A DNA stretch of 64,000 nucleotides. Origin: a virus. The position numbers were made by a program, and so were the translations under genes. The notes under the pieces were generated by a model, which worked only from the letters and a program-made list of their open reading frames with translations, did no database searches and was not told where the DNA came from. The stretch covers positions 1 through 64,000 of IMG/VR virus record IMGVR_UViG_3300025018_000113, one strand, 5' to 3'. Below are positions 1 through 64,000 of the stretch, one piece after another; within the stretch, counting starts at the first letter, position 1; each line of letters begins with the position of its first letter.

Positions 1-218
1 AAGAAGAAGACGATGAAGAAGAAGAAGACGATGAAGAAGATGAAGACGATGAAGAAGAAGACGATGAAGAAGAAGACGATGAAGAAGAAGACGATGAAGA
101 AGAAGACGATGAAGAAGAAGACGATGAAGAAGAAGACGATGAAGAAGAAGACGATGAAGAAGAAGACGATGAAGAAGAAGAAGACGATGAAGAAGAAGAC
201 GATGAAGAAGAAGATGAA
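1..218 (+). repeat. Tandem repeat, mostly a 15-bp unit GAAGAAGAAGACGAT
   Basis: Directly visible; encodes the EEEDD repeats. Confidence 0.95.
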
Positions 219-566
219 AAACCAGCAAAAGGAAAAAAGGCAAAAGCCAAAACTGATGCTAATGGAAAAACAGCAAATGACAAAAGAAAGGAACGGGAAG
301 AAAAACGTGCTGAAATTGAAGCACTTGTCCCACAACTTAAAAAGTCACCATCAAAAATTGACGGCTTAAAATATGCCCAATTGTTGATGCTTGCTGGTGT
401 TCTTGGACATGAAAAACCTGTCACAATTGGAAAAACAGATGACTTGAAAAAGTGGTGTTTAGACAAAGTGAAAGGTTCTTCTAAGACAGAAAAAAAAGCT
501 GGAAAAGAAGAAAAGAAGACTTCTTCAAAAGATAAGAAGAAAGTAAAAAGTAAAAAGAAAAAATAA
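1..566 (+). CDS. 5'-truncated protein with long acidic (EEEDD)n tract and Lys-rich C-terminus
   Basis: Frame 3 is open from base 3 to TAA at 564-566: (EEEDD)n-EKPAKGKKAK...KKKVKSKKKK. Track ORF 381..566 is its C-terminal part; 13..369 is a shadow frame of the repeat. Confidence 0.8.
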   Translation, partial: EEDDEEEEDDEEDEDDEEEDDEEEDDEEEDDEEEDDEEEDDEEEDDEEEDDEEEDDEEEEDDEEEDDEEEDEKPAKGKKAKAKTDANGKTANDKRKEREEKRAEIEALVPQLKKSPSKIDGLKYAQLLMLAGVLGHEKPVTIGKTDDLKKWCLDKVKGSSKTEKKAGKEEKKTSSKDKKKVKSKKKK

Positions 567-573
567 GTGTTGA

Positions 574-1287
574 TTGGGTGAACAATCACAAAGGAAAGCA
601 CTGGTCATGTTGTCCCAAAAGCTGAACATTCAAGAAGAAAAAAAATTTTTCGTGATTGTTCATGAGGGTTCACCCATCTTCAAGGTCACCAAGGATGTGC
701 AAGCAATTGCGTCTTTTCTTGGTGGCCTTTCTTCCAGCAAATATGAAGTTGTTGTGAAGAAGAAAGTGACCAAGAAAAAACAAAAGAAAGAAGTGGGAAG
801 TGAAAGGCTTACAAAAGCAATTCAACTTGAAAAGAAATACACTTTATTGAAGAAGAAGTTTTATAAAAGAAAGGTGATGAATAGCACTTCACCAAGTTCA
901 GCTTCATTTCAGCACTTTCTTAAAGCTGTTGACATGATTCAAGAACATGAAGTGAAAATAAGTCAGTTCTTAAAAGCACAGATTGAAGGGCTTAAATTTG
1001 TTGACGGTGGTTTGGGTGTTTTTCCAAAAGTAAATCAACTTTCCACGGCCAGTGCTGAACAAAGGCTTCTTGATTATTTAAGACAGAAACATATTGAAGT
1101 TGAACTGACAGACATTGAAAGGCAAACGGAACTTCAACAGAACAAAAAATATGTATCTTTTTATGAGAAAATTAAAAAGAACACAGCTTCACTTTTTGAA
1201 GCAAGTTATGTAAGGGCCTGTCAACTGGCCAGGCGTGGTGAAACGCAAGGTTTGGTGGAAGAATACATCAAACAATTGAAAAAGTGA
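574..1287 (+). CDS. Hypothetical protein
   Basis: 237-aa ORF in the replication operon; start codon uncertain; no recognised motif. Confidence 0.7.
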   Translation: MGEQSQRKALVMLSQKLNIQEEKKFFVIVHEGSPIFKVTKDVQAIASFLGGLSSSKYEVVVKKKVTKKKQKKEVGSERLTKAIQLEKKYTLLKKKFYKRKVMNSTSPSSASFQHFLKAVDMIQEHEVKISQFLKAQIEGLKFVDGGLGVFPKVNQLSTASAEQRLLDYLRQKHIEVELTDIERQTELQQNKKYVSFYEKIKKNTASLFEASYVRACQLARRGETQGLVEEYIKQLKK

Positions 1288-1293
1288 TGGAAC

Positions 1294-4248
1294 ATGGAAT
1301 TGAAAGAATTTTTAGAAAGCAAAGATTTTAGGGTTGTTCAGCAAGGTCAGAACCTTGTTATGAATTGTCCGTTTTGTGATGATGAAAAACAGCGTTTTGG
1401 AATCAATAACAATCAGAACCATGCGCATTATGGATGGTGGAATTGTTTTAATTGTTTTCCAGCTTATGCACCAATTACAACAAGACGTGGTGTAATACCA
1501 ATTTCTGAAATTGTGGTGGGTGACATAGTTCTGACACTTGAAGGAAATTGGAAAAAAGTTTTACATCATCAAATAACTGGATATAAAGAAAAACTATATT
1601 CATTAAAAATAAAAAGATTTGGTGAATCATTTGATGTTACAGGTGAACACAGGGTTTTTGCTATACCAAGTAATGAAGTGAAGTTTGGACGTGGAACTGA
1701 AAAGCAAAATTACACGTTTGGAAAACCTAGGGAATTAAAAGTTGATGAACTAAGAGTTGGTGATTGGCTGGTAATGCCTAAGAACAAGTTTAGCGGTGGA
1801 ATACAAGAAATAAATTTAGAATTAGAAAAGTTTCAAGCTAAGACAGACCCCAAACCAAAAAGTATTAAACAAACCGTAAAACTTGATTATGATTTTGGTT
1901 TTATACTGGGTTTGTATATCGCAGAGGGTTCTTACAACAGGGGAATAAACTTATCACTAAATAAGAGTGAAGGTTGTGTTATTGAAACTTGTAACAGGAT
2001 TTTCAAAGAAAAGTTTAATTTAATTGGTAGAAGTTATGAACAGGGTGGTAATGAGAATAAATCTTTCTGGGTTGGGCACACGTTACTTGGACAATGGTTT
2101 CAAGAAGTTTGCGGTCACTTATCGCAGAATAAAAAATTACCATATTTCACTTTTGATGCACCAATTGAATTTCAAAATGGGTTGTTGGATGGTATTGATT
2201 GCGGTGATGGGAAAAAAGGTTGCAATACAAAATCAATTACAACAACATCAAAAGGTTTAGCTTATGAATTAAGAATATTATTAACATCACTAGGTTATGC
2301 TTCTGGGATGTATAAAAAACGGGCTGAATTAGCTGAACGGGATGGTATTTTTAGAAAAGCATTTTACAAAATAAGTTATAACAAGATTGCAAAACGCAAT
2401 TATGCTGGTTATGTTGATGATAATTTTGGTTATTACCAATTAAAAGAAATCAATCAAATTGATTACGGTGGTGACGTTTATGATTTCACAGTTGAGGGTG
2501 AACATACTTACACAGCGTTTGGTTTCGCTGTTCATAATTGTGAGACAAAAGGCCGTTCAATCAAAGCTTTCCAGAAAGCACTTTCAAAGCTTGATGGTGA
2601 ATCACTAGATAAAATTGAAATTAAGAAAACAAAAAACGAACCAAAGCACACAGAAATTGACCAACAATTGGCGTTGAAGTATTTCAACAATCGGGAAAAG
2701 AAAGGAAGAAAAGCCGTTTCATACCTAATTGAAGAAAGGGGTTTCAGTAAAGAAACAATCAACCACTTCATGCTGGGTTCGTGGAAAAAAAATGATTATG
2801 AATATGTTTCAATTCCCTTTTGGGAAGCTGGGGAACTTGTCAACATAAAGTTCAGGGCCATTCAATACAAAGATAAGAAATACAAGTGGCGTAGAATTAC
2901 TGGTGGCAAGTCTTCCCTTTTTCATGATGAAGTTTTAGATAACAACGAACTTACAGAAGTTTTTGTTTGTGAAGCTGAACTTGATGCAATTGCGCTTTAT
3001 AATGCTGGAATTCAGAATGTAATTTCTGTGACAACTGGTGCAAAGGGTTTTGCACCTGAATGGTATGATAGGCTTGAAAGATTTGAAAAAATTTATATTG
3101 TTCTGGACAATGATGTTGACGGCCAAGAAGGGGCTGAACGTCTTGCAAAAAGACTTGGAATGAAAAGATGCTGGAACATTGTTCTTCCACAAGAAGACAT
3201 TGTTGAAGGTGGAAAGAAGACAAAAGTAAAAGACTTAAATCAATATTTCTGGGACAAGGACAATAAAAAAGAAAGGCACACATTAAAAGACTTCAAAGAC
3301 TTGGTGAAGAAGTCAAAACAGTTTTCAGTTAAGGATGTAATGTCACTGACTGAAACTTTACGTCAACTAATTAAAGACAGATTCGTTGAAAATGAAGAAG
3401 AAACAGTTGGTTTTGTTACACCTTGGAAAAAAGTAAATGATATTCTTCCTAGAACAAAACCAGGCTTTTTTGTTGTTGTTACTGCAAACCCAAAAGTTGG
3501 GAAAACAACTTGGGTGATGAATTGGTTTCTGTCACTTGCAGGGCCAGAATGTCCCACTTACATTGAATGTTGTGAAATGCGACAACTTAGGGTTGCTGAA
3601 AAGTGCGTTGCCTTTGCTGTTCCAGACTTTTCAAATGTTGATGACATGACAGAAGTACAAATCAGGGAAGCACGGTTTGCACTTCCTTCTGACCACGTGT
3701 TTCTAGGTTATCCGCAAGATGGTGTTCTTGAGTTGGAAAAAGTTTGTGAGAAAATAACAAACGTAGTTCACCGCTATGGTGTAAAGATGGTTTGCTTTGA
3801 CCACCTTCACTTCCTTGTGCGTGGTGACCGTGTTCAAGACAAGATTGGTGAAGTCACAAGGCGTTTCAAACTTCTTGCAGAACAATTGGGAATTGGCCTT
3901 GTGCTGATTGCACAGCCAAGAAAAGTTGAAAATAACCGTGCCCCAACACCAAGTGATTTGAAAGATTCATCATCAATTTTCCAAGACCTTGACACACTTG
4001 TAATTCTTCACAGAAGGTTGAAGCAAGAAGATAACTTTGACAATTCAGCTGGTGAAGGTAACAACGGAAAAATGGAATCAATTACAGAACTTCACGTTGT
4101 TTCACGTTGGGGTGAAGGTGGCCAAACATTACTTAATTTCAACGGACGAAAATCAAAATATTATGAAGAAGGTATGACCTATGAAAAAGAAAGACAAAAA
4201 TTCATTGAAAAGCGTAAAGGAAAAGGTAAGTCAGGAAAGTCAAAGTGA
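1294..4248 (+). CDS. DNA primase-helicase (Zn ribbon, TOPRIM, DnaB-like SF4 helicase), intein-containing
   Basis: CPFC...CFN/C zinc ribbon; TOPRIM CEAELDA and LDNDVDG; Walker A ANPKVGKT; FDHLH, IAQPRK and DLKDSSSIFQD helicase motifs. Confidence 0.93.
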   Translation: MELKEFLESKDFRVVQQGQNLVMNCPFCDDEKQRFGINNNQNHAHYGWWNCFNCFPAYAPITTRRGVIPISEIVVGDIVLTLEGNWKKVLHHQITGYKEKLYSLKIKRFGESFDVTGEHRVFAIPSNEVKFGRGTEKQNYTFGKPRELKVDELRVGDWLVMPKNKFSGGIQEINLELEKFQAKTDPKPKSIKQTVKLDYDFGFILGLYIAEGSYNRGINLSLNKSEGCVIETCNRIFKEKFNLIGRSYEQGGNENKSFWVGHTLLGQWFQEVCGHLSQNKKLPYFTFDAPIEFQNGLLDGIDCGDGKKGCNTKSITTTSKGLAYELRILLTSLGYASGMYKKRAELAERDGIFRKAFYKISYNKIAKRNYAGYVDDNFGYYQLKEINQIDYGGDVYDFTVEGEHTYTAFGFAVHNCETKGRSIKAFQKALSKLDGESLDKIEIKKTKNEPKHTEIDQQLALKYFNNREKKGRKAVSYLIEERGFSKETINHFMLGSWKKNDYEYVSIPFWEAGELVNIKFRAIQYKDKKYKWRRITGGKSSLFHDEVLDNNELTEVFVCEAELDAIALYNAGIQNVISVTTGAKGFAPEWYDRLERFEKIYIVLDNDVDGQEGAERLAKRLGMKRCWNIVLPQEDIVEGGKKTKVKDLNQYFWDKDNKKERHTLKDFKDLVKKSKQFSVKDVMSLTETLRQLIKDRFVENEEETVGFVTPWKKVNDILPRTKPGFFVVVTANPKVGKTTWVMNWFLSLAGPECPTYIECCEMRQLRVAEKCVAFAVPDFSNVDDMTEVQIREARFALPSDHVFLGYPQDGVLELEKVCEKITNVVHRYGVKMVCFDHLHFLVRGDRVQDKIGEVTRRFKLLAEQLGIGLVLIAQPRKVENNRAPTPSDLKDSSSIFQDLDTLVILHRRLKQEDNFDNSAGEGNNGKMESITELHVVSRWGEGGQTLLNFNGRKSKYYEEGMTYEKERQKFIEKRKGKGKSGKSK
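1453..2538 (+). mobile_element. Intein with LAGLIDADG homing endonuclease in the primase zinc ribbon (362 aa)
   Basis: Starts CFPAYAPI; block B VTGEHRVF; LAGLIDADG-like LGLYIAEGS and LDGIDCGDG; ends VYDFTVEGEHTY...VHN followed by +1 Cys. Confidence 0.95.
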
Positions 4249-4492
4249 CAGTGACAGAATTTCTTACAGTGAAGGCGTAAAAATAAACATTGGTGATTAT
4301 GAGAGCCGTGATGTTCACATTTCATTTTCAACAGCTGTCAAGGACAATGAACAGCCACAAGAATCAATTCAAAGGGCAAGAAGCGTTGTCAGGGAAGAAT
4401 TAAGAAAATATGAGAAAAGAATTCGTGTTGCATCACAAGATGATGTTGACTTTGAATCTTCTGAAAGACTAAACTACTACAATAAAAAATAA
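4181..4492 (+). CDS. Hypothetical protein
   Basis: 103-aa ORF between helicase and polymerase, overlapping the helicase end. Confidence 0.65.
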   Translation: MKKKDKNSLKSVKEKVSQESQSDSDRISYSEGVKINIGDYESRDVHISFSTAVKDNEQPQESIQRARSVVREELRKYEKRIRVASQDDVDFESSERLNYYNKK

Positions 4493-4503
4493 GGTGATGG
4501 TTA

Positions 4504-7188
4504 ATGGCTTACTGTGAAAATTGTGAATTAGCATATAAGTGCAACACTAATTGCATGGAAGGTGTTGGGCCTTCAAAAGCAAAAATTATGATTGTGGGTG
4601 AATGTCCTTCACACACTGATGATTATGAAGGTGAACCGTTTGTTGGTGATGCTGGTTCAAAACTAGATTACTACTTACAGAAAGCTGGAATTGACCGTGA
4701 CGATGTTTATTTGACTTATGCTGTAAAGTGTAAGGCATTTAGACCAAGTGACATAAAACCAAAACATACAGTGGCCTGTGAACCGCACTTGATGAAAGAA
4801 ATTCTTTCAGTAAGGCCAAAAGTAATTGTGGCAATGGGAAAAGCACCAGTCATGACATTGTTGAATGAAAACAGTGTAAGTGATTTTAGGGGCCACTTTG
4901 ATAAGTTTGAACTTAACTACACCCACAAGAAAGAAGAAAGAACTTTTACAACACAGGTCATTCCAACTTATTCACCTATGTCAGCACTGACAAAATGGGA
5001 ATATGATGATTATGTGATTCATGATTTGAAGAAAGCAAAAGCATTTCTAAAAACAGGTGTTGTTCCAATGACACCAGTTCCAAAATTCAAAATAGTAATG
5101 TCACTTGCTGACTTAAAAGAATTTGAAGAACGCTATTCAAAAGCAAAAGTTTTTGCAACAGACTTTGAAACAACAGGCTTAAAATTCTTCCAAAATGAAA
5201 TCATCAATGCTGGTTTTGCTGATTGTGATGATTTTGCCACAATCGTTCCTTTGTTGGAATACAAAGAAGAACACATGAATCATAAGAAGTGGACTGATGA
5301 AGACAGAACATTTGCAAAAAAAATAAATAAATTTGTGAGAAAATACAAAAAGAAAATTTTCAAAGCTGTAAAGCGTGTAAACGCATCACCAGCAAAAAAA
5401 GTTCTTCACAACGGAAAGTTTGATGCAAAGTTTGCACTTCATAACAAAATACCGTTTAAGAATTTTTATTTTGACACTGTTCTTGCTGGTGCTTTGATTG
5501 ATGAAAATAAATATCATGACTTGAATTCTGAAATGGAGTACAGGGGAATCAATTTTGGGCCGTATGACACTAAGTTGTGGCCCTATGTGAACAAGACAAA
5601 CAAAAAACCTTACACATTCATTCCACCAATGATGATTTCAGAATACTTAGCAATTGACGTTTGCGGTGACCTAATGCTTTACAAAAAGCAGAAAAAGGAA
5701 CTGAAAGAAGAAAAAGGAATGTGGGACTTGATGATGAAACGTCAAATGCCACTTTCCAGACTAATGACAAGCTGTGAATACCGTGGAATGAAGTTCAACG
5801 TAAATAAGTTAAAAGAAATTGGAAGATTGTTTGATGCCAAGATTTTAGAAATAGAAACAGAAGTAAGAAAGCTGACAAAAATAAAAGACTTAAACTTGGG
5901 TTCACCAAAACAGCTTCTTGATTACTTTGAAAACAAAGGTTACCCGTTTGAAGAAATGGAAATCAAGAAAGGTAAAACAGGCTATTCTTGCGGTGAAGAC
6001 ACATTAAAAAAGTTTTCAAGAAAGAAAAAGTGGGCAAAGATTCCAACACTTATTCTTGAACACAGGACATTGGTAAAAATGAAGGGAACTTTTCTTGATG
6101 GAAAAGATGGTGAAGCTGGGTTGCTTCAACATATTGACCAGAAGAACAGAATTCATTCAAACTGGAACATCCACACACCAAGAACTGGAAGGATGTCATG
6201 TTCTGACCCAAACCTTCAACAGATTCCAAGACCAAACCCAAACTTTCCTGATGCGAACATTAGGCAGTTATTTGTTCCAACGAAAAAAGATTGGGTTCTT
6301 TTTTCAGCTGACTTTGCACAACTTGAATTGCGTGTTGGTGCATACTTGTCAAAAGACAAGACCATGATTAAAGAAATTCAAGAAGGCGTTGATTTGCACA
6401 CAAGAAACGCTGTAAGGTTTGGAACGGTGCTTGGATTTTTACCCAGTGATATGACAGAAAAGAAGTTTAATGAAATAAGAAATTATAAAGCACCAGAAAA
6501 CTGGAAAAAAGAATTCCAGGGCAACAAAAAGAAGCTTGAAGAAATTGAAGAACTTATTCACCAAGCAAGTATTTTTTCAGAACACAGGTCATTTGCAAAA
6601 ACACTTGGTTTTGGTTTGAACTATGGAATGGATGCAAACACACTTGCACAACAATATTCAATGGATGTTGATGAAGTTCAGGACATGATTGACCTTTACT
6701 TTGACAAATACCATTACCTTTATGATTGGCGTGAAGAAATCAAAGCTAAATCAATTGAAGAAGGGCTTCTAATTCTTCCAGAAACAGGAAGAAAAAGAAG
6801 GTTCACACAAGCAAGTGAATGGTTCAATTCTGAATTTTCACACAACTGTAAGAAGCGTGACTTTGACATTGGCGGTATTCATAGACAAGCAATGAACTTT
6901 CCAATTCAAGGTTATGCAAATGAAATTTACACAGAAGGTAAGTTGAAGCTTGAAAAAGAACTTAGAAAAAGAAAGATGAAATCAAGAATTCTTCTTTCTA
7001 TCCATGATGGTCTTGTTGGTGAAGGGCCAAAACATGAAATGCCAATTATTGCAGAACTTGCCAAATCTTGTATGGAAAAAGTTTTAGGAAAAGGAAAGTG
7101 GCAAGTTCCACTTTCTGTTGACTTTGAACTTTTTGATATTTGGTACGGGAAGAAACTTAAAGTTGAAGATATGAAGAAGGCCGCATAA
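4504..7188 (+). CDS. polA: Family A DNA polymerase with N-terminal family-4 uracil-DNA-glycosylase-like domain and 3'-5' exonuclease (SPO1-type architecture)
   Basis: N-terminal CENC..C, IVGECP, PFVGDAG, VKC; exonuclease DFETTG and HNGKFD; RTGRMSCSDPNLQQIP; motif A ADFAQLELR, motif B AKTLGFGLNYG, motif C IHDG. Confidence 0.95.
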   Translation: MAYCENCELAYKCNTNCMEGVGPSKAKIMIVGECPSHTDDYEGEPFVGDAGSKLDYYLQKAGIDRDDVYLTYAVKCKAFRPSDIKPKHTVACEPHLMKEILSVRPKVIVAMGKAPVMTLLNENSVSDFRGHFDKFELNYTHKKEERTFTTQVIPTYSPMSALTKWEYDDYVIHDLKKAKAFLKTGVVPMTPVPKFKIVMSLADLKEFEERYSKAKVFATDFETTGLKFFQNEIINAGFADCDDFATIVPLLEYKEEHMNHKKWTDEDRTFAKKINKFVRKYKKKIFKAVKRVNASPAKKVLHNGKFDAKFALHNKIPFKNFYFDTVLAGALIDENKYHDLNSEMEYRGINFGPYDTKLWPYVNKTNKKPYTFIPPMMISEYLAIDVCGDLMLYKKQKKELKEEKGMWDLMMKRQMPLSRLMTSCEYRGMKFNVNKLKEIGRLFDAKILEIETEVRKLTKIKDLNLGSPKQLLDYFENKGYPFEEMEIKKGKTGYSCGEDTLKKFSRKKKWAKIPTLILEHRTLVKMKGTFLDGKDGEAGLLQHIDQKNRIHSNWNIHTPRTGRMSCSDPNLQQIPRPNPNFPDANIRQLFVPTKKDWVLFSADFAQLELRVGAYLSKDKTMIKEIQEGVDLHTRNAVRFGTVLGFLPSDMTEKKFNEIRNYKAPENWKKEFQGNKKKLEEIEELIHQASIFSEHRSFAKTLGFGLNYGMDANTLAQQYSMDVDEVQDMIDLYFDKYHYLYDWREEIKAKSIEEGLLILPETGRKRRFTQASEWFNSEFSHNCKKRDFDIGGIHRQAMNFPIQGYANEIYTEGKLKLEKELRKRKMKSRILLSIHDGLVGEGPKHEMPIIAELAKSCMEKVLGKGKWQVPLSVDFELFDIWYGKKLKVEDMKKAA

Positions 7189-7667
7189 TGGAAATAAAAC
7201 AATTAAAAAAGAAGCACAGTGAAACAGAAGAAAGGTTCAATAAGTGGACAAAGGTAAACCCAAAACAAATTGACAATGAACTGGCAATGAATTCATCACG
7301 CCTTTTCAGTGTAGGTTTGAAGAAGGGTGAAGCTGAATTCCTTATGGAAAAATCAAAAGCAATTTTGAAGCAAACAAAAGCAAAAGTAAAAATGAAGTGG
7401 TCAAAGAAAGACGTTGGTGGAAAGAAACTGACTATTCCACAACTAGATGCCAAGGTGGACAATGACCCAGAAGTGATTCAAGCTGAAATGAATTACATTG
7501 AAGCACAATATGTTTTTAGAATTTGCGAATCAGCTTTCCAGTCAATGAAAGAAAAGGGTGACAATATTAGAACACTTGCTTACAGCAAGGGTGCTGAATT
7601 GAAACATAATTATGTTAAGGAATCAAAAGAAGAACGTGTGAAACAAAAGGTCAAAAACCAAAAATGA
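7188..7667 (+). CDS. Helical protein, possibly a UvsY-like recombination mediator
   Basis: 159 aa, coiled-coil character (DAKVDNDPEV...AFQSMKEKG); lies near SSB and RecA. Function is inferred. Confidence 0.45.
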   Translation: MEIKQLKKKHSETEERFNKWTKVNPKQIDNELAMNSSRLFSVGLKKGEAEFLMEKSKAILKQTKAKVKMKWSKKDVGGKKLTIPQLDAKVDNDPEVIQAEMNYIEAQYVFRICESAFQSMKEKGDNIRTLAYSKGAELKHNYVKESKEERVKQKVKNQK

Positions 7668-8158
7668 AAAAGTGTGGGTGCTGTAAAATAAAAAAAGCAT
7701 TAAGTGATTTTCATGTTTGTAAAACAACAAAGGATGGAAGACGTTCAATTTGCAAGGTGTGCAGAAATAGTAAAACAAGAAAATATTACAGGGAAAACAG
7801 ATTTGAAATTTCTGTAAAAAATAAGGGAAGATGGAAAAACTACTATGAATTAGATGATGGAACACAAAATTTAGAAAATGTGGAAAAGAGGCGGTTAAGG
7901 AATAGGTGCTGGAAACTGGAAAACAGAAAAAAAGTTTTAGCACATAAAGCAGTTGAAAAAGCTATCAAGCACGGTTTACTTAAAAGGGGGGAATGTGAAG
8001 TGTGTGGTGATTATGAAACAGAAGGTCACCATGAAAACTACAATGAACCACTGATAGTAATGTGGCTGTGCAGAAAGCATCATAATGAGAAACATAGCAA
8101 GATATTAAAAGAGTTAAAAGCCAACAAAGGAGAAAGACATGGCCAAGAAATCGTTTAG
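7664..8158 (+). CDS. Free-standing HNH-type homing endonuclease
   Basis: N-terminal CGCC...CKVC zinc finger; C-terminal CEVCG...GHHENY...WLCRKHHNEKH. Confidence 0.8.
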   Translation: MKKCGCCKIKKALSDFHVCKTTKDGRRSICKVCRNSKTRKYYRENRFEISVKNKGRWKNYYELDDGTQNLENVEKRRLRNRCWKLENRKKVLAHKAVEKAIKHGLLKRGECEVCGDYETEGHHENYNEPLIVMWLCRKHHNEKHSKILKELKANKGERHGQEIV

Positions 8159-9275
8159 TTATGACACAGAAACAACAAAGAAACGTGCAAAGTCTGAATC
8201 ATCACGTGGTGAAAGTGGTGGTGGAATCAATTACATGAAGCTGGACAAGCACAAAACCAAAGTTCTAATTCTTCCACCGTTACCAGGGAGTGAAGCAGGG
8301 GTTTTCAAAAGAACCATGATTCATGAAATCAGAAAAGGGAACAAGGTCATCAAACGTGCAACCTGTGCAAGGGCGCATGAAGAAGATTGCCCTGTTTGTC
8401 AGTACGGATTTGATTTGAAGAAAAGAACTGATGCAAAGGTTGAAAAGGGCAAAAAAGTAAAACAAAAAGAACTTGATGCTTGGAAACAATTCATGCCTTC
8501 AAAGTCAACTTATGTAAACGCTGTGAAGATTGCAGAAGGTAAAAACTTAAAAGACATCAAAGACAAAGAAGTTCAACTTCTTAGACTTCCAGAAGGTGCC
8601 TATCAAGAACTTTTAGAAAAGCTTGATGAAACAGACAACCTTCAAACAATTTGTGGCCTTGATAAAGGGAAACCGATTGTGATGAAAGCAAACGGTAAAA
8701 CTGGACTTGGCAAGAAATACACAAATTTTGCTTGGGAAGGAAAAGCACTTCTTTTGAAAAATGGTGACTTTGAAAGTGAAGAAGCTGTCATTGAAGAAAT
8801 GACTGACCTTGATAAGTTGGAACCAGAATTTTCAATGAAAGCTTTGGAAAAGTTTTTGCGTGACCTTAAAGGTTCATCAGGCGCACCAAAAGACGATGAT
8901 GAAGATGATGATGCTGTTGTTGACGGTGACGAAAAAGACGATGATGAAGATGATGATTTTGAAGATGACGATGATGAAGATGATGAAGACGATGAAGATG
9001 ATGAAGATGATGAAGATGATGAAGACGATGAAGATGATGAAGATGATGAAGACGATGAAGATGATTCTGATGATGAAGATGATGAAGATGATGAAGATGA
9101 TGAAGATGATGAAGATGATGAAGATGATGAAGATGATGAAGATGAAGAAGATGATGAAGATGATGATGAAGATGAAAAACCAGCAAAAGGTAAGAAAGCA
9201 AAAAAATCTTCTTCAAAAGATTCAAAATCAAAGAAGTCTTCAACTAAGAAAACAAAGTTGAAAAAGAAAAAATAA
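8139..9275 (+). CDS. gp32-like single-stranded DNA-binding protein with very long acidic tract and basic tail
   Basis: ILPP, H...C......DCPVC zinc motif, YVNAV, GLGKKY; AAGGAG RBS; about 90-residue D/E tract. Confidence 0.7.
   Translation: MAKKSFSYDTETTKKRAKSESSRGESGGGINYMKLDKHKTKVLILPPLPGSEAGVFKRTMIHEIRKGNKVIKRATCARAHEEDCPVCQYGFDLKKRTDAKVEKGKKVKQKELDAWKQFMPSKSTYVNAVKIAEGKNLKDIKDKEVQLLRLPEGAYQELLEKLDETDNLQTICGLDKGKPIVMKANGKTGLGKKYTNFAWEGKALLLKNGDFESEEAVIEEMTDLDKLEPEFSMKALEKFLRDLKGSSGAPKDDDEDDDAVVDGDEKDDDEDDDFEDDDDEDDEDDEDDEDDEDDEDDEDDEDDEDDEDDSDDEDDEDDEDDEDDEDDEDDEDDEDEEDDEDDDEDEKPAKGKKAKKSSSKDSKSKKSSTKKTKLKKKK
8892..9176 (+). repeat. Tandem 9-bp GATGAAGAT-type repeat (poly DED)
   Basis: Directly visible. 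Confidence 0.95.
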
Positions 9276-9288
9276 AAGGTGAACGGAC

Positions 9289-11544
9289 ATGGGTTTGAAA
9301 CTTTCAAAACTTAACAAGCAACAAAAGAAGGCCGTCACTTACGGTGATGCGCCTTTGATGGTCATTGCTGGTGCTGGAAGTGGAAAGACCCGTGTTCTTA
9401 CCTATCGAGTAGCACATTTAATTGAACGTGGTTACCTTCCCAGTAAAATGATGGTGACTACGTTTACAAACAAAGCCGCTGATGAAATGCGTGAACGCCT
9501 TGAACCTTTAATTGGTGCAAACAAGGCTGACAGGTTGAAGATTGGAACATTCCATTCACTTTGTTACAGAATTTTGCGTGACCTTTTAGAGTGGTCAGGA
9601 AAATATGAAATTCCACGTTTAATGATGGGTGGTGGCCGTTGGATGACAATGGTAAAAATCATCAACAAATATAAGTATGAAGCTGGCCAATATGAAAAAG
9701 ACAGAAACAGGTTTGCAACAAAAGACATCAAAGGCATTTTGAATCAAATTTCTTATTGGAAAAATGAAGGAAAAAGAGTCAAAGACCTGGAAGAATACAT
9801 AAAAGAAAACAACATTCAATTGATTGATTCTAAACCAGAAGAAAACCCACGATGGTCTTACACTTCTTTTGGAACATATTTTCAGGCTTACAAAGATTAT
9901 GAAGCTGAAATGAAAGAATCTAATAAGATTGATTTTGATGATATGCTTTTCAAAACTTACTGGGAACTTTCAAAAAGTAAAAATCAGAAGTTTCTTGAAA
10001 GGTTAAGAAATAAGGTTCACCACATTTTAGTTGATGAAGCACAAGATTTGAACAGAATTCAATTTATGCTGGTCAAGCTTATTGCTGGACAAAACAGAAG
10101 AATCACAATGGTTGGTGATGATTACCAAGTTCTTTATGGTTTCCGTGGTGCAAAGGTCACTGAAATAATCGGATTTGGTGAATACTATGATGCTGAAATT
10201 GTCAGACTAGAACAGAATTACCGTTCAACTAAGAAAATTGTTGAATATGGAAACAAGCTAATTAAGCACAACACAGTTCAAGTTTGGAAAGAACTTTTTA
10301 CAGAAAATGAAGAAGGTCTTCATGCCAATGTAGTTATTTCAATGGATGTTGAAGAAGAAGCTGAAAAGATTTTAGAAAAAATTCAGGACATGGTTCTTGA
10401 AGGTTACAACTTAAATGACATTGCAATTCTTTACAGAACAAACGCACAATCAAGGGCCATTGTTGACACGTTTATAATCAATCACATTCCACACCGTGTT
10501 TATTCAAAGGAAGGCTTCTATGACAGAAAAGAAGTCAAAGATATGCTTTCCTATTTGAAGATAGTTTATTCACCAATGGAAGCTGATGTTGAAGACTTCA
10601 AAAGAATCATCAACAGGCCGTCAAGATTCCTTGGAAAGAAATTCATTGATGATGTTGAAGAAATGATGTTTGAAAAAGACCTAGAAACATTCTGGCAATC
10701 TTTACAGTTGTTTGGTGATTTGTCACTTGGCCCACACCAAGAAAGAAGTGCAAGAAAATTTGTGGAACAAATCAGAATAATGGCAAAGCGTGTGGAAACA
10801 AACCACATGACAACAAGACAAGTTTTCCAGCTTATCCTTGATGAAACAAAATATTTAGAGTGGCTTAACAAAGAAGAAGAAAGTGCTGATGGTGAACCAG
10901 ACAATGACACTGGAATGAACCTTGATTCACTTCTTGTTGGTGCTGACAGATTCGCAAACCCACATGAATTTTTAATGTTTGTTGAATCAATGGAATTTGA
11001 AAAGAATGAAGAAGAAGATGCTGTTCATTGTTTGACCGTTCACAAGTCAAAAGGAATGGAATTTCCAGTTGTCTTCATTTTAGGTATGTGTGAAAAGGTA
11101 ATGCCACACTACAAAGCAGAAGACCCAGAAGAAGAAAGAAGAATTGCTTATGTTGCTGTGACAAGGGCACAGGAAGAACTTTATATTTCAACCATCCTTG
11201 GAAAGTTCAACAGAATGAACACTTCACCATCAAGATTCATTAGTGAAATGGGGGCCAACCTTCCAGAATGGTATGTGAAACAACAGAAACAAGCACAGGA
11301 AGCGTTGAAGCAAATTTCAGAAGAATTGGGCGGTAAAAAGGCACAACCAACCTTTACAAAATATGATGAAAATGGGAAAGTGATTCTTGTAAAAGAAATA
11401 AATGCTGGAACGACAAAAGAAGAACTTTCAAAACACATAGACACTACAATTGGTGAAAAGCATTTTGAAGTTGATGATGAAGGTAATTTCCTAATTCAAG
11501 AACCAGAAGAAATGGGTGAAGTTCCAGACTATGTGAAAAGGTGA
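9289..11544 (+). CDS. uvrD: UvrD/PcrA-family SF1 DNA helicase
   Basis: AGAGSGKT, TFTNKAA, GTFHS, VDEAQD, VGDDYQ, NYRS, TVHKSKGMEF, YVAVTRA. Confidence 0.95.
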   Translation: MGLKLSKLNKQQKKAVTYGDAPLMVIAGAGSGKTRVLTYRVAHLIERGYLPSKMMVTTFTNKAADEMRERLEPLIGANKADRLKIGTFHSLCYRILRDLLEWSGKYEIPRLMMGGGRWMTMVKIINKYKYEAGQYEKDRNRFATKDIKGILNQISYWKNEGKRVKDLEEYIKENNIQLIDSKPEENPRWSYTSFGTYFQAYKDYEAEMKESNKIDFDDMLFKTYWELSKSKNQKFLERLRNKVHHILVDEAQDLNRIQFMLVKLIAGQNRRITMVGDDYQVLYGFRGAKVTEIIGFGEYYDAEIVRLEQNYRSTKKIVEYGNKLIKHNTVQVWKELFTENEEGLHANVVISMDVEEEAEKILEKIQDMVLEGYNLNDIAILYRTNAQSRAIVDTFIINHIPHRVYSKEGFYDRKEVKDMLSYLKIVYSPMEADVEDFKRIINRPSRFLGKKFIDDVEEMMFEKDLETFWQSLQLFGDLSLGPHQERSARKFVEQIRIMAKRVETNHMTTRQVFQLILDETKYLEWLNKEEESADGEPDNDTGMNLDSLLVGADRFANPHEFLMFVESMEFEKNEEEDAVHCLTVHKSKGMEFPVVFILGMCEKVMPHYKAEDPEEERRIAYVAVTRAQEELYISTILGKFNRMNTSPSRFISEMGANLPEWYVKQQKQAQEALKQISEELGGKKAQPTFTKYDENGKVILVKEINAGTTKEELSKHIDTTIGEKHFEVDDEGNFLIQEPEEMGEVPDYVKR

Positions 11545-11550
11545 TGGTGA

Positions 11551-12507
11551 ATGAAGCACTTAATTATTGATGCAAATAACTTGTTATATCGTGCCCACTT
11601 TGTTTCAAAACTTACTGATGAAAAAGGAAACAGGGTTTCTGGAATTTTCAATTCAATCAGAATGGTTCAAAACTTAATGAGAAAATTTAAGCCTGACAGC
11701 GTGGTTGTTGTTTGGGATAAGGGCAAATCAAGGGCACGTCTTGCAATATTTCCAGAATACAAATCACAGCGTGATAAGAACAGAAAAGAACAAGACGTTA
11801 TTGACCTTCAAAAGCAAAGATTGATGCTTCAAAAGATTTTTGACTATCTTCCAGTGAAACAAGTTCAGTTGGAAGGTGTTGAAGCTGATGACATTATTGG
11901 TTGGCTTGTTCGTGAGAAATTAAAAGGAAAGAAAATCATTGTTTCAAATGACACTGACTTCATTCAGTTGGTTGATAAGAAAGTGAACCTTTTTCTTCCA
12001 AACAAAGCAAACCTTTTGACACCTTTGAATGTTGATAAGCATTTAGGTTTTCCAGCAAAACATTATGTTCTATGGAAATCAATGGTTGGTGACAATTCAG
12101 ATAACATCAAAGGTATTCATGGAATTGGCCCCAAGAAAGCAACAGCAATAATTTTGAATGGTGTTGGTGGAAAGAAGAAGCTTCCAATCAATGAAACTGA
12201 AATGGCAATTCTTGATAAGAATAAATATTTGATTGCAATTGGTGCTGTTCTTCAAGACGATGACATCAAGCAAATTAAGAAAGCTTATAAGACAGCAAAA
12301 GAAACAGCAAATGATGTTAAGTTTAGTCAAATCAGAAAGATTTTCAAAGAATTAAATTTTAAGTCATTACTTTACCAGTTTGAAGAAATAGAAGCACAGT
12401 TCAAAAAAATTACAAGGAAGGAACCAAATGGCCAAAAAATTAAAAAAGAAAAAGTTGGAACAAGAAGCACCAGCGAAAACAAAAAAAGTAAAATCAGAAA
12501 AAAATAA
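11551..12507 (+). CDS. 5'-3' exonuclease / flap endonuclease (PolI N-terminal / T4 RNase H-like)
   Basis: IIDANN, PEYK, EADDII, SNDTDF, GDNSDNIKGIHGIGPKKA. Confidence 0.93.
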   Translation: MKHLIIDANNLLYRAHFVSKLTDEKGNRVSGIFNSIRMVQNLMRKFKPDSVVVVWDKGKSRARLAIFPEYKSQRDKNRKEQDVIDLQKQRLMLQKIFDYLPVKQVQLEGVEADDIIGWLVREKLKGKKIIVSNDTDFIQLVDKKVNLFLPNKANLLTPLNVDKHLGFPAKHYVLWKSMVGDNSDNIKGIHGIGPKKATAIILNGVGGKKKLPINETEMAILDKNKYLIAIGAVLQDDDIKQIKKAYKTAKETANDVKFSQIRKIFKELNFKSLLYQFEEIEAQFKKITRKEPNGQKIKKEKVGTRSTSENKKSKIRKK

Positions 12508-13546
12508 AACGTCACTTTCAAGTGATGAACAAGCAATATTAAAAGCACTAGGAAAAGAATTTGATGTTTCAACATCAGGTTCAACAAAAGATGATGCACC
12601 TTACACTATTCCTTTTAGACATAAGGGACTTCAATACATCACAGGTGGTGCGGCTGGTGGAATATTCATTGAACTTCATGGCCCTTCACAGTGTGGTAAG
12701 TCTTATTTGATGTATGAATTGGGAATGGCAACAATTGCGGCTGGTGGTTGGTATTTACAGGCTGACATTGAACGTGCTTACAAAAGGGTGATTGGAAAGA
12801 AAATTGGTCTTGAAGGCAACCCACGTTTTGTAAAAACAAAAGAAAGAAACATGGAAAAGCTTTTCAAGATGATGCAAAAGTTTGTTTTGAAAATTAGAAA
12901 GTTTGACAAAGATTGCCCAATCATGATTGGGGTTGATTCATTCAACCCACTTCAAATAAATGAGACAATGAAAGAACTTGAAAAAGAGTTGGTGGAAATA
13001 CAGGACAAAGACAAGAATGTTGAAGCCAAGGATGTCAAAGGTTATGCGGCCATGAGAAAGAACGCAAGATTTTCAGATTTAATGCGTGACTTTATTGACT
13101 TCATTGAAAAAGAAAAAGTCATGTTTGTTCTTCTAAACCAGTTAAGAAAAAAGCATGGAATAATGTTTGGTGATGATAAGACAACAAACGCTGATGACAT
13201 TATTCAATTTTACTGTTCATTGCGCTTGCGTGGTTCACTTGGTGCGAAAATTAAGAAATCAAAAGAATCAAAGAAAGTGATTGGCCGTCAAGTTTACTGG
13301 GAAACCGTTAAGTCAAGACACCCAGACATTCCACCTTTTATGAAAGTGATGACAGAAATAATTTACAAAGAAGGGTTGCGTGAATTTTCTGGTCTTGATG
13401 AACTATTCATCACAGAGGAAATTGCAAAGTCAGTCAAGGTTGGGAAGCTTAAAGGGCTTGAATTTCAAAACGGTGAACAAGTGGCACTGAAAGACCTTCC
13501 AGAATATGTTGAAAGTCACCCTGAACTTCTTCAATACGCTGGTTGA
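12428..13546 (+). CDS. recA: RecA/UvsX-like recombinase
   Basis: ELHGPSQCGKS Walker A; DIERA; GVDS Walker B; LNQLR...MFG. Confidence 0.88.
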   Translation: MAKKLKKKKLEQEAPAKTKKVKSEKNKTSLSSDEQAILKALGKEFDVSTSGSTKDDAPYTIPFRHKGLQYITGGAAGGIFIELHGPSQCGKSYLMYELGMATIAAGGWYLQADIERAYKRVIGKKIGLEGNPRFVKTKERNMEKLFKMMQKFVLKIRKFDKDCPIMIGVDSFNPLQINETMKELEKELVEIQDKDKNVEAKDVKGYAAMRKNARFSDLMRDFIDFIEKEKVMFVLLNQLRKKHGIMFGDDKTTNADDIIQFYCSLRLRGSLGAKIKKSKESKKVIGRQVYWETVKSRHPDIPPFMKVMTEIIYKEGLREFSGLDELFITEEIAKSVKVGKLKGLEFQNGEQVALKDLPEYVESHPELLQYAG

Positions 13547-13549
13547 TTT

Positions 13550-15679
13550 ATGAAGAAGGTGGTGTGGTTTTCCGACTTCCATTTAGGCTTGAAGACATCA
13601 GAAATTGATAGAACAGAAGAAATTGTTCAAGTGTGTCTTCAAGCTGTGAAACGTGCGGTTGCTTATAAGAAACAAGGAATTGATGTCAGGCTGGTCATCG
13701 GTGGTGATGTATTTCAACACAATGACCCTAGTGACTTTTTGATTTCTCAATTCATTAGAATAATCAACCCAGCTGTTGTGGTTGGAATACCAATTGACAT
13801 TGTTGTTGGAAATCATGATTCAATCGCAAACCCAGAAAAGAAGTCATGCTTGGAATCTTTTAAGAAAATGAAAGGTTCTTACAAGTGTGTTTCAGTAATT
13901 GATGACATAAAATCAATCAAGTGGTTCACAGCTGATTTTGGCCATATTCATTTGACTTATTTTCCACATATAACAAAAGCACACCTTGAAGGTGGCGGTT
14001 ATGAAACAACACAAGATTACATCGACAAAAGGGCCGAAAAGATTTTCAAGAAGATTGGGCCTGGCCAACATCAGATTGTTTTTTCACATTTGAATGTTCG
14101 TGGTCTTATTCCAGGTTCAGAAGAAAACCTTTTGAAGAAAAGTGAAGTTTGGTTTCCCGACATAATGACTGGAACAGAAGAACACAAAGCATTTGTTGGC
14201 AGTATTCCACCACTTGTCATTCAAGGTCACATTCATTGCTTGGACGAAGAAACAGAAGTTCTTACTGATTCTGGTTGGAAAAGTTATGGTGAACTTGATT
14301 ATAGTGATAAGGTTTTGACCAGACACTTAGCTTCTGGTAATGACAGTTATGAAAAAATTGAAGACATAATTGTAGATGATTACAGTGGTGAAATGGTTGC
14401 GATTGAAAATAATGTTTCAAACCATCTTGTAACACCAAACCACAAATTGTGTTATTTGCCAGCAAGTAAAAATAATTATGTTCTTGAAGAAGTAAGTGAA
14501 ATAAAAAGAAAAGTTTTACATATTCCTTGCACATCAAATGTTTCTGGAACTGGTATTCATTTAAGTGATGATTTACTAAGAATGGTTGTTTGGACTTGTG
14601 CTGATGGAAGTTTTGACCAGCACAATTGCAAATTAAGTTTCCACTTAAAAAAGCAACGCAAAATAGAAAGACTAAAAGAACTTATTACAAGGTTATCGTG
14701 TAAATTTGCCTTTGTGGAAAATAGTGATGGAACAGTCAAAATAAACATTCTTAAAAGCTGTAAAATTGGTAAGTGGTTGTTTGAAAATTTTCAGCAAGAA
14801 AAGGTTCTTCCAGAATGGTTGCGTGATGCAAACAGCGAACAAGCTAAAATAATTCTTGAAACCTATGCTGAAACTGATGGGAACTATCAAAAGAAAAATA
14901 AGAAGTGGGTTCAAATTGGTTCTGTTGTGGAACAGAATATTGATATATTACAGGAAATATTTGTGCGTAACAGTATTTCTTGTAAGAAGAACTTTAAGGA
15001 AATAAATACAGTAAATAATAAAATGTTTTACTATCTAAGTGTAAACCGTTTCCGTTGGTCAGTTGAAGTGAAAAGGGAAAAATCTTTTAAGCGTGTTCAA
15101 TACAATGGAAAAGTTTGGTGTGTTACTGTAAAAAATTCTAATTTTCTAGTAAGAAGAAGGGGAACAGTTTATTTCACTGGTAATTCAAGACAGAAGCATG
15201 AAAACATCAATGTAATTGGTGCCCCGTTATTCTGTGACTTTGGTGAAAAAGAAAAGAAGAAATATTTCTGTGAAATTGATGTTCCAGAAACATTCAATGA
15301 GAAATTCAAAATTCACTACATAAGAACAAAGTGTTTGAAGTTTGTTGAACTTGAATTTGACCTTACAAAACAAAAAGAAATCAACCCAGCAAAATATAAA
15401 AAGAAAATCAAGGGTGCAATTGTAAAGTTGAACTTCATTGTTGATGGTCACCAAGCACAACAAGACTGGGAAGCAATAAGAAAAGGTTTTCAGAAATACG
15501 CACATTATGTGAAGCCGATTGTTCCACGGTATATGAAAGACCGTGTGACTAGAAATGAAAAGCAATCACTTTCATTGCCACCAGCTGATGCGGTTAAGGT
15601 TTGGATGAAAACGCACAAACCAAAAAGAAGAAAAGAACTGACTTCATTGGCCCTTGATTACATTGAAAGGGTTTTATGA
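13550..15679 (+). CDS. Mre11/SbcD-like nuclease, intein-containing
   Basis: SDFHLG, GGDVF, GNHD, SH and GHIH metallophosphoesterase motifs; adjacent to a Rad50-like gene. Confidence 0.9.
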   Translation: MKKVVWFSDFHLGLKTSEIDRTEEIVQVCLQAVKRAVAYKKQGIDVRLVIGGDVFQHNDPSDFLISQFIRIINPAVVVGIPIDIVVGNHDSIANPEKKSCLESFKKMKGSYKCVSVIDDIKSIKWFTADFGHIHLTYFPHITKAHLEGGGYETTQDYIDKRAEKIFKKIGPGQHQIVFSHLNVRGLIPGSEENLLKKSEVWFPDIMTGTEEHKAFVGSIPPLVIQGHIHCLDEETEVLTDSGWKSYGELDYSDKVLTRHLASGNDSYEKIEDIIVDDYSGEMVAIENNVSNHLVTPNHKLCYLPASKNNYVLEEVSEIKRKVLHIPCTSNVSGTGIHLSDDLLRMVVWTCADGSFDQHNCKLSFHLKKQRKIERLKELITRLSCKFAFVENSDGTVKINILKSCKIGKWLFENFQQEKVLPEWLRDANSEQAKIILETYAETDGNYQKKNKKWVQIGSVVEQNIDILQEIFVRNSISCKKNFKEINTVNNKMFYYLSVNRFRWSVEVKREKSFKRVQYNGKVWCVTVKNSNFLVRRRGTVYFTGNSRQKHENINVIGAPLFCDFGEKEKKKYFCEIDVPETFNEKFKIHYIRTKCLKFVELEFDLTKQKEINPAKYKKKIKGAIVKLNFIVDGHQAQQDWEAIRKGFQKYAHYVKPIVPRYMKDRVTRNEKQSLSLPPADAVKVWMKTHKPKRRKELTSLALDYIERVL
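14237..15184 (+). mobile_element. Intein (316 aa) with LAGLIDADG-like domain, inserted directly after GHIH
   Basis: Starts CLDEETEVLT; block B VTPNHK; VWTCADGS and YAETDG; ends VWCVTVKNSNF...FTGN followed by +1 Ser. Confidence 0.93.
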
Positions 15680-17724
15680 AAATAAGTTATGTGAAAATGA
15701 AAAATTTCATGTTGTATAAGGACTTTCACGAAAAGTTCAAAGACAAAGACATTATTGGAATTTTGGCCGAGTATAAGAACAACCCAAGAAAGTCAAACCG
15801 TGGTGGAAAATCAACCATCACAGAAGCAATCAAATATTGCCTTTTTGGAATGTCACGGGCAAAGAAGGACATTGACTTGATTCATCATGGTGAAGAAGTC
15901 ATGTGGGTTGAAGTTGGTCTTGTTGATGATGGAAAGAAGTTCACAGTAAAGCGTGGACGTGACCACAAGAATAAAGGTCTTCTTGAATGTGATTGGATTG
16001 ATAAGAAAAAAGAAGCACAAGAAGAAATCAATCGCATTGTTGGGTGCAACGGTGAAGAACTTGAACTGACAAATTTCTTTAAGCAATCAGACATCAATCA
16101 GTTCATGGAATTAGGCCCAAACAAAAAGAAAGAACACTTTATGAAGTGGTTTAAGCAATTGCATTGGCCGAAACTTGCTGATGCTGTTGGTGAAGACTTA
16201 AAAGAAAAGAAGTCAGAACTTTCCCAGCAAAGAACAAAGAAAGAAACGCTGATTGAAGAACTATCTGATATTGATGATGTTCAGAAACAAATAAGTGAAA
16301 CAGAAAAAGCAATTAAGAAGCAACAAAAACTTCATGACAAATATGTTCTGAAACACAGAAAGCTGTTGAAGAAAGTAAAAACTAAAAAAGACAAAGATGA
16401 CATTCAGGAACAGTTGGAAGAAGTTGAACTTGAGATTGAAGAAATTCAGGAACAAGTTGAAGCAAACAAAGAACTGATTCGTGCTTATAAGAAAACAAAG
16501 CAAGCTGTCAGTGATTTGGAAGAAGACATCAAAAAGGAAACTAAGTTCCACAAGAAACTTCTTTCAGATTACAGGGATGTTCTGGCCCAAGCAAAGCAAG
16601 AACGCAAACAGGTCTTAAAAACGCTTGAACAGGTTGGTGAAAAATTTTGTGGGGTTTGCCCTATCCTAAATGAAGGTTGTGACAGAATCAAAACTGACCC
16701 AGCACAAATCAAGAAAATGAACAAGCGTGTCAAAGAACTTGATGCTGAATGTCAACAATTTGAAGAAAAGATTGAACAGCAAGAACAGGCAAGGGAAGCA
16801 CAAGAAGCCTTAAATAACCTTCAAAATAAGGCCAAATTACAGCGTGACAGGGTGAAGGCTATCAAGTCACCAGAAAAGAAGTTGGAAGCATTACAGGCCA
16901 AATTTGAAAGCCTGACAAAGCAATTGGAAGAACCAGAAGATAGCCTTGAAGACAGGCTGGAAGAATTAAGCGAAAAAATTAAAAAAATAAATACAGGCCT
17001 TGACACCTTGAACAGAAAACTAGGACAATTCCAGTCAACACTTGTCAGGCATAAGAAGACCAAGAAAAAGATTTCAACGATTGATGAAGGAATCAAAGTT
17101 CTGGAATCAGAAATTGAAAGCCTTAAATATTTGGCTTTTATGTTTGGCAAGAATGGAATTCCTTCACAGGAAATTGAAAACGCTTTCCAAGACATTGAAG
17201 AAGAAATCAACTTCATCTTGGAAAAACTGGGAACAACACTTGAAGTGACCTTCAACGCTGACAGGGAACTTGGGGGTTGGGAACCAGAATGTGTGGGTTG
17301 TGGTTGGCGGTTCCCAAAAGGTTACAGAAAAAACAGCTGTGAACAGTGTGGGGAAACAAGGCAACGGAAAAGAAAAGATGAACTTCATTTGTCGGTAACA
17401 GAAAACGGCAATGAAATGAATTTTGAAATGGAATCAGGCGGTGGAAAAACTTTTGTTTCACTTGCTGTCAGAATAGCACTGACTAGATTGATGCAAAAAC
17501 TGACTGGTTCAAACTTCAATGTTCTTTTCTTGGATGAAATTGATAGTGCTTTGGATGAAGATGCAAGGGAAAACATAATGAAATTGGTGACAACTGTTTT
17601 GATGAAAGACTTTGGTTTCCAGCAAATCTTTTGGATTTCCCATGACAAAAAAATCAAAGACAACCTTCCACACACTTTGAAAGTCATTAGGGGAAAGAAT
17701 GAAGCAAAAGCAACGTGGACTTAA
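15676..17724 (+). CDS. Rad50/SbcC-like SMC ATPase
   Basis: MKNFMLY; Walker A SNRGGKST; coiled coil with CGVCP hook; signature ESGGGK; Walker B LFLDEIDSALD; ISHD. Confidence 0.92.
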   Translation: MKISYVKMKNFMLYKDFHEKFKDKDIIGILAEYKNNPRKSNRGGKSTITEAIKYCLFGMSRAKKDIDLIHHGEEVMWVEVGLVDDGKKFTVKRGRDHKNKGLLECDWIDKKKEAQEEINRIVGCNGEELELTNFFKQSDINQFMELGPNKKKEHFMKWFKQLHWPKLADAVGEDLKEKKSELSQQRTKKETLIEELSDIDDVQKQISETEKAIKKQQKLHDKYVLKHRKLLKKVKTKKDKDDIQEQLEEVELEIEEIQEQVEANKELIRAYKKTKQAVSDLEEDIKKETKFHKKLLSDYRDVLAQAKQERKQVLKTLEQVGEKFCGVCPILNEGCDRIKTDPAQIKKMNKRVKELDAECQQFEEKIEQQEQAREAQEALNNLQNKAKLQRDRVKAIKSPEKKLEALQAKFESLTKQLEEPEDSLEDRLEELSEKIKKINTGLDTLNRKLGQFQSTLVRHKKTKKKISTIDEGIKVLESEIESLKYLAFMFGKNGIPSQEIENAFQDIEEEINFILEKLGTTLEVTFNADRELGGWEPECVGCGWRFPKGYRKNSCEQCGETRQRKRKDELHLSVTENGNEMNFEMESGGGKTFVSLAVRIALTRLMQKLTGSNFNVLFLDEIDSALDEDARENIMKLVTTVLMKDFGFQQIFWISHDKKIKDNLPHTLKVIRGKNEAKATWT

Positions 17725-19507
17725 AGTTCTGTCATTATTTGACGGACTATCAGGTGGACAAATTGCACTTAAAAAGCTTGGAATAAAAGTTTCACATTAT
17801 TATGCTTCTGAAATAGATAAGTATGCAATTCAGGTGGCACAAAATAATTTCCCAAACACAATTCAAGTTGGTGATGTTCAAAAATTAAAAGCAAAACAGT
17901 TCCCAGAAATTGATTTGTTTATTGGTGGTTCACCGTGCCAAAATTTTTCATTTGCAGGAAAGCAAGAAGGAATGGCTGGTAAGAAAGGAAAGAAGACAGT
18001 TGAAATTCTTACCTTAAAAAAATATTTGAAGTTGAAGAAACAGGGATTTGAATTTGAAGGTGAATCATTTTTGTTTTGGGAATATGTGCGTTTGTGGAAA
18101 AAAATTAAGCCTAAGTATTTCTTACTAGAAAACGTGATGATGTCTGAAAAGTGGCAAACCATTATCACAAAAGCACTTGGTGTTGAACCAATTGAAATAA
18201 ATTCAGCACTTCTTTCAGGTCAAAACAGAAGAAGACTTTATTGGACAAACATTCCAAACATAGTTCAACCAAAAGATAAGGGAATCATGTTGAAAGACGT
18301 TCTTTTGACTGATGGTGAACCAGTTTGTTGTAGTTCAAGTGGACGTGGTGGCGGTGTTGTTGAAGCAAGAATGTCTTCAAACAAGAAAGCGCACACAATG
18401 ACAAAAGCTGGTTATTCATCAAGGTCTTTTTCAGGTGTGATTGAAAAACTTGTTCATACTGACAAAGCACTTGATTACATGGATAAGAAAACAAAAGGTG
18501 GAAGAACACACTGGGAATTTTACCTTCACAATGAAAGTGATTTTGAAAAGTCACGTGCATTGACGGCAAATTTAAGAAAGGGTGTTCCTTACAATGTCTT
18601 AGTGGACAAAAGGCTAATTCTAAAAAACACTTTTGGAATTAAGACAAGAAAAGGTTATGTTGTAAGAAAGTTTCACCCGATAGAATGTGAACGGCTTCAA
18701 ACTGTTCCAATGGTGGGAAAACAGATAAGGATTGAATCATGCTTAGACCAAGCAAAGAACTTTGTGGATGCGGTAAACAGAAATCACAAATTGCAAAAAC
18801 TTGTTTCGAGTGTAGAAGGAAAACGGTTACAAGAATATGTAAAGTTTGCGTTCACAGCTACACAACAAAACCAAGTAAAAACAAAATCTACTGTTCAGCA
18901 AAATGTAGATATGCTGACACAGAAAGAAATAAAGAAATGCACAAAGTACAATCAGCAAGGTCAAAATATAAATGCAAAATTTGCAAAAAGGAACAAGACG
19001 TTCAAAAATCAAAAAAACGTGGTGGCTTCTGTTCACTCAAATGTTTTTATAAACATAATAGAGGGGAAAATAGTAAACTTTGGCAAGGTGGAATTTCAAC
19101 AGAACGACAAAAGTTTGCTGTCACTGTTGAATGGAAAAATTGCGTTAAGTTCATTTGGAAGCGTGATAAAGGAATGTGTAGAAGGTGCGGAACAGGTTTT
19201 AGAGAAATTAAAAATCAACAATTCCACATTCATCACATCATCCCATTTAAGTATAAACAATATAGAACAACTAATAGTAATTTGCTATTACTTTGCAGAA
19301 AATGTCATCAGTGGGTTCATTCCAAAGAAAACACAGAAAAACAGTTTATTGCTGAACCTTTTTGATGGTTACACAGCATCAGTGAGTGATTCACAACGCT
19401 ACAAAATGCTTGGAAATGGTTGGACAATTGATGTTATTGCACATATTTTTAAGAACCTTCCTTTTTATGAAAGAAAAAGTAAAAAGAAGTTGGTGAAAAG
19501 GTGTTGA
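17699..19507 (+). CDS. C5 DNA cytosine methyltransferase carrying a 218-aa in-frame insertion
   Basis: LSLFDGLSGG, EID, GGSPCQ, LENV, QNRRRLYW, HPIECERLQTVP, then after the insert DGYT...QRYKMLGNGW. Confidence 0.9.
   Translation: MKQKQRGLKVLSLFDGLSGGQIALKKLGIKVSHYYASEIDKYAIQVAQNNFPNTIQVGDVQKLKAKQFPEIDLFIGGSPCQNFSFAGKQEGMAGKKGKKTVEILTLKKYLKLKKQGFEFEGESFLFWEYVRLWKKIKPKYFLLENVMMSEKWQTIITKALGVEPIEINSALLSGQNRRRLYWTNIPNIVQPKDKGIMLKDVLLTDGEPVCCSSSGRGGGVVEARMSSNKKAHTMTKAGYSSRSFSGVIEKLVHTDKALDYMDKKTKGGRTHWEFYLHNESDFEKSRALTANLRKGVPYNVLVDKRLILKNTFGIKTRKGYVVRKFHPIECERLQTVPMVGKQIRIESCLDQAKNFVDAVNRNHKLQKLVSSVEGKRLQEYVKFAFTATQQNQVKTKSTVQQNVDMLTQKEIKKCTKYNQQGQNINAKFAKRNKTFKNQKNVVASVHSNVFINIIEGKIVNFGKVEFQQNDKSLLSLLNGKIALSSFGSVIKECVEGAEQVLEKLKINNSTFITSSHLSINNIEQLIVICYYFAENVISGFIPKKTQKNSLLLNLFDGYTASVSDSQRYKMLGNGWTIDVIAHIFKNLPFYERKSKKKLVKRC
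18739..19365 (+). CDS. HNH homing endonuclease nested out of frame in the methyltransferase gene
   Basis: Repeated CxxC/CSxKC zinc motifs, RGENSKLWQGG, RDKGMCRRCG, HIHHI...NLLLLCRKCHQWVH; own RBS (TAAGGA) before the ATG. Confidence 0.92.
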   Translation: MLRPSKELCGCGKQKSQIAKTCFECRRKTVTRICKVCVHSYTTKPSKNKIYCSAKCRYADTERNKEMHKVQSARSKYKCKICKKEQDVQKSKKRGGFCSLKCFYKHNRGENSKLWQGGISTERQKFAVTVEWKNCVKFIWKRDKGMCRRCGTGFREIKNQQFHIHHIIPFKYKQYRTTNSNLLLLCRKCHQWVHSKENTEKQFIAEPF

Positions 19508-20139
19508 TGATGGGAATAAAAAAAAGTAAAAATAAGAAAAAGAAATTAGTTAAGCTTGTGGCTGGTTTAGACCCAGGCAAAGATGGTGCTTTGGTGTTGT
19601 TGAAGAAAGGTCAAATTTTCAAAATGTTTGTTGTTCCAAAATTAGAGGGGAACAGAAAGACATCAGAACCAGACTGGCATAAATTTGATGATATTTTCAA
19701 AGAATACAAAGACAGAATTGAACACGTGTTCCTTGAAAAGCCAAACACGGGTGGTGCATTTGCTGGAAGAACGCAATCATTAAAGCTTGGGGAATCACTT
19801 GGAATATTCAAAACCATGTTGATTGCAAATGAACTTAGATTCACAATGCTTGCACCGACTTCATGGCAAAAGGTTATGTTTCAGGGTGTTTCAGTTATTG
19901 AACACGCAAAAGCAGAAAGTAAAGAAGAAAAAGAAAAACGAACTAAGGGCAAGAAGAAGAAACCAGCACCAAAAGTGAAAGACAATAAGGCAATGGCACT
20001 TGAAGCATCAAAAAGGCTATTCCCAAAAGTTTCCTTTGTTCCAGAAGGTTCAAGGAAACCACATGATGGTTTGGTTGATGCGGCTTTGATTGCGCTTTAT
20101 GGACATTGGCAAATAAACGGGGAAAATAAAAATGTTTGA
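19501..20139 (+). CDS. RuvC-like Holliday junction resolvase
   Basis: AGLDPGKDGA, VFLEKP, PTSWQK, HDGLVDAALIA. Confidence 0.85.
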   Translation: MLMMGIKKSKNKKKKLVKLVAGLDPGKDGALVLLKKGQIFKMFVVPKLEGNRKTSEPDWHKFDDIFKEYKDRIEHVFLEKPNTGGAFAGRTQSLKLGESLGIFKTMLIANELRFTMLAPTSWQKVMFQGVSVIEHAKAESKEEKEKRTKGKKKKPAPKVKDNKAMALEASKRLFPKVSFVPEGSRKPHDGLVDAALIALYGHWQINGENKNV

Positions 20140-20536
20140 ACGGAACGGGAATGATGTTTCAGTTGTTGCAACACAAGTGACTGGCCATGTGATTTATGTG
20201 AAACATGACTATGGCTTCATTAGACCAGACAATAAAAGCTTTGATGATGTTTTCTTTCATGTCAGGGATGTAGAACCGTGGCGTGAAGGTTTCAAACACC
20301 TTGTTGGGCGAAAAGAAGAAAAGCGTCTTCAAAAAGATGATGGAACAACAGTTGTGGTTCCACATTTCCCAGGCGAACAAGTTGTGTTTGACATTAAAGA
20401 AAGTGGCAAAATGGTCACTGACAGATTTGGGGCCACAAAGAAAGGTTACAAAGCTGTGAACATTGAATTGATTACTGAATACAAATCAGAAGTCATTGAA
20501 GGTAAGGAAAAGAAACCATCATGGGACAAATACTAG
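20132..20536 (+). CDS. Cold-shock-domain (OB-fold) protein
   Basis: RNP1-like YGFIRPD, RNP2-like DVFFH, GEQVVF, KAVNI. Confidence 0.8.
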   Translation: MFERNGNDVSVVATQVTGHVIYVKHDYGFIRPDNKSFDDVFFHVRDVEPWREGFKHLVGRKEEKRLQKDDGTTVVVPHFPGEQVVFDIKESGKMVTDRFGATKKGYKAVNIELITEYKSEVIEGKEKKPSWDKY

Positions 20537-20553
20537 ATATAAGGGACAAAATT

Positions 20554-20856
20554 ATGGCAAGAATTGTTGAAGAAAATGCGGTTCAATTTATTCCAATTGG
20601 TGACAGTGGAAACAACTATGTCATCACACTTTCAAAAAATGCTTTGATTGCAATTAGGGAAGGAAAGTCATTCCCAATTGAGTTGTTGGCTGGTGACAAA
20701 AAGAAAACTTTTGTAATTATGCGTGACACTTCTTTTAAGGCCAAGATGCACTTACACAATAAGATTGCGAATCAGGCAAAAGAATCAGTTCAGTCAAGAA
20801 TAGAAATTGAACGTGAAACACAGAAAACAATTGAAGGTTTAGATTTTAATAACTGA
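20554..20856 (+). CDS. Hypothetical protein
   Basis: ORF with RBS-supported ATG at 20554. Confidence 0.65.
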   Translation: MARIVEENAVQFIPIGDSGNNYVITLSKNALIAIREGKSFPIELLAGDKKKTFVIMRDTSFKAKMHLHNKIANQAKESVQSRIEIERETQKTIEGLDFNN

Positions 20857-20923
20857 TTTGACATTCTGGCTTAAACAGTAACATAATATGTTATACTTTT
20901 GTGATAACAAGTGGGCCAAGAAA

Positions 20924-21136
20924 ATGTCAAAAAGAAAAGATAAGGTTTTTTCAGTTTCCATGATGGAAGGTGAAGTCAATGAAATTGAAAACTACATTGC
21001 TGAATTAGAGAAAGAACATGGCTTTTCAATTTCAAGAAATGAACTTGTAAGACGTGCGACACTTGCCCACATTAGATTCATGCAAGCTGATGACAGCAAT
21101 TATGCTGAAATATTCAAAAAGGTGGGCAAGAAATGA
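20924..21136 (+). CDS. Ribbon-helix-helix (CopG/Arc-like) DNA-binding protein
   Basis: KVFSVSM strand followed by helix and ISRNELVRRA; TTGACA (20858) and CATAAT (20882) upstream. Confidence 0.65.
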   Translation: MSKRKDKVFSVSMMEGEVNEIENYIAELEKEHGFSISRNELVRRATLAHIRFMQADDSNYAEIFKKVGKK

Positions 21137-23757
21137 AGGCGCAAGGAAGCAACCAGAAGAAACAAAAGAAGATTGTTCCAGTTGGTCAAATGACAGAAAC
21201 GACACTTTACTTGGGACTTGATGACAAAAGGCTTTACAGAAAACGTGGCGAACGGTTGGAAGTGATGGATGGGCCAGGCCAATGGGTGGAAGTAAAAGTT
21301 TCATTTGGCTTTTTGGAACATAAGAAGTTTAGGGAATATTAAAATGAAAAACACAGTGAAAGAAGAAAAGCACGGGATTCTTTGTTGCATAAATTGCATC
21401 GGGATGAACCCTGATGAACCAGTGACAATGCTTGAAGCTATGAATCGGATTTACAACCCACAAAAAGTTGTGGCCGCAAAGTTGTTGTCATTTGAAAAGA
21501 AAAGGTTGCTGTTATATCCAAACAAGACTTGTATGTTGTGCGGAACAACCTATGATGAAGCTGGAAACCCTGATGAAACATGGGAAAGAACAGCAAGACG
21601 TGTGAAATATGAATTTGAAAATGCTGGTGTTCACGGTGTTTCTGATTCTGACATCAAACGTGTTGTGGCAACGTGTAGGCAATCGTGGAAGCTTCTTTGG
21701 AAGAATAGGGCAACAATCAAGCCTTCTGATGCTGAAAAGATGACATTTGCTGGAAGGCTTGCACTTATCATCACTCACGCACAAGAAGCACGTGAAAAGA
21801 GAAACACAATTGGTGGTGGTCAATCGCTAAACAAGGGGCTGACATTAAAATGAAAGTAACAGTTTTTGATTCATACGACAAAGAACGACTAAACCCAGTT
21901 GAACTTGATTTGAAAGAAGTCAAAAAAGATGCTTCATTCACGATGAACGATGTGACTTATGTTGTTCAGAAAGTATTCAAGAAGAGGGGCATTAAAGGGA
22001 AATGTGTTGAACTTAAAATGATTGCTTATAAAATTGCAAACACAACAACAACTTTTGCCCACAAGTGCATGGCCAAGAAAGGTCAAATGCAAAAGATAAA
22101 ACCAGAAACAAAAGATTTACTAATTCAGAAATATGGAAAACACACAGTTGATGCTTGGGAACAAGGAAGAAACAAAATGAAGTTTGGTTCACTTACTTCA
22201 ATTTGCCCTGATTGTGGTGTTGTATTCTACAAAGACAAAGTTGAACTTCCAGAAAAGATTGAAGTCACTTCAACACGTGGGAAGAAACAGCTTAAAAAAA
22301 GGAAGTAAGAAATGGCATCAAAAGATTTAGAAAAGGTTTTGAATCAATCAATAATAGTTGAAGACCATGATGTTGAATTCGATGAAAAAAGTGACACTTA
22401 CATGATTGATGTTGAAATCACAAGCATGAGGGATGACAGTGATTTGTCAGAATTCTTAAAGTTGAAGAATAAACTAAGGGCCAGCGTAAACATGGCATAC
22501 AGAATAAAAATAAATTTTAGTATGACAATTTAAGAAACAAGGTGGTGGTGAATGTATAATAGTGATGTGAAGAAAATTAGAATTAAGTGTTCGAGTAGGG
22601 AAAAAGATTCTTTGGAACAGCTTTTTCAGCAAATATTGAACATGACAGAAGAACAAATCAAAGAAAAATTTCCCCAATTGATGCCACATCAAGTAATGGA
22701 TGTGAAAGACGCATTGAATCGGGCAAACTTTTGATTTTTTCTGATTTTATGCGTACAATTTTAAGAATGGAACCACTTACAAAAGCAGAACTAATGAGAG
22801 TCAGAAAGGTCAATGAAATGAAGAAGGTTGCTTCATTGTCACCTGACTTTAAGTTTGCTTATTTCCCAGGTGGAAACCTTGTTTTGTTGAAGAAACATAA
22901 GAAGACAGGAACTTGGCTTGTGTTTGCAGAAACAGGAAGATGGTTTGATTTTGATGGGATAACTGAACAGTGACAACAAGAACATTCAAAGGTTTTAATA
23001 TTTGTGACAAACATGGAAACACCTATCATTGGCGTGATGGTTGTAAAAAGTGTCAGAAAGAAAGACCAATGAAGAAACTTGATGAAGTCTTGAAGCAAAT
23101 GCAAGAAGACGGTTTAATTCCAAAGGTTGATGGTGATGGTAAGAACAATAATGACAACAATTAGTCTTGCTTCTGGTCTTGCAATGCTGGCATGGTCACA
23201 AATTAGGGTGATTGCGCTTGAAATGCAAACAGCTGAACTAATGACAAGGCTTTCCAGCACAACATCATTGTGTTTGTTGAATAAGAAGCAAGAACAAGAA
23301 CTTTTGACAAAGAACAAGTGGCTTGAAGAACAGCTTGCTGTCTTTGAAACAAGTAGGCCTGGCCGTAAGAAGCATTTAGCACAACTTAAAAAATTATTAA
23401 AACAAAGGAACATTGAACATGGAATCGGTGGAAACTAAACCAGTCAGGCACTACATTATTTTAAGGAAACACCTTCTTTTTGGGTTGTGGTTTATTGCAA
23501 AAGAAATTGACTGTTCAGAAGAAGAAATGGTTCAATTTATGCAAGGGCAAGACCCAACAAGTGTGAAAGTGGTTGAAGGTGATTTTGTGAAGTTTAAGGT
23601 CACAACAGTCATCGACAATGAAACAAAAGAAGAAATTTTTAGAAAACATTCACAAGGAAGTGTGTTTGAAGCAAAAGCAACATCAAAAAAACCTTTGAAA
23701 AAGAAATTGAAGACAAAGGTTGAATCAACAGACAGCAACAACACAGTTGAAGCATAA
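21133..23757 (+). CDS. Cluster of about nine small hypothetical genes (21133, 21344, 21850, 22312, 22552, 22731, 22970, 23127, 23413)
   Basis: Tightly packed, often overlapping + strand ORFs; several have CxxC pairs. Confidence 0.6.
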
Positions 23758-23766
23758 GATGCACTT

Positions 23767-23803
23767 AGGAAGGTGGTGTGGAATCATGCCACCTTTCCTT
23801 TTT
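23767..23803 (+). terminator. Intrinsic terminator-like hairpin
   Basis: AGGAAGGTGGTGTG-GAAT-CATGCCACCTTTCCT followed by a T run. Confidence 0.65.
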
Positions 23804-23813
23804 AAGGATGAAT

Positions 23814-24083
23814 ATGAAATTTGAACCATTGAACAAAAACATTTTAATTGAACGTGATAAGCAAGAAGAAAAGACAGCTGGTGGGATTATTCTTCCAGAC
23901 AGTATGAAAGGCGAAAAGCCACAAGAAGGAATTGTTGTTGCAGTAAGTGAAACACTTGATTCTAAAATTCAAGTGGGCAATAAAGTCATGTTTGGAAAGT
24001 ATGCTGGAAGTGAAGTCACTTTTTCAGGAAAAGATTACTTACTAATGAATGAATCTGATGTTCTTGGAATCATCAGGGAATAA
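23814..24083 (+). CDS. groES: GroES co-chaperonin
   Basis: FEPLNKNILI, EEKTAGGIILPDS, GIVVAV, KYAGSEV, ESDVLGI. Confidence 0.95.
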   Translation: MKFEPLNKNILIERDKQEEKTAGGIILPDSMKGEKPQEGIVVAVSETLDSKIQVGNKVMFGKYAGSEVTFSGKDYLLMNESDVLGIIRE

Positions 24084-24106
24084 ATACAAGACAGGGAGCG
24101 TGGAAG

Positions 24107-24460
24107 ATGACAGGAAGTGAATTTGTTCAGTTTCATTTAGAAGCTGTGACAAGAATGAATGAAACAGTAAAAAAGAAAAATCACGATTACACAGGTGACA
24201 AAGGTGATGCCTTTGCAAACTTCAAAGTGGTTGAAGAAATGGGAATCTGTTCAACAGAACAAGGTTTCCTTACACGTATGATGGATAAGGTGATGCGTGT
24301 AAACACGTTTGTTCAGAAGGGAACCTTAAAGGTTGCTGATGAATCTGTTGAAGACACACTTCTTGATTTGGCCAATTATTCAATTCTGATGGTTGGTTAC
24401 ATTAAAGACAAAAAAGCAAAAGCACTTGCACTAGAAGCAAATCGGGTGAAAGCGCAATGA
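24107..24460 (+). CDS. DUF1599 / nucleotide-modification-associated all-alpha NTP-PPase-like protein
   Basis: KKNHDY, ANF, RMMDKVMR, ESVEDTLLDLANYS. Confidence 0.75.
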   Translation: MTGSEFVQFHLEAVTRMNETVKKKNHDYTGDKGDAFANFKVVEEMGICSTEQGFLTRMMDKVMRVNTFVQKGTLKVADESVEDTLLDLANYSILMVGYIKDKKAKALALEANRVKAQ

Positions 24461-26226
24461 AGATTCCATTTGAATTAAATGGGAAGGTGGTTCACATCAC
24501 GTTCAAAGAACTTTTGGCCCGTTTGTGGCCTTGGGGGAAATGGCACGTGGTGTGGAAGCACGTTCTTGATGGGGAACATTTAGGCAAAGAACCAGTTTCC
24601 AAGAAACACGCTGTTCAATGCTACAATATGCACAAAGATTTTGGCTTCATGAAAGTAGTCAGAATAAGAAAGGAAGGCGGTTTGTTTCATGGAATCGAAT
24701 ACACACCCAGAACAAGAAAGGGAAAAGCTGTTTGATAAGTTTCCTTGTCTTCAAATGCTGAAAGAAAGGCTGGTTGATTACGTTGACCCTATCACAAAGG
24801 AAAGGTGGACAGGTCACGTTGCAATGTACTACAAAGACACAGGAAGAATAAGAATTGATTGGGATAACGGGGCAACAACTTACCATGACTTCACAAGTGA
24901 TAGTAAATGGATTTTGAAGGTTGCAATAAAAAACAAAGGTGATGGTGAATGACACAACTTCAATTAAGTGAAAATTGGGCCAATACGTGGGCCAGGCAAA
25001 TGACAAGAACAGTTTTTGGGCAAGCACCAAAGAAAAAGATGGGTGATAGTGAATTCCAGAAGCATCTTGAAGCTTGCTGTCAGTACGGCTTTATTCAGGC
25101 CCTAGAACACTTAATTTTGGCCTTTGAAATCAATCCAGCTGAAACGGGTGAATTGGTCATTGGTGATGCACAAGTGATGCTTATGCGTGAATATAACCTT
25201 TTCAAGAAGAAACACCTTGGCAAGGTGCCAGACTGTTCAATTGAAGGCATTATGGAACGTGCAAAAGCTTTTAAGCAAAAGGTTGAAGATAAAACAAAAC
25301 AATCATGGCCTACCTTTCCAATCATGGAAGAACAGGGGCCAAAAGGACAAGAACATGGATGTCATACTTAGGGAAGATGAATTGAAAATTGCTGTTCAGC
25401 AATACTTACAACCTAAATTGAAATATCACAAAATTAAACAAGTGACTATCAGGGAAGTAAGAATTGACAATGCAAAAAGAATGGAAGTCATTGCTCAATT
25501 AGAAGAAATAAAAGAACAAGGGAATAAGTAATGTTTGGAGAAATGGCAAAACTTGCTGGTGAAGCAATTGGAACTGTTGCTGGAATTGCGATTGCACCAC
25601 TTTCAATTGCACTTAATTGTTCAAAGGAACTAATTCAAGAAGCAATAAAAGCTGGTTGTAAAACAGAAGAAGAAATCAGAAAATTTGTAATGGACAAGGA
25701 AGAATAAAATGAAACCACAACTTGGTGAACACTATCGTTCAGAAAAAACAAAAGTATTGATGACCATTACAGAAGTTGATGAAGAAATGGACAGAATAGG
25801 GTTTCAGGTTGCTGATTCTGGTTTCTTTGGTGCTGGTCAGCTTTCAATGTGGTCACATTTCAGTAAAGACATTGATGCAAAACTTATCACACCAGAACAG
25901 TTTCAAACTTATCTGAAAACTTACAAACAAGACATTGCTGAACAACAAAGAATTGAAGATGAAAGAAAGGTTGTTCACGTTGACTTCAAAAAAGGGAAAC
26001 AGTGATGCCTTTCTACACTTACAAAGAAAAAACTTATGAAGTTGTGAATGATGACATTCCAATGAAGCACCCAACAACAAGACAATGGGTGACAGCGGTT
26101 TGTTATGTTTCAGCATCGGGCCAACAGTACATAAGAGAAAAAGAAGATTTCCTTGAAAAGTTCAAAAAGGTTGAACAGCAAGAAGAATGGACTTTCTCAC
26201 TCCCAGAAGAACAGGTGATGGAATGA
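24457..26226 (+). CDS. Cluster of small hypothetical genes (24457, 24689, 24949, 25355, 25531-25707, 25709, 26002)
   Basis: Packed + strand ORFs; 25531..25707 (58 aa) is absent from the track and was read by hand. Confidence 0.6.
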
Positions 26227-26735
26227 AAACAAACATCATTCAAGAAGCTGAATGGTTTGCAAACAATGCGCACCGTGGACAGTTCAGAAAGTACACAAAT
26301 GAACCCTACATCAACCACCCAATGGCCGTTGCAGAAATCATCAAGTCATTAGGTTACAGTGAAGAAATTGTTTCAGCGGCCTTGCTTCATGATGTAGTTG
26401 AAGACTGTAATGTTCCCCTGGAAGAAATTAAATCAAGATTTGGTGAAAGGGTTGCTGATTTAGTTGAAATGGTCACTGATGTTTCAAAACATGAACATGG
26501 AAACCGTGCAATTAGAAAAGAAATAGACAAGAACCACATTGCACGTGCTGACCACTATGGAAAGACAATCAAGCTTGCTGATTTGATTCACAATACGATG
26601 TCAATAACAAAACATGACAAAAGCTTTGCAAAAATCTATTTACAGGAAAAAGAAAGATTACTTGAAGTCTTAGGTGAAGGAAACAAAACACTATTCACCA
26701 TAGCTTCATTGTTGGTGAAGGAAAATAAAACATGA
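26223..26735 (+). CDS. HD-domain (p)ppGpp hydrolase-like protein (SpoT HD / Mesh1 / SAH family)
   Basis: AHRGQFRK, EPYINHP, AALLHDVVED, V..VTD, IKLADLIHN. Confidence 0.88.
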   Translation: MKTNIIQEAEWFANNAHRGQFRKYTNEPYINHPMAVAEIIKSLGYSEEIVSAALLHDVVEDCNVPLEEIKSRFGERVADLVEMVTDVSKHEHGNRAIRKEIDKNHIARADHYGKTIKLADLIHNTMSITKHDKSFAKIYLQEKERLLEVLGEGNKTLFTIASLLVKENKT

Positions 26736-26822
26736 CAGCACTTAATTGTTTCTTAATTTATTTGGCGTTTGTTGCCTTTTTACTTGTTCTGAATTACAGG
26801 TTTTGGCAAACAATAGGAAAGG

Positions 26823-27997
26823 ATGAAAATGAGTATTACAACACAAATCAGGAACATTCAGAAAGAACACCAAACATTTCATAACAGCAACAAGCACAGA
26901 TTCAACTTTTCCAGAAAGTGTTCATGCTGTTCAAAAGAAATAAACCAAGATGAAATGACCTTCATCGGTGAAACATCAATTGGAATTTGGTTCAACTGTA
27001 ACCATTGCAATTCAACCATGGTTCAGAAAGCCGTTTCATGTTCAAAACATGAAATTCAAGTTCCAAAGTATGTTTTGAAGCAAAAACAAAGTGTGCATCA
27101 AGTGTGACACCTAGAAGGCGTAAGTGTGAGCGTGGAAACTTACACATTGAAATGAATAAAAAGATTTTCAAGGAAGAAGACAAACATGACAAGGAAGATG
27201 ACAGCACAACAGATAAGTGCCCGAAATAAAAAGAAAAATAACCATAAACTTACAAAGAAAAAACAACATGAAGAAGAAAGAAAATACATCGAAAAACCCA
27301 CTTTTTCAGCAATTTTCCCAACTGAATTAAAAGAACAGTATAAACTAGAAGAAACAGAAAGAGAAAAAACAATTAAGAAGTTTCAAAACATAGCAAAGGA
27401 ATTAAATGAAAAAGCAAAACAAAGACAATCAACCAACAGCACAACAACTGAAACAATTAGTGGAATCAGGACAGAACCTTCAACCCAACAAGAAGAACCA
27501 CGAACCCTTTTCAGAGATAACAAAGAAGAAGGATGAAAAAGAAGTCATCAACAATCAACTTTGGAAAAGACTAGAAGAACATAACAACACTATCAACAAC
27601 CTCCAAAAAGAAGTAAAAGAAAAGAATGACATTATTGAAGCAATCACTTTCCAAACATTACTTACCAAAGCTTACTACAATCAATTAGAACAACAACTTC
27701 AATTAAATAACAACTTGAAGAACAAACTTAACAACATCCAAAACATTACAGAATAAAATGGAAGAAATAAGAATTCTTTGCAGAAAATGCTTACAGTATA
27801 AACAACCATCCCAAACAAAGAAAGGTTGGACTAAATCAACATTAAAAGGAATATGTAAGAAGTGTAACAATATAAACACTAAACATTACAAACTTAACAA
27901 ACATACAATCCCAAAAAAGGAAGAAAAAGAAATCAATTCAACCAAGACATCAACACTATTCACTAATACTATTACATATACTAGAACAACATATTGA
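26823..27997 (+). CDS. Four small hypothetical ORFs (26823, 27186, 27406, 27758); two carry CxxC pairs
   Basis: ORFs in an A/C-rich, G-poor tract; coding status less certain. Confidence 0.4.
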
Positions 27998-28500
27998 CCA
28001 CAACATAACATCATTAAGTAGTAAGTGTGAGCTATAACAGTACATATAAACATTAGTATTGAATCAAGTATGCACCAAGTGTGAACATTACTGGCAAACA
28101 TACTTAACAATGTTTATTCTTCCAGTAAACTTACCAAAACATAACAAATAACAAACATTACATATCAAATGCCCCACTCAAGCGTGTTTATGTAAGAGGC
28201 CTTTTTTCTTATACTCCAACCATGTTCTTCTTGGCCCCTTCCAACTTACCTTTTCAGGATGGTTTCACGTGGTAAGTTTGCAACCTGTTTGAATGTTTCA
28301 TGTTCGTGGTTCCGTTTATGATTGTTTTCGGAACTTGCACACCAAACATGACAAGCTTATACACGCGGCCCCGAACATGAACGTCATGTTTCAAATGTAA
28401 AATCAAAGGGTTGGGTGGTATTCACGTGTTTTCAAGCACTTACGCTTTTCACACTAGGCAAGGAAAACGCTAATTCGCAAGTTATTCACTTAAGGGGCGG

Positions 28501-28560
28501 TCATGAAATCATGGCAAATTTTTTTTACTTATTGCCAATCATGAAATCATGGTGTATTAA
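28501..28560 (+). promoter_or_regulatory. Sigma70-like promoter with duplicated operator-like TCATGAAATCATGG
   Basis: Repeat copies at 28501-28514 and 28539-28552; TTGCCA (28532) -17 nt- TATTAA (28555); ATG at 28566. Confidence 0.55.
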
Positions 28561-28565
28561 AACTT

Positions 28566-30170
28566 ATGCAACGTAAACAGCAAAACAGGATTTACAAAGT
28601 TGATGTGTTCAACGCTTTAGTTGTGGGCAAGTGTTGTTGCAGTGTGTGTGGAAAATTAGTTCAACACATTCAGAACATGGTTGATTGGCAAAGGTTTAGA
28701 AAAAGTGGAACAGTCTTTTGCTCAAAAAAATGCTCGATGTCTTGGCCAAGAATGGGGAAAGGGTTTGTCTCTAAGTGGGTTGAAGAAAATCAGAATAAAC
28801 ACAAGTGTCAAGTTTGTCAGAAGTTTATAAAGATTGCACCGTCACATAGAAATGGGATTCCAAAAACTTGCGGTCAGAAAGCTTGCGTTTCAAATTTTAT
28901 GAAAACAAGGCAACCCAGTAAGTATGAGGCTGTGCTAAAAAGGTTGGTTTATTGTCAGTGTCCAGAATGTAAAATACTGGGTGAGTGTGAGGAAACAAAA
29001 ATTGACCTTTCAGTTTATACAAGTAGGCAGCTTTCACACAACCCAAAGCGTGTTGGTAGAAAATTAACATATAAAAGTGGCCATAATGAATTTGGTGTGA
29101 CTGTATATAAAAACTGTATAGTGTGTGGTATTAAATATCTAGTAAGTAAACAAAGACGATTACACGTTGCTGGTGTTTGTGGGAAAGTGTGCGGTTGGAA
29201 GATTGGGCTAAGAAAAGAAAGAATTAAACGTAAGCCGTTATTAAATAAAAAAATCTCTAATTTATTAAATGGTGAAGTTGATATTGTTACTAAAATAAAG
29301 TATTCCATGGGACAACCAAACGGTAAAATAGTAAAAGTTTATGTTCCATTGTATTGTAAAGGTTGTGGAAAAACTAAATTTGTAACACCTTCAGTTCTAT
29401 ACCATCGAAGAATTAAAAAGAATGGAAATGAATCACAAATGCTATGTATGTGGTGCGCCCCGTTGGGCCAAAAAAGAAGTTTCTGTTGGTGTGGGTTGGA
29501 AAGAAGAAAAGTGACTAAGAATCTGAGGAAAAAGGGTATGGGCAAATTTTGCAAACACCATGCTTATGTAAATAAGAGGTATAAACGAATAACAAAGGAG
29601 CTAAAAATGTTAGTTAAAGGTATGTCACAGAAAGAAGTTGTAAAAGTATTAGTTGAAAAAATTCATTTAATTTTAGCAAAGCAAAGGGACAATGAAACTG
29701 AATTGACAATGTGTTTAATAGAATTGGAAAAATTAGATGCTGAAAAGTATTTTGATGTTTATTCAACATTTGGTGAGTTGATTGAAGGTGAATTTGGTTG
29801 GACTGAAATAAAGTTCAAAAGTGCAAAAAATATGATGCTGTCTTACGGAGCTGAAAGGTTTAGGGAATATGGGAGAGAAACTTTACAGTGCCTATCGAGA
29901 CTTAATGATAAATCACAAGGTGATTTATTTCTTAAACTTCAAGAATATAAAATGAAAAGAAATAAATCACCTTCTTATGGAACAGCTGCAACATGGGTGC
30001 GTGAAGCTGGTGGCAAGGTTCACGATAATGAAACTGGTTCTAAGGTTGTCAACATTAAGAAGAAATATTTGGAAGCATTAGAAGAAATAAAAAACTTAAA
30101 CAAAATTGTCCGTGAACAGTCAGAAGAAATTGCAAGACTAAACGTGTATATCAAAGGAAAAATAGTATGA
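28566..30170 (+). CDS. Multi-zinc-ribbon protein with helical/coiled-coil C-terminal domain
   Basis: More than ten CxxC-type pairs in the first 340 aa; internal AAGGAG and in-frame ATG at 29607. Confidence 0.7.
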   Translation: MQRKQQNRIYKVDVFNALVVGKCCCSVCGKLVQHIQNMVDWQRFRKSGTVFCSKKCSMSWPRMGKGFVSKWVEENQNKHKCQVCQKFIKIAPSHRNGIPKTCGQKACVSNFMKTRQPSKYEAVLKRLVYCQCPECKILGECEETKIDLSVYTSRQLSHNPKRVGRKLTYKSGHNEFGVTVYKNCIVCGIKYLVSKQRRLHVAGVCGKVCGWKIGLRKERIKRKPLLNKKISNLLNGEVDIVTKIKYSMGQPNGKIVKVYVPLYCKGCGKTKFVTPSVLYHRRIKKNGNESQMLCMWCAPLGQKRSFCWCGLERRKVTKNLRKKGMGKFCKHHAYVNKRYKRITKELKMLVKGMSQKEVVKVLVEKIHLILAKQRDNETELTMCLIELEKLDAEKYFDVYSTFGELIEGEFGWTEIKFKSAKNMMLSYGAERFREYGRETLQCLSRLNDKSQGDLFLKLQEYKMKRNKSPSYGTAATWVREAGGKVHDNETGSKVVNIKKKYLEALEEIKNLNKIVREQSEEIARLNVYIKGKIV

Positions 30171-30319
30171 GTGGCAAAAAAGAAAAATCAGTTCAAGTTA
30201 AGATTCCAGACGCGCTTTATTTGAAAGCGAAAATGAAACTTTTGAAACGTGGTTTGAGTTGGCAAGATTTTCTGTTGAAGAAGGTGGAAGCGTTTGTTGA
30301 AGGTAAGAAAAAAAAATAA
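30167..30319 (+). CDS. Small RHH-like DNA-binding protein (50 aa)
   Basis: Hand-read MSGKKEKSVQVKIPDALYLKAKMKLLKRGLSWQDFLLKKVEAFV; ATGA overlap with the upstream stop. Confidence 0.6.
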   Translation: MSGKKEKSVQVKIPDALYLKAKMKLLKRGLSWQDFLLKKVEAFVEGKKKK

Positions 30320-30379
30320 CCTTTTTACATCGGTGTTGACATAACTGAAAAGTATTGATAAGTTTACATCACTCAAAAA

Positions 30380-31560
30380 ATGAAATGCACAAAACATGAT
30401 GACGATGATGAAGGAAGCATGAAGAAACTTAAAAAATCAAAACAACTGTTTGAATGTAACAACAAACTTCACATTAGTGGTGACGCTGAACCTTGTGTGA
30501 TGGTTGCAAAACAGTTTGATGTTTGTGAAGTGTGCAAAGATTATGTGTTTGGTCAAACCTACACAAGAACTTCACACGATGCAAACCCACACCTTCCAGA
30601 AATGTTCAAAGAAGTTTCAAACAGGTTCGGCCAGGGTGAAGCAAAAGCAATCAACCTGTTGACAGGTAAACCACTATGATGATTTTTGACAAAGATAAGT
30701 TTGAAAAAATAAAGAACAGGTGGGAACTTGAAAAAAGAATTTCAGCTGACCACGTGGAATTTTTATTGAAGGGTGGTGAAAGACTTGTTTCACTAGAAGA
30801 TTTTCGTGAAGTGAAATTTTGTGGAACACTTCTTTCTGGTTTAGTGAAAGCTTACAAGCACTGTGCAAGCAAACAATCAACTGAACTTTTTATGGAAGAC
30901 TTCAAAAGCCTTCTTACACAAAGTGAATATGCACGTTTTAATGATTTGGTAAGGTTTGATTTATTGTCAAAGCCTGAAAAGAAAAATGGTTGTTATAAAC
31001 TTAACGTCAAAAAGTCAAAAGAGTTTTTGCGTGGTGAAGACACAATCATCAAAGCTTATTTCAGAAATAAGACAACCAAAGAAATTATTCCAAGCACTGA
31101 AAAGATTGGAATTGATGAAGTTCCCAGCGTGGACAAGTTAAGGGAAGAAATGGGTGACAAGTTCACACGTTACAAAACAAGGGAAACGCTATGAACGAAC
31201 TAGAAGCAATCAAAGAATTGTTACACCAAAAGGTGGACAAACTAAACTGGTTGAAAATTAAAAAGAGTGTTGACCCAGTTTTATTCTGGGAAAGGTATGA
31301 CATCAATTTTCAGATAACTGAAAGTGAATTGAGAAATAAAAAGGAAGACCAAGATGAAGAAAGCAATTAAAGTGACAAGCGCAATGACAAACCAAAAACT
31401 TTTCCTTGATGTGGAAGAAGTGGCTGGTGTTGAAGGCGTTGAAGGTGCCCGTGATGCACAAAATGCAAAAGCAAAAATTTATACAAAGACAAAAGGCAAT
31501 TTTTATGTGAATGAACCAGCTGAACCAATTGCCCAACAGGTTTTTGAAAATATTAAGTAA
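30380..31560 (+). CDS. Four hypothetical genes (30380, 30676, 31191-31370, 31354)
   Basis: Packed ORFs downstream of TTGACA at 30336. Confidence 0.6.
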
Positions 31561-31570
31561 AGGGGAAAAC

Positions 31571-32158
31571 ATGAACAATTCAGAATTCAAACAGAACGCT
31601 TTAAGAACTGAAAGCATGGACTTTGAAAAAATCAAAGCACGTCTTTCTTATGCACCAGTGGGTGCGGCTTTGCTTATCGAATTGCAAAGAACAGTGGAAC
31701 AGCTTCAAAAACTTGATTCACTTAAAAAATATTTATTTTATGGAAAAGAAAGTCAATTTTTAGTTGATTGGGAAAAGAATCACTGGCCAATGATTTCAGC
31801 GGCCCACGAAAACCCAGCTGAATTGATGACACAAGCAAAACGTGTTGCTGATGTACTTTCAAACATCAGACTTCTTCATGGTGTAATTGGACTCAACACA
31901 GAAGGTGGGGAACTGATTGAAGCTTTCTTGAAAGTCACACGTGGGGAATTTGTTGACGGTGTGAACTTCATGGAGGAAGTGGGGGATGTAAATTGGTATG
32001 AAGCAATCATTGCTGATGTGCTTATGTTTGAAGTTGATGAAGCAAATGAACGTGTGATTGCAAAACTTAAAGCAAGATTTCCAGACAAGTTCACTGAAAG
32101 TAATGCAATCAATCGTGACTTGGGAACTGAAAGACAAATTTTAGAAGGACAACAATAA
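31571..32158 (+). CDS. MazG-like nucleotide pyrophosphohydrolase
   Basis: LLHGVIGLNTEGGEL, EEVGDVNWY, AKLKARFPDKF. Confidence 0.85.
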   Translation: MNNSEFKQNALRTESMDFEKIKARLSYAPVGAALLIELQRTVEQLQKLDSLKKYLFYGKESQFLVDWEKNHWPMISAAHENPAELMTQAKRVADVLSNIRLLHGVIGLNTEGGELIEAFLKVTRGEFVDGVNFMEEVGDVNWYEAIIADVLMFEVDEANERVIAKLKARFPDKFTESNAINRDLGTERQILEGQQ

Positions 32159-32197
32159 ACTGTCAGAACAATTTCTGACCAAACAAAGGATGAAGAA

Positions 32198-32536
32198 ATG
32201 GAAACACAAGAACTGGCACCAGCTGTTGAATCAAAGAAGACAGTTAAGAAGCAAAAGAAAGCAATCAAAGCTGAACTAGGTGCAACAAACCTAAATAAGC
32301 TGAAAGGTGAATTGAAGAAAATTTCAACCGCTTTCACAAACGTGTTGAGTGGTGGGGTGAAACCTGAATTTGTTGTGGCCTTGATTCACGATGTGACACG
32401 CATCAAGAAGAAGGAAGTCAGAAAGGTTCTGGAAACAGCAAGCAACCTTGAAAGCCTTTTCTTAGTTCCAGCAACCCGTAAAACGGCCACGGCTAAAAAG
32501 GCAACCAAAAGAAAGACTAAAAAGGCTTCACGATAA
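32198..32536 (+). CDS. Basic hypothetical protein
   Basis: 112 aa with a Lys/Ala-rich C-terminal tail. Confidence 0.65.
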   Translation: METQELAPAVESKKTVKKQKKAIKAELGATNLNKLKGELKKISTAFTNVLSGGVKPEFVVALIHDVTRIKKKEVRKVLETASNLESLFLVPATRKTATAKKATKRKTKKASR

Positions 32537-32570
32537 GGACAGAACCTTGTCAAATTTAGGTTTTAAGGTG

Positions 32571-32596
32571 GGGGTGCCTTAAATGGTGCCCCTTTT
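32571..32596 (+). terminator. Intrinsic terminator
   Basis: GGGGTGCC-TTAAAT-GGTGCCC followed by TTTTT. Confidence 0.6.
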
Positions 32597-32924
32597 TGGT
32601 TTAATAGCTGTAAAGGGCTTTTATGTGCGTGTAGGAAGGTGTTTTTCTGACTAATTGTGTCATGTAAGTGGTGGAAAGGTGTGAACTGTGACCCCAGAAG
32701 GGCCAGGCACAGAAGACGGTAAAGAACCTTGTGAACTTTTGGTTGAAGCCTTAGTTGAAGAATCATCAATGAGCGCAACAAAGTTTTGTGTGACTTTGCA
32801 GAAACGTGGAATTGATTCTGACTGGTGGGCAATTTATGAAGGTAACAAGAAAGATTATAAAGAAATAGCTGACCAAATAAACAAAGCAATGAAAAGGTTT
32901 GGTTTAGTCAAATAGGTGACAACT

Positions 32925-34793
32925 ATGAAAAAGAAACTTACAAAGAAAGACTATGACCTTGCTTATGAACGTGGTGAACCACTAATAAGTGATGAAGAAT
33001 ATGATGCAAAGTTTGGCTTGAATTCAACTGGAAAGATTCTTGATGAAGAAACACCGTGGGAAAAGTGCAATCATAAAATTCCAATGGCATCATTGAACAA
33101 AGTTCCATTAGATGATTTCAAAACATGGGTGAAGAAGAACAAGCTTCAAAGCTGTCAGTTTGTTGCATCGTACAAATACGATGGAATGGCCCTTGTGCTT
33201 TACTACAAAAAAGGAAAACTTATCAATGCTGTCACACGTGGTGATGGTTCCATTGGTGAAGACATCACAAGAAATGTTTTGAAGATGCAAAATGTTCTCC
33301 CAGAAATTAAAGACAAGAATGTGACGGCCTTAATTGGTGAAGCAATTATTCCAAGAAAGACTTACAACAAACACTTAAAAAATAAATATAAGAACATCAG
33401 AAACGCTGGTGCTGGAATTGCGAAACGATTCAAGGGTGAAACTGAATGTCACCACCTGTGTGTTCGTTATTACGGCCTTGTGACAAATGGTGAAATAAAT
33501 AGTGAACAGGAAAAGTTTGAAAAGCTGAAAGAATTTGGTTTGGAAAATATTTTTTACAAGAAGTGTGACGGTGCTGATGATGTTGAATCATTCTTTGCAC
33601 GTGCAAGTGAAGACAGGGACAATAAAAACTTTGAAGCTGATGGAATTGTTGTGACCATTGATGAAGTTCTTGTTCAGAATGGAATGGGCCGTGACCCAAG
33701 TGGAAACCCAAAATTTTCTGTTGCTGTGAAATACTCAAACCCAACAAAACAAACAAAACTAAAAGACATTGTTTGGAGTATGGGAAAAGCTGGAACCATC
33801 ACACCAGTGGCAAAAGTTGAACCAGTTGATTTGGGTGTGACTGTTGAAAACATTTCATTGGCTAATCTTGATGTTATAAAAAAACTTTGGAATGGTGAAG
33901 TTCCAAAACGTGGTGATGTGGTGGAAGTTGTAAGAAGCGGTGATGTTATTCCTTTAATACTAAGGGTTGTAAAAAAGAACGATAAGAACACAGCCACTTT
34001 CATCAACACACCTTCACAGTGCCCAACTTGTAATGAAAGCACTCTTGTTGATGGGCCTTTCCTTATTTGTGGGAATTCAGTTTGTGATTCCAGAAAACTT
34101 GGTGACCTTTATAAGTGGGCCGACAAAATAAAAGACCACTTTAAGGTGAAAGGTTTGGGGCCAGAAAGAATTGACCAAATGTTTGAAGCTGGAATTGTTC
34201 AGACAGTTGATGACCTTTACACTTTACAACCAGAAGACCTAATTGGTGAAATTTCTGGTGTGAAAGAAAAATCAGCTGAAAACATTCTTGCTTTCCAGAA
34301 ACATAAAGAATTCCCACTTCCATTATTTCTGTCATGTTTGAACATACCATCAATAAGTGAATCAATTTTCACCCTGGTCACTGATTCTGGACATGACACG
34401 CTTGAAAAAGTCATGAAGTTAAGTGTTGAAGAACTTGCACAGATTGGTGGACTGGGTGAAATTAGGGCCAAAACAATTGTTGAATGGTTGAAGAAAAAAG
34501 AAAAATTGATTGAAGAAGTTCTTGCACATATCACAATAAAAAAACCAGTGAAAAAGAAACTTGATAGTGTTACACTGAAAGGGAAGTCTTTCTGTTTTAC
34601 AGGAAAACTAAGTCAATCACGCGGCCACTATGAAACTATAGTAAAAAATAACGGTGGTGACTTAAAGGGAATCAGCAAGTCATTAGACTTCTTGGTTGTT
34701 GGTGAAAACGCTGGTTCAAAACTTGAAAAGGCCAATGCCTTTGGAATAAAAATTTTGACTGAAAAAGAATTTATGGAACAGGTGAAAACATGA
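32925..34793 (+). CDS. ligA: NAD+-dependent DNA ligase
   Basis: ISDEEYD, MASLNK, KYDG, TRGDG..GEDIT, DGIV, ITPVA, RSGDVIP, C4 zinc finger, HhH, BRCT FCFTG...AGSKLEKA. Confidence 0.96.
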   Translation: MKKKLTKKDYDLAYERGEPLISDEEYDAKFGLNSTGKILDEETPWEKCNHKIPMASLNKVPLDDFKTWVKKNKLQSCQFVASYKYDGMALVLYYKKGKLINAVTRGDGSIGEDITRNVLKMQNVLPEIKDKNVTALIGEAIIPRKTYNKHLKNKYKNIRNAGAGIAKRFKGETECHHLCVRYYGLVTNGEINSEQEKFEKLKEFGLENIFYKKCDGADDVESFFARASEDRDNKNFEADGIVVTIDEVLVQNGMGRDPSGNPKFSVAVKYSNPTKQTKLKDIVWSMGKAGTITPVAKVEPVDLGVTVENISLANLDVIKKLWNGEVPKRGDVVEVVRSGDVIPLILRVVKKNDKNTATFINTPSQCPTCNESTLVDGPFLICGNSVCDSRKLGDLYKWADKIKDHFKVKGLGPERIDQMFEAGIVQTVDDLYTLQPEDLIGEISGVKEKSAENILAFQKHKEFPLPLFLSCLNIPSISESIFTLVTDSGHDTLEKVMKLSVEELAQIGGLGEIRAKTIVEWLKKKEKLIEEVLAHITIKKPVKKKLDSVTLKGKSFCFTGKLSQSRGHYETIVKNNGGDLKGISKSLDFLVVGENAGSKLEKANAFGIKILTEKEFMEQVKT

Positions 34794-35266
34794 CTGATGA
34801 AACAACAGAAGAAGGGAAACCAGAAAGACCAAAGTTGAAAAGCTTGGAAGACTTCAAACCAGAAGAAAGCACCGGTAAGATTTTTGATTTCCAGAAGGCA
34901 AAAGAAGAACGTGAAGAAGATGATGAAGAAATCATGTGGCCACCAAAATTAAGAACAAAGTTTTGTTTCCAACACGGTGAACAGGTTTTCAACTTTGATG
35001 TTGGCCCTTGCGGTGATGGGTTTCATATTGGTTTCATTTCTTTCAAAGAAATGCAAACACCTTTTGGAACAATCGTGGCACAGCACCCAGTTTTGGACAA
35101 ACACGTTGAATTAAATAAGTTTGAAAAATTGTTGACCAAAATAGGTTTTAAGTTTGACATTGAAAAGCGTGTGGAACTGGAAACGCTAAACATGAAAAAG
35201 AAAATTGTCAAGATTCTTGATGATAGAAAGAAAGCTGAAAAAATAAAAAATAAATTCAGGTTGTGA
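34790..35266 (+). CDS. Hypothetical protein
   Basis: 158-aa ORF translationally coupled to the ligase. Confidence 0.65.
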   Translation: MTDETTEEGKPERPKLKSLEDFKPEESTGKIFDFQKAKEEREEDDEEIMWPPKLRTKFCFQHGEQVFNFDVGPCGDGFHIGFISFKEMQTPFGTIVAQHPVLDKHVELNKFEKLLTKIGFKFDIEKRVELETLNMKKKIVKILDDRKKAEKIKNKFRL

Positions 35267-35354
35267 TTATTCCAGAACTTGGTAAAATGATTCTTGAGGG
35301 ATTATAAAAACGTGTTCAATCTTGATGTGATGGGTTCCCCTAGTGGCCAACATC

Positions 35355-35398
35355 GAACGGGCCAGAACACGGCCCTGTCATTTGGCCCGTTCTTTTTT
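35355..35398 (+). terminator. Intrinsic terminator
   Basis: GAACGGGCCA...TGGCCCGTTC 10-bp stem followed by TTTTTT. Confidence 0.75.
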
Positions 35399-35442
35399 AC
35401 ATTTAGGCTTTCATTTCAAGCACTTGGTTGGTGCTTTTTTTA

Positions 35443-35472
35443 TTGACTTTTATTACTACATTGTAGTAAAAT
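35443..35472 (+). promoter_or_regulatory. Sigma70-like promoter with palindrome TACTACATTGTAGTA across the spacer
   Basis: TTGACT (35443) and TAAAAT (35467); palindrome at 35454-35468; ATG at 35479 with no RBS (possibly leaderless). Confidence 0.7.
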
Positions 35473-35478
35473 AGTTAT

Positions 35479-35864
35479 ATGAAAACACAAATTAAACAAA
35501 GAATTGAAAAATTAAAAAATGAAATCAAAGACCTTGAACTTGAATGGGAAAAATTTGATTCAACTGGAATGGCAACAAAACAGGAAGCGATTGTGAAAAA
35601 GATGCTGGAAAAGGTTGATGAAATTAAAGGTCTTGAGTGGTTACTAAACTTCATAGGGGAATAGTTATGAAAGTTTTTGTAAAATTAAATTTAAGAACAA
35701 AGAAATTTTCTGGAACTGAATTCTTCACTGGTAAGGTTCTTTTCACAGGCTTAAAAAAGATTCCTTACAAAAAAGATGCTGTCATCATTTACACTGGTAA
35801 GGGAAACAATGTTCACCCTAGTCTTTGGAAAGATGATTGGTTTGAAGAAATGAAAGGGGAATAA
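35479..35864 (+). CDS. Two small hypothetical genes
   Basis: ORFs 35479..35664 and about 35667..35864. Confidence 0.6.
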
Positions 35865-35866
35865 TC

Positions 35867-36658
35867 ATGATTTTTGATGACAGTTTGGCCAGAAAAGAAA
35901 CGCTTCAAGATAAGGTGAAGAACCGTGATGAAGAAGCTGAAATCATCCTTCAAATTTTACAGCTTGCAAAAAAGTTGAAACATTGCACTTATGAAGTGGC
36001 CGAAAAGGTCAGACACCCTGATTACATTGATGAACGTGACATTGAACACATTAGGAAAAAGCTTGATGTGAGATTCTGGCACCAGTGCCTTGAAGAATTT
36101 CAGGTTGAAAAGTTTTTGACCACAACGGACAAGGAAAAGCTTTATGAAAAGCTTGAAGATGAAGCACCAGTTTTCAACTTTGAAAATGTTATGGCAACAA
36201 TTCACGGTTTTATGAATTCAAAAGAAGCAACAGCAACGGCCATGATAAGAAAGATTTATGAAGAAGTGACTGATGTTGTTTTCAGAAAAGGGAATAGTTT
36301 TAGGGCAACAGGTGAAAAACGCCTTCAAACTGGAATTCCAAAAAGTTTCAGAGCCTCAATTTTTTACACTTATGGGAAAGGTCTTCCAGCTTATATTTCA
36401 TCAATGAATTCACGCTTTGCTTTAATTGAAGACCTTGAACGTGCTTGCTATCTAGTTGATGGTAAACTTCAACCTGACAGACAACTGAACATTCATTCAC
36501 TGGTTGATTTGGCCCTTAGGAACCATAGAAGCATTGTTGACGGCCCCTATTTCCAGCTGGAAATGTTCAAGAACGGTAATGTGAAGGTGACTTTCAAAAG
36601 CCTTGAAGTGTTGAAAACCTTAAATCATTGGGGGCAAAAAGGGAACAGGTTGAAATAA
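35867..36658 (+). CDS. DUF4942-like protein
   Basis: C-terminal YFQLEMFKNGNVKVTF...LN and DLER pattern recalled for this family. Confidence 0.6.
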   Translation: MIFDDSLARKETLQDKVKNRDEEAEIILQILQLAKKLKHCTYEVAEKVRHPDYIDERDIEHIRKKLDVRFWHQCLEEFQVEKFLTTTDKEKLYEKLEDEAPVFNFENVMATIHGFMNSKEATATAMIRKIYEEVTDVVFRKGNSFRATGEKRLQTGIPKSFRASIFYTYGKGLPAYISSMNSRFALIEDLERACYLVDGKLQPDRQLNIHSLVDLALRNHRSIVDGPYFQLEMFKNGNVKVTFKSLEVLKTLNHWGQKGNRLK

Positions 36659-36981
36659 AATTGCTACATTGTAGTAAAAACGGTCACTTAAACAATCACT
36701 TTTTTCTGGTGTTATTTCCTACATTGTAGTAATATTAAATCAAGGAAGCAAACAAGGGGAAACACAATGAACACTGAAATCTTAAACTTAACTGAAAAAC
36801 AAGCACAAGAATTAAGAGAAAGATTTGCACAAGCTATGAAAGGACAGAAAGAATCTGAAACAAAAGAAAAAGTTTTGAAAGTTGATTGGCTTGATGATTC
36901 TGTTCAGTATGTTACAAAATAAGAAACAATAAAATGGGGCCAGGCGGTGGCCCCACATATTTTGAAGGTGATGGTGATTTT

Positions 36982-37524
36982 ATGAAACTTACACAAACAA
37001 AATTTTTGACTGATGATGAACTTGACCAATTAAGAAAGAACCTTGCAATGACCAGAAACCAGTTCCACGTTCTTTTGGTTGAATTCGCTTTGTTCACTGG
37101 TGCAAGGTCAGCTGAAATTGTTGAAGTCAGAACAAGTGACCTAAACAATAATGGAACAGTAACCATCAAAGGAAAGAAGGGAAGCAATGACAAAACGGTT
37201 CCACTCCCACCAGCCTTTTTTCAGCGTTTGAAGAAATATGTTTCAACAATAAAGAACGGTGGAAATATTTTCCCAGTTTCAACTAGAATGTTCAGAAAGA
37301 TTTGGGCCAATGTAACACCAAACAAAGACAAAAGCCTTCACAGTCTTAGACACACAATGGGTGTGAAACTTTACAACAACTGTGAAGACATTCATGCTGT
37401 GAAGACCATGTTGGGGCATAAGAACATTAGTTCAAGCATGGTTTACCTTGACTTTATTGAAGGTAATAGAAAACTTAAAAATTCCATAAAAAATATGTGG
37501 AATAAAAAATTGGATGTTGCATGA
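36982..37524 (+). CDS. Small tyrosine recombinase (catalytic domain only)
   Basis: TGARSAE (R), KGKK (K), HSLRH, LGH, VYL (Y); no N-terminal core- or arm-binding domain. Confidence 0.9.
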   Translation: MKLTQTKFLTDDELDQLRKNLAMTRNQFHVLLVEFALFTGARSAEIVEVRTSDLNNNGTVTIKGKKGSNDKTVPLPPAFFQRLKKYVSTIKNGGNIFPVSTRMFRKIWANVTPNKDKSLHSLRHTMGVKLYNNCEDIHAVKTMLGHKNISSSMVYLDFIEGNRKLKNSIKNMWNKKLDVA

Positions 37525-37621
37525 TTGATAAGAAGTCTTTAGCAGAAAATGGAAGGATGGTGTGGTCAAATAAACTTGACCACGTTGCTTAAATATTCAC
37601 CCACCTTGTTTGTTCTTAAAT

Positions 37622-37650
37622 AGGCCTGGCCATTAGTGCTGGGCCTTTTT
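37622..37650 (+). terminator. Intrinsic terminator
   Basis: AGGCCTGGC-CATTAGT-GCTGGGCCT followed by TTTT. Confidence 0.7.
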
Positions 37651-37717
37651 ATTGCACATTTTCCAGAACGTGGTAAAATCTTTGTTATACATTGTTATAC
37701 AATCAAGGAAGGTTGTT

Positions 37718-39124
37718 TTGCCTAAAAAAAGTCAGCTGAAAGACATCAGCAAAGAACAATTCAAAAAAGTTTACAATGACCTAAACGCCTTCAAAACAGT
37801 TCTGGAAGTTGGGGAACAGTTTGGGGTTTCAGAAAGGACAGTCAGGGTTTGGGCCGAAAAATTACGGCTGGAAGGTGTTGACCTTGTTGACCGTTCCAAG
37901 AATGGGATGTTCAGGCCAAAAGACAACCACATTCTTCAAGCAAGAACCAGAAGGGAAAATGAGCTTCTGGTAAAGATTGAAAAAGTAAACTTACAGCTGG
38001 AAGAATTGAAGAAAGAAAACAAAGATTTGAAACAGGCACCACCACTAAATTTTGAAGATAGGGTGGAAGTAAAAAAATTAAAAGATGAAGTCACAAAATT
38101 AAACGCTGACTTGCGTGAAGCTGAAAGACAAGCACTGACATCAGCACACTTGACCAACATGATTTGGGACATGAAGAAGCATGACTTTGGAAGTGTGCCC
38201 GATTGGTTGCAACCAAAGCAAAGCAAAAATGAAACACATGGAATTCCATGCTTGTTTCTTTCAGACATTCACTTTGATGAATACGTTGACCCAGCACAAA
38301 TCAATTATGTAAACGAATTCAACCGTGACATTGCAACCAAAAGACTTCAACACACTTTCAACACTTCCATTGACATTCTTTTCAACAGAACAAAAAACCC
38401 AGTTTATGACGGTTTTGTTTTGGCCCTTGGCGGTGACCTTCTTTCAGGAAACATTCATGAAGAACTTGCTGAAACAAATGAAGATTCAATCATGCGTTCA
38501 TTGTTGGCACTTACTGACATTCTTATTGATGGTGTTGAACTTCATTTGAAATATTTCAAAAGAATCTTTATTCCTTGTGTTGTTGGTAACCATGGAAGGC
38601 TTCACAAAAAACCACGTGCAAAAAATAAGGTCTTTGACAATTATGAATGGCTGGTTTACCAGTTTATGGCCAGGCACTTCAAGAATGATGACCGTGTGAC
38701 GTTCTTGATTCCTGATGGGCCTGATGCGCATTTCAGAATTTATGACCAAGGTTTTCTTCTTACACACGGTGACCAGTTCAGGGGTGGAAATGCCATTGCT
38801 GGAATCTTTTCACCATTGATGTTGGGCTTTCATAGAAAGCAAAAGAAACAAGCATCAGTAAACAAGTCTTTTGATGTCATGATGGTTGGACACTTTCACC
38901 AGTATGTTCACACAAATCAACTTGTCATAAATGGAAGTGTGAAAGGTGCTGATGAATTTTCAAATATTATGAATTTTTCTTTTGAAAGACCACAGCAAGC
39001 TTTATGGGTGAACCACCCAGAAAATGGAATGGTTTTTAGAACACCTATATTGTGCGATTCCTATGAAAATGGTAGGACTGATTTCAAAAAGAATTCAGTT
39101 TTTCAAATCGGCGGTAACGGGTGA
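37718..39124 (+). CDS. HTH + coiled coil + calcineurin-like metallophosphoesterase
   Basis: VGEQFGVSERTVR; SDIH, GGD, GNHGR, THGD, GHFH; TTG start preceded by AAGGAAGG. Confidence 0.85.
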   Translation: MPKKSQLKDISKEQFKKVYNDLNAFKTVLEVGEQFGVSERTVRVWAEKLRLEGVDLVDRSKNGMFRPKDNHILQARTRRENELLVKIEKVNLQLEELKKENKDLKQAPPLNFEDRVEVKKLKDEVTKLNADLREAERQALTSAHLTNMIWDMKKHDFGSVPDWLQPKQSKNETHGIPCLFLSDIHFDEYVDPAQINYVNEFNRDIATKRLQHTFNTSIDILFNRTKNPVYDGFVLALGGDLLSGNIHEELAETNEDSIMRSLLALTDILIDGVELHLKYFKRIFIPCVVGNHGRLHKKPRAKNKVFDNYEWLVYQFMARHFKNDDRVTFLIPDGPDAHFRIYDQGFLLTHGDQFRGGNAIAGIFSPLMLGFHRKQKKQASVNKSFDVMMVGHFHQYVHTNQLVINGSVKGADEFSNIMNFSFERPQQALWVNHPENGMVFRTPILCDSYENGRTDFKKNSVFQIGGNG

Positions 39125-39915
39125 TTGTCTATTGTGCTGTTTTTGATAACGGTAAAAAATATTTTGGATGCACAACAGCAACTTTGAAGAAGCGTTCAAA
39201 TGAGCATATCAGGCAAGCCAAACGTGGTGCTGGTTCATTTTTCCATCAAGCACTTAGAGAAAATGAATTCAAGTGTAAGTGGAAAACTGTAAAAATGTGC
39301 AGTTCAAAAGAAGAAATGTTTCAAGCTGAAAAAAATTTCATAAAGCGACACAAATCAAACAACCCATTACACGGTTACAATCGAACAGCTGGTGGTGAGT
39401 TTGGCCATTGCGGTTCTGTTATTACAGAAAAAAGAAGGCTGTCTTCAAAACTTGTTTCCACCAATCTTTGGAAAGATGGAAAAATGAATCACTTAAAAAG
39501 AAAACTTCTAAACTTAAATACTGGTGAAGTTTACGATTCTGTTGCTGATGCTTCAAAACAATTGAATGTTTCAGTTTCATCAATAATTACTTGTATAAAA
39601 AAGAAGCGCATGGTTGGTAAGAAGTATTTTTTAATTGATTTCAAGGAAAATATTTCCATTGAAAAAGAATTAAATAAAATCAAAGCCGTTATTCAAGACA
39701 GACAGGACAAAAAAGCAAAGAAGTTTAGTTTTCCAGTGATGTGCTTAAACAATAAAAAAGTTTACGCATCATACAAAGAAGCATCAAAAGATTTGAAAAT
39801 AAGTGATGCTGGAATTTGTAGGGCCTTAAAGGAACAAAGGCCAGTGTGTGGGTTTACATTCAAATTAGTCAAGGAAGACAAAACAAATGAGCGTAAAAAT
39901 TTCACCAGAACTTAA
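39121..39915 (+). CDS. GIY-YIG homing endonuclease with NUMOD1-like repeats
   Basis: IVY...KYFGCT, R..EH, E..FI, GYNRTAGG; two YDS/YAS..AS..L HTH repeats. Confidence 0.85.
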   Translation: MIVYCAVFDNGKKYFGCTTATLKKRSNEHIRQAKRGAGSFFHQALRENEFKCKWKTVKMCSSKEEMFQAEKNFIKRHKSNNPLHGYNRTAGGEFGHCGSVITEKRRLSSKLVSTNLWKDGKMNHLKRKLLNLNTGEVYDSVADASKQLNVSVSSIITCIKKKRMVGKKYFLIDFKENISIEKELNKIKAVIQDRQDKKAKKFSFPVMCLNNKKVYASYKEASKDLKISDAGICRALKEQRPVCGFTFKLVKEDKTNERKNFTRT

Positions 39916-40324
39916 ATGGGTGATTCCTTACCTTAAACGTGCAAGCAAAATTGTTCCAGTTGAACAACTTGAAAAAATCATTGCCGTGAAACCCAGGTTG
40001 GAACAAATTCAACACTGTCACGCACAGTTGGTGACTGAAACAAACACCCACACCAACCAAGTAAAAAGGCGTTACATTTCCCTGAACTTATATTATGTCA
40101 AATCACATCAGCTGAAACCATTAAAAAGGAAGAAGGTTCCTTTCAGTAAAATTGACTTGCTTGAAACATTGGCCCATGAGTTGGCCCACTTGATTGATGT
40201 CAAACACACACCAAAGCATAAGAAGCTTGAAAACAGGTTGTGTTCTATTTTTATGACCATGCTGGAACAAACAGGCTATGTTTCAGAAGAATATGAAATG
40301 AAACATTCAAGACCACGCTTCTAA
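39887..40324 (+). CDS. HExxH zinc metalloprotease-like protein
   Basis: LAHELAHL...H. Confidence 0.6.
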   Translation: MSVKISPELKWVIPYLKRASKIVPVEQLEKIIAVKPRLEQIQHCHAQLVTETNTHTNQVKRRYISLNLYYVKSHQLKPLKRKKVPFSKIDLLETLAHELAHLIDVKHTPKHKKLENRLCSIFMTMLEQTGYVSEEYEMKHSRPRF

Positions 40325-40433
40325 ATTTCTTACCACATTGTAGTAAAAACAGGCACTTAGATAGTGTCTTTTTTATTGTTCTATTTCCTACAATGTAGTA
40401 AGATAGTATTAAGAAACAAACTAAGGGGCAACC

Positions 40434-40658
40434 ATGCAAATCACAAACGTGCAAGAACACAAACACCTTACAGCAACAGAAAGAAAAGCAATTGTTGCGA
40501 TTCTTGAAGCTGGTTTGATGGAAGGCAAGGTTGGCCGTAAAGTTTTCAGAATTACAAAATTAGAAGAAGGTTTCAAAGTTATGATTGAATCAAAAAGAAG
40601 TAATGACTATGGGAAAATGATTGATGTGACTTATTCAGCCACATTCAACGTGAAATAA
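40434..40658 (+). CDS. Hypothetical protein
   Basis: AAGGGG RBS; lies downstream of an operator pair. Confidence 0.65.
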   Translation: MQITNVQEHKHLTATERKAIVAILEAGLMEGKVGRKVFRITKLEEGFKVMIESKRSNDYGKMIDVTYSATFNVK

Positions 40659-40667
40659 GGGGGAATC

Positions 40668-41243
40668 ATGAAAACTTTAATTTTACTTTTCACGCTTTCA
40701 ATGAACGCTTTTGCTTTGACACCAGAACAGGTGAAGGCAATCAACGAACAGAACGCAAGGGCAATGGAAAACATTTATGCCAATGGTGTGAATCATGTGA
40801 ACACAGAAGCACCACAAGAAGTTGAATCAGAAGTTGTGACAAATAAGGAATTCAAAAAGATTCAAAAGGAACAAGCCAAGAAAAAAGAAAAAGTCCCATT
40901 TATTTTGAATTCCAGTGAGTATGTTAAGAACCAAACAAAGCACTTGAACAAGCAATTCAAAGTGATGGTCATTGGTGACACCATAATTGCACCAGCTGGT
41001 GACAAGAAGGCCTGTGCATTTAATTACATTCAACTGACTGATGACAGTGGCTTTGAAGCGCAAACTGGACACGGGCAATATTACATTGAAAGTTTGAAAG
41101 GTGTTGGTTGTTCCAGACTGATTGACATTCATGGTCAGGATGCGTCAAGTGTTGATTTGATTGTGAAGTTCATTGGGTTGTCACAATCACCGCAAGACCC
41201 TAAGAAGCTTGTTCCTGTTCTTGAAGTTGTAAGAGTGGACTAG
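40668..41243 (+). CDS. Secreted/periplasmic protein
   Basis: Sec signal peptide MKTLILLFTLSMNAFA with AFA cleavage site. Confidence 0.7.
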   Translation: MKTLILLFTLSMNAFALTPEQVKAINEQNARAMENIYANGVNHVNTEAPQEVESEVVTNKEFKKIQKEQAKKKEKVPFILNSSEYVKNQTKHLNKQFKVMVIGDTIIAPAGDKKACAFNYIQLTDDSGFEAQTGHGQYYIESLKGVGCSRLIDIHGQDASSVDLIVKFIGLSQSPQDPKKLVPVLEVVRVD

Positions 41244-41294
41244 GTTTGACATTGTAGTAAAAACACTTTACAGTGTAGTAATAAGGGGAATTTT

Positions 41295-41639
41295 ATGCCA
41301 GCAAAAGGATGGTTGTCTGTTCGTGACTTACCGACAACAAAAAAGAAAACAGTCAAAGAAGTCATGCAAGAATTCAACAACACCTTTCAGCTGTGTCAGC
41401 ATTGTAAAGGTCAAGGTTATACGGTTGAAAAATACGATGAATTTTATAATGGAATTTCAACTGTTCGTTTTGATGATAACCTTGACCTTAATTCATTAAA
41501 CGATGCTGGAAAATTAAACGGTGACACTGTGAAAAAGATTGTTGAAACAATCGTTCATGGAAGACAGCAATGCGACAAATGCAAGGGATTTGGATTTGTC
41601 AAAAAATCAAGGAAGACAGAACATGGAACAAAAGAATAA
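41295..41639 (+). CDS. DnaJ-type zinc-finger protein
   Basis: CQHCKGQG and CDKCKGFG (two CxxCxGxG motifs). Confidence 0.7.
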   Translation: MPAKGWLSVRDLPTTKKKTVKEVMQEFNNTFQLCQHCKGQGYTVEKYDEFYNGISTVRFDDNLDLNSLNDAGKLNGDTVKKIVETIVHGRQQCDKCKGFGFVKKSRKTEHGTKE

Positions 41640-42321
41640 TTTTTTTGAAACTGTTTTTAAGAAAGTAAAACAACACACTCTTTTCTGGTTGATGGACACA
41701 AAGTTGTGGTTCAATCTGTTGAAGTACACGGTGCCTTTTATTCGTCTTACAACTTACTATCCACACATGAAAAAACTTACATTTCAAAAACTTTACAACC
41801 AGCTTCAAGCTGGTGATTTAGTTTTTCAAGTTGACTATGACAAACTTACCACCAAAGTCATTGGTGGTGAATGGTCACACGTTGGAATTTGTGTTGATAA
41901 GGGTGAAGGGAAAATTGAAATTGTGGACATGACACATGAAGGGTTTAGAAAAACCGACTTCTTCCAGTTCTGTTCTGAAAGTTCACGTGTTGCAATTGGA
42001 AGAATTGATGACCCAAGATGGACACCAGAAGTCACCAAAGAATTTCTTGCCAATGTTTGGGAAGAAGACGGTTCAGAATATAACTGGTCATTTAGGGCAA
42101 AAGAAAAATATGACCCAAGAAAACACGGGCCAACAACAAAGAATGGTGGCAAGGTTTACAAGTTCAATTACTGTTCCCAGCTTCCAATGGTTGCTGACAA
42201 ACATGACATCATTGATGCTGACTGGGAAGATTTGGCTGGCCTTGGTGTTCCTTATATTTCACCAACTGGACTTTTCAAAGCAAGCAACATGAAGATTGTT
42301 GCTGATTCTGACACAATCTAA
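41623..42321 (+). CDS. Permuted papain-like (YiiX/YebB NlpC/P60) enzyme
   Basis: LQAGDL, WSHVGI, Y(N)W.F, YCSQL, ISP. Confidence 0.8.
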   Translation: MEQKNNFFETVFKKVKQHTLFWLMDTKLWFNLLKYTVPFIRLTTYYPHMKKLTFQKLYNQLQAGDLVFQVDYDKLTTKVIGGEWSHVGICVDKGEGKIEIVDMTHEGFRKTDFFQFCSESSRVAIGRIDDPRWTPEVTKEFLANVWEEDGSEYNWSFRAKEKYDPRKHGPTTKNGGKVYKFNYCSQLPMVADKHDIIDADWEDLAGLGVPYISPTGLFKASNMKIVADSDTI

Positions 42322-42331
42322 GGCGTAAATA

Positions 42332-43003
42332 ATGAGTGAAGAAAAAAAGAAGAAAAAGAAAAAACAGAAACCTTCAAACAAGCTGACAGCTTCCCAGCAA
42401 AGGGAACTTGAAATAAATATTAGAAGTTTGAAAGGGAAAGGTTATTCTGACATTGAAATTTTAGAAAAATTAAACATACAGCCGCACATTTATAAACAAT
42501 ACTTGGCAAGAATTCATGACATCGACAATGAAACTTTTAGGTCACTCGATTCTGTAAAAGTTTATTCAGAATTTGTGGAAAAGTCACGTGTGCTTGTGAA
42601 AGACTTGGACAAAATGCAAAAGCGTTTTGATTTCAGAAAACAGTTCACGGCACTTGTTGCGGCTATTAAGATGAAACATGACATCAACAAAGACGTTGTG
42701 AAGCTTGGCCAGCAATTAGGTTTTATTGAAAACAAGGGTGGTGAAGTCAGTGTTGAAGCTGAAATGACTTTTTCAACTATGACCACCGATGATGTGAAAC
42801 AGCAAGTGAATGATGAAGTGGCCAGACTTAATGCCATGGCAAATAAACCCATTATTGAAATGCGGCCAGAACTTCTTGCATCACTTGGTGAAGATGAAAA
42901 AAGAATAAGGAAATTTATTCCTGATAAGGTTTTAATTCCAGAAGTTGAAAAGAAAACAGAAAAGAAGACAAAAGTAAAAATAAAACTGAAAAGGAAACAA
43001 TAA
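42332..43003 (+). CDS. Putative terminase small subunit
   Basis: N-terminal HTH (GYSDIEILEKLNI), helical body, QLGFIE; located two genes upstream of TerL. Confidence 0.5.
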   Translation: MSEEKKKKKKKQKPSNKLTASQQRELEINIRSLKGKGYSDIEILEKLNIQPHIYKQYLARIHDIDNETFRSLDSVKVYSEFVEKSRVLVKDLDKMQKRFDFRKQFTALVAAIKMKHDINKDVVKLGQQLGFIENKGGEVSVEAEMTFSTMTTDDVKQQVNDEVARLNAMANKPIIEMRPELLASLGEDEKRIRKFIPDKVLIPEVEKKTEKKTKVKIKLKRKQ

Positions 43004-43848
43004 TGAAAAACTGTATTTTATATCATTCAAACTGTTATGACGGTTTTGGTTCAGCTTATTCAGCTTGGAAAAAATTCAAAGATGATGCTGTTTACATTCC
43101 GTGTTCTTACGGGATGCCTATTCCAGAAAAATACATTGAAAAAAATAAGATTTGGGAAGCTGTTTTCATTCTTGATTTCTCTTTTGATGAAAAAACACTT
43201 CTTGAATTAAAGGAACATTGTCAGAAAATAATTCTGATTGACCATCACAAAACAGCACAAGAAAAACTTGAACCGCTGAAAGGGAAATATGATTGGCTTG
43301 AAATAAACTTTGATATGAACAAGTCAGGCGCATTACTTTCATGGGAATACTTTCATGGTGATGCACATGAAGCACACATCAACCCAACTGTTCCAGCAAT
43401 CCCACAATTGATTGCACACATTTCTGACCGTGACTTATGGAAGTTTGAAATGGAAGGTTCAGAAGAAGTTCACAAAGCACTTGTTTCTTATCCAATGGAT
43501 TTTGAATTGTGGGATAAGTTTGACGTTGAAGAACTGAAAAAAGAAGGTGCTGTTCTTAAAAGAATGTATGACAACTTAGTTGACAATATTTGCAAGCACC
43601 CATTTGTGAAAAAAATTGAAGGCCATGAAGTTCCAATTGTGAACACAACAATTGCCTGGTCAGAAGTTGGTGCAAAATTACTTGAAAAATTTCCTGATGC
43701 GCCTTTTGTTGCTTCATTCACTGTCTTTGAAGACCAAGTGATGTGGTCATTGCGTTCAAGGAAAAATTTTGATGTTTCAGAAATTGCAAAAAAGTTTGGT
43801 GGCGGTGGTCACCCGCAAGCGGCTGGTTTCAAAACCGTAAAAATTTAA
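43003..43848 (+). CDS. DHH/DHHA1 phosphoesterase
   Basis: YH..C.DG, LDFS, IDHHKT, SGA, DRDLW, SLRS, GGGGHPQAAG. Confidence 0.9.
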   Translation: MKNCILYHSNCYDGFGSAYSAWKKFKDDAVYIPCSYGMPIPEKYIEKNKIWEAVFILDFSFDEKTLLELKEHCQKIILIDHHKTAQEKLEPLKGKYDWLEINFDMNKSGALLSWEYFHGDAHEAHINPTVPAIPQLIAHISDRDLWKFEMEGSEEVHKALVSYPMDFELWDKFDVEELKKEGAVLKRMYDNLVDNICKHPFVKKIEGHEVPIVNTTIAWSEVGAKLLEKFPDAPFVASFTVFEDQVMWSLRSRKNFDVSEIAKKFGGGGHPQAAGFKTVKI

Positions 43849-43861
43849 GTGGTGTGAAATA

Positions 43862-45388
43862 ATGAAAGGTGGAAATCTTATCACTGACAAGCATCATTTA
43901 GCGGCTGTCAGGGAACGACAAACAGCAATTGACCAGTTCAAGAAATTGAAGCTGACTGAAAAACATTGGTTGCGTGACCAAATCATCAATCATTCCAGAA
44001 TTGATTTGCTGATGAAAGAAGTTCTTGGTTATGACAAGCTTCAAGACTTTCACATTCTAATGTACTATCACAGGGAAAGTTCATCAGTAAGAATTGAAGA
44101 CCAGTTGTGGCACTTGGGACTTGCACCACGTGGTGGTGGTAAGTCAACAATTCTGACAATCAGTTCAATAATTTTGGATATTCTTCAAAACCCAAATATT
44201 AGAATTTTAATTGCTTCAAAAACTGACACAAACGCAATTGGATTTTTGCGAGAAATAAAACAGAAACTTGAATCACCACGTTTCATTGAAGTCTTTGGTG
44301 ATTACAAGGGTGGTCTTTGGAATGATAGTGAAATAAATATTAAGCCAAGAACATCAACATCAAAAGAACCAACCGTTTCAACGGTTGGTTACACAGGGGC
44401 ACTTGCTTCAAAACACTTTGACAAAATTTATGCTGATGACTTAGTTGATGAAGAAAATTCAAAAACAGAAGCACAACGTGAAAAACTTAGAACGTGGCTT
44501 TATAAAATTCTTCACCCAACACTTGAACCTGATGGGACAATGAACGTCATTGGAACCCGTTATCATCCTGATGATATTTATGGAACCTTGATTGACACTG
44601 TTTTCACAGTAAAGAACAAAAAAGGTAAGGTATTAAAAAAGAATTACATTAGAATTCCAGCGTTGATTCCAAAAAAGGGATGTAAAAGGTCAGCACCAGA
44701 ACATAAAAGATTCGTTTCTTTCTGGCCTGACAAATTTAGTGTGAAATTCCTGTTGAAACTTAAAAAGCAACAGGGAACAATTATTTTTAATTCCCAAATG
44801 CAAAATGACGTTGAGGCCATGAAGGGTAAAATCTTCAAAGTTGAATGGTTCAACTGGTTCAAGATGGAAGACGTTACTATCAGGGAACTTAAAATCTTTC
44901 AGGGTGTTGACCTTGCAATCAAGCAAGCTGAAAACGCTGACAAATTCGCACATTGCACAATTGGTGTTTGTCCTAAAACTTTTAATATTTATGTGCTAGA
45001 ATATTACAACAGGGTGACCCATTACACACAACAGAAGTCTGTTATTGGTGAAGCTTTCAGGAAGTATGACCCAATCAAAGTGGCCGTTGAAGCCAATGGT
45101 TACCAAAGGGCCTTACTTCAAGATATGCGTTCAGATAGTAAACTGGCCAATGTTCGTGCTGTTCCAGTGTTCACGGACACTGACAAGACAATGAGGGCCT
45201 GGAAATTGTCAGCTTACTTTGAACGGGGGCAAGTATTTTTGAAAGAAGGTATGCACGAACTTCAAGAACATTTGCTTGGTATGCCTGATGGACGTTATAA
45301 AGATTTATTCGATGCACTAGACATTGCGGTGACAACAGCGTTCAATGGAAAGAAAAAAAGAAGAACAAGTGAACCAGGCGTGATGTAA
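43862..45388 (+). CDS. terL: Terminase large subunit
   Basis: APRGGGKST, ADDLVD, IGTRYHPDD, GVDLA, VEANGYQ, DLFDAL. Confidence 0.93.
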   Translation: MKGGNLITDKHHLAAVRERQTAIDQFKKLKLTEKHWLRDQIINHSRIDLLMKEVLGYDKLQDFHILMYYHRESSSVRIEDQLWHLGLAPRGGGKSTILTISSIILDILQNPNIRILIASKTDTNAIGFLREIKQKLESPRFIEVFGDYKGGLWNDSEINIKPRTSTSKEPTVSTVGYTGALASKHFDKIYADDLVDEENSKTEAQREKLRTWLYKILHPTLEPDGTMNVIGTRYHPDDIYGTLIDTVFTVKNKKGKVLKKNYIRIPALIPKKGCKRSAPEHKRFVSFWPDKFSVKFLLKLKKQQGTIIFNSQMQNDVEAMKGKIFKVEWFNWFKMEDVTIRELKIFQGVDLAIKQAENADKFAHCTIGVCPKTFNIYVLEYYNRVTHYTQQKSVIGEAFRKYDPIKVAVEANGYQRALLQDMRSDSKLANVRAVPVFTDTDKTMRAWKLSAYFERGQVFLKEGMHELQEHLLGMPDGRYKDLFDALDIAVTTAFNGKKKRRTSEPGVM

Positions 45389-45403
45389 GGAAGGGAACAA
45401 AAT

Positions 45404-47284
45404 ATGGGAAAGAAAAGATTGATGAAACGTGGTGCCAGTAAAGTCATCACAGAAACAAGGTCAATTCCCGTTGAAGACAAGAATGGGAACAAATCAATTC
45501 TAAAAGCAACGGTGATTGGTATTGACCAGCGTAAAATTAGAAAGGAACAGTCAAGTGCCCTTTCAACTGAAACCAGTGTTGCTTTTGGAACCAACATCAT
45601 AAAGCCACCACTTTCACAGGAAGAACTTTCAGTTCTTGCAGAATATTCAAGTGAACTTGGCCCCAACATTGATGCAATGGTAATTGGGATTGAAGGTTTT
45701 GGTGCTAAGATTGAACAGAAAAAACTTACACCAGCACAAATTGAAACACACAGTGAAAAAATTGTCCATGAAAAAAGATGGTTGGAAACAAACATTCTTG
45801 AAAACCCAAACCCTGATGGTTCATTAAGAAAACTAAGAAAACAACTTTTGCGTGACAGGGAAACAACTGGGAACGCTTATCTTGAACTTATCCCAAGTTT
45901 GACTGGTTCAAAGTATGCAAGTTATAACAGAATTGAACCTTCCACAATTTGGCTGACAAAAAGTGATGACAAGTTCACAAGATTTTCCCAGAAATATATT
46001 GATGAAAGCCTACACTTAAAAGACAAAACATTCCTGAAAAGATTTAGAAGATTTGTTCAGATTGTAGGAAAGAAAAAAGTTTATTTCAAAGAATTCCGTG
46101 ACCCACGGCCTATTGATGCAAGAACAGGTGAAGTTTTGCGTTTACGTTCAAACGGTCAAGGTCAACAGGTTCCAGTTGATAAGGAAGGAAATGAAGTTCC
46201 TAAAAAGTGCCTTGCCCGTGAATTATATCATTTCAAAATTCCTACTTCCAGAAAGACACCTTATGGGATGCCACGTTTTACTGGAAATATTATTGCAATT
46301 AAAGGTTCACGTTCATCAGAAGAATCAAACATTCTGACACAACAGAATAACAATGTTCCTTCAATGGCCATTCTTGTTTCTGGTGGTATGTTGACAGAAG
46401 GTTCAATTCAACGTGTTCAGGAATTCGTTGACACGTCAATCAAAGGTGATTTGAACTATTCAAAATTTCTTTTAATTGAAGGTGAATCAGCATCGGATGC
46501 ACTTTCAGGTTCTTCTTCAATGAAGATTGACATTCAACCGCTGACAAACAATCAGCACACTGATGCACTTTGGTCAGAGTACGACAAAAACAACAACACA
46601 AAAGTAAGACGTTCTTTCAGACATTCCCCAATTCTTGTTGGACAGAATGAAGAAGCAAGCCGTGACACGGCCCAAGAAGCTGAAAGAATGTCTGAAAAAT
46701 ATGTTTACAACCCTGAACGTGAAGAACTTGATGAAGAATGGAATAAGATTCTTGTTCAGCAAGGCGTGAGATTCCACAAATTAAAAACAAGTTCACCAAA
46801 CGTCACAAATGATTCTGACCTTGTTGAAATCTTAAAGGGTGCTGAAAAAACTGGTGGTGTGACTCCAAGAATTGCACACATGATTTTGGGTGACATTCTA
46901 AACCGTGAACTTCCACCGCTTGTTGAAGATGACCCAGACTTTTCACCTGACCTTCCTTTCAGTATTTCTGTTGGAAAGTTGGCCCGTGGAATGGCAAGAA
47001 GTAACCAAGAAGGGACACTTGCACCAACTGGACAACAAGAAGGTGACAAGGGAATTGATAACAGAAATAAAATTTCACCTGGCCAAGAAGGTTACACTGA
47101 TGACTTCACAAGGCGTGTGAACGATAGAATGGATTTAGTTGATAAGCTTCATCACGAACTTGACCCACACAATACCATTGAACGTGAAGTTCTTGGTTGG
47201 ATGGAAGAAGTTCTTGATGTTGAAGGCTTTGGTGTAAATAAAAAAGACTATTTCAAGCACGGAAAATGCAACCATGACCATTGA
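45404..47284 (+). CDS. Portal protein (PBSX-like)
   Basis: TGNAYLE, ELYHFK, YGMPR, NNNVPSMAILVSGG; follows terL. Confidence 0.88.
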   Translation: MGKKRLMKRGASKVITETRSIPVEDKNGNKSILKATVIGIDQRKIRKEQSSALSTETSVAFGTNIIKPPLSQEELSVLAEYSSELGPNIDAMVIGIEGFGAKIEQKKLTPAQIETHSEKIVHEKRWLETNILENPNPDGSLRKLRKQLLRDRETTGNAYLELIPSLTGSKYASYNRIEPSTIWLTKSDDKFTRFSQKYIDESLHLKDKTFLKRFRRFVQIVGKKKVYFKEFRDPRPIDARTGEVLRLRSNGQGQQVPVDKEGNEVPKKCLARELYHFKIPTSRKTPYGMPRFTGNIIAIKGSRSSEESNILTQQNNNVPSMAILVSGGMLTEGSIQRVQEFVDTSIKGDLNYSKFLLIEGESASDALSGSSSMKIDIQPLTNNQHTDALWSEYDKNNNTKVRRSFRHSPILVGQNEEASRDTAQEAERMSEKYVYNPEREELDEEWNKILVQQGVRFHKLKTSSPNVTNDSDLVEILKGAEKTGGVTPRIAHMILGDILNRELPPLVEDDPDFSPDLPFSISVGKLARGMARSNQEGTLAPTGQQEGDKGIDNRNKISPGQEGYTDDFTRRVNDRMDLVDKLHHELDPHNTIEREVLGWMEEVLDVEGFGVNKKDYFKHGKCNHDH

Positions 47285-47675
47285 AATTCCGTGCCTGACT
47301 GGTAAACAGACACAAGCGTTGATTGAAGCGGCTGAACAGGTGGCACTTAGATTCTGTTCACCAGTTTTCTTAGTTGGAAGTGCGGTTGAAAAGATTCATC
47401 CAAATGACATTGACATTTATGTTGCAGTAAATGGACAAACTTATTTAAGACTGTTCACCAACTATGGAAGAAAAACAGAAAGTGAAAGTGACCATGTGAA
47501 GAACATGGATGATATGAAAATTCAGCAAGCAAAAATTTATAAAAAACAAAAAGATTACTTTGAGAGTAAAGTAAAAGCTTGGGATTTTGATATTAAGTTT
47601 CAAAATTTAGAACAGTTCTTGAAGCATGATGGAAAAAGAATAAGACTTGATTATATTTACTCAAACGTGTGGTAA
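47274..47675 (+). CDS. Minimal Pol-beta-family nucleotidyltransferase
   Basis: VFLVGS...DIDIYV and distal D in FDIKFQ. Confidence 0.7.
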   Translation: MTIEIPCLTGKQTQALIEAAEQVALRFCSPVFLVGSAVEKIHPNDIDIYVAVNGQTYLRLFTNYGRKTESESDHVKNMDDMKIQQAKIYKKQKDYFESKVKAWDFDIKFQNLEQFLKHDGKRIRLDYIYSNVW

Positions 47676-47678
47676 AAT

Positions 47679-48797
47679 ATGGTAAACGAAAAGTTTAAGC
47701 AAGCATTTATAAAACTTCCTTTTGAAAAGAAGGAGGCCGTTTTCAATATCCTTTCAGAGAAAGTGGAAAAGGCAAAAAACACAGCACTTCCAAAAATTGA
47801 CAGGATAGAAAAGAACTTGGCCAGGGTGCTTGCTAAGAACTGGAATGAAACGTCAACTAAGGCAATCGAAAAAGCTTTGAAGACCTTTCCAGTTGATGGA
47901 AAACCTTTCACAAAAAAAGACAGTGATAAGCTTCTGGCATCACTTGAAAAATCTTATAAAGGTATTGAAAAGAAAACTTCTAAACGTGTTGAAGATGACA
48001 TGGAAGAAGTTTATAAGCTGAATAAAATCGGCTTTGCAAAACAATTCAAACTGAACCCAAAAAAGAAAACAATGGATTTTGTTGGCCTAAAGTTTGACAA
48101 AATTTCAAAGTCAGTTGTTCCCTACATTATTGAAGTAAAATCTTTCACATGGTCAGAAGGTGTGGAAGAAATCATGAAGGCACCACCAGCATTTGGAATC
48201 AATGACCAGTATGCTTGGGAAAATTTGTCAAGGCTGGAAAACCTTGCCATTGGTGACCACTTTCCAGCTTCATTAAAACCAATCGTTGCAAACAAAATTA
48301 AAAAAGCCGTTTTAGATAAGGGTTTGAATCACGCTGATGCAAGCGTTTACCTGAAACAAGAACTGACAAAGACACTTGGTGGGAACATTAAAGGTGCCCT
48401 TCCACAAAGCATTGCCACTGGTGAAGCTTCAACATCAGCTTATTTTTCAGGGCTGACTTCAACCAATATGACATTCGCACGGAACTTTTCACAAGTTGAA
48501 TTGATGCGTGAAGTTCAAATTGGCCAAGTTATTTTTCAGGCAATTATTGACAACCTTACATCAGAAGTTTGTTCTTCAATGGATGGAAGGGTTTTCACAA
48601 TCGAGCAGGCCGTTGAACACCGTCAAAAGGTTTTAGAAGTTGAAACCGTGGCTGAATTGAAAGAAATTTCCCCTTTTACTAGAAACTTAGATGGGTTTAA
48701 TTTGAGTGACCCGAACATTCAAGATGCGCTTGCAAAGGCTGGTGTGATTATTCCACCATTGCATTTTCGATGTAGGTCAGAACTTCACCCAGCTTAA
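47679..48797 (+). CDS. Head morphogenesis protein (Mu gpF / SPP1 gp7 family)
   Basis: AIIDNLTSEVCSSMDG and PPLHFRCRS. Confidence 0.88.
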   Translation: MVNEKFKQAFIKLPFEKKEAVFNILSEKVEKAKNTALPKIDRIEKNLARVLAKNWNETSTKAIEKALKTFPVDGKPFTKKDSDKLLASLEKSYKGIEKKTSKRVEDDMEEVYKLNKIGFAKQFKLNPKKKTMDFVGLKFDKISKSVVPYIIEVKSFTWSEGVEEIMKAPPAFGINDQYAWENLSRLENLAIGDHFPASLKPIVANKIKKAVLDKGLNHADASVYLKQELTKTLGGNIKGALPQSIATGEASTSAYFSGLTSTNMTFARNFSQVELMREVQIGQVIFQAIIDNLTSEVCSSMDGRVFTIEQAVEHRQKVLEVETVAELKEISPFTRNLDGFNLSDPNIQDALAKAGVIIPPLHFRCRSELHPA

Positions 48798-48854
48798 AAT
48801 GATGCACATGGTTGATTGATTCAATCATGTAATTGAAAATTTTTTACTTTCATT

Positions 48855-48872
48855 GTATAACAAAGTATAACA
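48855..48872 (+). promoter_or_regulatory. Tandem GTATAACA motif (10-bp period)
   Basis: Also at 51672-51689, 62436-62453, and inverted at 37683-37700. Confidence 0.65.
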
Positions 48873-48925
48873 TAATAGTAAAAGACACTTTTGAAGTCAT
48901 ATAGTTTTTAAGGAAGAAAGATTCC

Positions 48926-50398
48926 ATGACAAAAAAAATAATTAAGACAGTTGGTGAAGGTGGCGCACACGCACACAGAATTTCACCAAGAAAAATTGAA
49001 ACCGAAAAAGATGGTTTGCATAAACACATTTTTTTCATTGGTGACAGACTGTTGATGACTGACTTGAGTGGGGCACACTTCCACCCTTTGAATCTTTCAG
49101 CGAATGAAGTCAAGGGTGAACCTGACAGACATTCACACACCGTGACTGTCAGGACAGAACAAGGCCCTGTTCAATTGCAAGTTGTTGAAGGTGAAGGTCA
49201 CACACATGAAATTCAAAGTGAAACAACAACACTTTCAGGCGTTCACAGACACACACTGGACACTAATGGCCAGCGTTTTGTCAGTTTAATTCCTAGTGAT
49301 TTGTTACAAGAAATAAATGATGCAAGCAAAACTGTAAAAGGTTTTGAAAACTTCAAAGTTGAAGAATCAGCTGAACCGATGGAAGTTGATTTTGCATTAG
49401 TAAAAAAATTAAATCAAAGTCAGTTCAAAGAAATACTTCAAAAAGCTGTTGAAACATCAATCATTAAAAGAATGGCAAGCCTTGGTTCTGGTTTAAGAAT
49501 TGAAAGCTTGATTCTTTCAAAAGAAAGATTTGCTGATGTTGGCCTTGCCACACGGTTTGTTCTTGACCAAGGGCTTGATGTGAAATCATCACAAGTTCTA
49601 GGTGACCAAGGAATTTTCACGTTTCAGGTAATGTCACGTGAATCATTTGAAGAAACAACACTTCAAAGAATAAGAATCACAGAAGGCGTTGATGCCATTA
49701 TTGGGTTTCTTGCTGTGACTGAAACACCTAGTGTTGGAATGACCGCTGAAACGGTTGCTTCATCAGCAACAGGTGATTCATTGACTGATGTGGAACAAAA
49801 AAATGATGAAGACTTGATTTCAGGTCAAACGCATGACACAATTATTGAATCACAAGGAAACGATGGAATGAAATCTTTGAAAGAAAAATTTCAAAAAACG
49901 GTTGGAATGTTCGATGAAGAACAGGAAGAAACTGTTGAAACAGAAACTAAGAAGTCATTTCAAACGGCTTATGAAATCATTTCAAAGAATGAAGAAAAAC
50001 GCCTTATCATGGGGCCTGTTCTTATTCCTGACAATGTTGACTTACAAGATGACATTGTTTCAGCAAATGAAATTGAAAAGGCCGCACACGGTTACATGAT
50101 TAAGTTGGCCTATCGTGATGATAAGGACTTCTTAAAATCACTTGGTTTTAGAAATGTTGACAAAGCTGGTGAACGTGGCTTTCAGCATATCGACTTTTCA
50201 AGAAAAATGGCCGTTGTCGAAACATTCATTGCCTCTGTTGACATGATTATTGAAGGAAGAAAAATTGTGAAGGGAACTTGGGTGATGACAATGAAAGTCT
50301 TTGATGATGAAGTTTGGAATCTTGTCAAGCTTGGGAAGATTACAGGTTTCAGCATTGGTGGCCATTCCAAATCAAGACCAGCAAACGTAAAATCATAA
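48926..50398 (+). CDS. XkdF-like prohead serine protease with N-terminal HxH repeats
   Basis: RLIMGPVLIPD..DLQDD, IEKAAH, VETFI, GTWV, VW..VK.GKITGFSIGG; six HxH repeats at the N-terminus. Confidence 0.85.
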   Translation: MTKKIIKTVGEGGAHAHRISPRKIETEKDGLHKHIFFIGDRLLMTDLSGAHFHPLNLSANEVKGEPDRHSHTVTVRTEQGPVQLQVVEGEGHTHEIQSETTTLSGVHRHTLDTNGQRFVSLIPSDLLQEINDASKTVKGFENFKVEESAEPMEVDFALVKKLNQSQFKEILQKAVETSIIKRMASLGSGLRIESLILSKERFADVGLATRFVLDQGLDVKSSQVLGDQGIFTFQVMSRESFEETTLQRIRITEGVDAIIGFLAVTETPSVGMTAETVASSATGDSLTDVEQKNDEDLISGQTHDTIIESQGNDGMKSLKEKFQKTVGMFDEEQEETVETETKKSFQTAYEIISKNEEKRLIMGPVLIPDNVDLQDDIVSANEIEKAAHGYMIKLAYRDDKDFLKSLGFRNVDKAGERGFQHIDFSRKMAVVETFIASVDMIIEGRKIVKGTWVMTMKVFDDEVWNLVKLGKITGFSIGGHSKSRPANVKS

Positions 50399-50416
50399 GA
50401 ACCAAGGGAATAATTT

Positions 50417-51649
50417 ATGGGAAAGAAAATTCAGAAAACTAAGGTAAAGGAACTTTTCGATTTAGAAATTGATGAAGTTTCGGCCGTGGACAAACCAGCG
50501 ATAGGTGAACAGTTTTACATTACTAAAAGTGTAAACAAAAAAAATAAGGGGGCAACAGTGTCAAAACCTGTGAAGAAATCGGTTGCCTGGAAACAGGTGA
50601 TTTCAAAGGGTGTAAGTGACGAAAACACACATTGTGTTTTTTGTGGAATTACACATGAAGAAGAAGCAAAAGAAATTGGGATGGGACTAATCAAAGGCGT
50701 TTGCTTTGATTGTGCTGTTGAACACGCTGAAAAAGGTGTGTTTGATGCTTGCATTGCTGGAACATTCGATGCTGAAACCTTCCAAAAAGAAAACCCGACT
50801 TTCCAGTTGAAACTTTCATTAAATAAATCGGACGATGAAGAAGCATCAGAAGATGGTGAATCAGAAGACGAATCTTCAAGTGAAGACGAATCAGAAGAAG
50901 AATCATCAGAAGGTGACGAATCAGAAGAAGAATCTTCACAATCTGCAAGTGAAGATGGGGAACAAGATGAAGATGGTCAGGAATCTGATGATTCTTCACT
51001 TGAAAAGAAAGTTTCTAAACTTGAAAAAAATATTGAAGACGTTGGTGCAATGCTTGCCAGAAGTCTTGAACTTCATGACATGGCCGCGGCCGCGTTGAAT
51101 GAAATTGTTGCCTTAACATTTGGCGCACTTGATGGTGTGATGATGTTGATGGAACAAAACAAAGACGTTTCACAAAACGATTTATTTAGAGAAATAGTTG
51201 ATAGCATCAAGTCTGAACGTGAAAAGGTCAGCAAGAAGGGTGCAAAAATTTCAACTTCCAGAATGGCCGTGTTGCGTGATATTGCAACCAAGCTGAACCA
51301 ACTTATTGCATCGGTTGCTACTGATGAAATGAAAGGGGAACAGAAAACTAAGGCCGTTTCTGAAATTCAAAAGTCACTTGAAGAAATGAAGGAAGAATTG
51401 AAAGAAGAAATCAATTCATCTTCATCGAACTTGAAGGAAGACATTGAGGGGAAATTGAAAGATATGCAAGCCAAACTTGATGAACTTGAGCAATCAGGGG
51501 GTGCAAGCTATGGACTAGGTGAAGAAGACGATGATGAAGAATCTGATGAAGAATCTTCTGAACAAGAAAAGACTTCAATTTTTTCCAGTGTGATTGGTCT
51601 TGATGAAATTTCAAAAACAATTGAAAAGAAAAGACGCAACCTGAAATAA
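50417..51649 (+). CDS. Putative capsid scaffold protein
   Basis: LFDLEIDEVSAVDKPA N-terminus, CVFC...CFDC, acidic linker, coiled coils; lies between protease and capsid genes. Confidence 0.6.
   Translation: MGKKIQKTKVKELFDLEIDEVSAVDKPAIGEQFYITKSVNKKNKGATVSKPVKKSVAWKQVISKGVSDENTHCVFCGITHEEEAKEIGMGLIKGVCFDCAVEHAEKGVFDACIAGTFDAETFQKENPTFQLKLSLNKSDDEEASEDGESEDESSSEDESEEESSEGDESEEESSQSASEDGEQDEDGQESDDSSLEKKVSKLEKNIEDVGAMLARSLELHDMAAAALNEIVALTFGALDGVMMLMEQNKDVSQNDLFREIVDSIKSEREKVSKKGAKISTSRMAVLRDIATKLNQLIASVATDEMKGEQKTKAVSEIQKSLEEMKEELKEEINSSSSNLKEDIEGKLKDMQAKLDELEQSGGASYGLGEEDDDEESDEESSEQEKTSIFSSVIGLDEISKTIEKKRRNLK
50858..50938 (+). repeat. About 2.7 copies of a 30-bp repeat (ESEEESSxxD)
   Basis: GAATCAGAAGAnGAATC recurs at 50858, 50888 and 50918. 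Confidence 0.8.
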
Positions 51650-51729
51650 AATTGGTTTTTTTGTGAAACTTGTATAACATTGTAAAACAAACTGAATAAA
51701 CAAAACATTTGCAACAAAGGAAAAAGAAA

Positions 51730-53028
51730 ATGGGAAAGCAAACTGAAATGACTTCTGAACAAAAACTTGAAAAAGCATTGTCACGCATTGACGAACTTGA
51801 AGGGAAACTTTCAAAGTCAACAATGTCAAACGATGAAATTCTTGAAAAAGCAACAATCACAACACAAGATATTGCGGCGGCTGGACGCTTGAATGACAAG
51901 CAAGCTGACCGTTTCATTGACTTTGTTATTGATGTAACAGGTCTTAAAGACCGTGTACGTGTTGCACGTTTCAGAAACGACAAAATGGACATCGACAAAA
52001 TCGGTGTTGGTAAACGTGTGGCCGTTGCTAAGAAAGAAGCAATTGACCCAGCTGTAAGACGTAAAGCAAACTTTTCTAAGGTTACTTTACAACCAGAAGA
52101 AGTCATGGTTCCTTGGGAACTTTCTGATGAATTCGTTCTTGAAAACCTTGAAGGTGAAACTGTTGAAGACACAATCATGCGTCTTATGGCAACACAACTT
52201 TCAAATGACCTTGAAGAACTTTACATCCAAGGTGACAAACTGGGTGCAATTCGCTATGAATCTGAACTTATTGACGGTGGTTCAGCTTCACAAGTAATTG
52301 TGGACACATATTTGAAACTACAAAACGGCTGGTTGAAACTTGCTGGTGCTTCACACATCGTTGACCACAACGGTCAAAACGTGAACAATCAAATCTTTTC
52401 AGACATGATTGTTGAAATGCCTTCTAAGTTCAAACGTAACAAAAGAAACTTGAAGTTTTTTGCTTCTGATGTTACTGAACAGCTTTATAGAAACAACCTT
52501 TCAGCACGTGCAACAGGCCTTGGTGACCAAGCAACAACTTCTGACATGAATTTGATGCCTTTTGGAATCGAACTTGTTCCACTTGCACTTCTTCCACAAA
52601 CTCCACTTATCACTGAACACGTGACCTTAAACGGTACATCAGCGGTAAACTTGAAAAACAAAAACATTGTTTTAGCAAGTGAACTTGTTGTTGTTGCGGC
52701 CACAATTGATGCGGCCCCACTTACACCAGTGACACCGTTTGTCGAAGGCGTTGATTACGATATGAACTATGCCAATGGGACAATTGCCCGTAATGGTGGC
52801 GGTTCTATCGTTGATGGAACAGAAGTGAAAATTTCATACCTTTCACAATCACAAATGTGGTTGACTGAATTCAGAAACATGGTTCTTGGTATTGGCCGAG
52901 ACATCAGAGTTGAAAAAGACAGAAACATTTTTGCTTCTGTTACTGAATTCGCAATCACAGCACGTGTTGCGTGTCAGATTGAAGAAACTGATGCTGTTGT
53001 TCTTGGAATCAACATCGGTTTGAACTAA
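51730..53028 (+). CDS. Major capsid protein (HK97 fold, XkdG-like)
   Basis: GRLNDKQADRFID, LENLEGE, DLEELYIQGD, NGWLK, MPSKFK, EETDAVV; position in module; followed by a terminator. Confidence 0.9.
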   Translation: MGKQTEMTSEQKLEKALSRIDELEGKLSKSTMSNDEILEKATITTQDIAAAGRLNDKQADRFIDFVIDVTGLKDRVRVARFRNDKMDIDKIGVGKRVAVAKKEAIDPAVRRKANFSKVTLQPEEVMVPWELSDEFVLENLEGETVEDTIMRLMATQLSNDLEELYIQGDKLGAIRYESELIDGGSASQVIVDTYLKLQNGWLKLAGASHIVDHNGQNVNNQIFSDMIVEMPSKFKRNKRNLKFFASDVTEQLYRNNLSARATGLGDQATTSDMNLMPFGIELVPLALLPQTPLITEHVTLNGTSAVNLKNKNIVLASELVVVAATIDAAPLTPVTPFVEGVDYDMNYANGTIARNGGGSIVDGTEVKISYLSQSQMWLTEFRNMVLGIGRDIRVEKDRNIFASVTEFAITARVACQIEETDAVVLGINIGLN

Positions 53029-53043
53029 GTTTTTAAGCTAAAC

Positions 53044-53074
53044 GGGGCCAGGCTTAAATGGCCCCAAATTTTTA
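53044..53074 (+). terminator. Terminator-like hairpin after the major capsid gene
   Basis: GGGGCCA-GGCTTAAA-TGGCCCC followed by AAATTTTT. Confidence 0.65.
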
Positions 53075-53102
53075 ATAACTGAACAGGAAAAAACTGTCAT
53101 AT

Positions 53103-55133
53103 TTGGCAAAAACAAAGGAAGCACAAATGTCAGAAAAATTAGTAAAAAGAGCAAAAGTAATTCTTAAAGGCGCAAAATCTTACAACGTGGGTGGACAAAG
53201 ATTTGTTCAAAACATCCCAGTGATTGTAAAAGGTTCAATGGTTGATGAACTTAAACACAACGGTTATTTCAAGTTTACTGAAATGGAACCGAAAATTGTG
53301 GAAAAGAAATCTGATTCCAGTGAATCAGAAGACGGTTCTAAGAAGAAGCTGAAAAAGAAAGGTTCAGGCAAAAAAGTAAAATAAAACTTAGGTTAAACTG
53401 ATGGGGGAAACCAACATGAAAAAATTTTTGATTGTTTATTACGGTGATGCCCCTGAGTGTGTAGAAGGGTTTCACAAAGATGCAAAGCGTTCCTGTAAAG
53501 GTGCTTTGCACGTGGCACCTGGCCGAAAATTGACTGTGACAGAAGATGAACTTTCTCATTTGAAAGCGAATTATAAGCACATGATGCCAAAACTTAGAAT
53601 TCTTTCAGAAAAGGTTGAAGGTGAAAAGAAACCAGAACCAAAGAAGCAAGAACAAAAAGTTGAAGCAAAGGCCGATGGTGAAAAGAAACCAGCTTCACAT
53701 GATGAAGGCAAAAAGAAAAAGAAATAACGGTTTGAAGTAAGTGTGAACCTTATTTGGCGGTGGCACAAAAGGACACAGGATGTTGAAAATAAATTTCAAG
53801 GATGGAACCACACTTGAATTTGACTTGAACAAGGAAGATGACTTTCAGCAATGGAATGAATGGTCATCGGTGAAGGACTTCCAAGACAGAATAACTGGGA
53901 TTGGAATACTTCATGAAAAGAAATTTCACACGATGCCTTTTCCAAAAGGTTTTCGTCAAGTGAAGTTTTCAGCTGAACTTGTTGCAAAGGAAAAGGATGG
54001 TGTGAAAAGACAGGTTGGTGAAAAACTAATTTGCCATGCTGATAACATCCAAATGACAATGATGGTTTACACTTACAAGAACCCACCACCACCGATTCTG
54101 GCCAGAATAGACTTGGTAAGAATAGGGAAACAGCGTGGGCCTTACATGAACTAAGGAAAGGGTAAAAATATGGCAACAGAAACAGTAAAGCCAAATTATG
54201 CGTTCAAAGATGGTGTTGCAACAGCAAACTATTCTGACAACCATGTTCAGCTTCAAGGTCTAAACACGCAAGTGAAGTTTAAGAACGATGGTGCAAACCC
54301 AATTGAGTTTTCACTAAACCGTTCCAATGACACTGATGAAGTTGATGGGATTGTGAAACCCAATGAAGAAATCACGTTGCAAAACATTCAGCAAGGGATT
54401 TCAACAATTGCTGTTCGTGGCAATGGTGCGTTCAGATTTTGGGCGTATCAGTAAGGGGGCGTGATGTCCCATAATATCACCAGCCGTAAAAATAGATTTT
54501 ACCAGAAAGTCATTCTGACTTCTGACAATATTGCACAGCCTGATGAACCATGGAAAGGTGATGAAGTCAGTGCTGTGAAACTTGAATTTCCAGCACAAAT
54601 GACAACTGTTGTGATTGCAAATGATAACCATGACAGGTCAATTGAATATTCTTATGACGGCCTTGAAGAAGACGGGGAACTGTTTTGTGATGATGGGCCA
54701 TTTTCTCAAGATGGTTTAAGTGAAGGTTACGTTTATTTAAGACTTCCAGAAGGAACAGTTCTTGACGAAAATGAAACAGTACAAGTAAGAGTGTGGGCGT
54801 GGCGTGGTGGAACTGGAAGGTGACATCATGACAATGCTTGGAAAAAAATCACGTTTCACAAATCAGCGAATCAATAAAATTCCACAAGGTGCCATTGATG
54901 GTGTAAACTTAGAATATACACTTCCCGATGGTGAAGAATTTTGGCCAGAAACTTTGGAAGTCATGATTGATGGTATTCCAAAAGAACCTGGCCTTGATTT
55001 TGAAGAAGTGGGCACAACAGGTTTCCGTTTCCTGATTGACCCTGATGATGATTATAACAACAGAATGAAACACCCTGTTGTGGACACGGAAACAATTAGG
55101 ATTTCTTATTGGAAGAAACCAAAGTGTAAATGA
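53103..55133 (+). CDS. Six small putative virion/head-associated genes (53103, 53401, 53780, 54170, 54461, 54804)
   Basis: Packed ORFs after the MCP; 54170 and 54461 look like related beta-rich proteins (NDGANPIEFS..DG vs NDNHDRSIEYSYDG..DG). Confidence 0.6.
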
Positions 55134-55157
55134 AATATTAAAAAAGGGGAATAAAAA

Positions 55158-56462
55158 ATGGGACAACCAAACGCTTCAAGACTTCAATACTTACCACGTG
55201 AAGTTATCACTGATGGAATTAGTTCAAATGTTCACACGCTTCAAGCTGTTGACCACCTAAAACTTGGTGACAGTGTTGACATTTGGGAAATTGACCCAGT
55301 AACAAAGAAACGTCTTGCAGTTATTGCAAGTGATTTGATAGTTCTTGCAATCAACCCAGGCACAAAGAAAGTAACATTTTCAGCATCGTTTGACACAAGC
55401 GGTTTGACTGGTCAGCCGATTGTTCGTGTTGACAATATTGATGACATCCAAGAAGCAATTGAAAGACTTTACAGAAGAAAGTCTGATGCAAGTGGGATTT
55501 CATTTGATGTTCGTCAAACAATTATTGATTTTGAAGCTGATGCACCCAGTGCTGGTAAGGGACTTTATGACGTTGCTGACACGCAGTTCTGGGAACCAGG
55601 CGATAAGGTGGCGGTCATTGATGACACTGGTGTTTTGATTGCTGAAACAACAATCTTTGCAGTAAACATCAACGCTGATGACACAAATAATAAGGCAACA
55701 ATTGCTGTAAATAACAACACAGTGATTCCACTTGGAAGCAACCCTTACATTCAAAATTTAAGTCTTACAGTTGATGAAGCTTTAAGAAGAATTCGTGATA
55801 GGGTTGATGAAATTGATTTGCCTAAGAAAAATCAACTTCCACTTCAACTTCCAGACAATTCAGTTCCAGCATTTGAATTTGCTGATTTGTTCCTTTCTGG
55901 TTCAAGTGATATTTTCCTAGATGGAAATAAAAAATCACTTGGCCTTGCTGGAACACGTGCAAGTTTAATTCAAGGAACTTCAAATGCACAGCTGACATTC
56001 ACTTCAATGGTGTTGAACACTCAAGGTAATAACACAACAATTGAAGTTCAAAATGCGGCTGGTTTGACTGTTGTTGTTGGTGGAAACTTTCAAAACGGTT
56101 TTTCAATTACAATTGGAAGCAACAGTGGAACAGCAAGTGCAAAACAAATTGCTGATGCAATCAATGCACACGCAACAGCTAAAAGACTTGTTCAAGTTGT
56201 TTACGGTGGTGACGGTTCAGGTGTGGTTACACCTTTTGGCCCGTCAAGCCTTGCTGGTGGTCTTGATGATGCAACAAAAGACTATGCAGAAATTGAACAA
56301 GTTTTTGAAAACAAAATTTCTGGCACTGGTTTCAAATGGATTTCATTCAATTGTGGTCAAACAGTTCATAACGCTGACCCAAACAGAATGAAAAGGCCAC
56401 CACAAGACAGTGAAGAATTTGCGATTGCTTACAGTAAAGCAAGCAGAAATATTGACAAGTAA
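55158..56462 (+). CDS. Putative virion structural protein containing a sheath-like beta domain
   Basis: LTFTS...GNNTTIEV...IADAINA...LAGG pattern; beta-rich. Confidence 0.6.
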   Translation: MGQPNASRLQYLPREVITDGISSNVHTLQAVDHLKLGDSVDIWEIDPVTKKRLAVIASDLIVLAINPGTKKVTFSASFDTSGLTGQPIVRVDNIDDIQEAIERLYRRKSDASGISFDVRQTIIDFEADAPSAGKGLYDVADTQFWEPGDKVAVIDDTGVLIAETTIFAVNINADDTNNKATIAVNNNTVIPLGSNPYIQNLSLTVDEALRRIRDRVDEIDLPKKNQLPLQLPDNSVPAFEFADLFLSGSSDIFLDGNKKSLGLAGTRASLIQGTSNAQLTFTSMVLNTQGNNTTIEVQNAAGLTVVVGGNFQNGFSITIGSNSGTASAKQIADAINAHATAKRLVQVVYGGDGSGVVTPFGPSSLAGGLDDATKDYAEIEQVFENKISGTGFKWISFNCGQTVHNADPNRMKRPPQDSEEFAIAYSKASRNIDK

Positions 56463-56474
56463 TAAGGGGAAATA

Positions 56475-58473
56475 ATGGGCCAACCTAATGCTGACACCGT
56501 TCAATTCAATAAAACTGGTTCATCTTTTGTTACGAGAAACCTTCGTGATGTTGTCGTTGAACTAGAATACAGGTTGAGTGGCGTCAATGTTTGGTCAACA
56601 ATATCAAGAATAGATGGGCTGATAACAAAAATTGAATATTTCAGCAATGTTGAAAAAACCAGCAAAATTCTTGATATTGAATTTTCTCGAATTACTGGGT
56701 TGAACGGTCTAAGATTGGTTAGCTCGATAACAAAAAAAATTTATAATAACAATATTCTTGAAAAAACTATTACAGAAAATTTTTCTAGGGATGTGGACTT
56801 AAATAAGAACATTGTTGCTGACTCAAACTCGGTGTTGACATGAAGCTGATAGCAGAAATTGTTGCCTATGTTGAAGAAACAATAAGAGAGTTTCTTAGAG
56901 TTTACAGAAGGCAAATAATTCAATTTCAAATAATTGGTGGCAGTATCAATTCAGACCAATATTTATATACGTTTGTCCATTCTGGAAGTTTTAGTAGAAG
57001 AAGTGGTGATGCGAGTAACGGTTATAGATATAGCAATTCAGCACCAGCAACAGCCGCTTTTACTGGTAAGGTGGTTTCGGCTACTGCTTCAATAACTGGG
57101 TTAGCGCAATCAACTGGTTCACCAGCACCACAATGCGAACTTTTATTTGAACTTTGGAAAGTTGGGTTTAGTAATGAGGGCACAAAGTTGGGGGATATTG
57201 TTTTTACAGTTGATAGTTCAACTTACGACATTGGTAATTGGTGGAATTCTTCAATCTTAACCGCATTTGCAGAATCACAGGGACAAGCCGTTTCTGTTGA
57301 AGCTGGTGACTTATTAGGTTTGAAGTTCAACAGCCAAACTGGTAACAATAAAATTGTTTCAATGCAAAACGCTACTGTTGTTTTGGAAATTGTGAGGGAT
57401 GTATGATTGAAATTGAAAATATTACACAAGACAATATTGTTATAAACTTTCAAACAATATTACCAGGCCAATCCTACCAAATTCCAGAAGTTGAGATTTT
57501 CAATTGGGCAACAAGTGATGATGTATTTATGAAAATATCACAGCAACCAAAAATTATAAATTTCAAACTTAGTGGAAAAATAATTGAATCTATAAGTGAA
57601 ATGATTGATATACTAAAAATGTTGCCATATAAAAAAGTGAGACTAGATAGCTCACACAGTGATTTAACTGGTGTTCCAAGAGTGGCCATTGAAAAGCCTG
57701 ATGTCCCTTCAACATCAATTATTTCACACGATTTTTGTGACCCTTGCACATGGTATTCAAAATCAGCACGTGTTGAAGGTGAAGAACTTACACTAGAAAG
57801 TGGGAAAACATTTAATTCACTATCACAGAACTGGATTGATTTGACTCACGGGCGCACAACTGATGAAGATGATTTTGCAGAAAACTATCTTCCAGTAATT
57901 TATGACAACGGTGTTGAACTTGTTGAAGGTCAAGATTTCACAATTGATTATAAAAACGGAAAAGTGACTTTTGCTGAAAACTACACTGTTCAAGGAACAA
58001 TCACGGCTAATTTTTCACACGCCACAAGTTCACATTTTATTCTTGAACCAATTGCTGGAAAAATTCTAATACTAGAACACGCTGAATTAAACTTTTCAAA
58101 AGACTGTTTTATAAATGTTCCAATTTCATTTGAAATTTGGGTGGGCAACCCGTATTTCAACCCACAAGAACCAGAATCACCAACAAACCCTTTACGTGTA
58201 CTTTATAAGCGTAAGAAATATAAGAATGAAAAAGACCTTATAAACGCGGCCAATTTAGGACAAGGTGAAATTGCACAGTGGGGCAACCTTCCACACCCAG
58301 TGCTTGTTTTCCCGTTTAATTATGTGACACTTCAACCAATGAAAAGTTCACAACTGACACAACTTATTATTCATTTAGATAGTGATAGCAACGGGAATCA
58401 AGTTCCACTTCAAGGAAGTTGGGGAACGGCAACATTTTATGTGATGTCAATTCCTGACCCAAACTATTCATAA
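56475..58473 (+). CDS. Three putative structural/decoration genes (56475, 56840, 57403)
   Basis: Coupled ORFs; 57403 contains LVEGQDFTIDYKNGKVTF. Confidence 0.6.
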
Positions 58474-58490
58474 AATATTAGGGGGAACTT

Positions 58491-59024
58491 ATGGCCTATC
58501 TTCACATTTACTTTGTGACAAAAAGAGAGTGGACAAAGATTCTTTCTTTCCTTGTTCGAGCATTTCAAGGAACCGCATTTGACCATGCTGGTTTTGGTAT
58601 TTCAGCAAACGGTGTTCAACCAAACTATGTGCATGAAGCTGTTCTTTCTGGTGTTGAGAAAACACCCTTCAATGACTTTATTGAAAAACATTCTTATGTG
58701 GTTGCTGAATTCAAAATTCCAATAACAGAAGAACAGCTTGGAAAAATAATGGATTTGACGCTTGAACACTACGGGAAAAAGTATTCATTGATGCAATTGG
58801 TTGGAAATGCCTTTGCAATTACAATGAAAAAATGCTTCAATTACATTGTAAGAAAAAACATTTTTGGTAATGGTTGGAAGAAGTTGGTTTGTTCAGAATA
58901 TTTAAGTGCTGTCTTAAACCTTGTTGGTGCTGAACTTCCTGATGGAAAGAATTTTGAGGCCGTTACTTTGAAGGACTGTTTTAATATGACAAAAAATATT
59001 CAAAAAGCAATAAGGATGAAATGA
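58491..59024 (+). CDS. Second permuted papain-like (YiiX-type) protein
   Basis: FDHAG, HEA, GKKYS..QL, LVCSEY. Confidence 0.75.
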   Translation: MAYLHIYFVTKREWTKILSFLVRAFQGTAFDHAGFGISANGVQPNYVHEAVLSGVEKTPFNDFIEKHSYVVAEFKIPITEEQLGKIMDLTLEHYGKKYSLMQLVGNAFAITMKKCFNYIVRKNIFGNGWKKLVCSEYLSAVLNLVGAELPDGKNFEAVTLKDCFNMTKNIQKAIRMK

Positions 59025-60016
59025 TGGACAATACAGGCCTATACTTAACTTATGGTGACTTGCTTTTGGAAATGGCACTTGCTGGAAATACAAAGGTAAG
59101 AAAAACACCAATCACACTGTCAGCAAAAACTTCAAACCAAACAGGTGACATTTTCACCTTTTCAGTTTCAGGAAGTGACCCAGCACCAGTTGTTGGTGAT
59201 GTTATTCATCAAGCTGGAAAAACGGCTTCAATAATTGATTTCCCAAGTGGAACACAAATCAAAGTTGACACTGTTGACGAACTTGTAAACGGGCCTTCTG
59301 ATTTACTACATTCAGAAACGGTTCCAAAATATTATGGTGAACAACTTATTCAACAAGCAATGGACTTGATTGATGAAAAAACAGGACAGTTTTTCAACAA
59401 GCGTTCTGGTGTTTATTCACTTGAAGGAAACAACACAGCCTTGATGCACTTTCCAGTTCCAATCATCGAGATTGAAGAACTTCTTATCAATTCAACAAAA
59501 ACAGAATTAAAAGAAGGTGAAGATTATGATTTTGTGGCCTTCAAAGGAAGACAAAGACCGCAAGATGATAGAAGAAACCCAAGAATTAAATTAAACATTG
59601 GCCGTGGGCGTGGAAGCATTTTTGCTGGTTCAATTACTTCACGTGTTTTTGTAAAGGGAACACTCACACAAATAACTGGTTCATTTGGATTTCTTGAACC
59701 AACTGGAAAAACACCAGCACTAATTCAAAAAGCTGTTAAGCTTTTAGTTATGCAAGACATAAGCACACCAATTGGTGCAACACTTACAACTTCTTCAACG
59801 GCTGGCCCATTGAAGCGTTTGAAAGTTGATTTGCACGAACAAGAATTTTTTGAACCTTCTTCAAATAAAGATAGCGTGAAATCATCAGCATCAGGAAATG
59901 AAGAAGTTGACAGAATAATTGCGTTCTATCGTTCACCAATTAGAATTGCTGGAAGTTTTAGGCAAAGAAATTTAGGTGAAGATGACGTTTATAAAATAGG
60001 GAATTATGAACCATGA
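59021..60016 (+). CDS. Putative head-tail adaptor
   Basis: LIDEKTGQFF, GSFGF...TPALIQKAVKLL, GNEEVDRII..YR. Confidence 0.6.
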   Translation: MMDNTGLYLTYGDLLLEMALAGNTKVRKTPITLSAKTSNQTGDIFTFSVSGSDPAPVVGDVIHQAGKTASIIDFPSGTQIKVDTVDELVNGPSDLLHSETVPKYYGEQLIQQAMDLIDEKTGQFFNKRSGVYSLEGNNTALMHFPVPIIEIEELLINSTKTELKEGEDYDFVAFKGRQRPQDDRRNPRIKLNIGRGRGSIFAGSITSRVFVKGTLTQITGSFGFLEPTGKTPALIQKAVKLLVMQDISTPIGATLTTSSTAGPLKRLKVDLHEQEFFEPSSNKDSVKSSASGNEEVDRIIAFYRSPIRIAGSFRQRNLGEDDVYKIGNYEP

Positions 60017-60420
60017 ATGTTGACTTAATTGAACCAATTGATGTGGTTATCGAACAAATAGATAAGACAACAACACCTTATCCAAGCGGTGTTTCTGGAA
60101 GGAAATTTCCAGCAAACCATGTTGAAAGAAAAGCACAGTTGACTATTCCAGCACAAGTTGTTCATGGTGACCGTGACCAAAAAGGAAACCCAACAATGTT
60201 GGGAACTGATGAACAGCGAAAAGGTTACATTGTAATAAGATATGAAGACATGACAAATCTTGGAATCACTTTGAAACGTGGTGATAAGATTGTGAAAATG
60301 GGCCAGCTTGATTGCGAATTGTTTTTGACAATTTCAGCTGGTGACCCAGCCGCACACATTGCTGGTATGTTCAACTTAGTAAGAATGTTTTTTAGTGACA
60401 GAAACCCAGTGGGTGAATAA
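60013..60420 (+). CDS. Putative head-closure protein
   Basis: LKRGDKIVK; position in neck module. Confidence 0.5.
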   Translation: MNVDLIEPIDVVIEQIDKTTTPYPSGVSGRKFPANHVERKAQLTIPAQVVHGDRDQKGNPTMLGTDEQRKGYIVIRYEDMTNLGITLKRGDKIVKMGQLDCELFLTISAGDPAAHIAGMFNLVRMFFSDRNPVGE

Positions 60421-60428
60421 GGAATGTA

Positions 60429-61094
60429 ATGTCAAAAAGCTATCTTTCTTTTTCAGGTGATGTTTCATTGTTCAAAAAATTCCTGAACAAGGAAGTTTGG
60501 CGTGGAAATCTTGAGCGTGAAATAAGAAAGGCAACCATCAGAAATTCACTATTCTTAATTAAGAAAATTAAAGACAACATAAGGAATGATGAATTTGCTG
60601 AAAATGCTTCAATGACATTGGCACTTAAAAGAAGTAATAAAGCACTAATTGACAACAGAAACTTATGGAACGCAATTGACCATAAATTGAAAAGTTCATT
60701 TGAATCAGAAGTTGGTATTCTTGAAAACCGTGCTTCAACAGGAAGCAAGTTTGGAAAAGCAAAAAGCCAAATGAACATCAAGCACCTAGTTGAACTGATT
60801 GAATCAGGTTACACAATCAAGGTAACAGAAAAGATGCGTAAAGCACTTATGGCATCACTTAATGAAGACCGAACAAAATCAGGAAAATTAAAAGAGAAAT
60901 CTAGGGTTGCACTTCAACGTGCAAAAAGTGCTTTTGCTGGTGGTGGAACGTGGGTTGTCCCACCAAGACCACTATTCACAAAAGTGTGGGATGACCCTAC
61001 AATAAACGATGTCATCCAAGAAAACTGGAAAAGGGCACTTGAAGGGGCGTTCAAAGCACAAGGTGCCAAAGACGGTGAACACAAGGACAGGTAA
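60429..61094 (+). CDS. Putative neck/tail-completion protein
   Basis: ALIDNRNLWNAI, IESG, VPPRPLF motifs typical of neck proteins. Confidence 0.6.
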   Translation: MSKSYLSFSGDVSLFKKFLNKEVWRGNLEREIRKATIRNSLFLIKKIKDNIRNDEFAENASMTLALKRSNKALIDNRNLWNAIDHKLKSSFESEVGILENRASTGSKFGKAKSQMNIKHLVELIESGYTIKVTEKMRKALMASLNEDRTKSGKLKEKSRVALQRAKSAFAGGGTWVVPPRPLFTKVWDDPTINDVIQENWKRALEGAFKAQGAKDGEHKDR

Positions 61095-61097
61095 AAA

Positions 61098-62411
61098 ATG
61101 GAAAATAGAATTATAAAAAACTTTTGCTTTCAGGAAGAATTCAGAAAACAACTGACTTTTTCTGATGTGACAAAAATCAGATTGAACACAGAAGATGCTT
61201 TGAATCAGCGTGTGATGCTAAAAGGGCCAACTTATTCAACTGATAATGACATTTATGTTGAAACTTGGTTACTAGAAGCAAACGCATTGAAGAAGTGGTT
61301 GGGTTTTGAAATAATTTTCAAAGAAGGTGAAAACCCACTTGAACTCCCAGCTGGAACATCAATTGGTGTTCGATTGAAAACAACAGCTGGACATTACTGG
61401 TTTGACACTGGTGATTCAACTTGGAAAATTGCTGGTGTTGGACAGTGGAACACTGATTCTGAAATTAGGGCCAACATTGAAACATTCCCAATTGCGACAA
61501 TTGGAAATAAAAAGTTGGGTGTTGTGGTCAACTTAAAGACAACAGATAGCAATGTGACACCAGAAATTTACGCTGTGAAGTTATTAGGGCTATTCGATGT
61601 TGAACCTTTTGATGATTTAGTTTATGATAGTGTTATAAGGCTACTGAATAAAAATTTCAGAGCAACATCAACCCTGATGTTTCAGGTTGGTTCATCAAGC
61701 ATCAGTTCCCAAAGCTTAAACGCTGTGCTTGAAAACAAAGGTTATAACATTTTCGATGTGAAATATGTTTATGACCTTACTAATGACCCACAAAAGCTGA
61801 ACAACCTTCATGGTTCTTACGCTGTTGGGGCATTAAAGCAAGACGGGTTTACTTATGAAATGGGAACTGAAACATTCACACAACCAATTCCAGCCAATTC
61901 ATTCATTGAAATTGTTTTTGAATACGTTCCAGAAATTTCAGTCAAAGTTAACCAAGACTATTTTGAAGAACCAACTTACCCACACCTTGTCATTCACAGA
62001 ATCACAGAAGTGGAAAGAAGGGGCTTCATTATGAGAAACACAAACGGTGCTGACAGGGACTTCATTAGAAACAAGGAAGCTGGAATGGCCGTTCAGCATC
62101 AACCACCAAGTCAAAAGTCTTACCGCTTTGATGTTCAACTTTTCACAACTGAAATTGACCAATTTAGATTGCTTGATGCAATTAGGCGGTTTTTTGCCAA
62201 CACAAAAAAGTTGGTTACTTATGGGCTTGGAAATGAACACGCCATTGAAATAGTGGAAGAAATTGACACGGCTGGCAACAAGGACAGTGATTCAAGTGAC
62301 ACAAACATTGCCAATGGTTCGTTTGATGTGCTTGGAGTTTTATTTTTTGACAAACCTTCACTTGATGTTCCGTTGGTGACACAATTGAATGTTGATATGA
62401 TAAGGCAATAA
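61098..62411 (+). CDS. Putative tail terminator / structural protein
   Basis: YPHLVI...YRFDVQL; immediately precedes the sheath gene. Confidence 0.5.
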   Translation: MENRIIKNFCFQEEFRKQLTFSDVTKIRLNTEDALNQRVMLKGPTYSTDNDIYVETWLLEANALKKWLGFEIIFKEGENPLELPAGTSIGVRLKTTAGHYWFDTGDSTWKIAGVGQWNTDSEIRANIETFPIATIGNKKLGVVVNLKTTDSNVTPEIYAVKLLGLFDVEPFDDLVYDSVIRLLNKNFRATSTLMFQVGSSSISSQSLNAVLENKGYNIFDVKYVYDLTNDPQKLNNLHGSYAVGALKQDGFTYEMGTETFTQPIPANSFIEIVFEYVPEISVKVNQDYFEEPTYPHLVIHRITEVERRGFIMRNTNGADRDFIRNKEAGMAVQHQPPSQKSYRFDVQLFTTEIDQFRLLDAIRRFFANTKKLVTYGLGNEHAIEIVEEIDTAGNKDSDSSDTNIANGSFDVLGVLFFDKPSLDVPLVTQLNVDMIRQ

Positions 62412-62466
62412 AAGTTTGAAAAATTTGTGCGTAAGGTATAACATTGTATAACAAAGGAAGGTAAAA

Positions 62467-64000
62467 ATGGCACAACGTAGATTTGGCCCAACACGTGGGG
62501 CTGGTGTAGTAGTAATAGAACGTGAAGGTGAAGCTTCAATCACTCCAAGCGCATTGGGTGTGACAGCTTATACAGGCATTTTTAAGAAGGGGCCTGTTGG
62601 CAAAGCGTTCAGAGCAAAAACAAGAACTGACTTCTTATTCAAAGCTGGTGGGGTGATTCCAGAATCACTTGCACCTGATGCGGCCCTGTCTTTCTATCGT
62701 GCATCTAATGGTGCTGGTGAAATTTGGGTGAACCGTGTGACTGATGGTTCAGAAAAAATTGCTGAACTTTCTATGTTCAACAGACTTGGAAAAGGAACAC
62801 TTGTTGCTAAATTCAAGGCTGGAAACGCTGGCCGTTGGGCTGGTAAGAAGAAAAAGCTTGTTGATGAATATGCAAGTTTTGATGCAACAACCATGACACT
62901 TTCAAATGTTCCAGCGAACCTGAAACAAGATGAACTTGCTGGTGCTGTTGTTAAGTTCAAAGCTGTTCCAGGGAAATCATTTGTTGTTGAAAGCAATGAT
63001 GAACTTGGTGTTCTTCAATTCGCAAGTGATGTGAACTTAATTGATGAACTTGATGGAACAACAAACGAACTTGTTGAAATTGACCTTTCAAATAATGGTG
63101 AATCATTGGCCGTTCTTGTAAAAGACGGGCTTTTGAAACCAAGTCAAGAATTTGGTCTTGAATTTTATTCAATTGAAGGGAATGTTGCTGAATTGGTGAA
63201 GTCTTACAATGACCTTTCACTTGACCCAGCCGCTTCAAATTATTATGTGGACATCATCAACGCTGACAGTGATTCTGACTTTTTAATTAAAGTTGAAGAC
63301 CTAAACATTGGTGGTTCATTAGTTTCTGGACAAAGACCAGCAAACTTTGCAAGCACAATTAAGACATTGACGGCCACTGTTCTTACAGCTGACATTCATT
63401 TCTTATCAGTTTCAAGTGTTGCAAATGCAAAAGCAAAACTTGACCCTGTTGTTCTTGGTTCAGAAATAATCAAAGACAAAATGGTTCTTACAAATACAGC
63501 ACAAGGTGCCCGTTCAACTGAAACACTTACGTTTGTTGGACAGCCAAGTGATTCTGAAACGGTAACAATTGGCGGTGATGTTTACACATTCAAAACCGTT
63601 CCAGTTGGTGCCCTTGATGTTTTAATTGGTGCAAACCTTGAAGCTTCAATTGACAACCTTGTTGCAAAAGTAAACGAACAAGTTGGCAAGCTTTATTTTG
63701 CTGAAAAAGCATCGGCAACCACAATGGCAGTTTATGCAAAAACAGCTGGTGTTGCTGGTGATTCCATAGCGGTTTCAACAACTGTGACTGGTGCTTCATT
63801 TGGCGGTGCAAACCTTACAGGTGGCGTAAACCAAACTTGGAACATGACTTCTGAAAAGATGCCTTTCCTTGGAACAACTGTCATCACTTCTGGTGTTGCT
63901 TATGCACCAGCAAATGATTTTGGTTATGGTTTTACACTTGTTGATGAATCACTAAGTTCAGCAAAAGAATTTGATGTTGGTGACACAATCACAATTGATG
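62467..64000 (+). CDS. Tail sheath protein (3'-truncated by window end)
   Basis: Hand-read MAQRRFGPTRGAGVVVIE...VTAYTGIFKKGPVG...IWVNRV...AGNAGRWAG...YNDLSLD; omitted from the track, consistent with no stop before the window end. Confidence 0.85.
   Translation, partial: MAQRRFGPTRGAGVVVIEREGEASITPSALGVTAYTGIFKKGPVGKAFRAKTRTDFLFKAGGVIPESLAPDAALSFYRASNGAGEIWVNRVTDGSEKIAELSMFNRLGKGTLVAKFKAGNAGRWAGKKKKLVDEYASFDATTMTLSNVPANLKQDELAGAVVKFKAVPGKSFVVESNDELGVLQFASDVNLIDELDGTTNELVEIDLSNNGESLAVLVKDGLLKPSQEFGLEFYSIEGNVAELVKSYNDLSLDPAASNYYVDIINADSDSDFLIKVEDLNIGGSLVSGQRPANFASTIKTLTATVLTADIHFLSVSSVANAKAKLDPVVLGSEIIKDKMVLTNTAQGARSTETLTFVGQPSDSETVTIGGDVYTFKTVPVGALDVLIGANLEASIDNLVAKVNEQVGKLYFAEKASATTMAVYAKTAGVAGDSIAVSTTVTGASFGGANLTGGVNQTWNMTSEKMPFLGTTVITSGVAYAPANDFGYGFTLVDESLSSAKEFDVGDTITID

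Follow-up and report, generated by a model that had tools for sequence, protein, structure and literature searches.

A Viral C5 Cytosine Methyltransferase Gene with an HNH Endonuclease Gene in a Different Frame at Motif IX and an Open Reading Frame through the Insert

In a stretch of viral DNA of 64,000 nucleotides (positions 1 to 64,000 of the IMG/VR record IMGVR_UViG_3300025018_000113, hereafter called the window), a gene for a C5 cytosine DNA methyltransferase is interrupted by an insert that is almost completely occupied by an HNH endonuclease gene in another frame, and the methyltransferase frame continues through the insert to its own end. Taken as a whole, this arrangement is probably best explained by a homing-type HNH element that resides at motif IX and is tolerated through read-through of the host frame. 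The comparative analysis below supports selection against stop codons as the force that maintains the open methyltransferase frame.

Results and Discussion

Architecture of the Locus

According to the ORF list, the whole methyltransferase frame spans positions 17699..19507 on the + strand and encodes 602 aa. Alignment with insert-free homologues delimits an upstream part (17699..18709, +) that carries motifs I–VIII and the target-recognition region and extends halfway into motif IX, the last residues being ...ECERLQTVP. The putatively mobile insert (18710..19363, +), delimited from the sequence and from its relatives, is 654 nt long and corresponds to 218 methyltransferase-frame codons with 0 stops. 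It is followed by the downstream part (19364..19507, +), where the 60-sequence alignment and the structural model place what remains of motif IX (DGYT) together with motif X (QRYKMLGNGW), such that motif IX is split between QTVP and DGYT. The insert starts with a 5′ flank of 29 nt (18710..18738, +), its only DNA outside the HNH ORF, in which a Shine–Dalgarno-like AAGGA (18727..18731, +) lies 7 nt ahead of the ATG of the HNH homing-type endonuclease gene (18739..19365, +, 208 aa), assigned through Pfam PF01844 and its orthologues. The HNH gene is in frame +2 relative to the methyltransferase, the methyltransferase frame being +1 of the HNH, and its TGA (19363..19365) borrows the GA of the host Asp codon of DGYT. 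In the methyltransferase frame, the insert encodes a peptide that starts with MVGKQ and ends with NLF, with D as the +1 residue. The methyltransferase start overlaps the end of the upstream gene, while at the other end its stop (19505..19507) shares nucleotides with the region in which the next ORF starts (GTG 19501 / ATG 19507). A scan for promoters and terminators gave no signal exceeding that of shuffles. This anatomy had been described in an initial annotation made from the letters alone, and every checkable detail of it, including the ribosome-binding site with the 29-nt flank and the overlap of the TGA with the Asp codon, is borne out by the ORF list, the sequence, and Pfam.

The outer ORF matches the C5 DNA methylase family PF00145 (E = 2e-33), and the C5 motifs I, IV (PCQ), VI (ENV), VIII (QxRxR), IX, and X fall in conserved columns of the alignment. 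Together with the predicted fold discussed below, these features point to a C5 cytosine DNA methyltransferase. Insert-free homologues are uninterrupted at the site, reading ECERLQTVPDGYT or ECERLQTVPDNYT, and among the 80 nearest viral homologues, 69 have a spacing of exactly 17 residues between QTV and GNGW; the junction suggested initially is thus confirmed, the two halves of motif IX being contiguous in those proteins. In the 60-sequence alignment, the columns of the DGYT/motif X segment are invariant or almost so. The initial annotation had also drawn attention to the pentanucleotide ATGGT at both junctions. It is indeed present, but the two copies are 655 nt apart, not 654, so that a repeat-to-repeat deletion would shift the frame, and the junctions of related loci do not have it. 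We therefore regard this repeat as a coincidence and reject it as a meaningful feature.

The inner ORF matches the HNH family PF01844 with an E-value of 3.3e-10. The encoded protein has N-terminal CxxC zinc-ribbon repeats followed by the HNH core, and its profile matches solved HNH domains, the match to McrA-type HNH being weak. Residues H163, H165, H166, N181, H190, and H194 and the CxxC pairs are invariant across nine orthologues, and such a core with Cys/His metal ligands is what would be expected of an HNH endonuclease. Intact HNH orthologues, with identities of 42–62%, occur at all related loci, and the overlapping-gene analysis gives a dN/dS of ~0.2–0.3, which shows that the HNH is under purifying selection. 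The fraction of identical codons is 0.657 observed vs 0.451 expected in the HNH, and 0.408 vs 0.408 in the host core. This excess could be explained equally well by a younger common ancestry of the element.

Conservation of the Open Frame

For the window taken alone, the open frame is weakly surprising and no more than suggestive, with P = 0.03–0.14. Namely, synonymous shuffles of the insert yield a P(no stop) of 0.14 when the gene's own codons are used and 0.032 with the codon usage of the window, about 1.5–2.8 stops being expected in the methyltransferase frame. Across 57 further long ORFs in the window, the same relative frame contains roughly 3–11 stops per 100 codons, and its longest open runs there are 140, 119, and 107 codons, in line with the caveat on shadow frames given in the initial annotation. 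The significance of the open frame comes accordingly from the comparative evidence and not from the single case.

The searches for related loci used the HNH frame only, and were therefore blind to, and unbiased about, the other frame. They provide 11 further distinct DNA loci, i.e., 12 including the window. The genomes are AT-rich (GC 36–39%), and the family as a whole occurs in aquatic and gut phages and in metagenome-assembled genomes (MAGs). At all 12 distinct loci the HNH is intact and has the same site and the same relative frame, the methyltransferase frame is stop-free, and wherever the contig reaches beyond the insert, on either side, the HNH's +1 frame joins the methyltransferase without a break. 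The homologous inserts of the 11 other loci are 648–678 nt long, every length being a multiple of 3, and the flanks on both sides have lengths congruent to 2 mod 3. The distance between the QTV codon and the HNH ATG is 32 nt in 9 of 10 loci (8 of 9 distinct ones) and 62 nt in L094, and the overlap of the TGA with the GAT of DGYT is seen in five lineages. The metagenome scan yielded only L086, which duplicates part of L005 almost exactly, and L087, which was rejected as an unrelated HNH outside any methyltransferase with a closed +1 frame.

Conservative shuffles with the own codons of each locus result in P(no stop) values from <0.001 to 0.38, the product over nine loci being 3e-16. With the three MAG loci (0.061, 0.013, and 0.012), the product over the 12 distinct loci becomes about 1e-20, a value that overstates the independence of the loci because they are related. 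The synonymous sites of the host cores are fully saturated, and the pairwise HNH identity among the loci is 43–81%, meaning that they are not near-duplicates. Free-standing HNH relatives, which represent natural controls, have 7, 15, and 19 stops in the equivalent frame. These results support that selection against stops preserves the open methyltransferase frame. Two checks outlined in the initial annotation, namely that the length of related inserts stays a multiple of 3 and that the alternative frame stays stop-free when set against synonymous shuffles, are hence answered positively and with no exception.

Intron, Intein, and Gene-Split Signatures

No Rfam intron family is detected in the window (E ≤ 10) or in eight related loci (gathering score), and there is no Intron_gpI match in any of them that would represent the ribozyme core (P3–P9) of a group I intron. 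RNAalifold calculations on nine inserts put the energy at −13.9 kcal/mol and the covariation term at −0.19, and they reveal no covariation-supported RNA structure across them. The 5′ exon ends with CCA (not U) and the insert with TTTT (not G), and no in-frame shift of the boundary gives both an exon U and an intron G. At the protein level, Pfam finds no HINT/intein domain, and the ends of the peptide, which are variable among relatives, show no conserved C/S/T or HN, the +1 residue after the insert being D, N, or P. The single 602-aa ORF also differs from a split of the mobE type, which involves a stop and a restart. The earlier statement that the insert lacks intein ends as well as the space for a ribozyme is consistent with these data, considering the 29 nt of non-ORF DNA, the lack of Rfam and HINT matches, and the variable ends.

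The Read-Through Peptide

When 1.84 billion representatives are searched for the read-through peptide, the lineage proves to be widespread, with at least 88 protein clusters at 50% identity, a lower bound, of which 31 have E ≤ 1e-10. The matches mostly span residues about 5–215 of the 218. In the inspected clusters, which include GFP/GNAV-type methyltransferases, motif X is found just downstream in 39 of 40 and motif IX just upstream in 36 of 40. The ω of the methyltransferase-frame peptide is ~0.67 (95% CI 0.44–1.02, three close pairs), i.e., the constraint on its sequence is weak, and a comparison of synonymous-site conservation by region shows the predicted structured ends of the insert to be no more conserved than its centre.

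An AlphaFold2 model of the insert-bearing methyltransferase was built with the 60-sequence alignment. The methyltransferase core has a pLDDT above 90, and the post-insert segment (pLDDT 84–91) is packed into it. The ends of the insert (residues about 338–371 and 521–555) are predicted as a strand plus helices with a pLDDT of about 68–92, and the centre (394–490) has a pLDDT below 50. Superposition of the model on DNMT3B (Z 30.4, rmsd 2.2 Å, 256 residues) and on M.HhaI (Z 26.6, 275/327 residues) spans both sides of the insert, from model residue 3 to 595. The methyltransferase core is thus predicted to stay intact, with the insert extruded from it.

Mobility of the Insert

The carriers of the insert are scattered among insert-free methyltransferases, with 6 parsimony changes on a tree that comes from a quick search only, at least 2 of them being forced by well-supported branches. 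The HNH and its host are moreover discordant in the pair L089 and L095, where identity reaches 81% in the HNH (third positions 0.78) but 58% in the host core (third positions 0.31). Both observations agree with the initial proposal that the HNH insert is mobile. In P0004 and P0005, the insert is 97% identical and the TRD 37%, while in L095 and P0005 it is the TRD that is 83% identical and the insert 45%. We have also considered L005 and L043, which are close in the tree, as an empty-site pair, but their DNA is too diverged (56–60% upstream) for a co-conversion tract to be recognized.

Relation to Known Systems

The initial annotation presented the arrangement as a further strategy, but the design has already been published as the ShiLan domain, or hidden out-of-frame HNH, of mycobacteriophage DNA methylases (Gosselin et al. 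2023, PMC9957025; Arsenault, Gosselin & Gogarten 2025, PMC11855218). As in the present case, an insert of ~200 codons, placed at a conserved position within a DNA methylase gene of a phage, leaves the host frame stop-free and contains a complete same-strand zinc-finger HNH ORF in another frame, the start codon of which follows the insert boundary by a few bases and which stops at the final bases of the insert. Signatures of an intron or intein are likewise missing, the occurrence among relatives is disjunct, and the loop is predicted by AlphaFold to be extruded and hairpin-like. The insert studied here, with its location in a methylase, its open frame, the HNH ORF that fills it, no known intron or intein features, and its disjunct spread, appears from its sequence to be of the ShiLan type.

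The two differ in several respects. The ShiLan host is an N6/N4 methylase (PF01555) with the insert near residue 118, whereas here the host is a C5 methylase (PF00145) with the insert at motif IX near the C-terminus. Relative to the HNH, the methylase is read in frame +2 in phage Lamina13 and in frame +1 here. The ShiLan genomes have a GC content of ~61–63%, at which stop-free frames are cheap, compared to 36–39% here, where the avoidance of stops can be demonstrated statistically. The HNH proteins themselves are distantly homologous, with 28% identity over 124 residues between the present HNH and the nested HNH of Lamina13 (pairwise E 7e-11). The element is therefore of the same kind as ShiLan, but a separate lineage in terms of host family, site, frame, and HNH identity; what is new relative to ShiLan is the C5 methylase superfamily, the insertion site, the relative frame, and the AT-rich genomes.

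Similarities to other mobile elements can also be recognized. Group I introns with HNH genes (I-HmuI/I-HmuII of SPO1/SP82 and I-PfoP3I of cyanophage Pf-WMP3, PMC3428280) likewise place an HNH in conserved phage coding sequence and are presumed to spread by cleaving the empty allele, which is then repaired. However, the present element has no ribozyme, and the openness of its host frame is conserved, a feature that an intron could do without. Inteins with homing endonucleases are, as would be the case here, co-translated with the host protein and located at a conserved catalytic motif, but here the nuclease is in a different frame and there is no HINT domain and no splicing residues. The mobE gene in Aeh1 nrdA and the "fractured genes" of split inteins also represent an intron-less homing endonuclease gene inside a host gene. 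These yield two polypeptides by means of a stop and a restart, whereas the present gene has no such stop and is predicted to give a single polypeptide. An example of a fractured intein adjoins the related element at L005.

Proposed Mechanism and Alternative Explanations

On the basis of the above results, we propose that the HNH family invades a conserved motif IX site (Q-T-V-x / D/N-G-Y-T) in diverse C5 methyltransferase genes, its hosts being C5 cytosine-methyltransferase genes of phages and prophages. The element would carry almost no non-coding DNA, its stop being completed by a host codon. With no removal by an intron or intein, its +1 (host) frame would stay stop-free and its length a multiple of three, such that ribosomes would run through and produce one polypeptide with a ~218-residue insertion between motifs IX and X. 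Judging from the reading frames, the methyltransferase is probably translated straight through the insert. The HNH protein would be made separately, by internal initiation from its own ATG. The inserted peptide would probably be mostly a disordered loop, the ends of which are predicted to pair as a short stalk that leaves the methyltransferase core intact. The element would spread by cleaving alleles that lack the insert, the repair of which would copy it in. We infer in this scheme the read-through translation, the retained methyltransferase activity, and the homing target and its cleavage. A further suggestion, which we make with some doubt, is that overprinting has created more than a stop-free spacer: the ~35-residue ends might constitute a self-associating strand-helix stalk that clamps the insert, the 602-aa enzyme might be fully active, and insulation at the protein level might replace splicing, independently of the ShiLan lineage and in another frame relation.

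An alternative scenario is that the methyltransferase is inactivated and that the frame is open only for the ribosomes to reach the end of the gene, sparing polarity or downstream coupling. Such coupling is plausible, because the methyltransferase start and stop overlap the upstream and next genes, and both the weak constraint on the peptide sequence and the predicted disorder of the insert centre would fit. However, motif X and the rest of motif IX are as (near-)invariant in the carriers as they are in genes that lack the insert, the core is predicted completely and with confidence on either side of the insert, and the open frame is universal even though the downstream context varies by locus. 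The scenario is thus considered unlikely, with the reservation that recent invasion of intact genes could be partly responsible for the conservation of motif X. We also assign a rather low probability to excision of the insert by unrecognised RNA splicing or protein excision, with the open frame serving another need, e.g., translation-dependent folding or a protein excision that requires read-through. It is true that the lack of a match to known families is compatible with a novel ribozyme or protein-splicing chemistry, that the peptide ends are predicted to be structured and adjacent, as protein-level excision would also need, and that the ShiLan authors were equally unable to exclude excision (PMC11855218). 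Nevertheless, only 29 nt lie outside the HNH ORF, the nine loci contain no Rfam intron, no covarying structure is seen, and the exon and insert ends are not U/G; the HINT domain and conserved C/S/T or HN ends are missing, with D, N, or P at the +1 position. RNA splicing would furthermore leave the avoidance of stops unexplained.

It is very unlikely that the HNH and the methyltransferase act as a functional pair, either as an overlapping restriction-modification or addiction module or with a domesticated nuclease. A nuclease nested in a methylase is formally R-M-like, the weak McrA-type profile match would be in line with it, and co-option was speculated upon in PMC11855218. On the other hand, near-identical inserts are combined with unrelated TRDs (P0004/P0005) and a shared TRD with divergent inserts (L095/P0005), so that the specificities of nuclease and methylase cannot match. 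In addition, 69 of 80 close methyltransferase homologues are without the insert, and its position in the coding sequence of a conserved catalytic motif is typical of a homing site. Finally, the open frame could be a chance by-product of the HNH composition (few L/I/V/M) in a naturally stop-poor frame, for which the own-codon probability and the small number of stops expected in the window would leave room. This is extremely improbable in view of the 12 open frames at 12 distinct loci with individual probabilities down to <0.001, the 88 clusters with full-length read-through peptides, and the 7–19 stops of the free-standing relatives.

Conclusions

Homing endonucleases located inside genes were long thought to require an intron, an intein, or gene splitting. 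To these the hidden-HNH design adds read-through of an overprinted frame, which has so far been based on a few GC-rich mycobacteriophage genes, and the lineage described here is its clearest statistical proof of selection against stops. Since the host family, the site, and the relative frame differ from those of ShiLan, the results suggest that the design arose more than once. Genes of this kind are annotated as a single long "methyltransferase", with the consequence that the nuclease is missed. For the C5 methyltransferases, the present findings mark the junction between motif IX and motif X as permissive for large insertions.

Insertion Site and Anatomy of the Element

The parent record of the window is a 98.7-kb IMG/VR virus sequence, ~94% complete; GC content is 36.6%. 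A C5 DNA methylase ORF of 602 aa (17699..19507, plus strand; PF00145, E 2e-33, Pfam) entirely encloses, in frame +2, a 208-aa HNH endonuclease ORF (18739..19365, plus strand; PF01844, E 3.3e-10, Pfam). In insert-free homologues of Pelagibacter and Roseobacter phages, ECERLQTVPDGYT or ECERLQTVPDNYT is unbroken, and of the 80 nearest viral methyltransferases 69 have a QTV-to-GNGW spacing of exactly 17 residues, which places the insert at 18710..19363 (654 nt), within motif IX, and bears out the initial annotation. The HNH ATG indeed follows 29 nt of insert sequence, AAGGA stands 7 nt 5' of it, and the HNH TGA takes its GA from the host codon for Asp. The ATGGT repeat noted at the two junctions is real, but its copies are 655 nt apart and related loci lack it at their junctions, and we read it as a coincidence.

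Across the related loci the insert lengths are 648-678 nt, every one a multiple of three, as the initial annotation would have it, and the 5' flank and 3' offset, which lie outside the constraint of the HNH frame, are without exception 2 mod 3. Among 10 loci compared, 9 (8 of 9 distinct) have the HNH ATG 32 nt from the QTV codon, whereas in L094 the gap is 62 nt; in five lineages the HNH stop is a TGA overlapping the GAT of DGYT. The H-N-H residues persist in the nine HNH orthologues, as do four pairs of CxxC type, and the HNH profile matches solved HNH domains, namely a group II maturase En domain, the phage HNH 5H0M, and McrA.

In some methyltransferases with the insert (carriers), including L089, L095, and the protein P0003, the host-motif residues PD(N/K) remain 5' of the insert, and 3' of it (N/I)DGYT or NGYT recurs. 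The target is thus briefly echoed at these junctions, somewhat like a duplication, which recalls the 11-residue similarity described for the mycobacteriophage ShiLan domain (PMC11855218). The most divergent carrier, L094 (2024-3931), has an HNH 42% identical and the longer 5' flank. Its methyltransferase ORF starts at motif IV (GGSPC) and does not end after motif X, where another segment resembling motif I follows (VVLSMYDG...EIDKYA...). Circular permutation of the enzyme could account for this, as could tandem methyltransferase genes that share one frame.

Upstream in the window, an SbcC/Rad50-like ATPase gene (15676..17724) shares 26 nt (17699-17724) with the methyltransferase start, and the methyltransferase stop overlaps the start of a 210-aa downstream gene (19501-19507) for which Pfam returned no family. 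These overlaps at both ends suggest a translationally coupled operon. Between motifs IV and VI the methyltransferase has an extra K-rich segment of ~24 residues (17970-18075; ...EILTLKKYLKLKKQGFEFEGESF...), missing in the pelagiphage and roseophage homologues and present in some carriers, namely L005, L089, L098, and P0006.

Selection on the Open Methyltransferase Frame

The methyltransferase frame of the window insert is stop-free in 14% of 20,000 synonymous-codon permutations of the HNH, and in 3.2% when the HNH codons are drawn from window usage. Only ~1.5-2.8 stops are expected, because the HNH is poor in L/I/V/M; ordinary window genes have ~6 stops per 100 codons in the same relative frame, with a longest open run of 140 codons. 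Taken alone, the open frame of the window is thus only weakly beyond chance.

Searches with the HNH protein only, which are blind to the methyltransferase frame, found L005 and L088-L095 (viral contigs), L086 (metagenome), and L098-L100 (MAGs labelled Bacteroidetes, Saccharibacteria, and Bacteroidales). With the window included, the HNH ORF is intact in all 12 distinct loci. In the same 12, frame +1 relative to the HNH runs without a stop from one end of the insert to the other and passes into a C5 methyltransferase wherever the contig extends past the insert; the third frame is riddled with stops. The comparison with synonymous shuffles that the initial annotation had called for gives, with each locus's own codons, a probability of no stop from <0.001 to 0.38. 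Multiplied over nine loci these values give 3e-16, with further factors of 0.061, 0.013, and 0.012 for the MAG loci; the figure is not an exact probability, as the loci are related. Even so, their HNH proteins are 43-81% identical in pairs, and the host genes have reached saturation at synonymous sites. The equivalent frame of free-standing HNH relatives from AT-rich phages contains 7, 15, and 19 stops. It is this comparative evidence that decides, and it argues strongly that the open frame is under selection, in support of the earlier proposal that the HNH parasite is tolerated by read-through.

The 218-residue read-through peptide, which has no significant Pfam family, matches 88 clusters among 1.84 billion representatives (31 at E<=1e-10), most of them covering nearly all its residues; this search favours open frames, but it gives a measure of family size. 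Among 40 inspected clusters, which include distant GFP/GNAV-type enzymes, motif X stands just 3' of the insert peptide in 39 and motif IX just 5' in 36.

Alternative Explanations and Mobility

We have also considered that the insert is removed by RNA splicing or skipped by ribosomal bypassing, either of which would leave the stop avoidance without a reason. No Rfam intron family was hit, whether in the window (E<=10) or in eight related loci (gathering score), and RNAalifold on nine inserts with flanks gave -13.9 kcal/mol with practically no covariation. The splice-site nucleotides are not those sought either, the 5' exon having no terminal U and the insert no terminal G. No HINT domain was found in the read-through peptide (Pfam), whose ends, MVGKQ.../...NLF|D in the window, vary among relatives (GVVEN, LQYIK, PDNEI, NTIYE), the +1 residue after the insert being D, N, or P. 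By these searches the insert is without any known intron or intein signature, which argues against splicing and leaves read-through as the preferred reading.

The HNH and the methyltransferase might instead form a matched nuclease-methylase (R-M-like) pair. However, the inserts of the carrier proteins P0004 and P0005 are 97% identical and their target-recognition regions unrelated, while L095 and P0005 have a common recognition region (83%) and divergent inserts (45%), a mismatch that is evidence against such a pair. Two comparisons point to mobility of the element. The HNH sequences of L089 and L095 are 81% identical (third positions 0.78), the host cores 58% (third positions 0.31). A quick maximum-likelihood tree built from 74 methyltransferase cores has the 11 carriers dispersed, requiring 6 changes by parsimony, at least 2 of them forced by well-supported branches, and L005 is nested among insert-free genes.

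On the same 4.7-kb contig of L005, the hidden-HNH methyltransferase adjoins an apparent replicative-helicase gene (150-2019) with an intein divided among three ORFs: an N-terminal Hint part (150..593), a free-standing NUMOD4/HNH_3 endonuclease gene in another frame with a stop/start overlap (590..1111), and a C-terminal splicing part ending HNC, followed by the remaining host protein (1096..2019). We take this layout to be the "fractured gene / split intein" arrangement, reportedly that of Dassa et al. 2009.

Constraint and Predicted Structure

Counted in the style of OLGenie, dN/dS is ~0.2-0.3 in the HNH and ~0.5-0.85 in the peptide of the methyltransferase frame; with the count limited to first codon positions of the HNH, three independent close pairs give 0.67 for the peptide (bootstrap 95% CI 0.44-1.02). 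Stops are thus strictly kept out of the read-through peptide, whose sequence is at most weakly constrained, and this suits a tolerated loop more than it does a functional domain. Conserved HNH residues have identical codons more often than expected (0.657 vs 0.451), the host core just as expected (0.408 vs 0.408); the HNH excess could come from a younger ancestry of the element.

In the AlphaFold2 model (alignment of 60 sequences, 15 carriers and 45 insert-free), the methyltransferase core is mostly at pLDDT >90 and the post-insert segment at 84-91. The first and last ~35 residues of the insert reach ~68-92, with a strand at 340-347 and helices to 371 at its start and a helix at 522-539 and a strand at 548-555 at its end, while the centre (394-490) is below 50. 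The model superposes on DNMT3B (Z 30.4, rmsd 2.2 Å, 256 residues) and M.HhaI (Z 26.6, 275/327 residues) over ranges covering both flanks of the insert. The prediction, which is a model of the fold and no evidence of activity, is in keeping with an insert extruded as a loop and pinned together at its ends.

Relation to the ShiLan Domain

The initial annotation had presented the arrangement as a further strategy; the design is already in print, on computational evidence only, for the ShiLan domain, a hidden-HNH insert in mycobacteriophage DNA methylases (Gosselin et al. 2023, PMC9957025; Arsenault, Gosselin & Gogarten 2025, PMC11855218). There, a 202-codon insert without stops in the host frame holds, in another frame, a 195-aa zinc-finger HNH that starts 18 bp in and ends within the last four bases; its distribution is disjunct, it lacks intron or intein features, and AlphaFold models it as a hairpin-like loop (PMC9957025, PMC11855218).

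In the ShiLan-type case of Mycobacterium phage Lamina13 (L097), the host is an N6/N4 methylase (PF01555; 1945-3537) with the insert near residue 118, and the nested HNH (2300..2926), annotated as a CDS in GenBank, is 28% identical to that of the window (E 7e-11). The Lamina13 methylase frame is +2 of the HNH, vs +1 in the C5 family, and by direct count the HNH is in frame +1 of the methylase. The ShiLan HNH is called "third frame" in PMC11855218, where counting or start may differ from our count; the relative frame differs from that of the C5 family whichever counting applies. Given the other methylase superfamily, site, and frame relation, and the AT-rich genomes, the C5 hidden-HNH family is, judged from these sequence comparisons, a separate lineage of the ShiLan kind.
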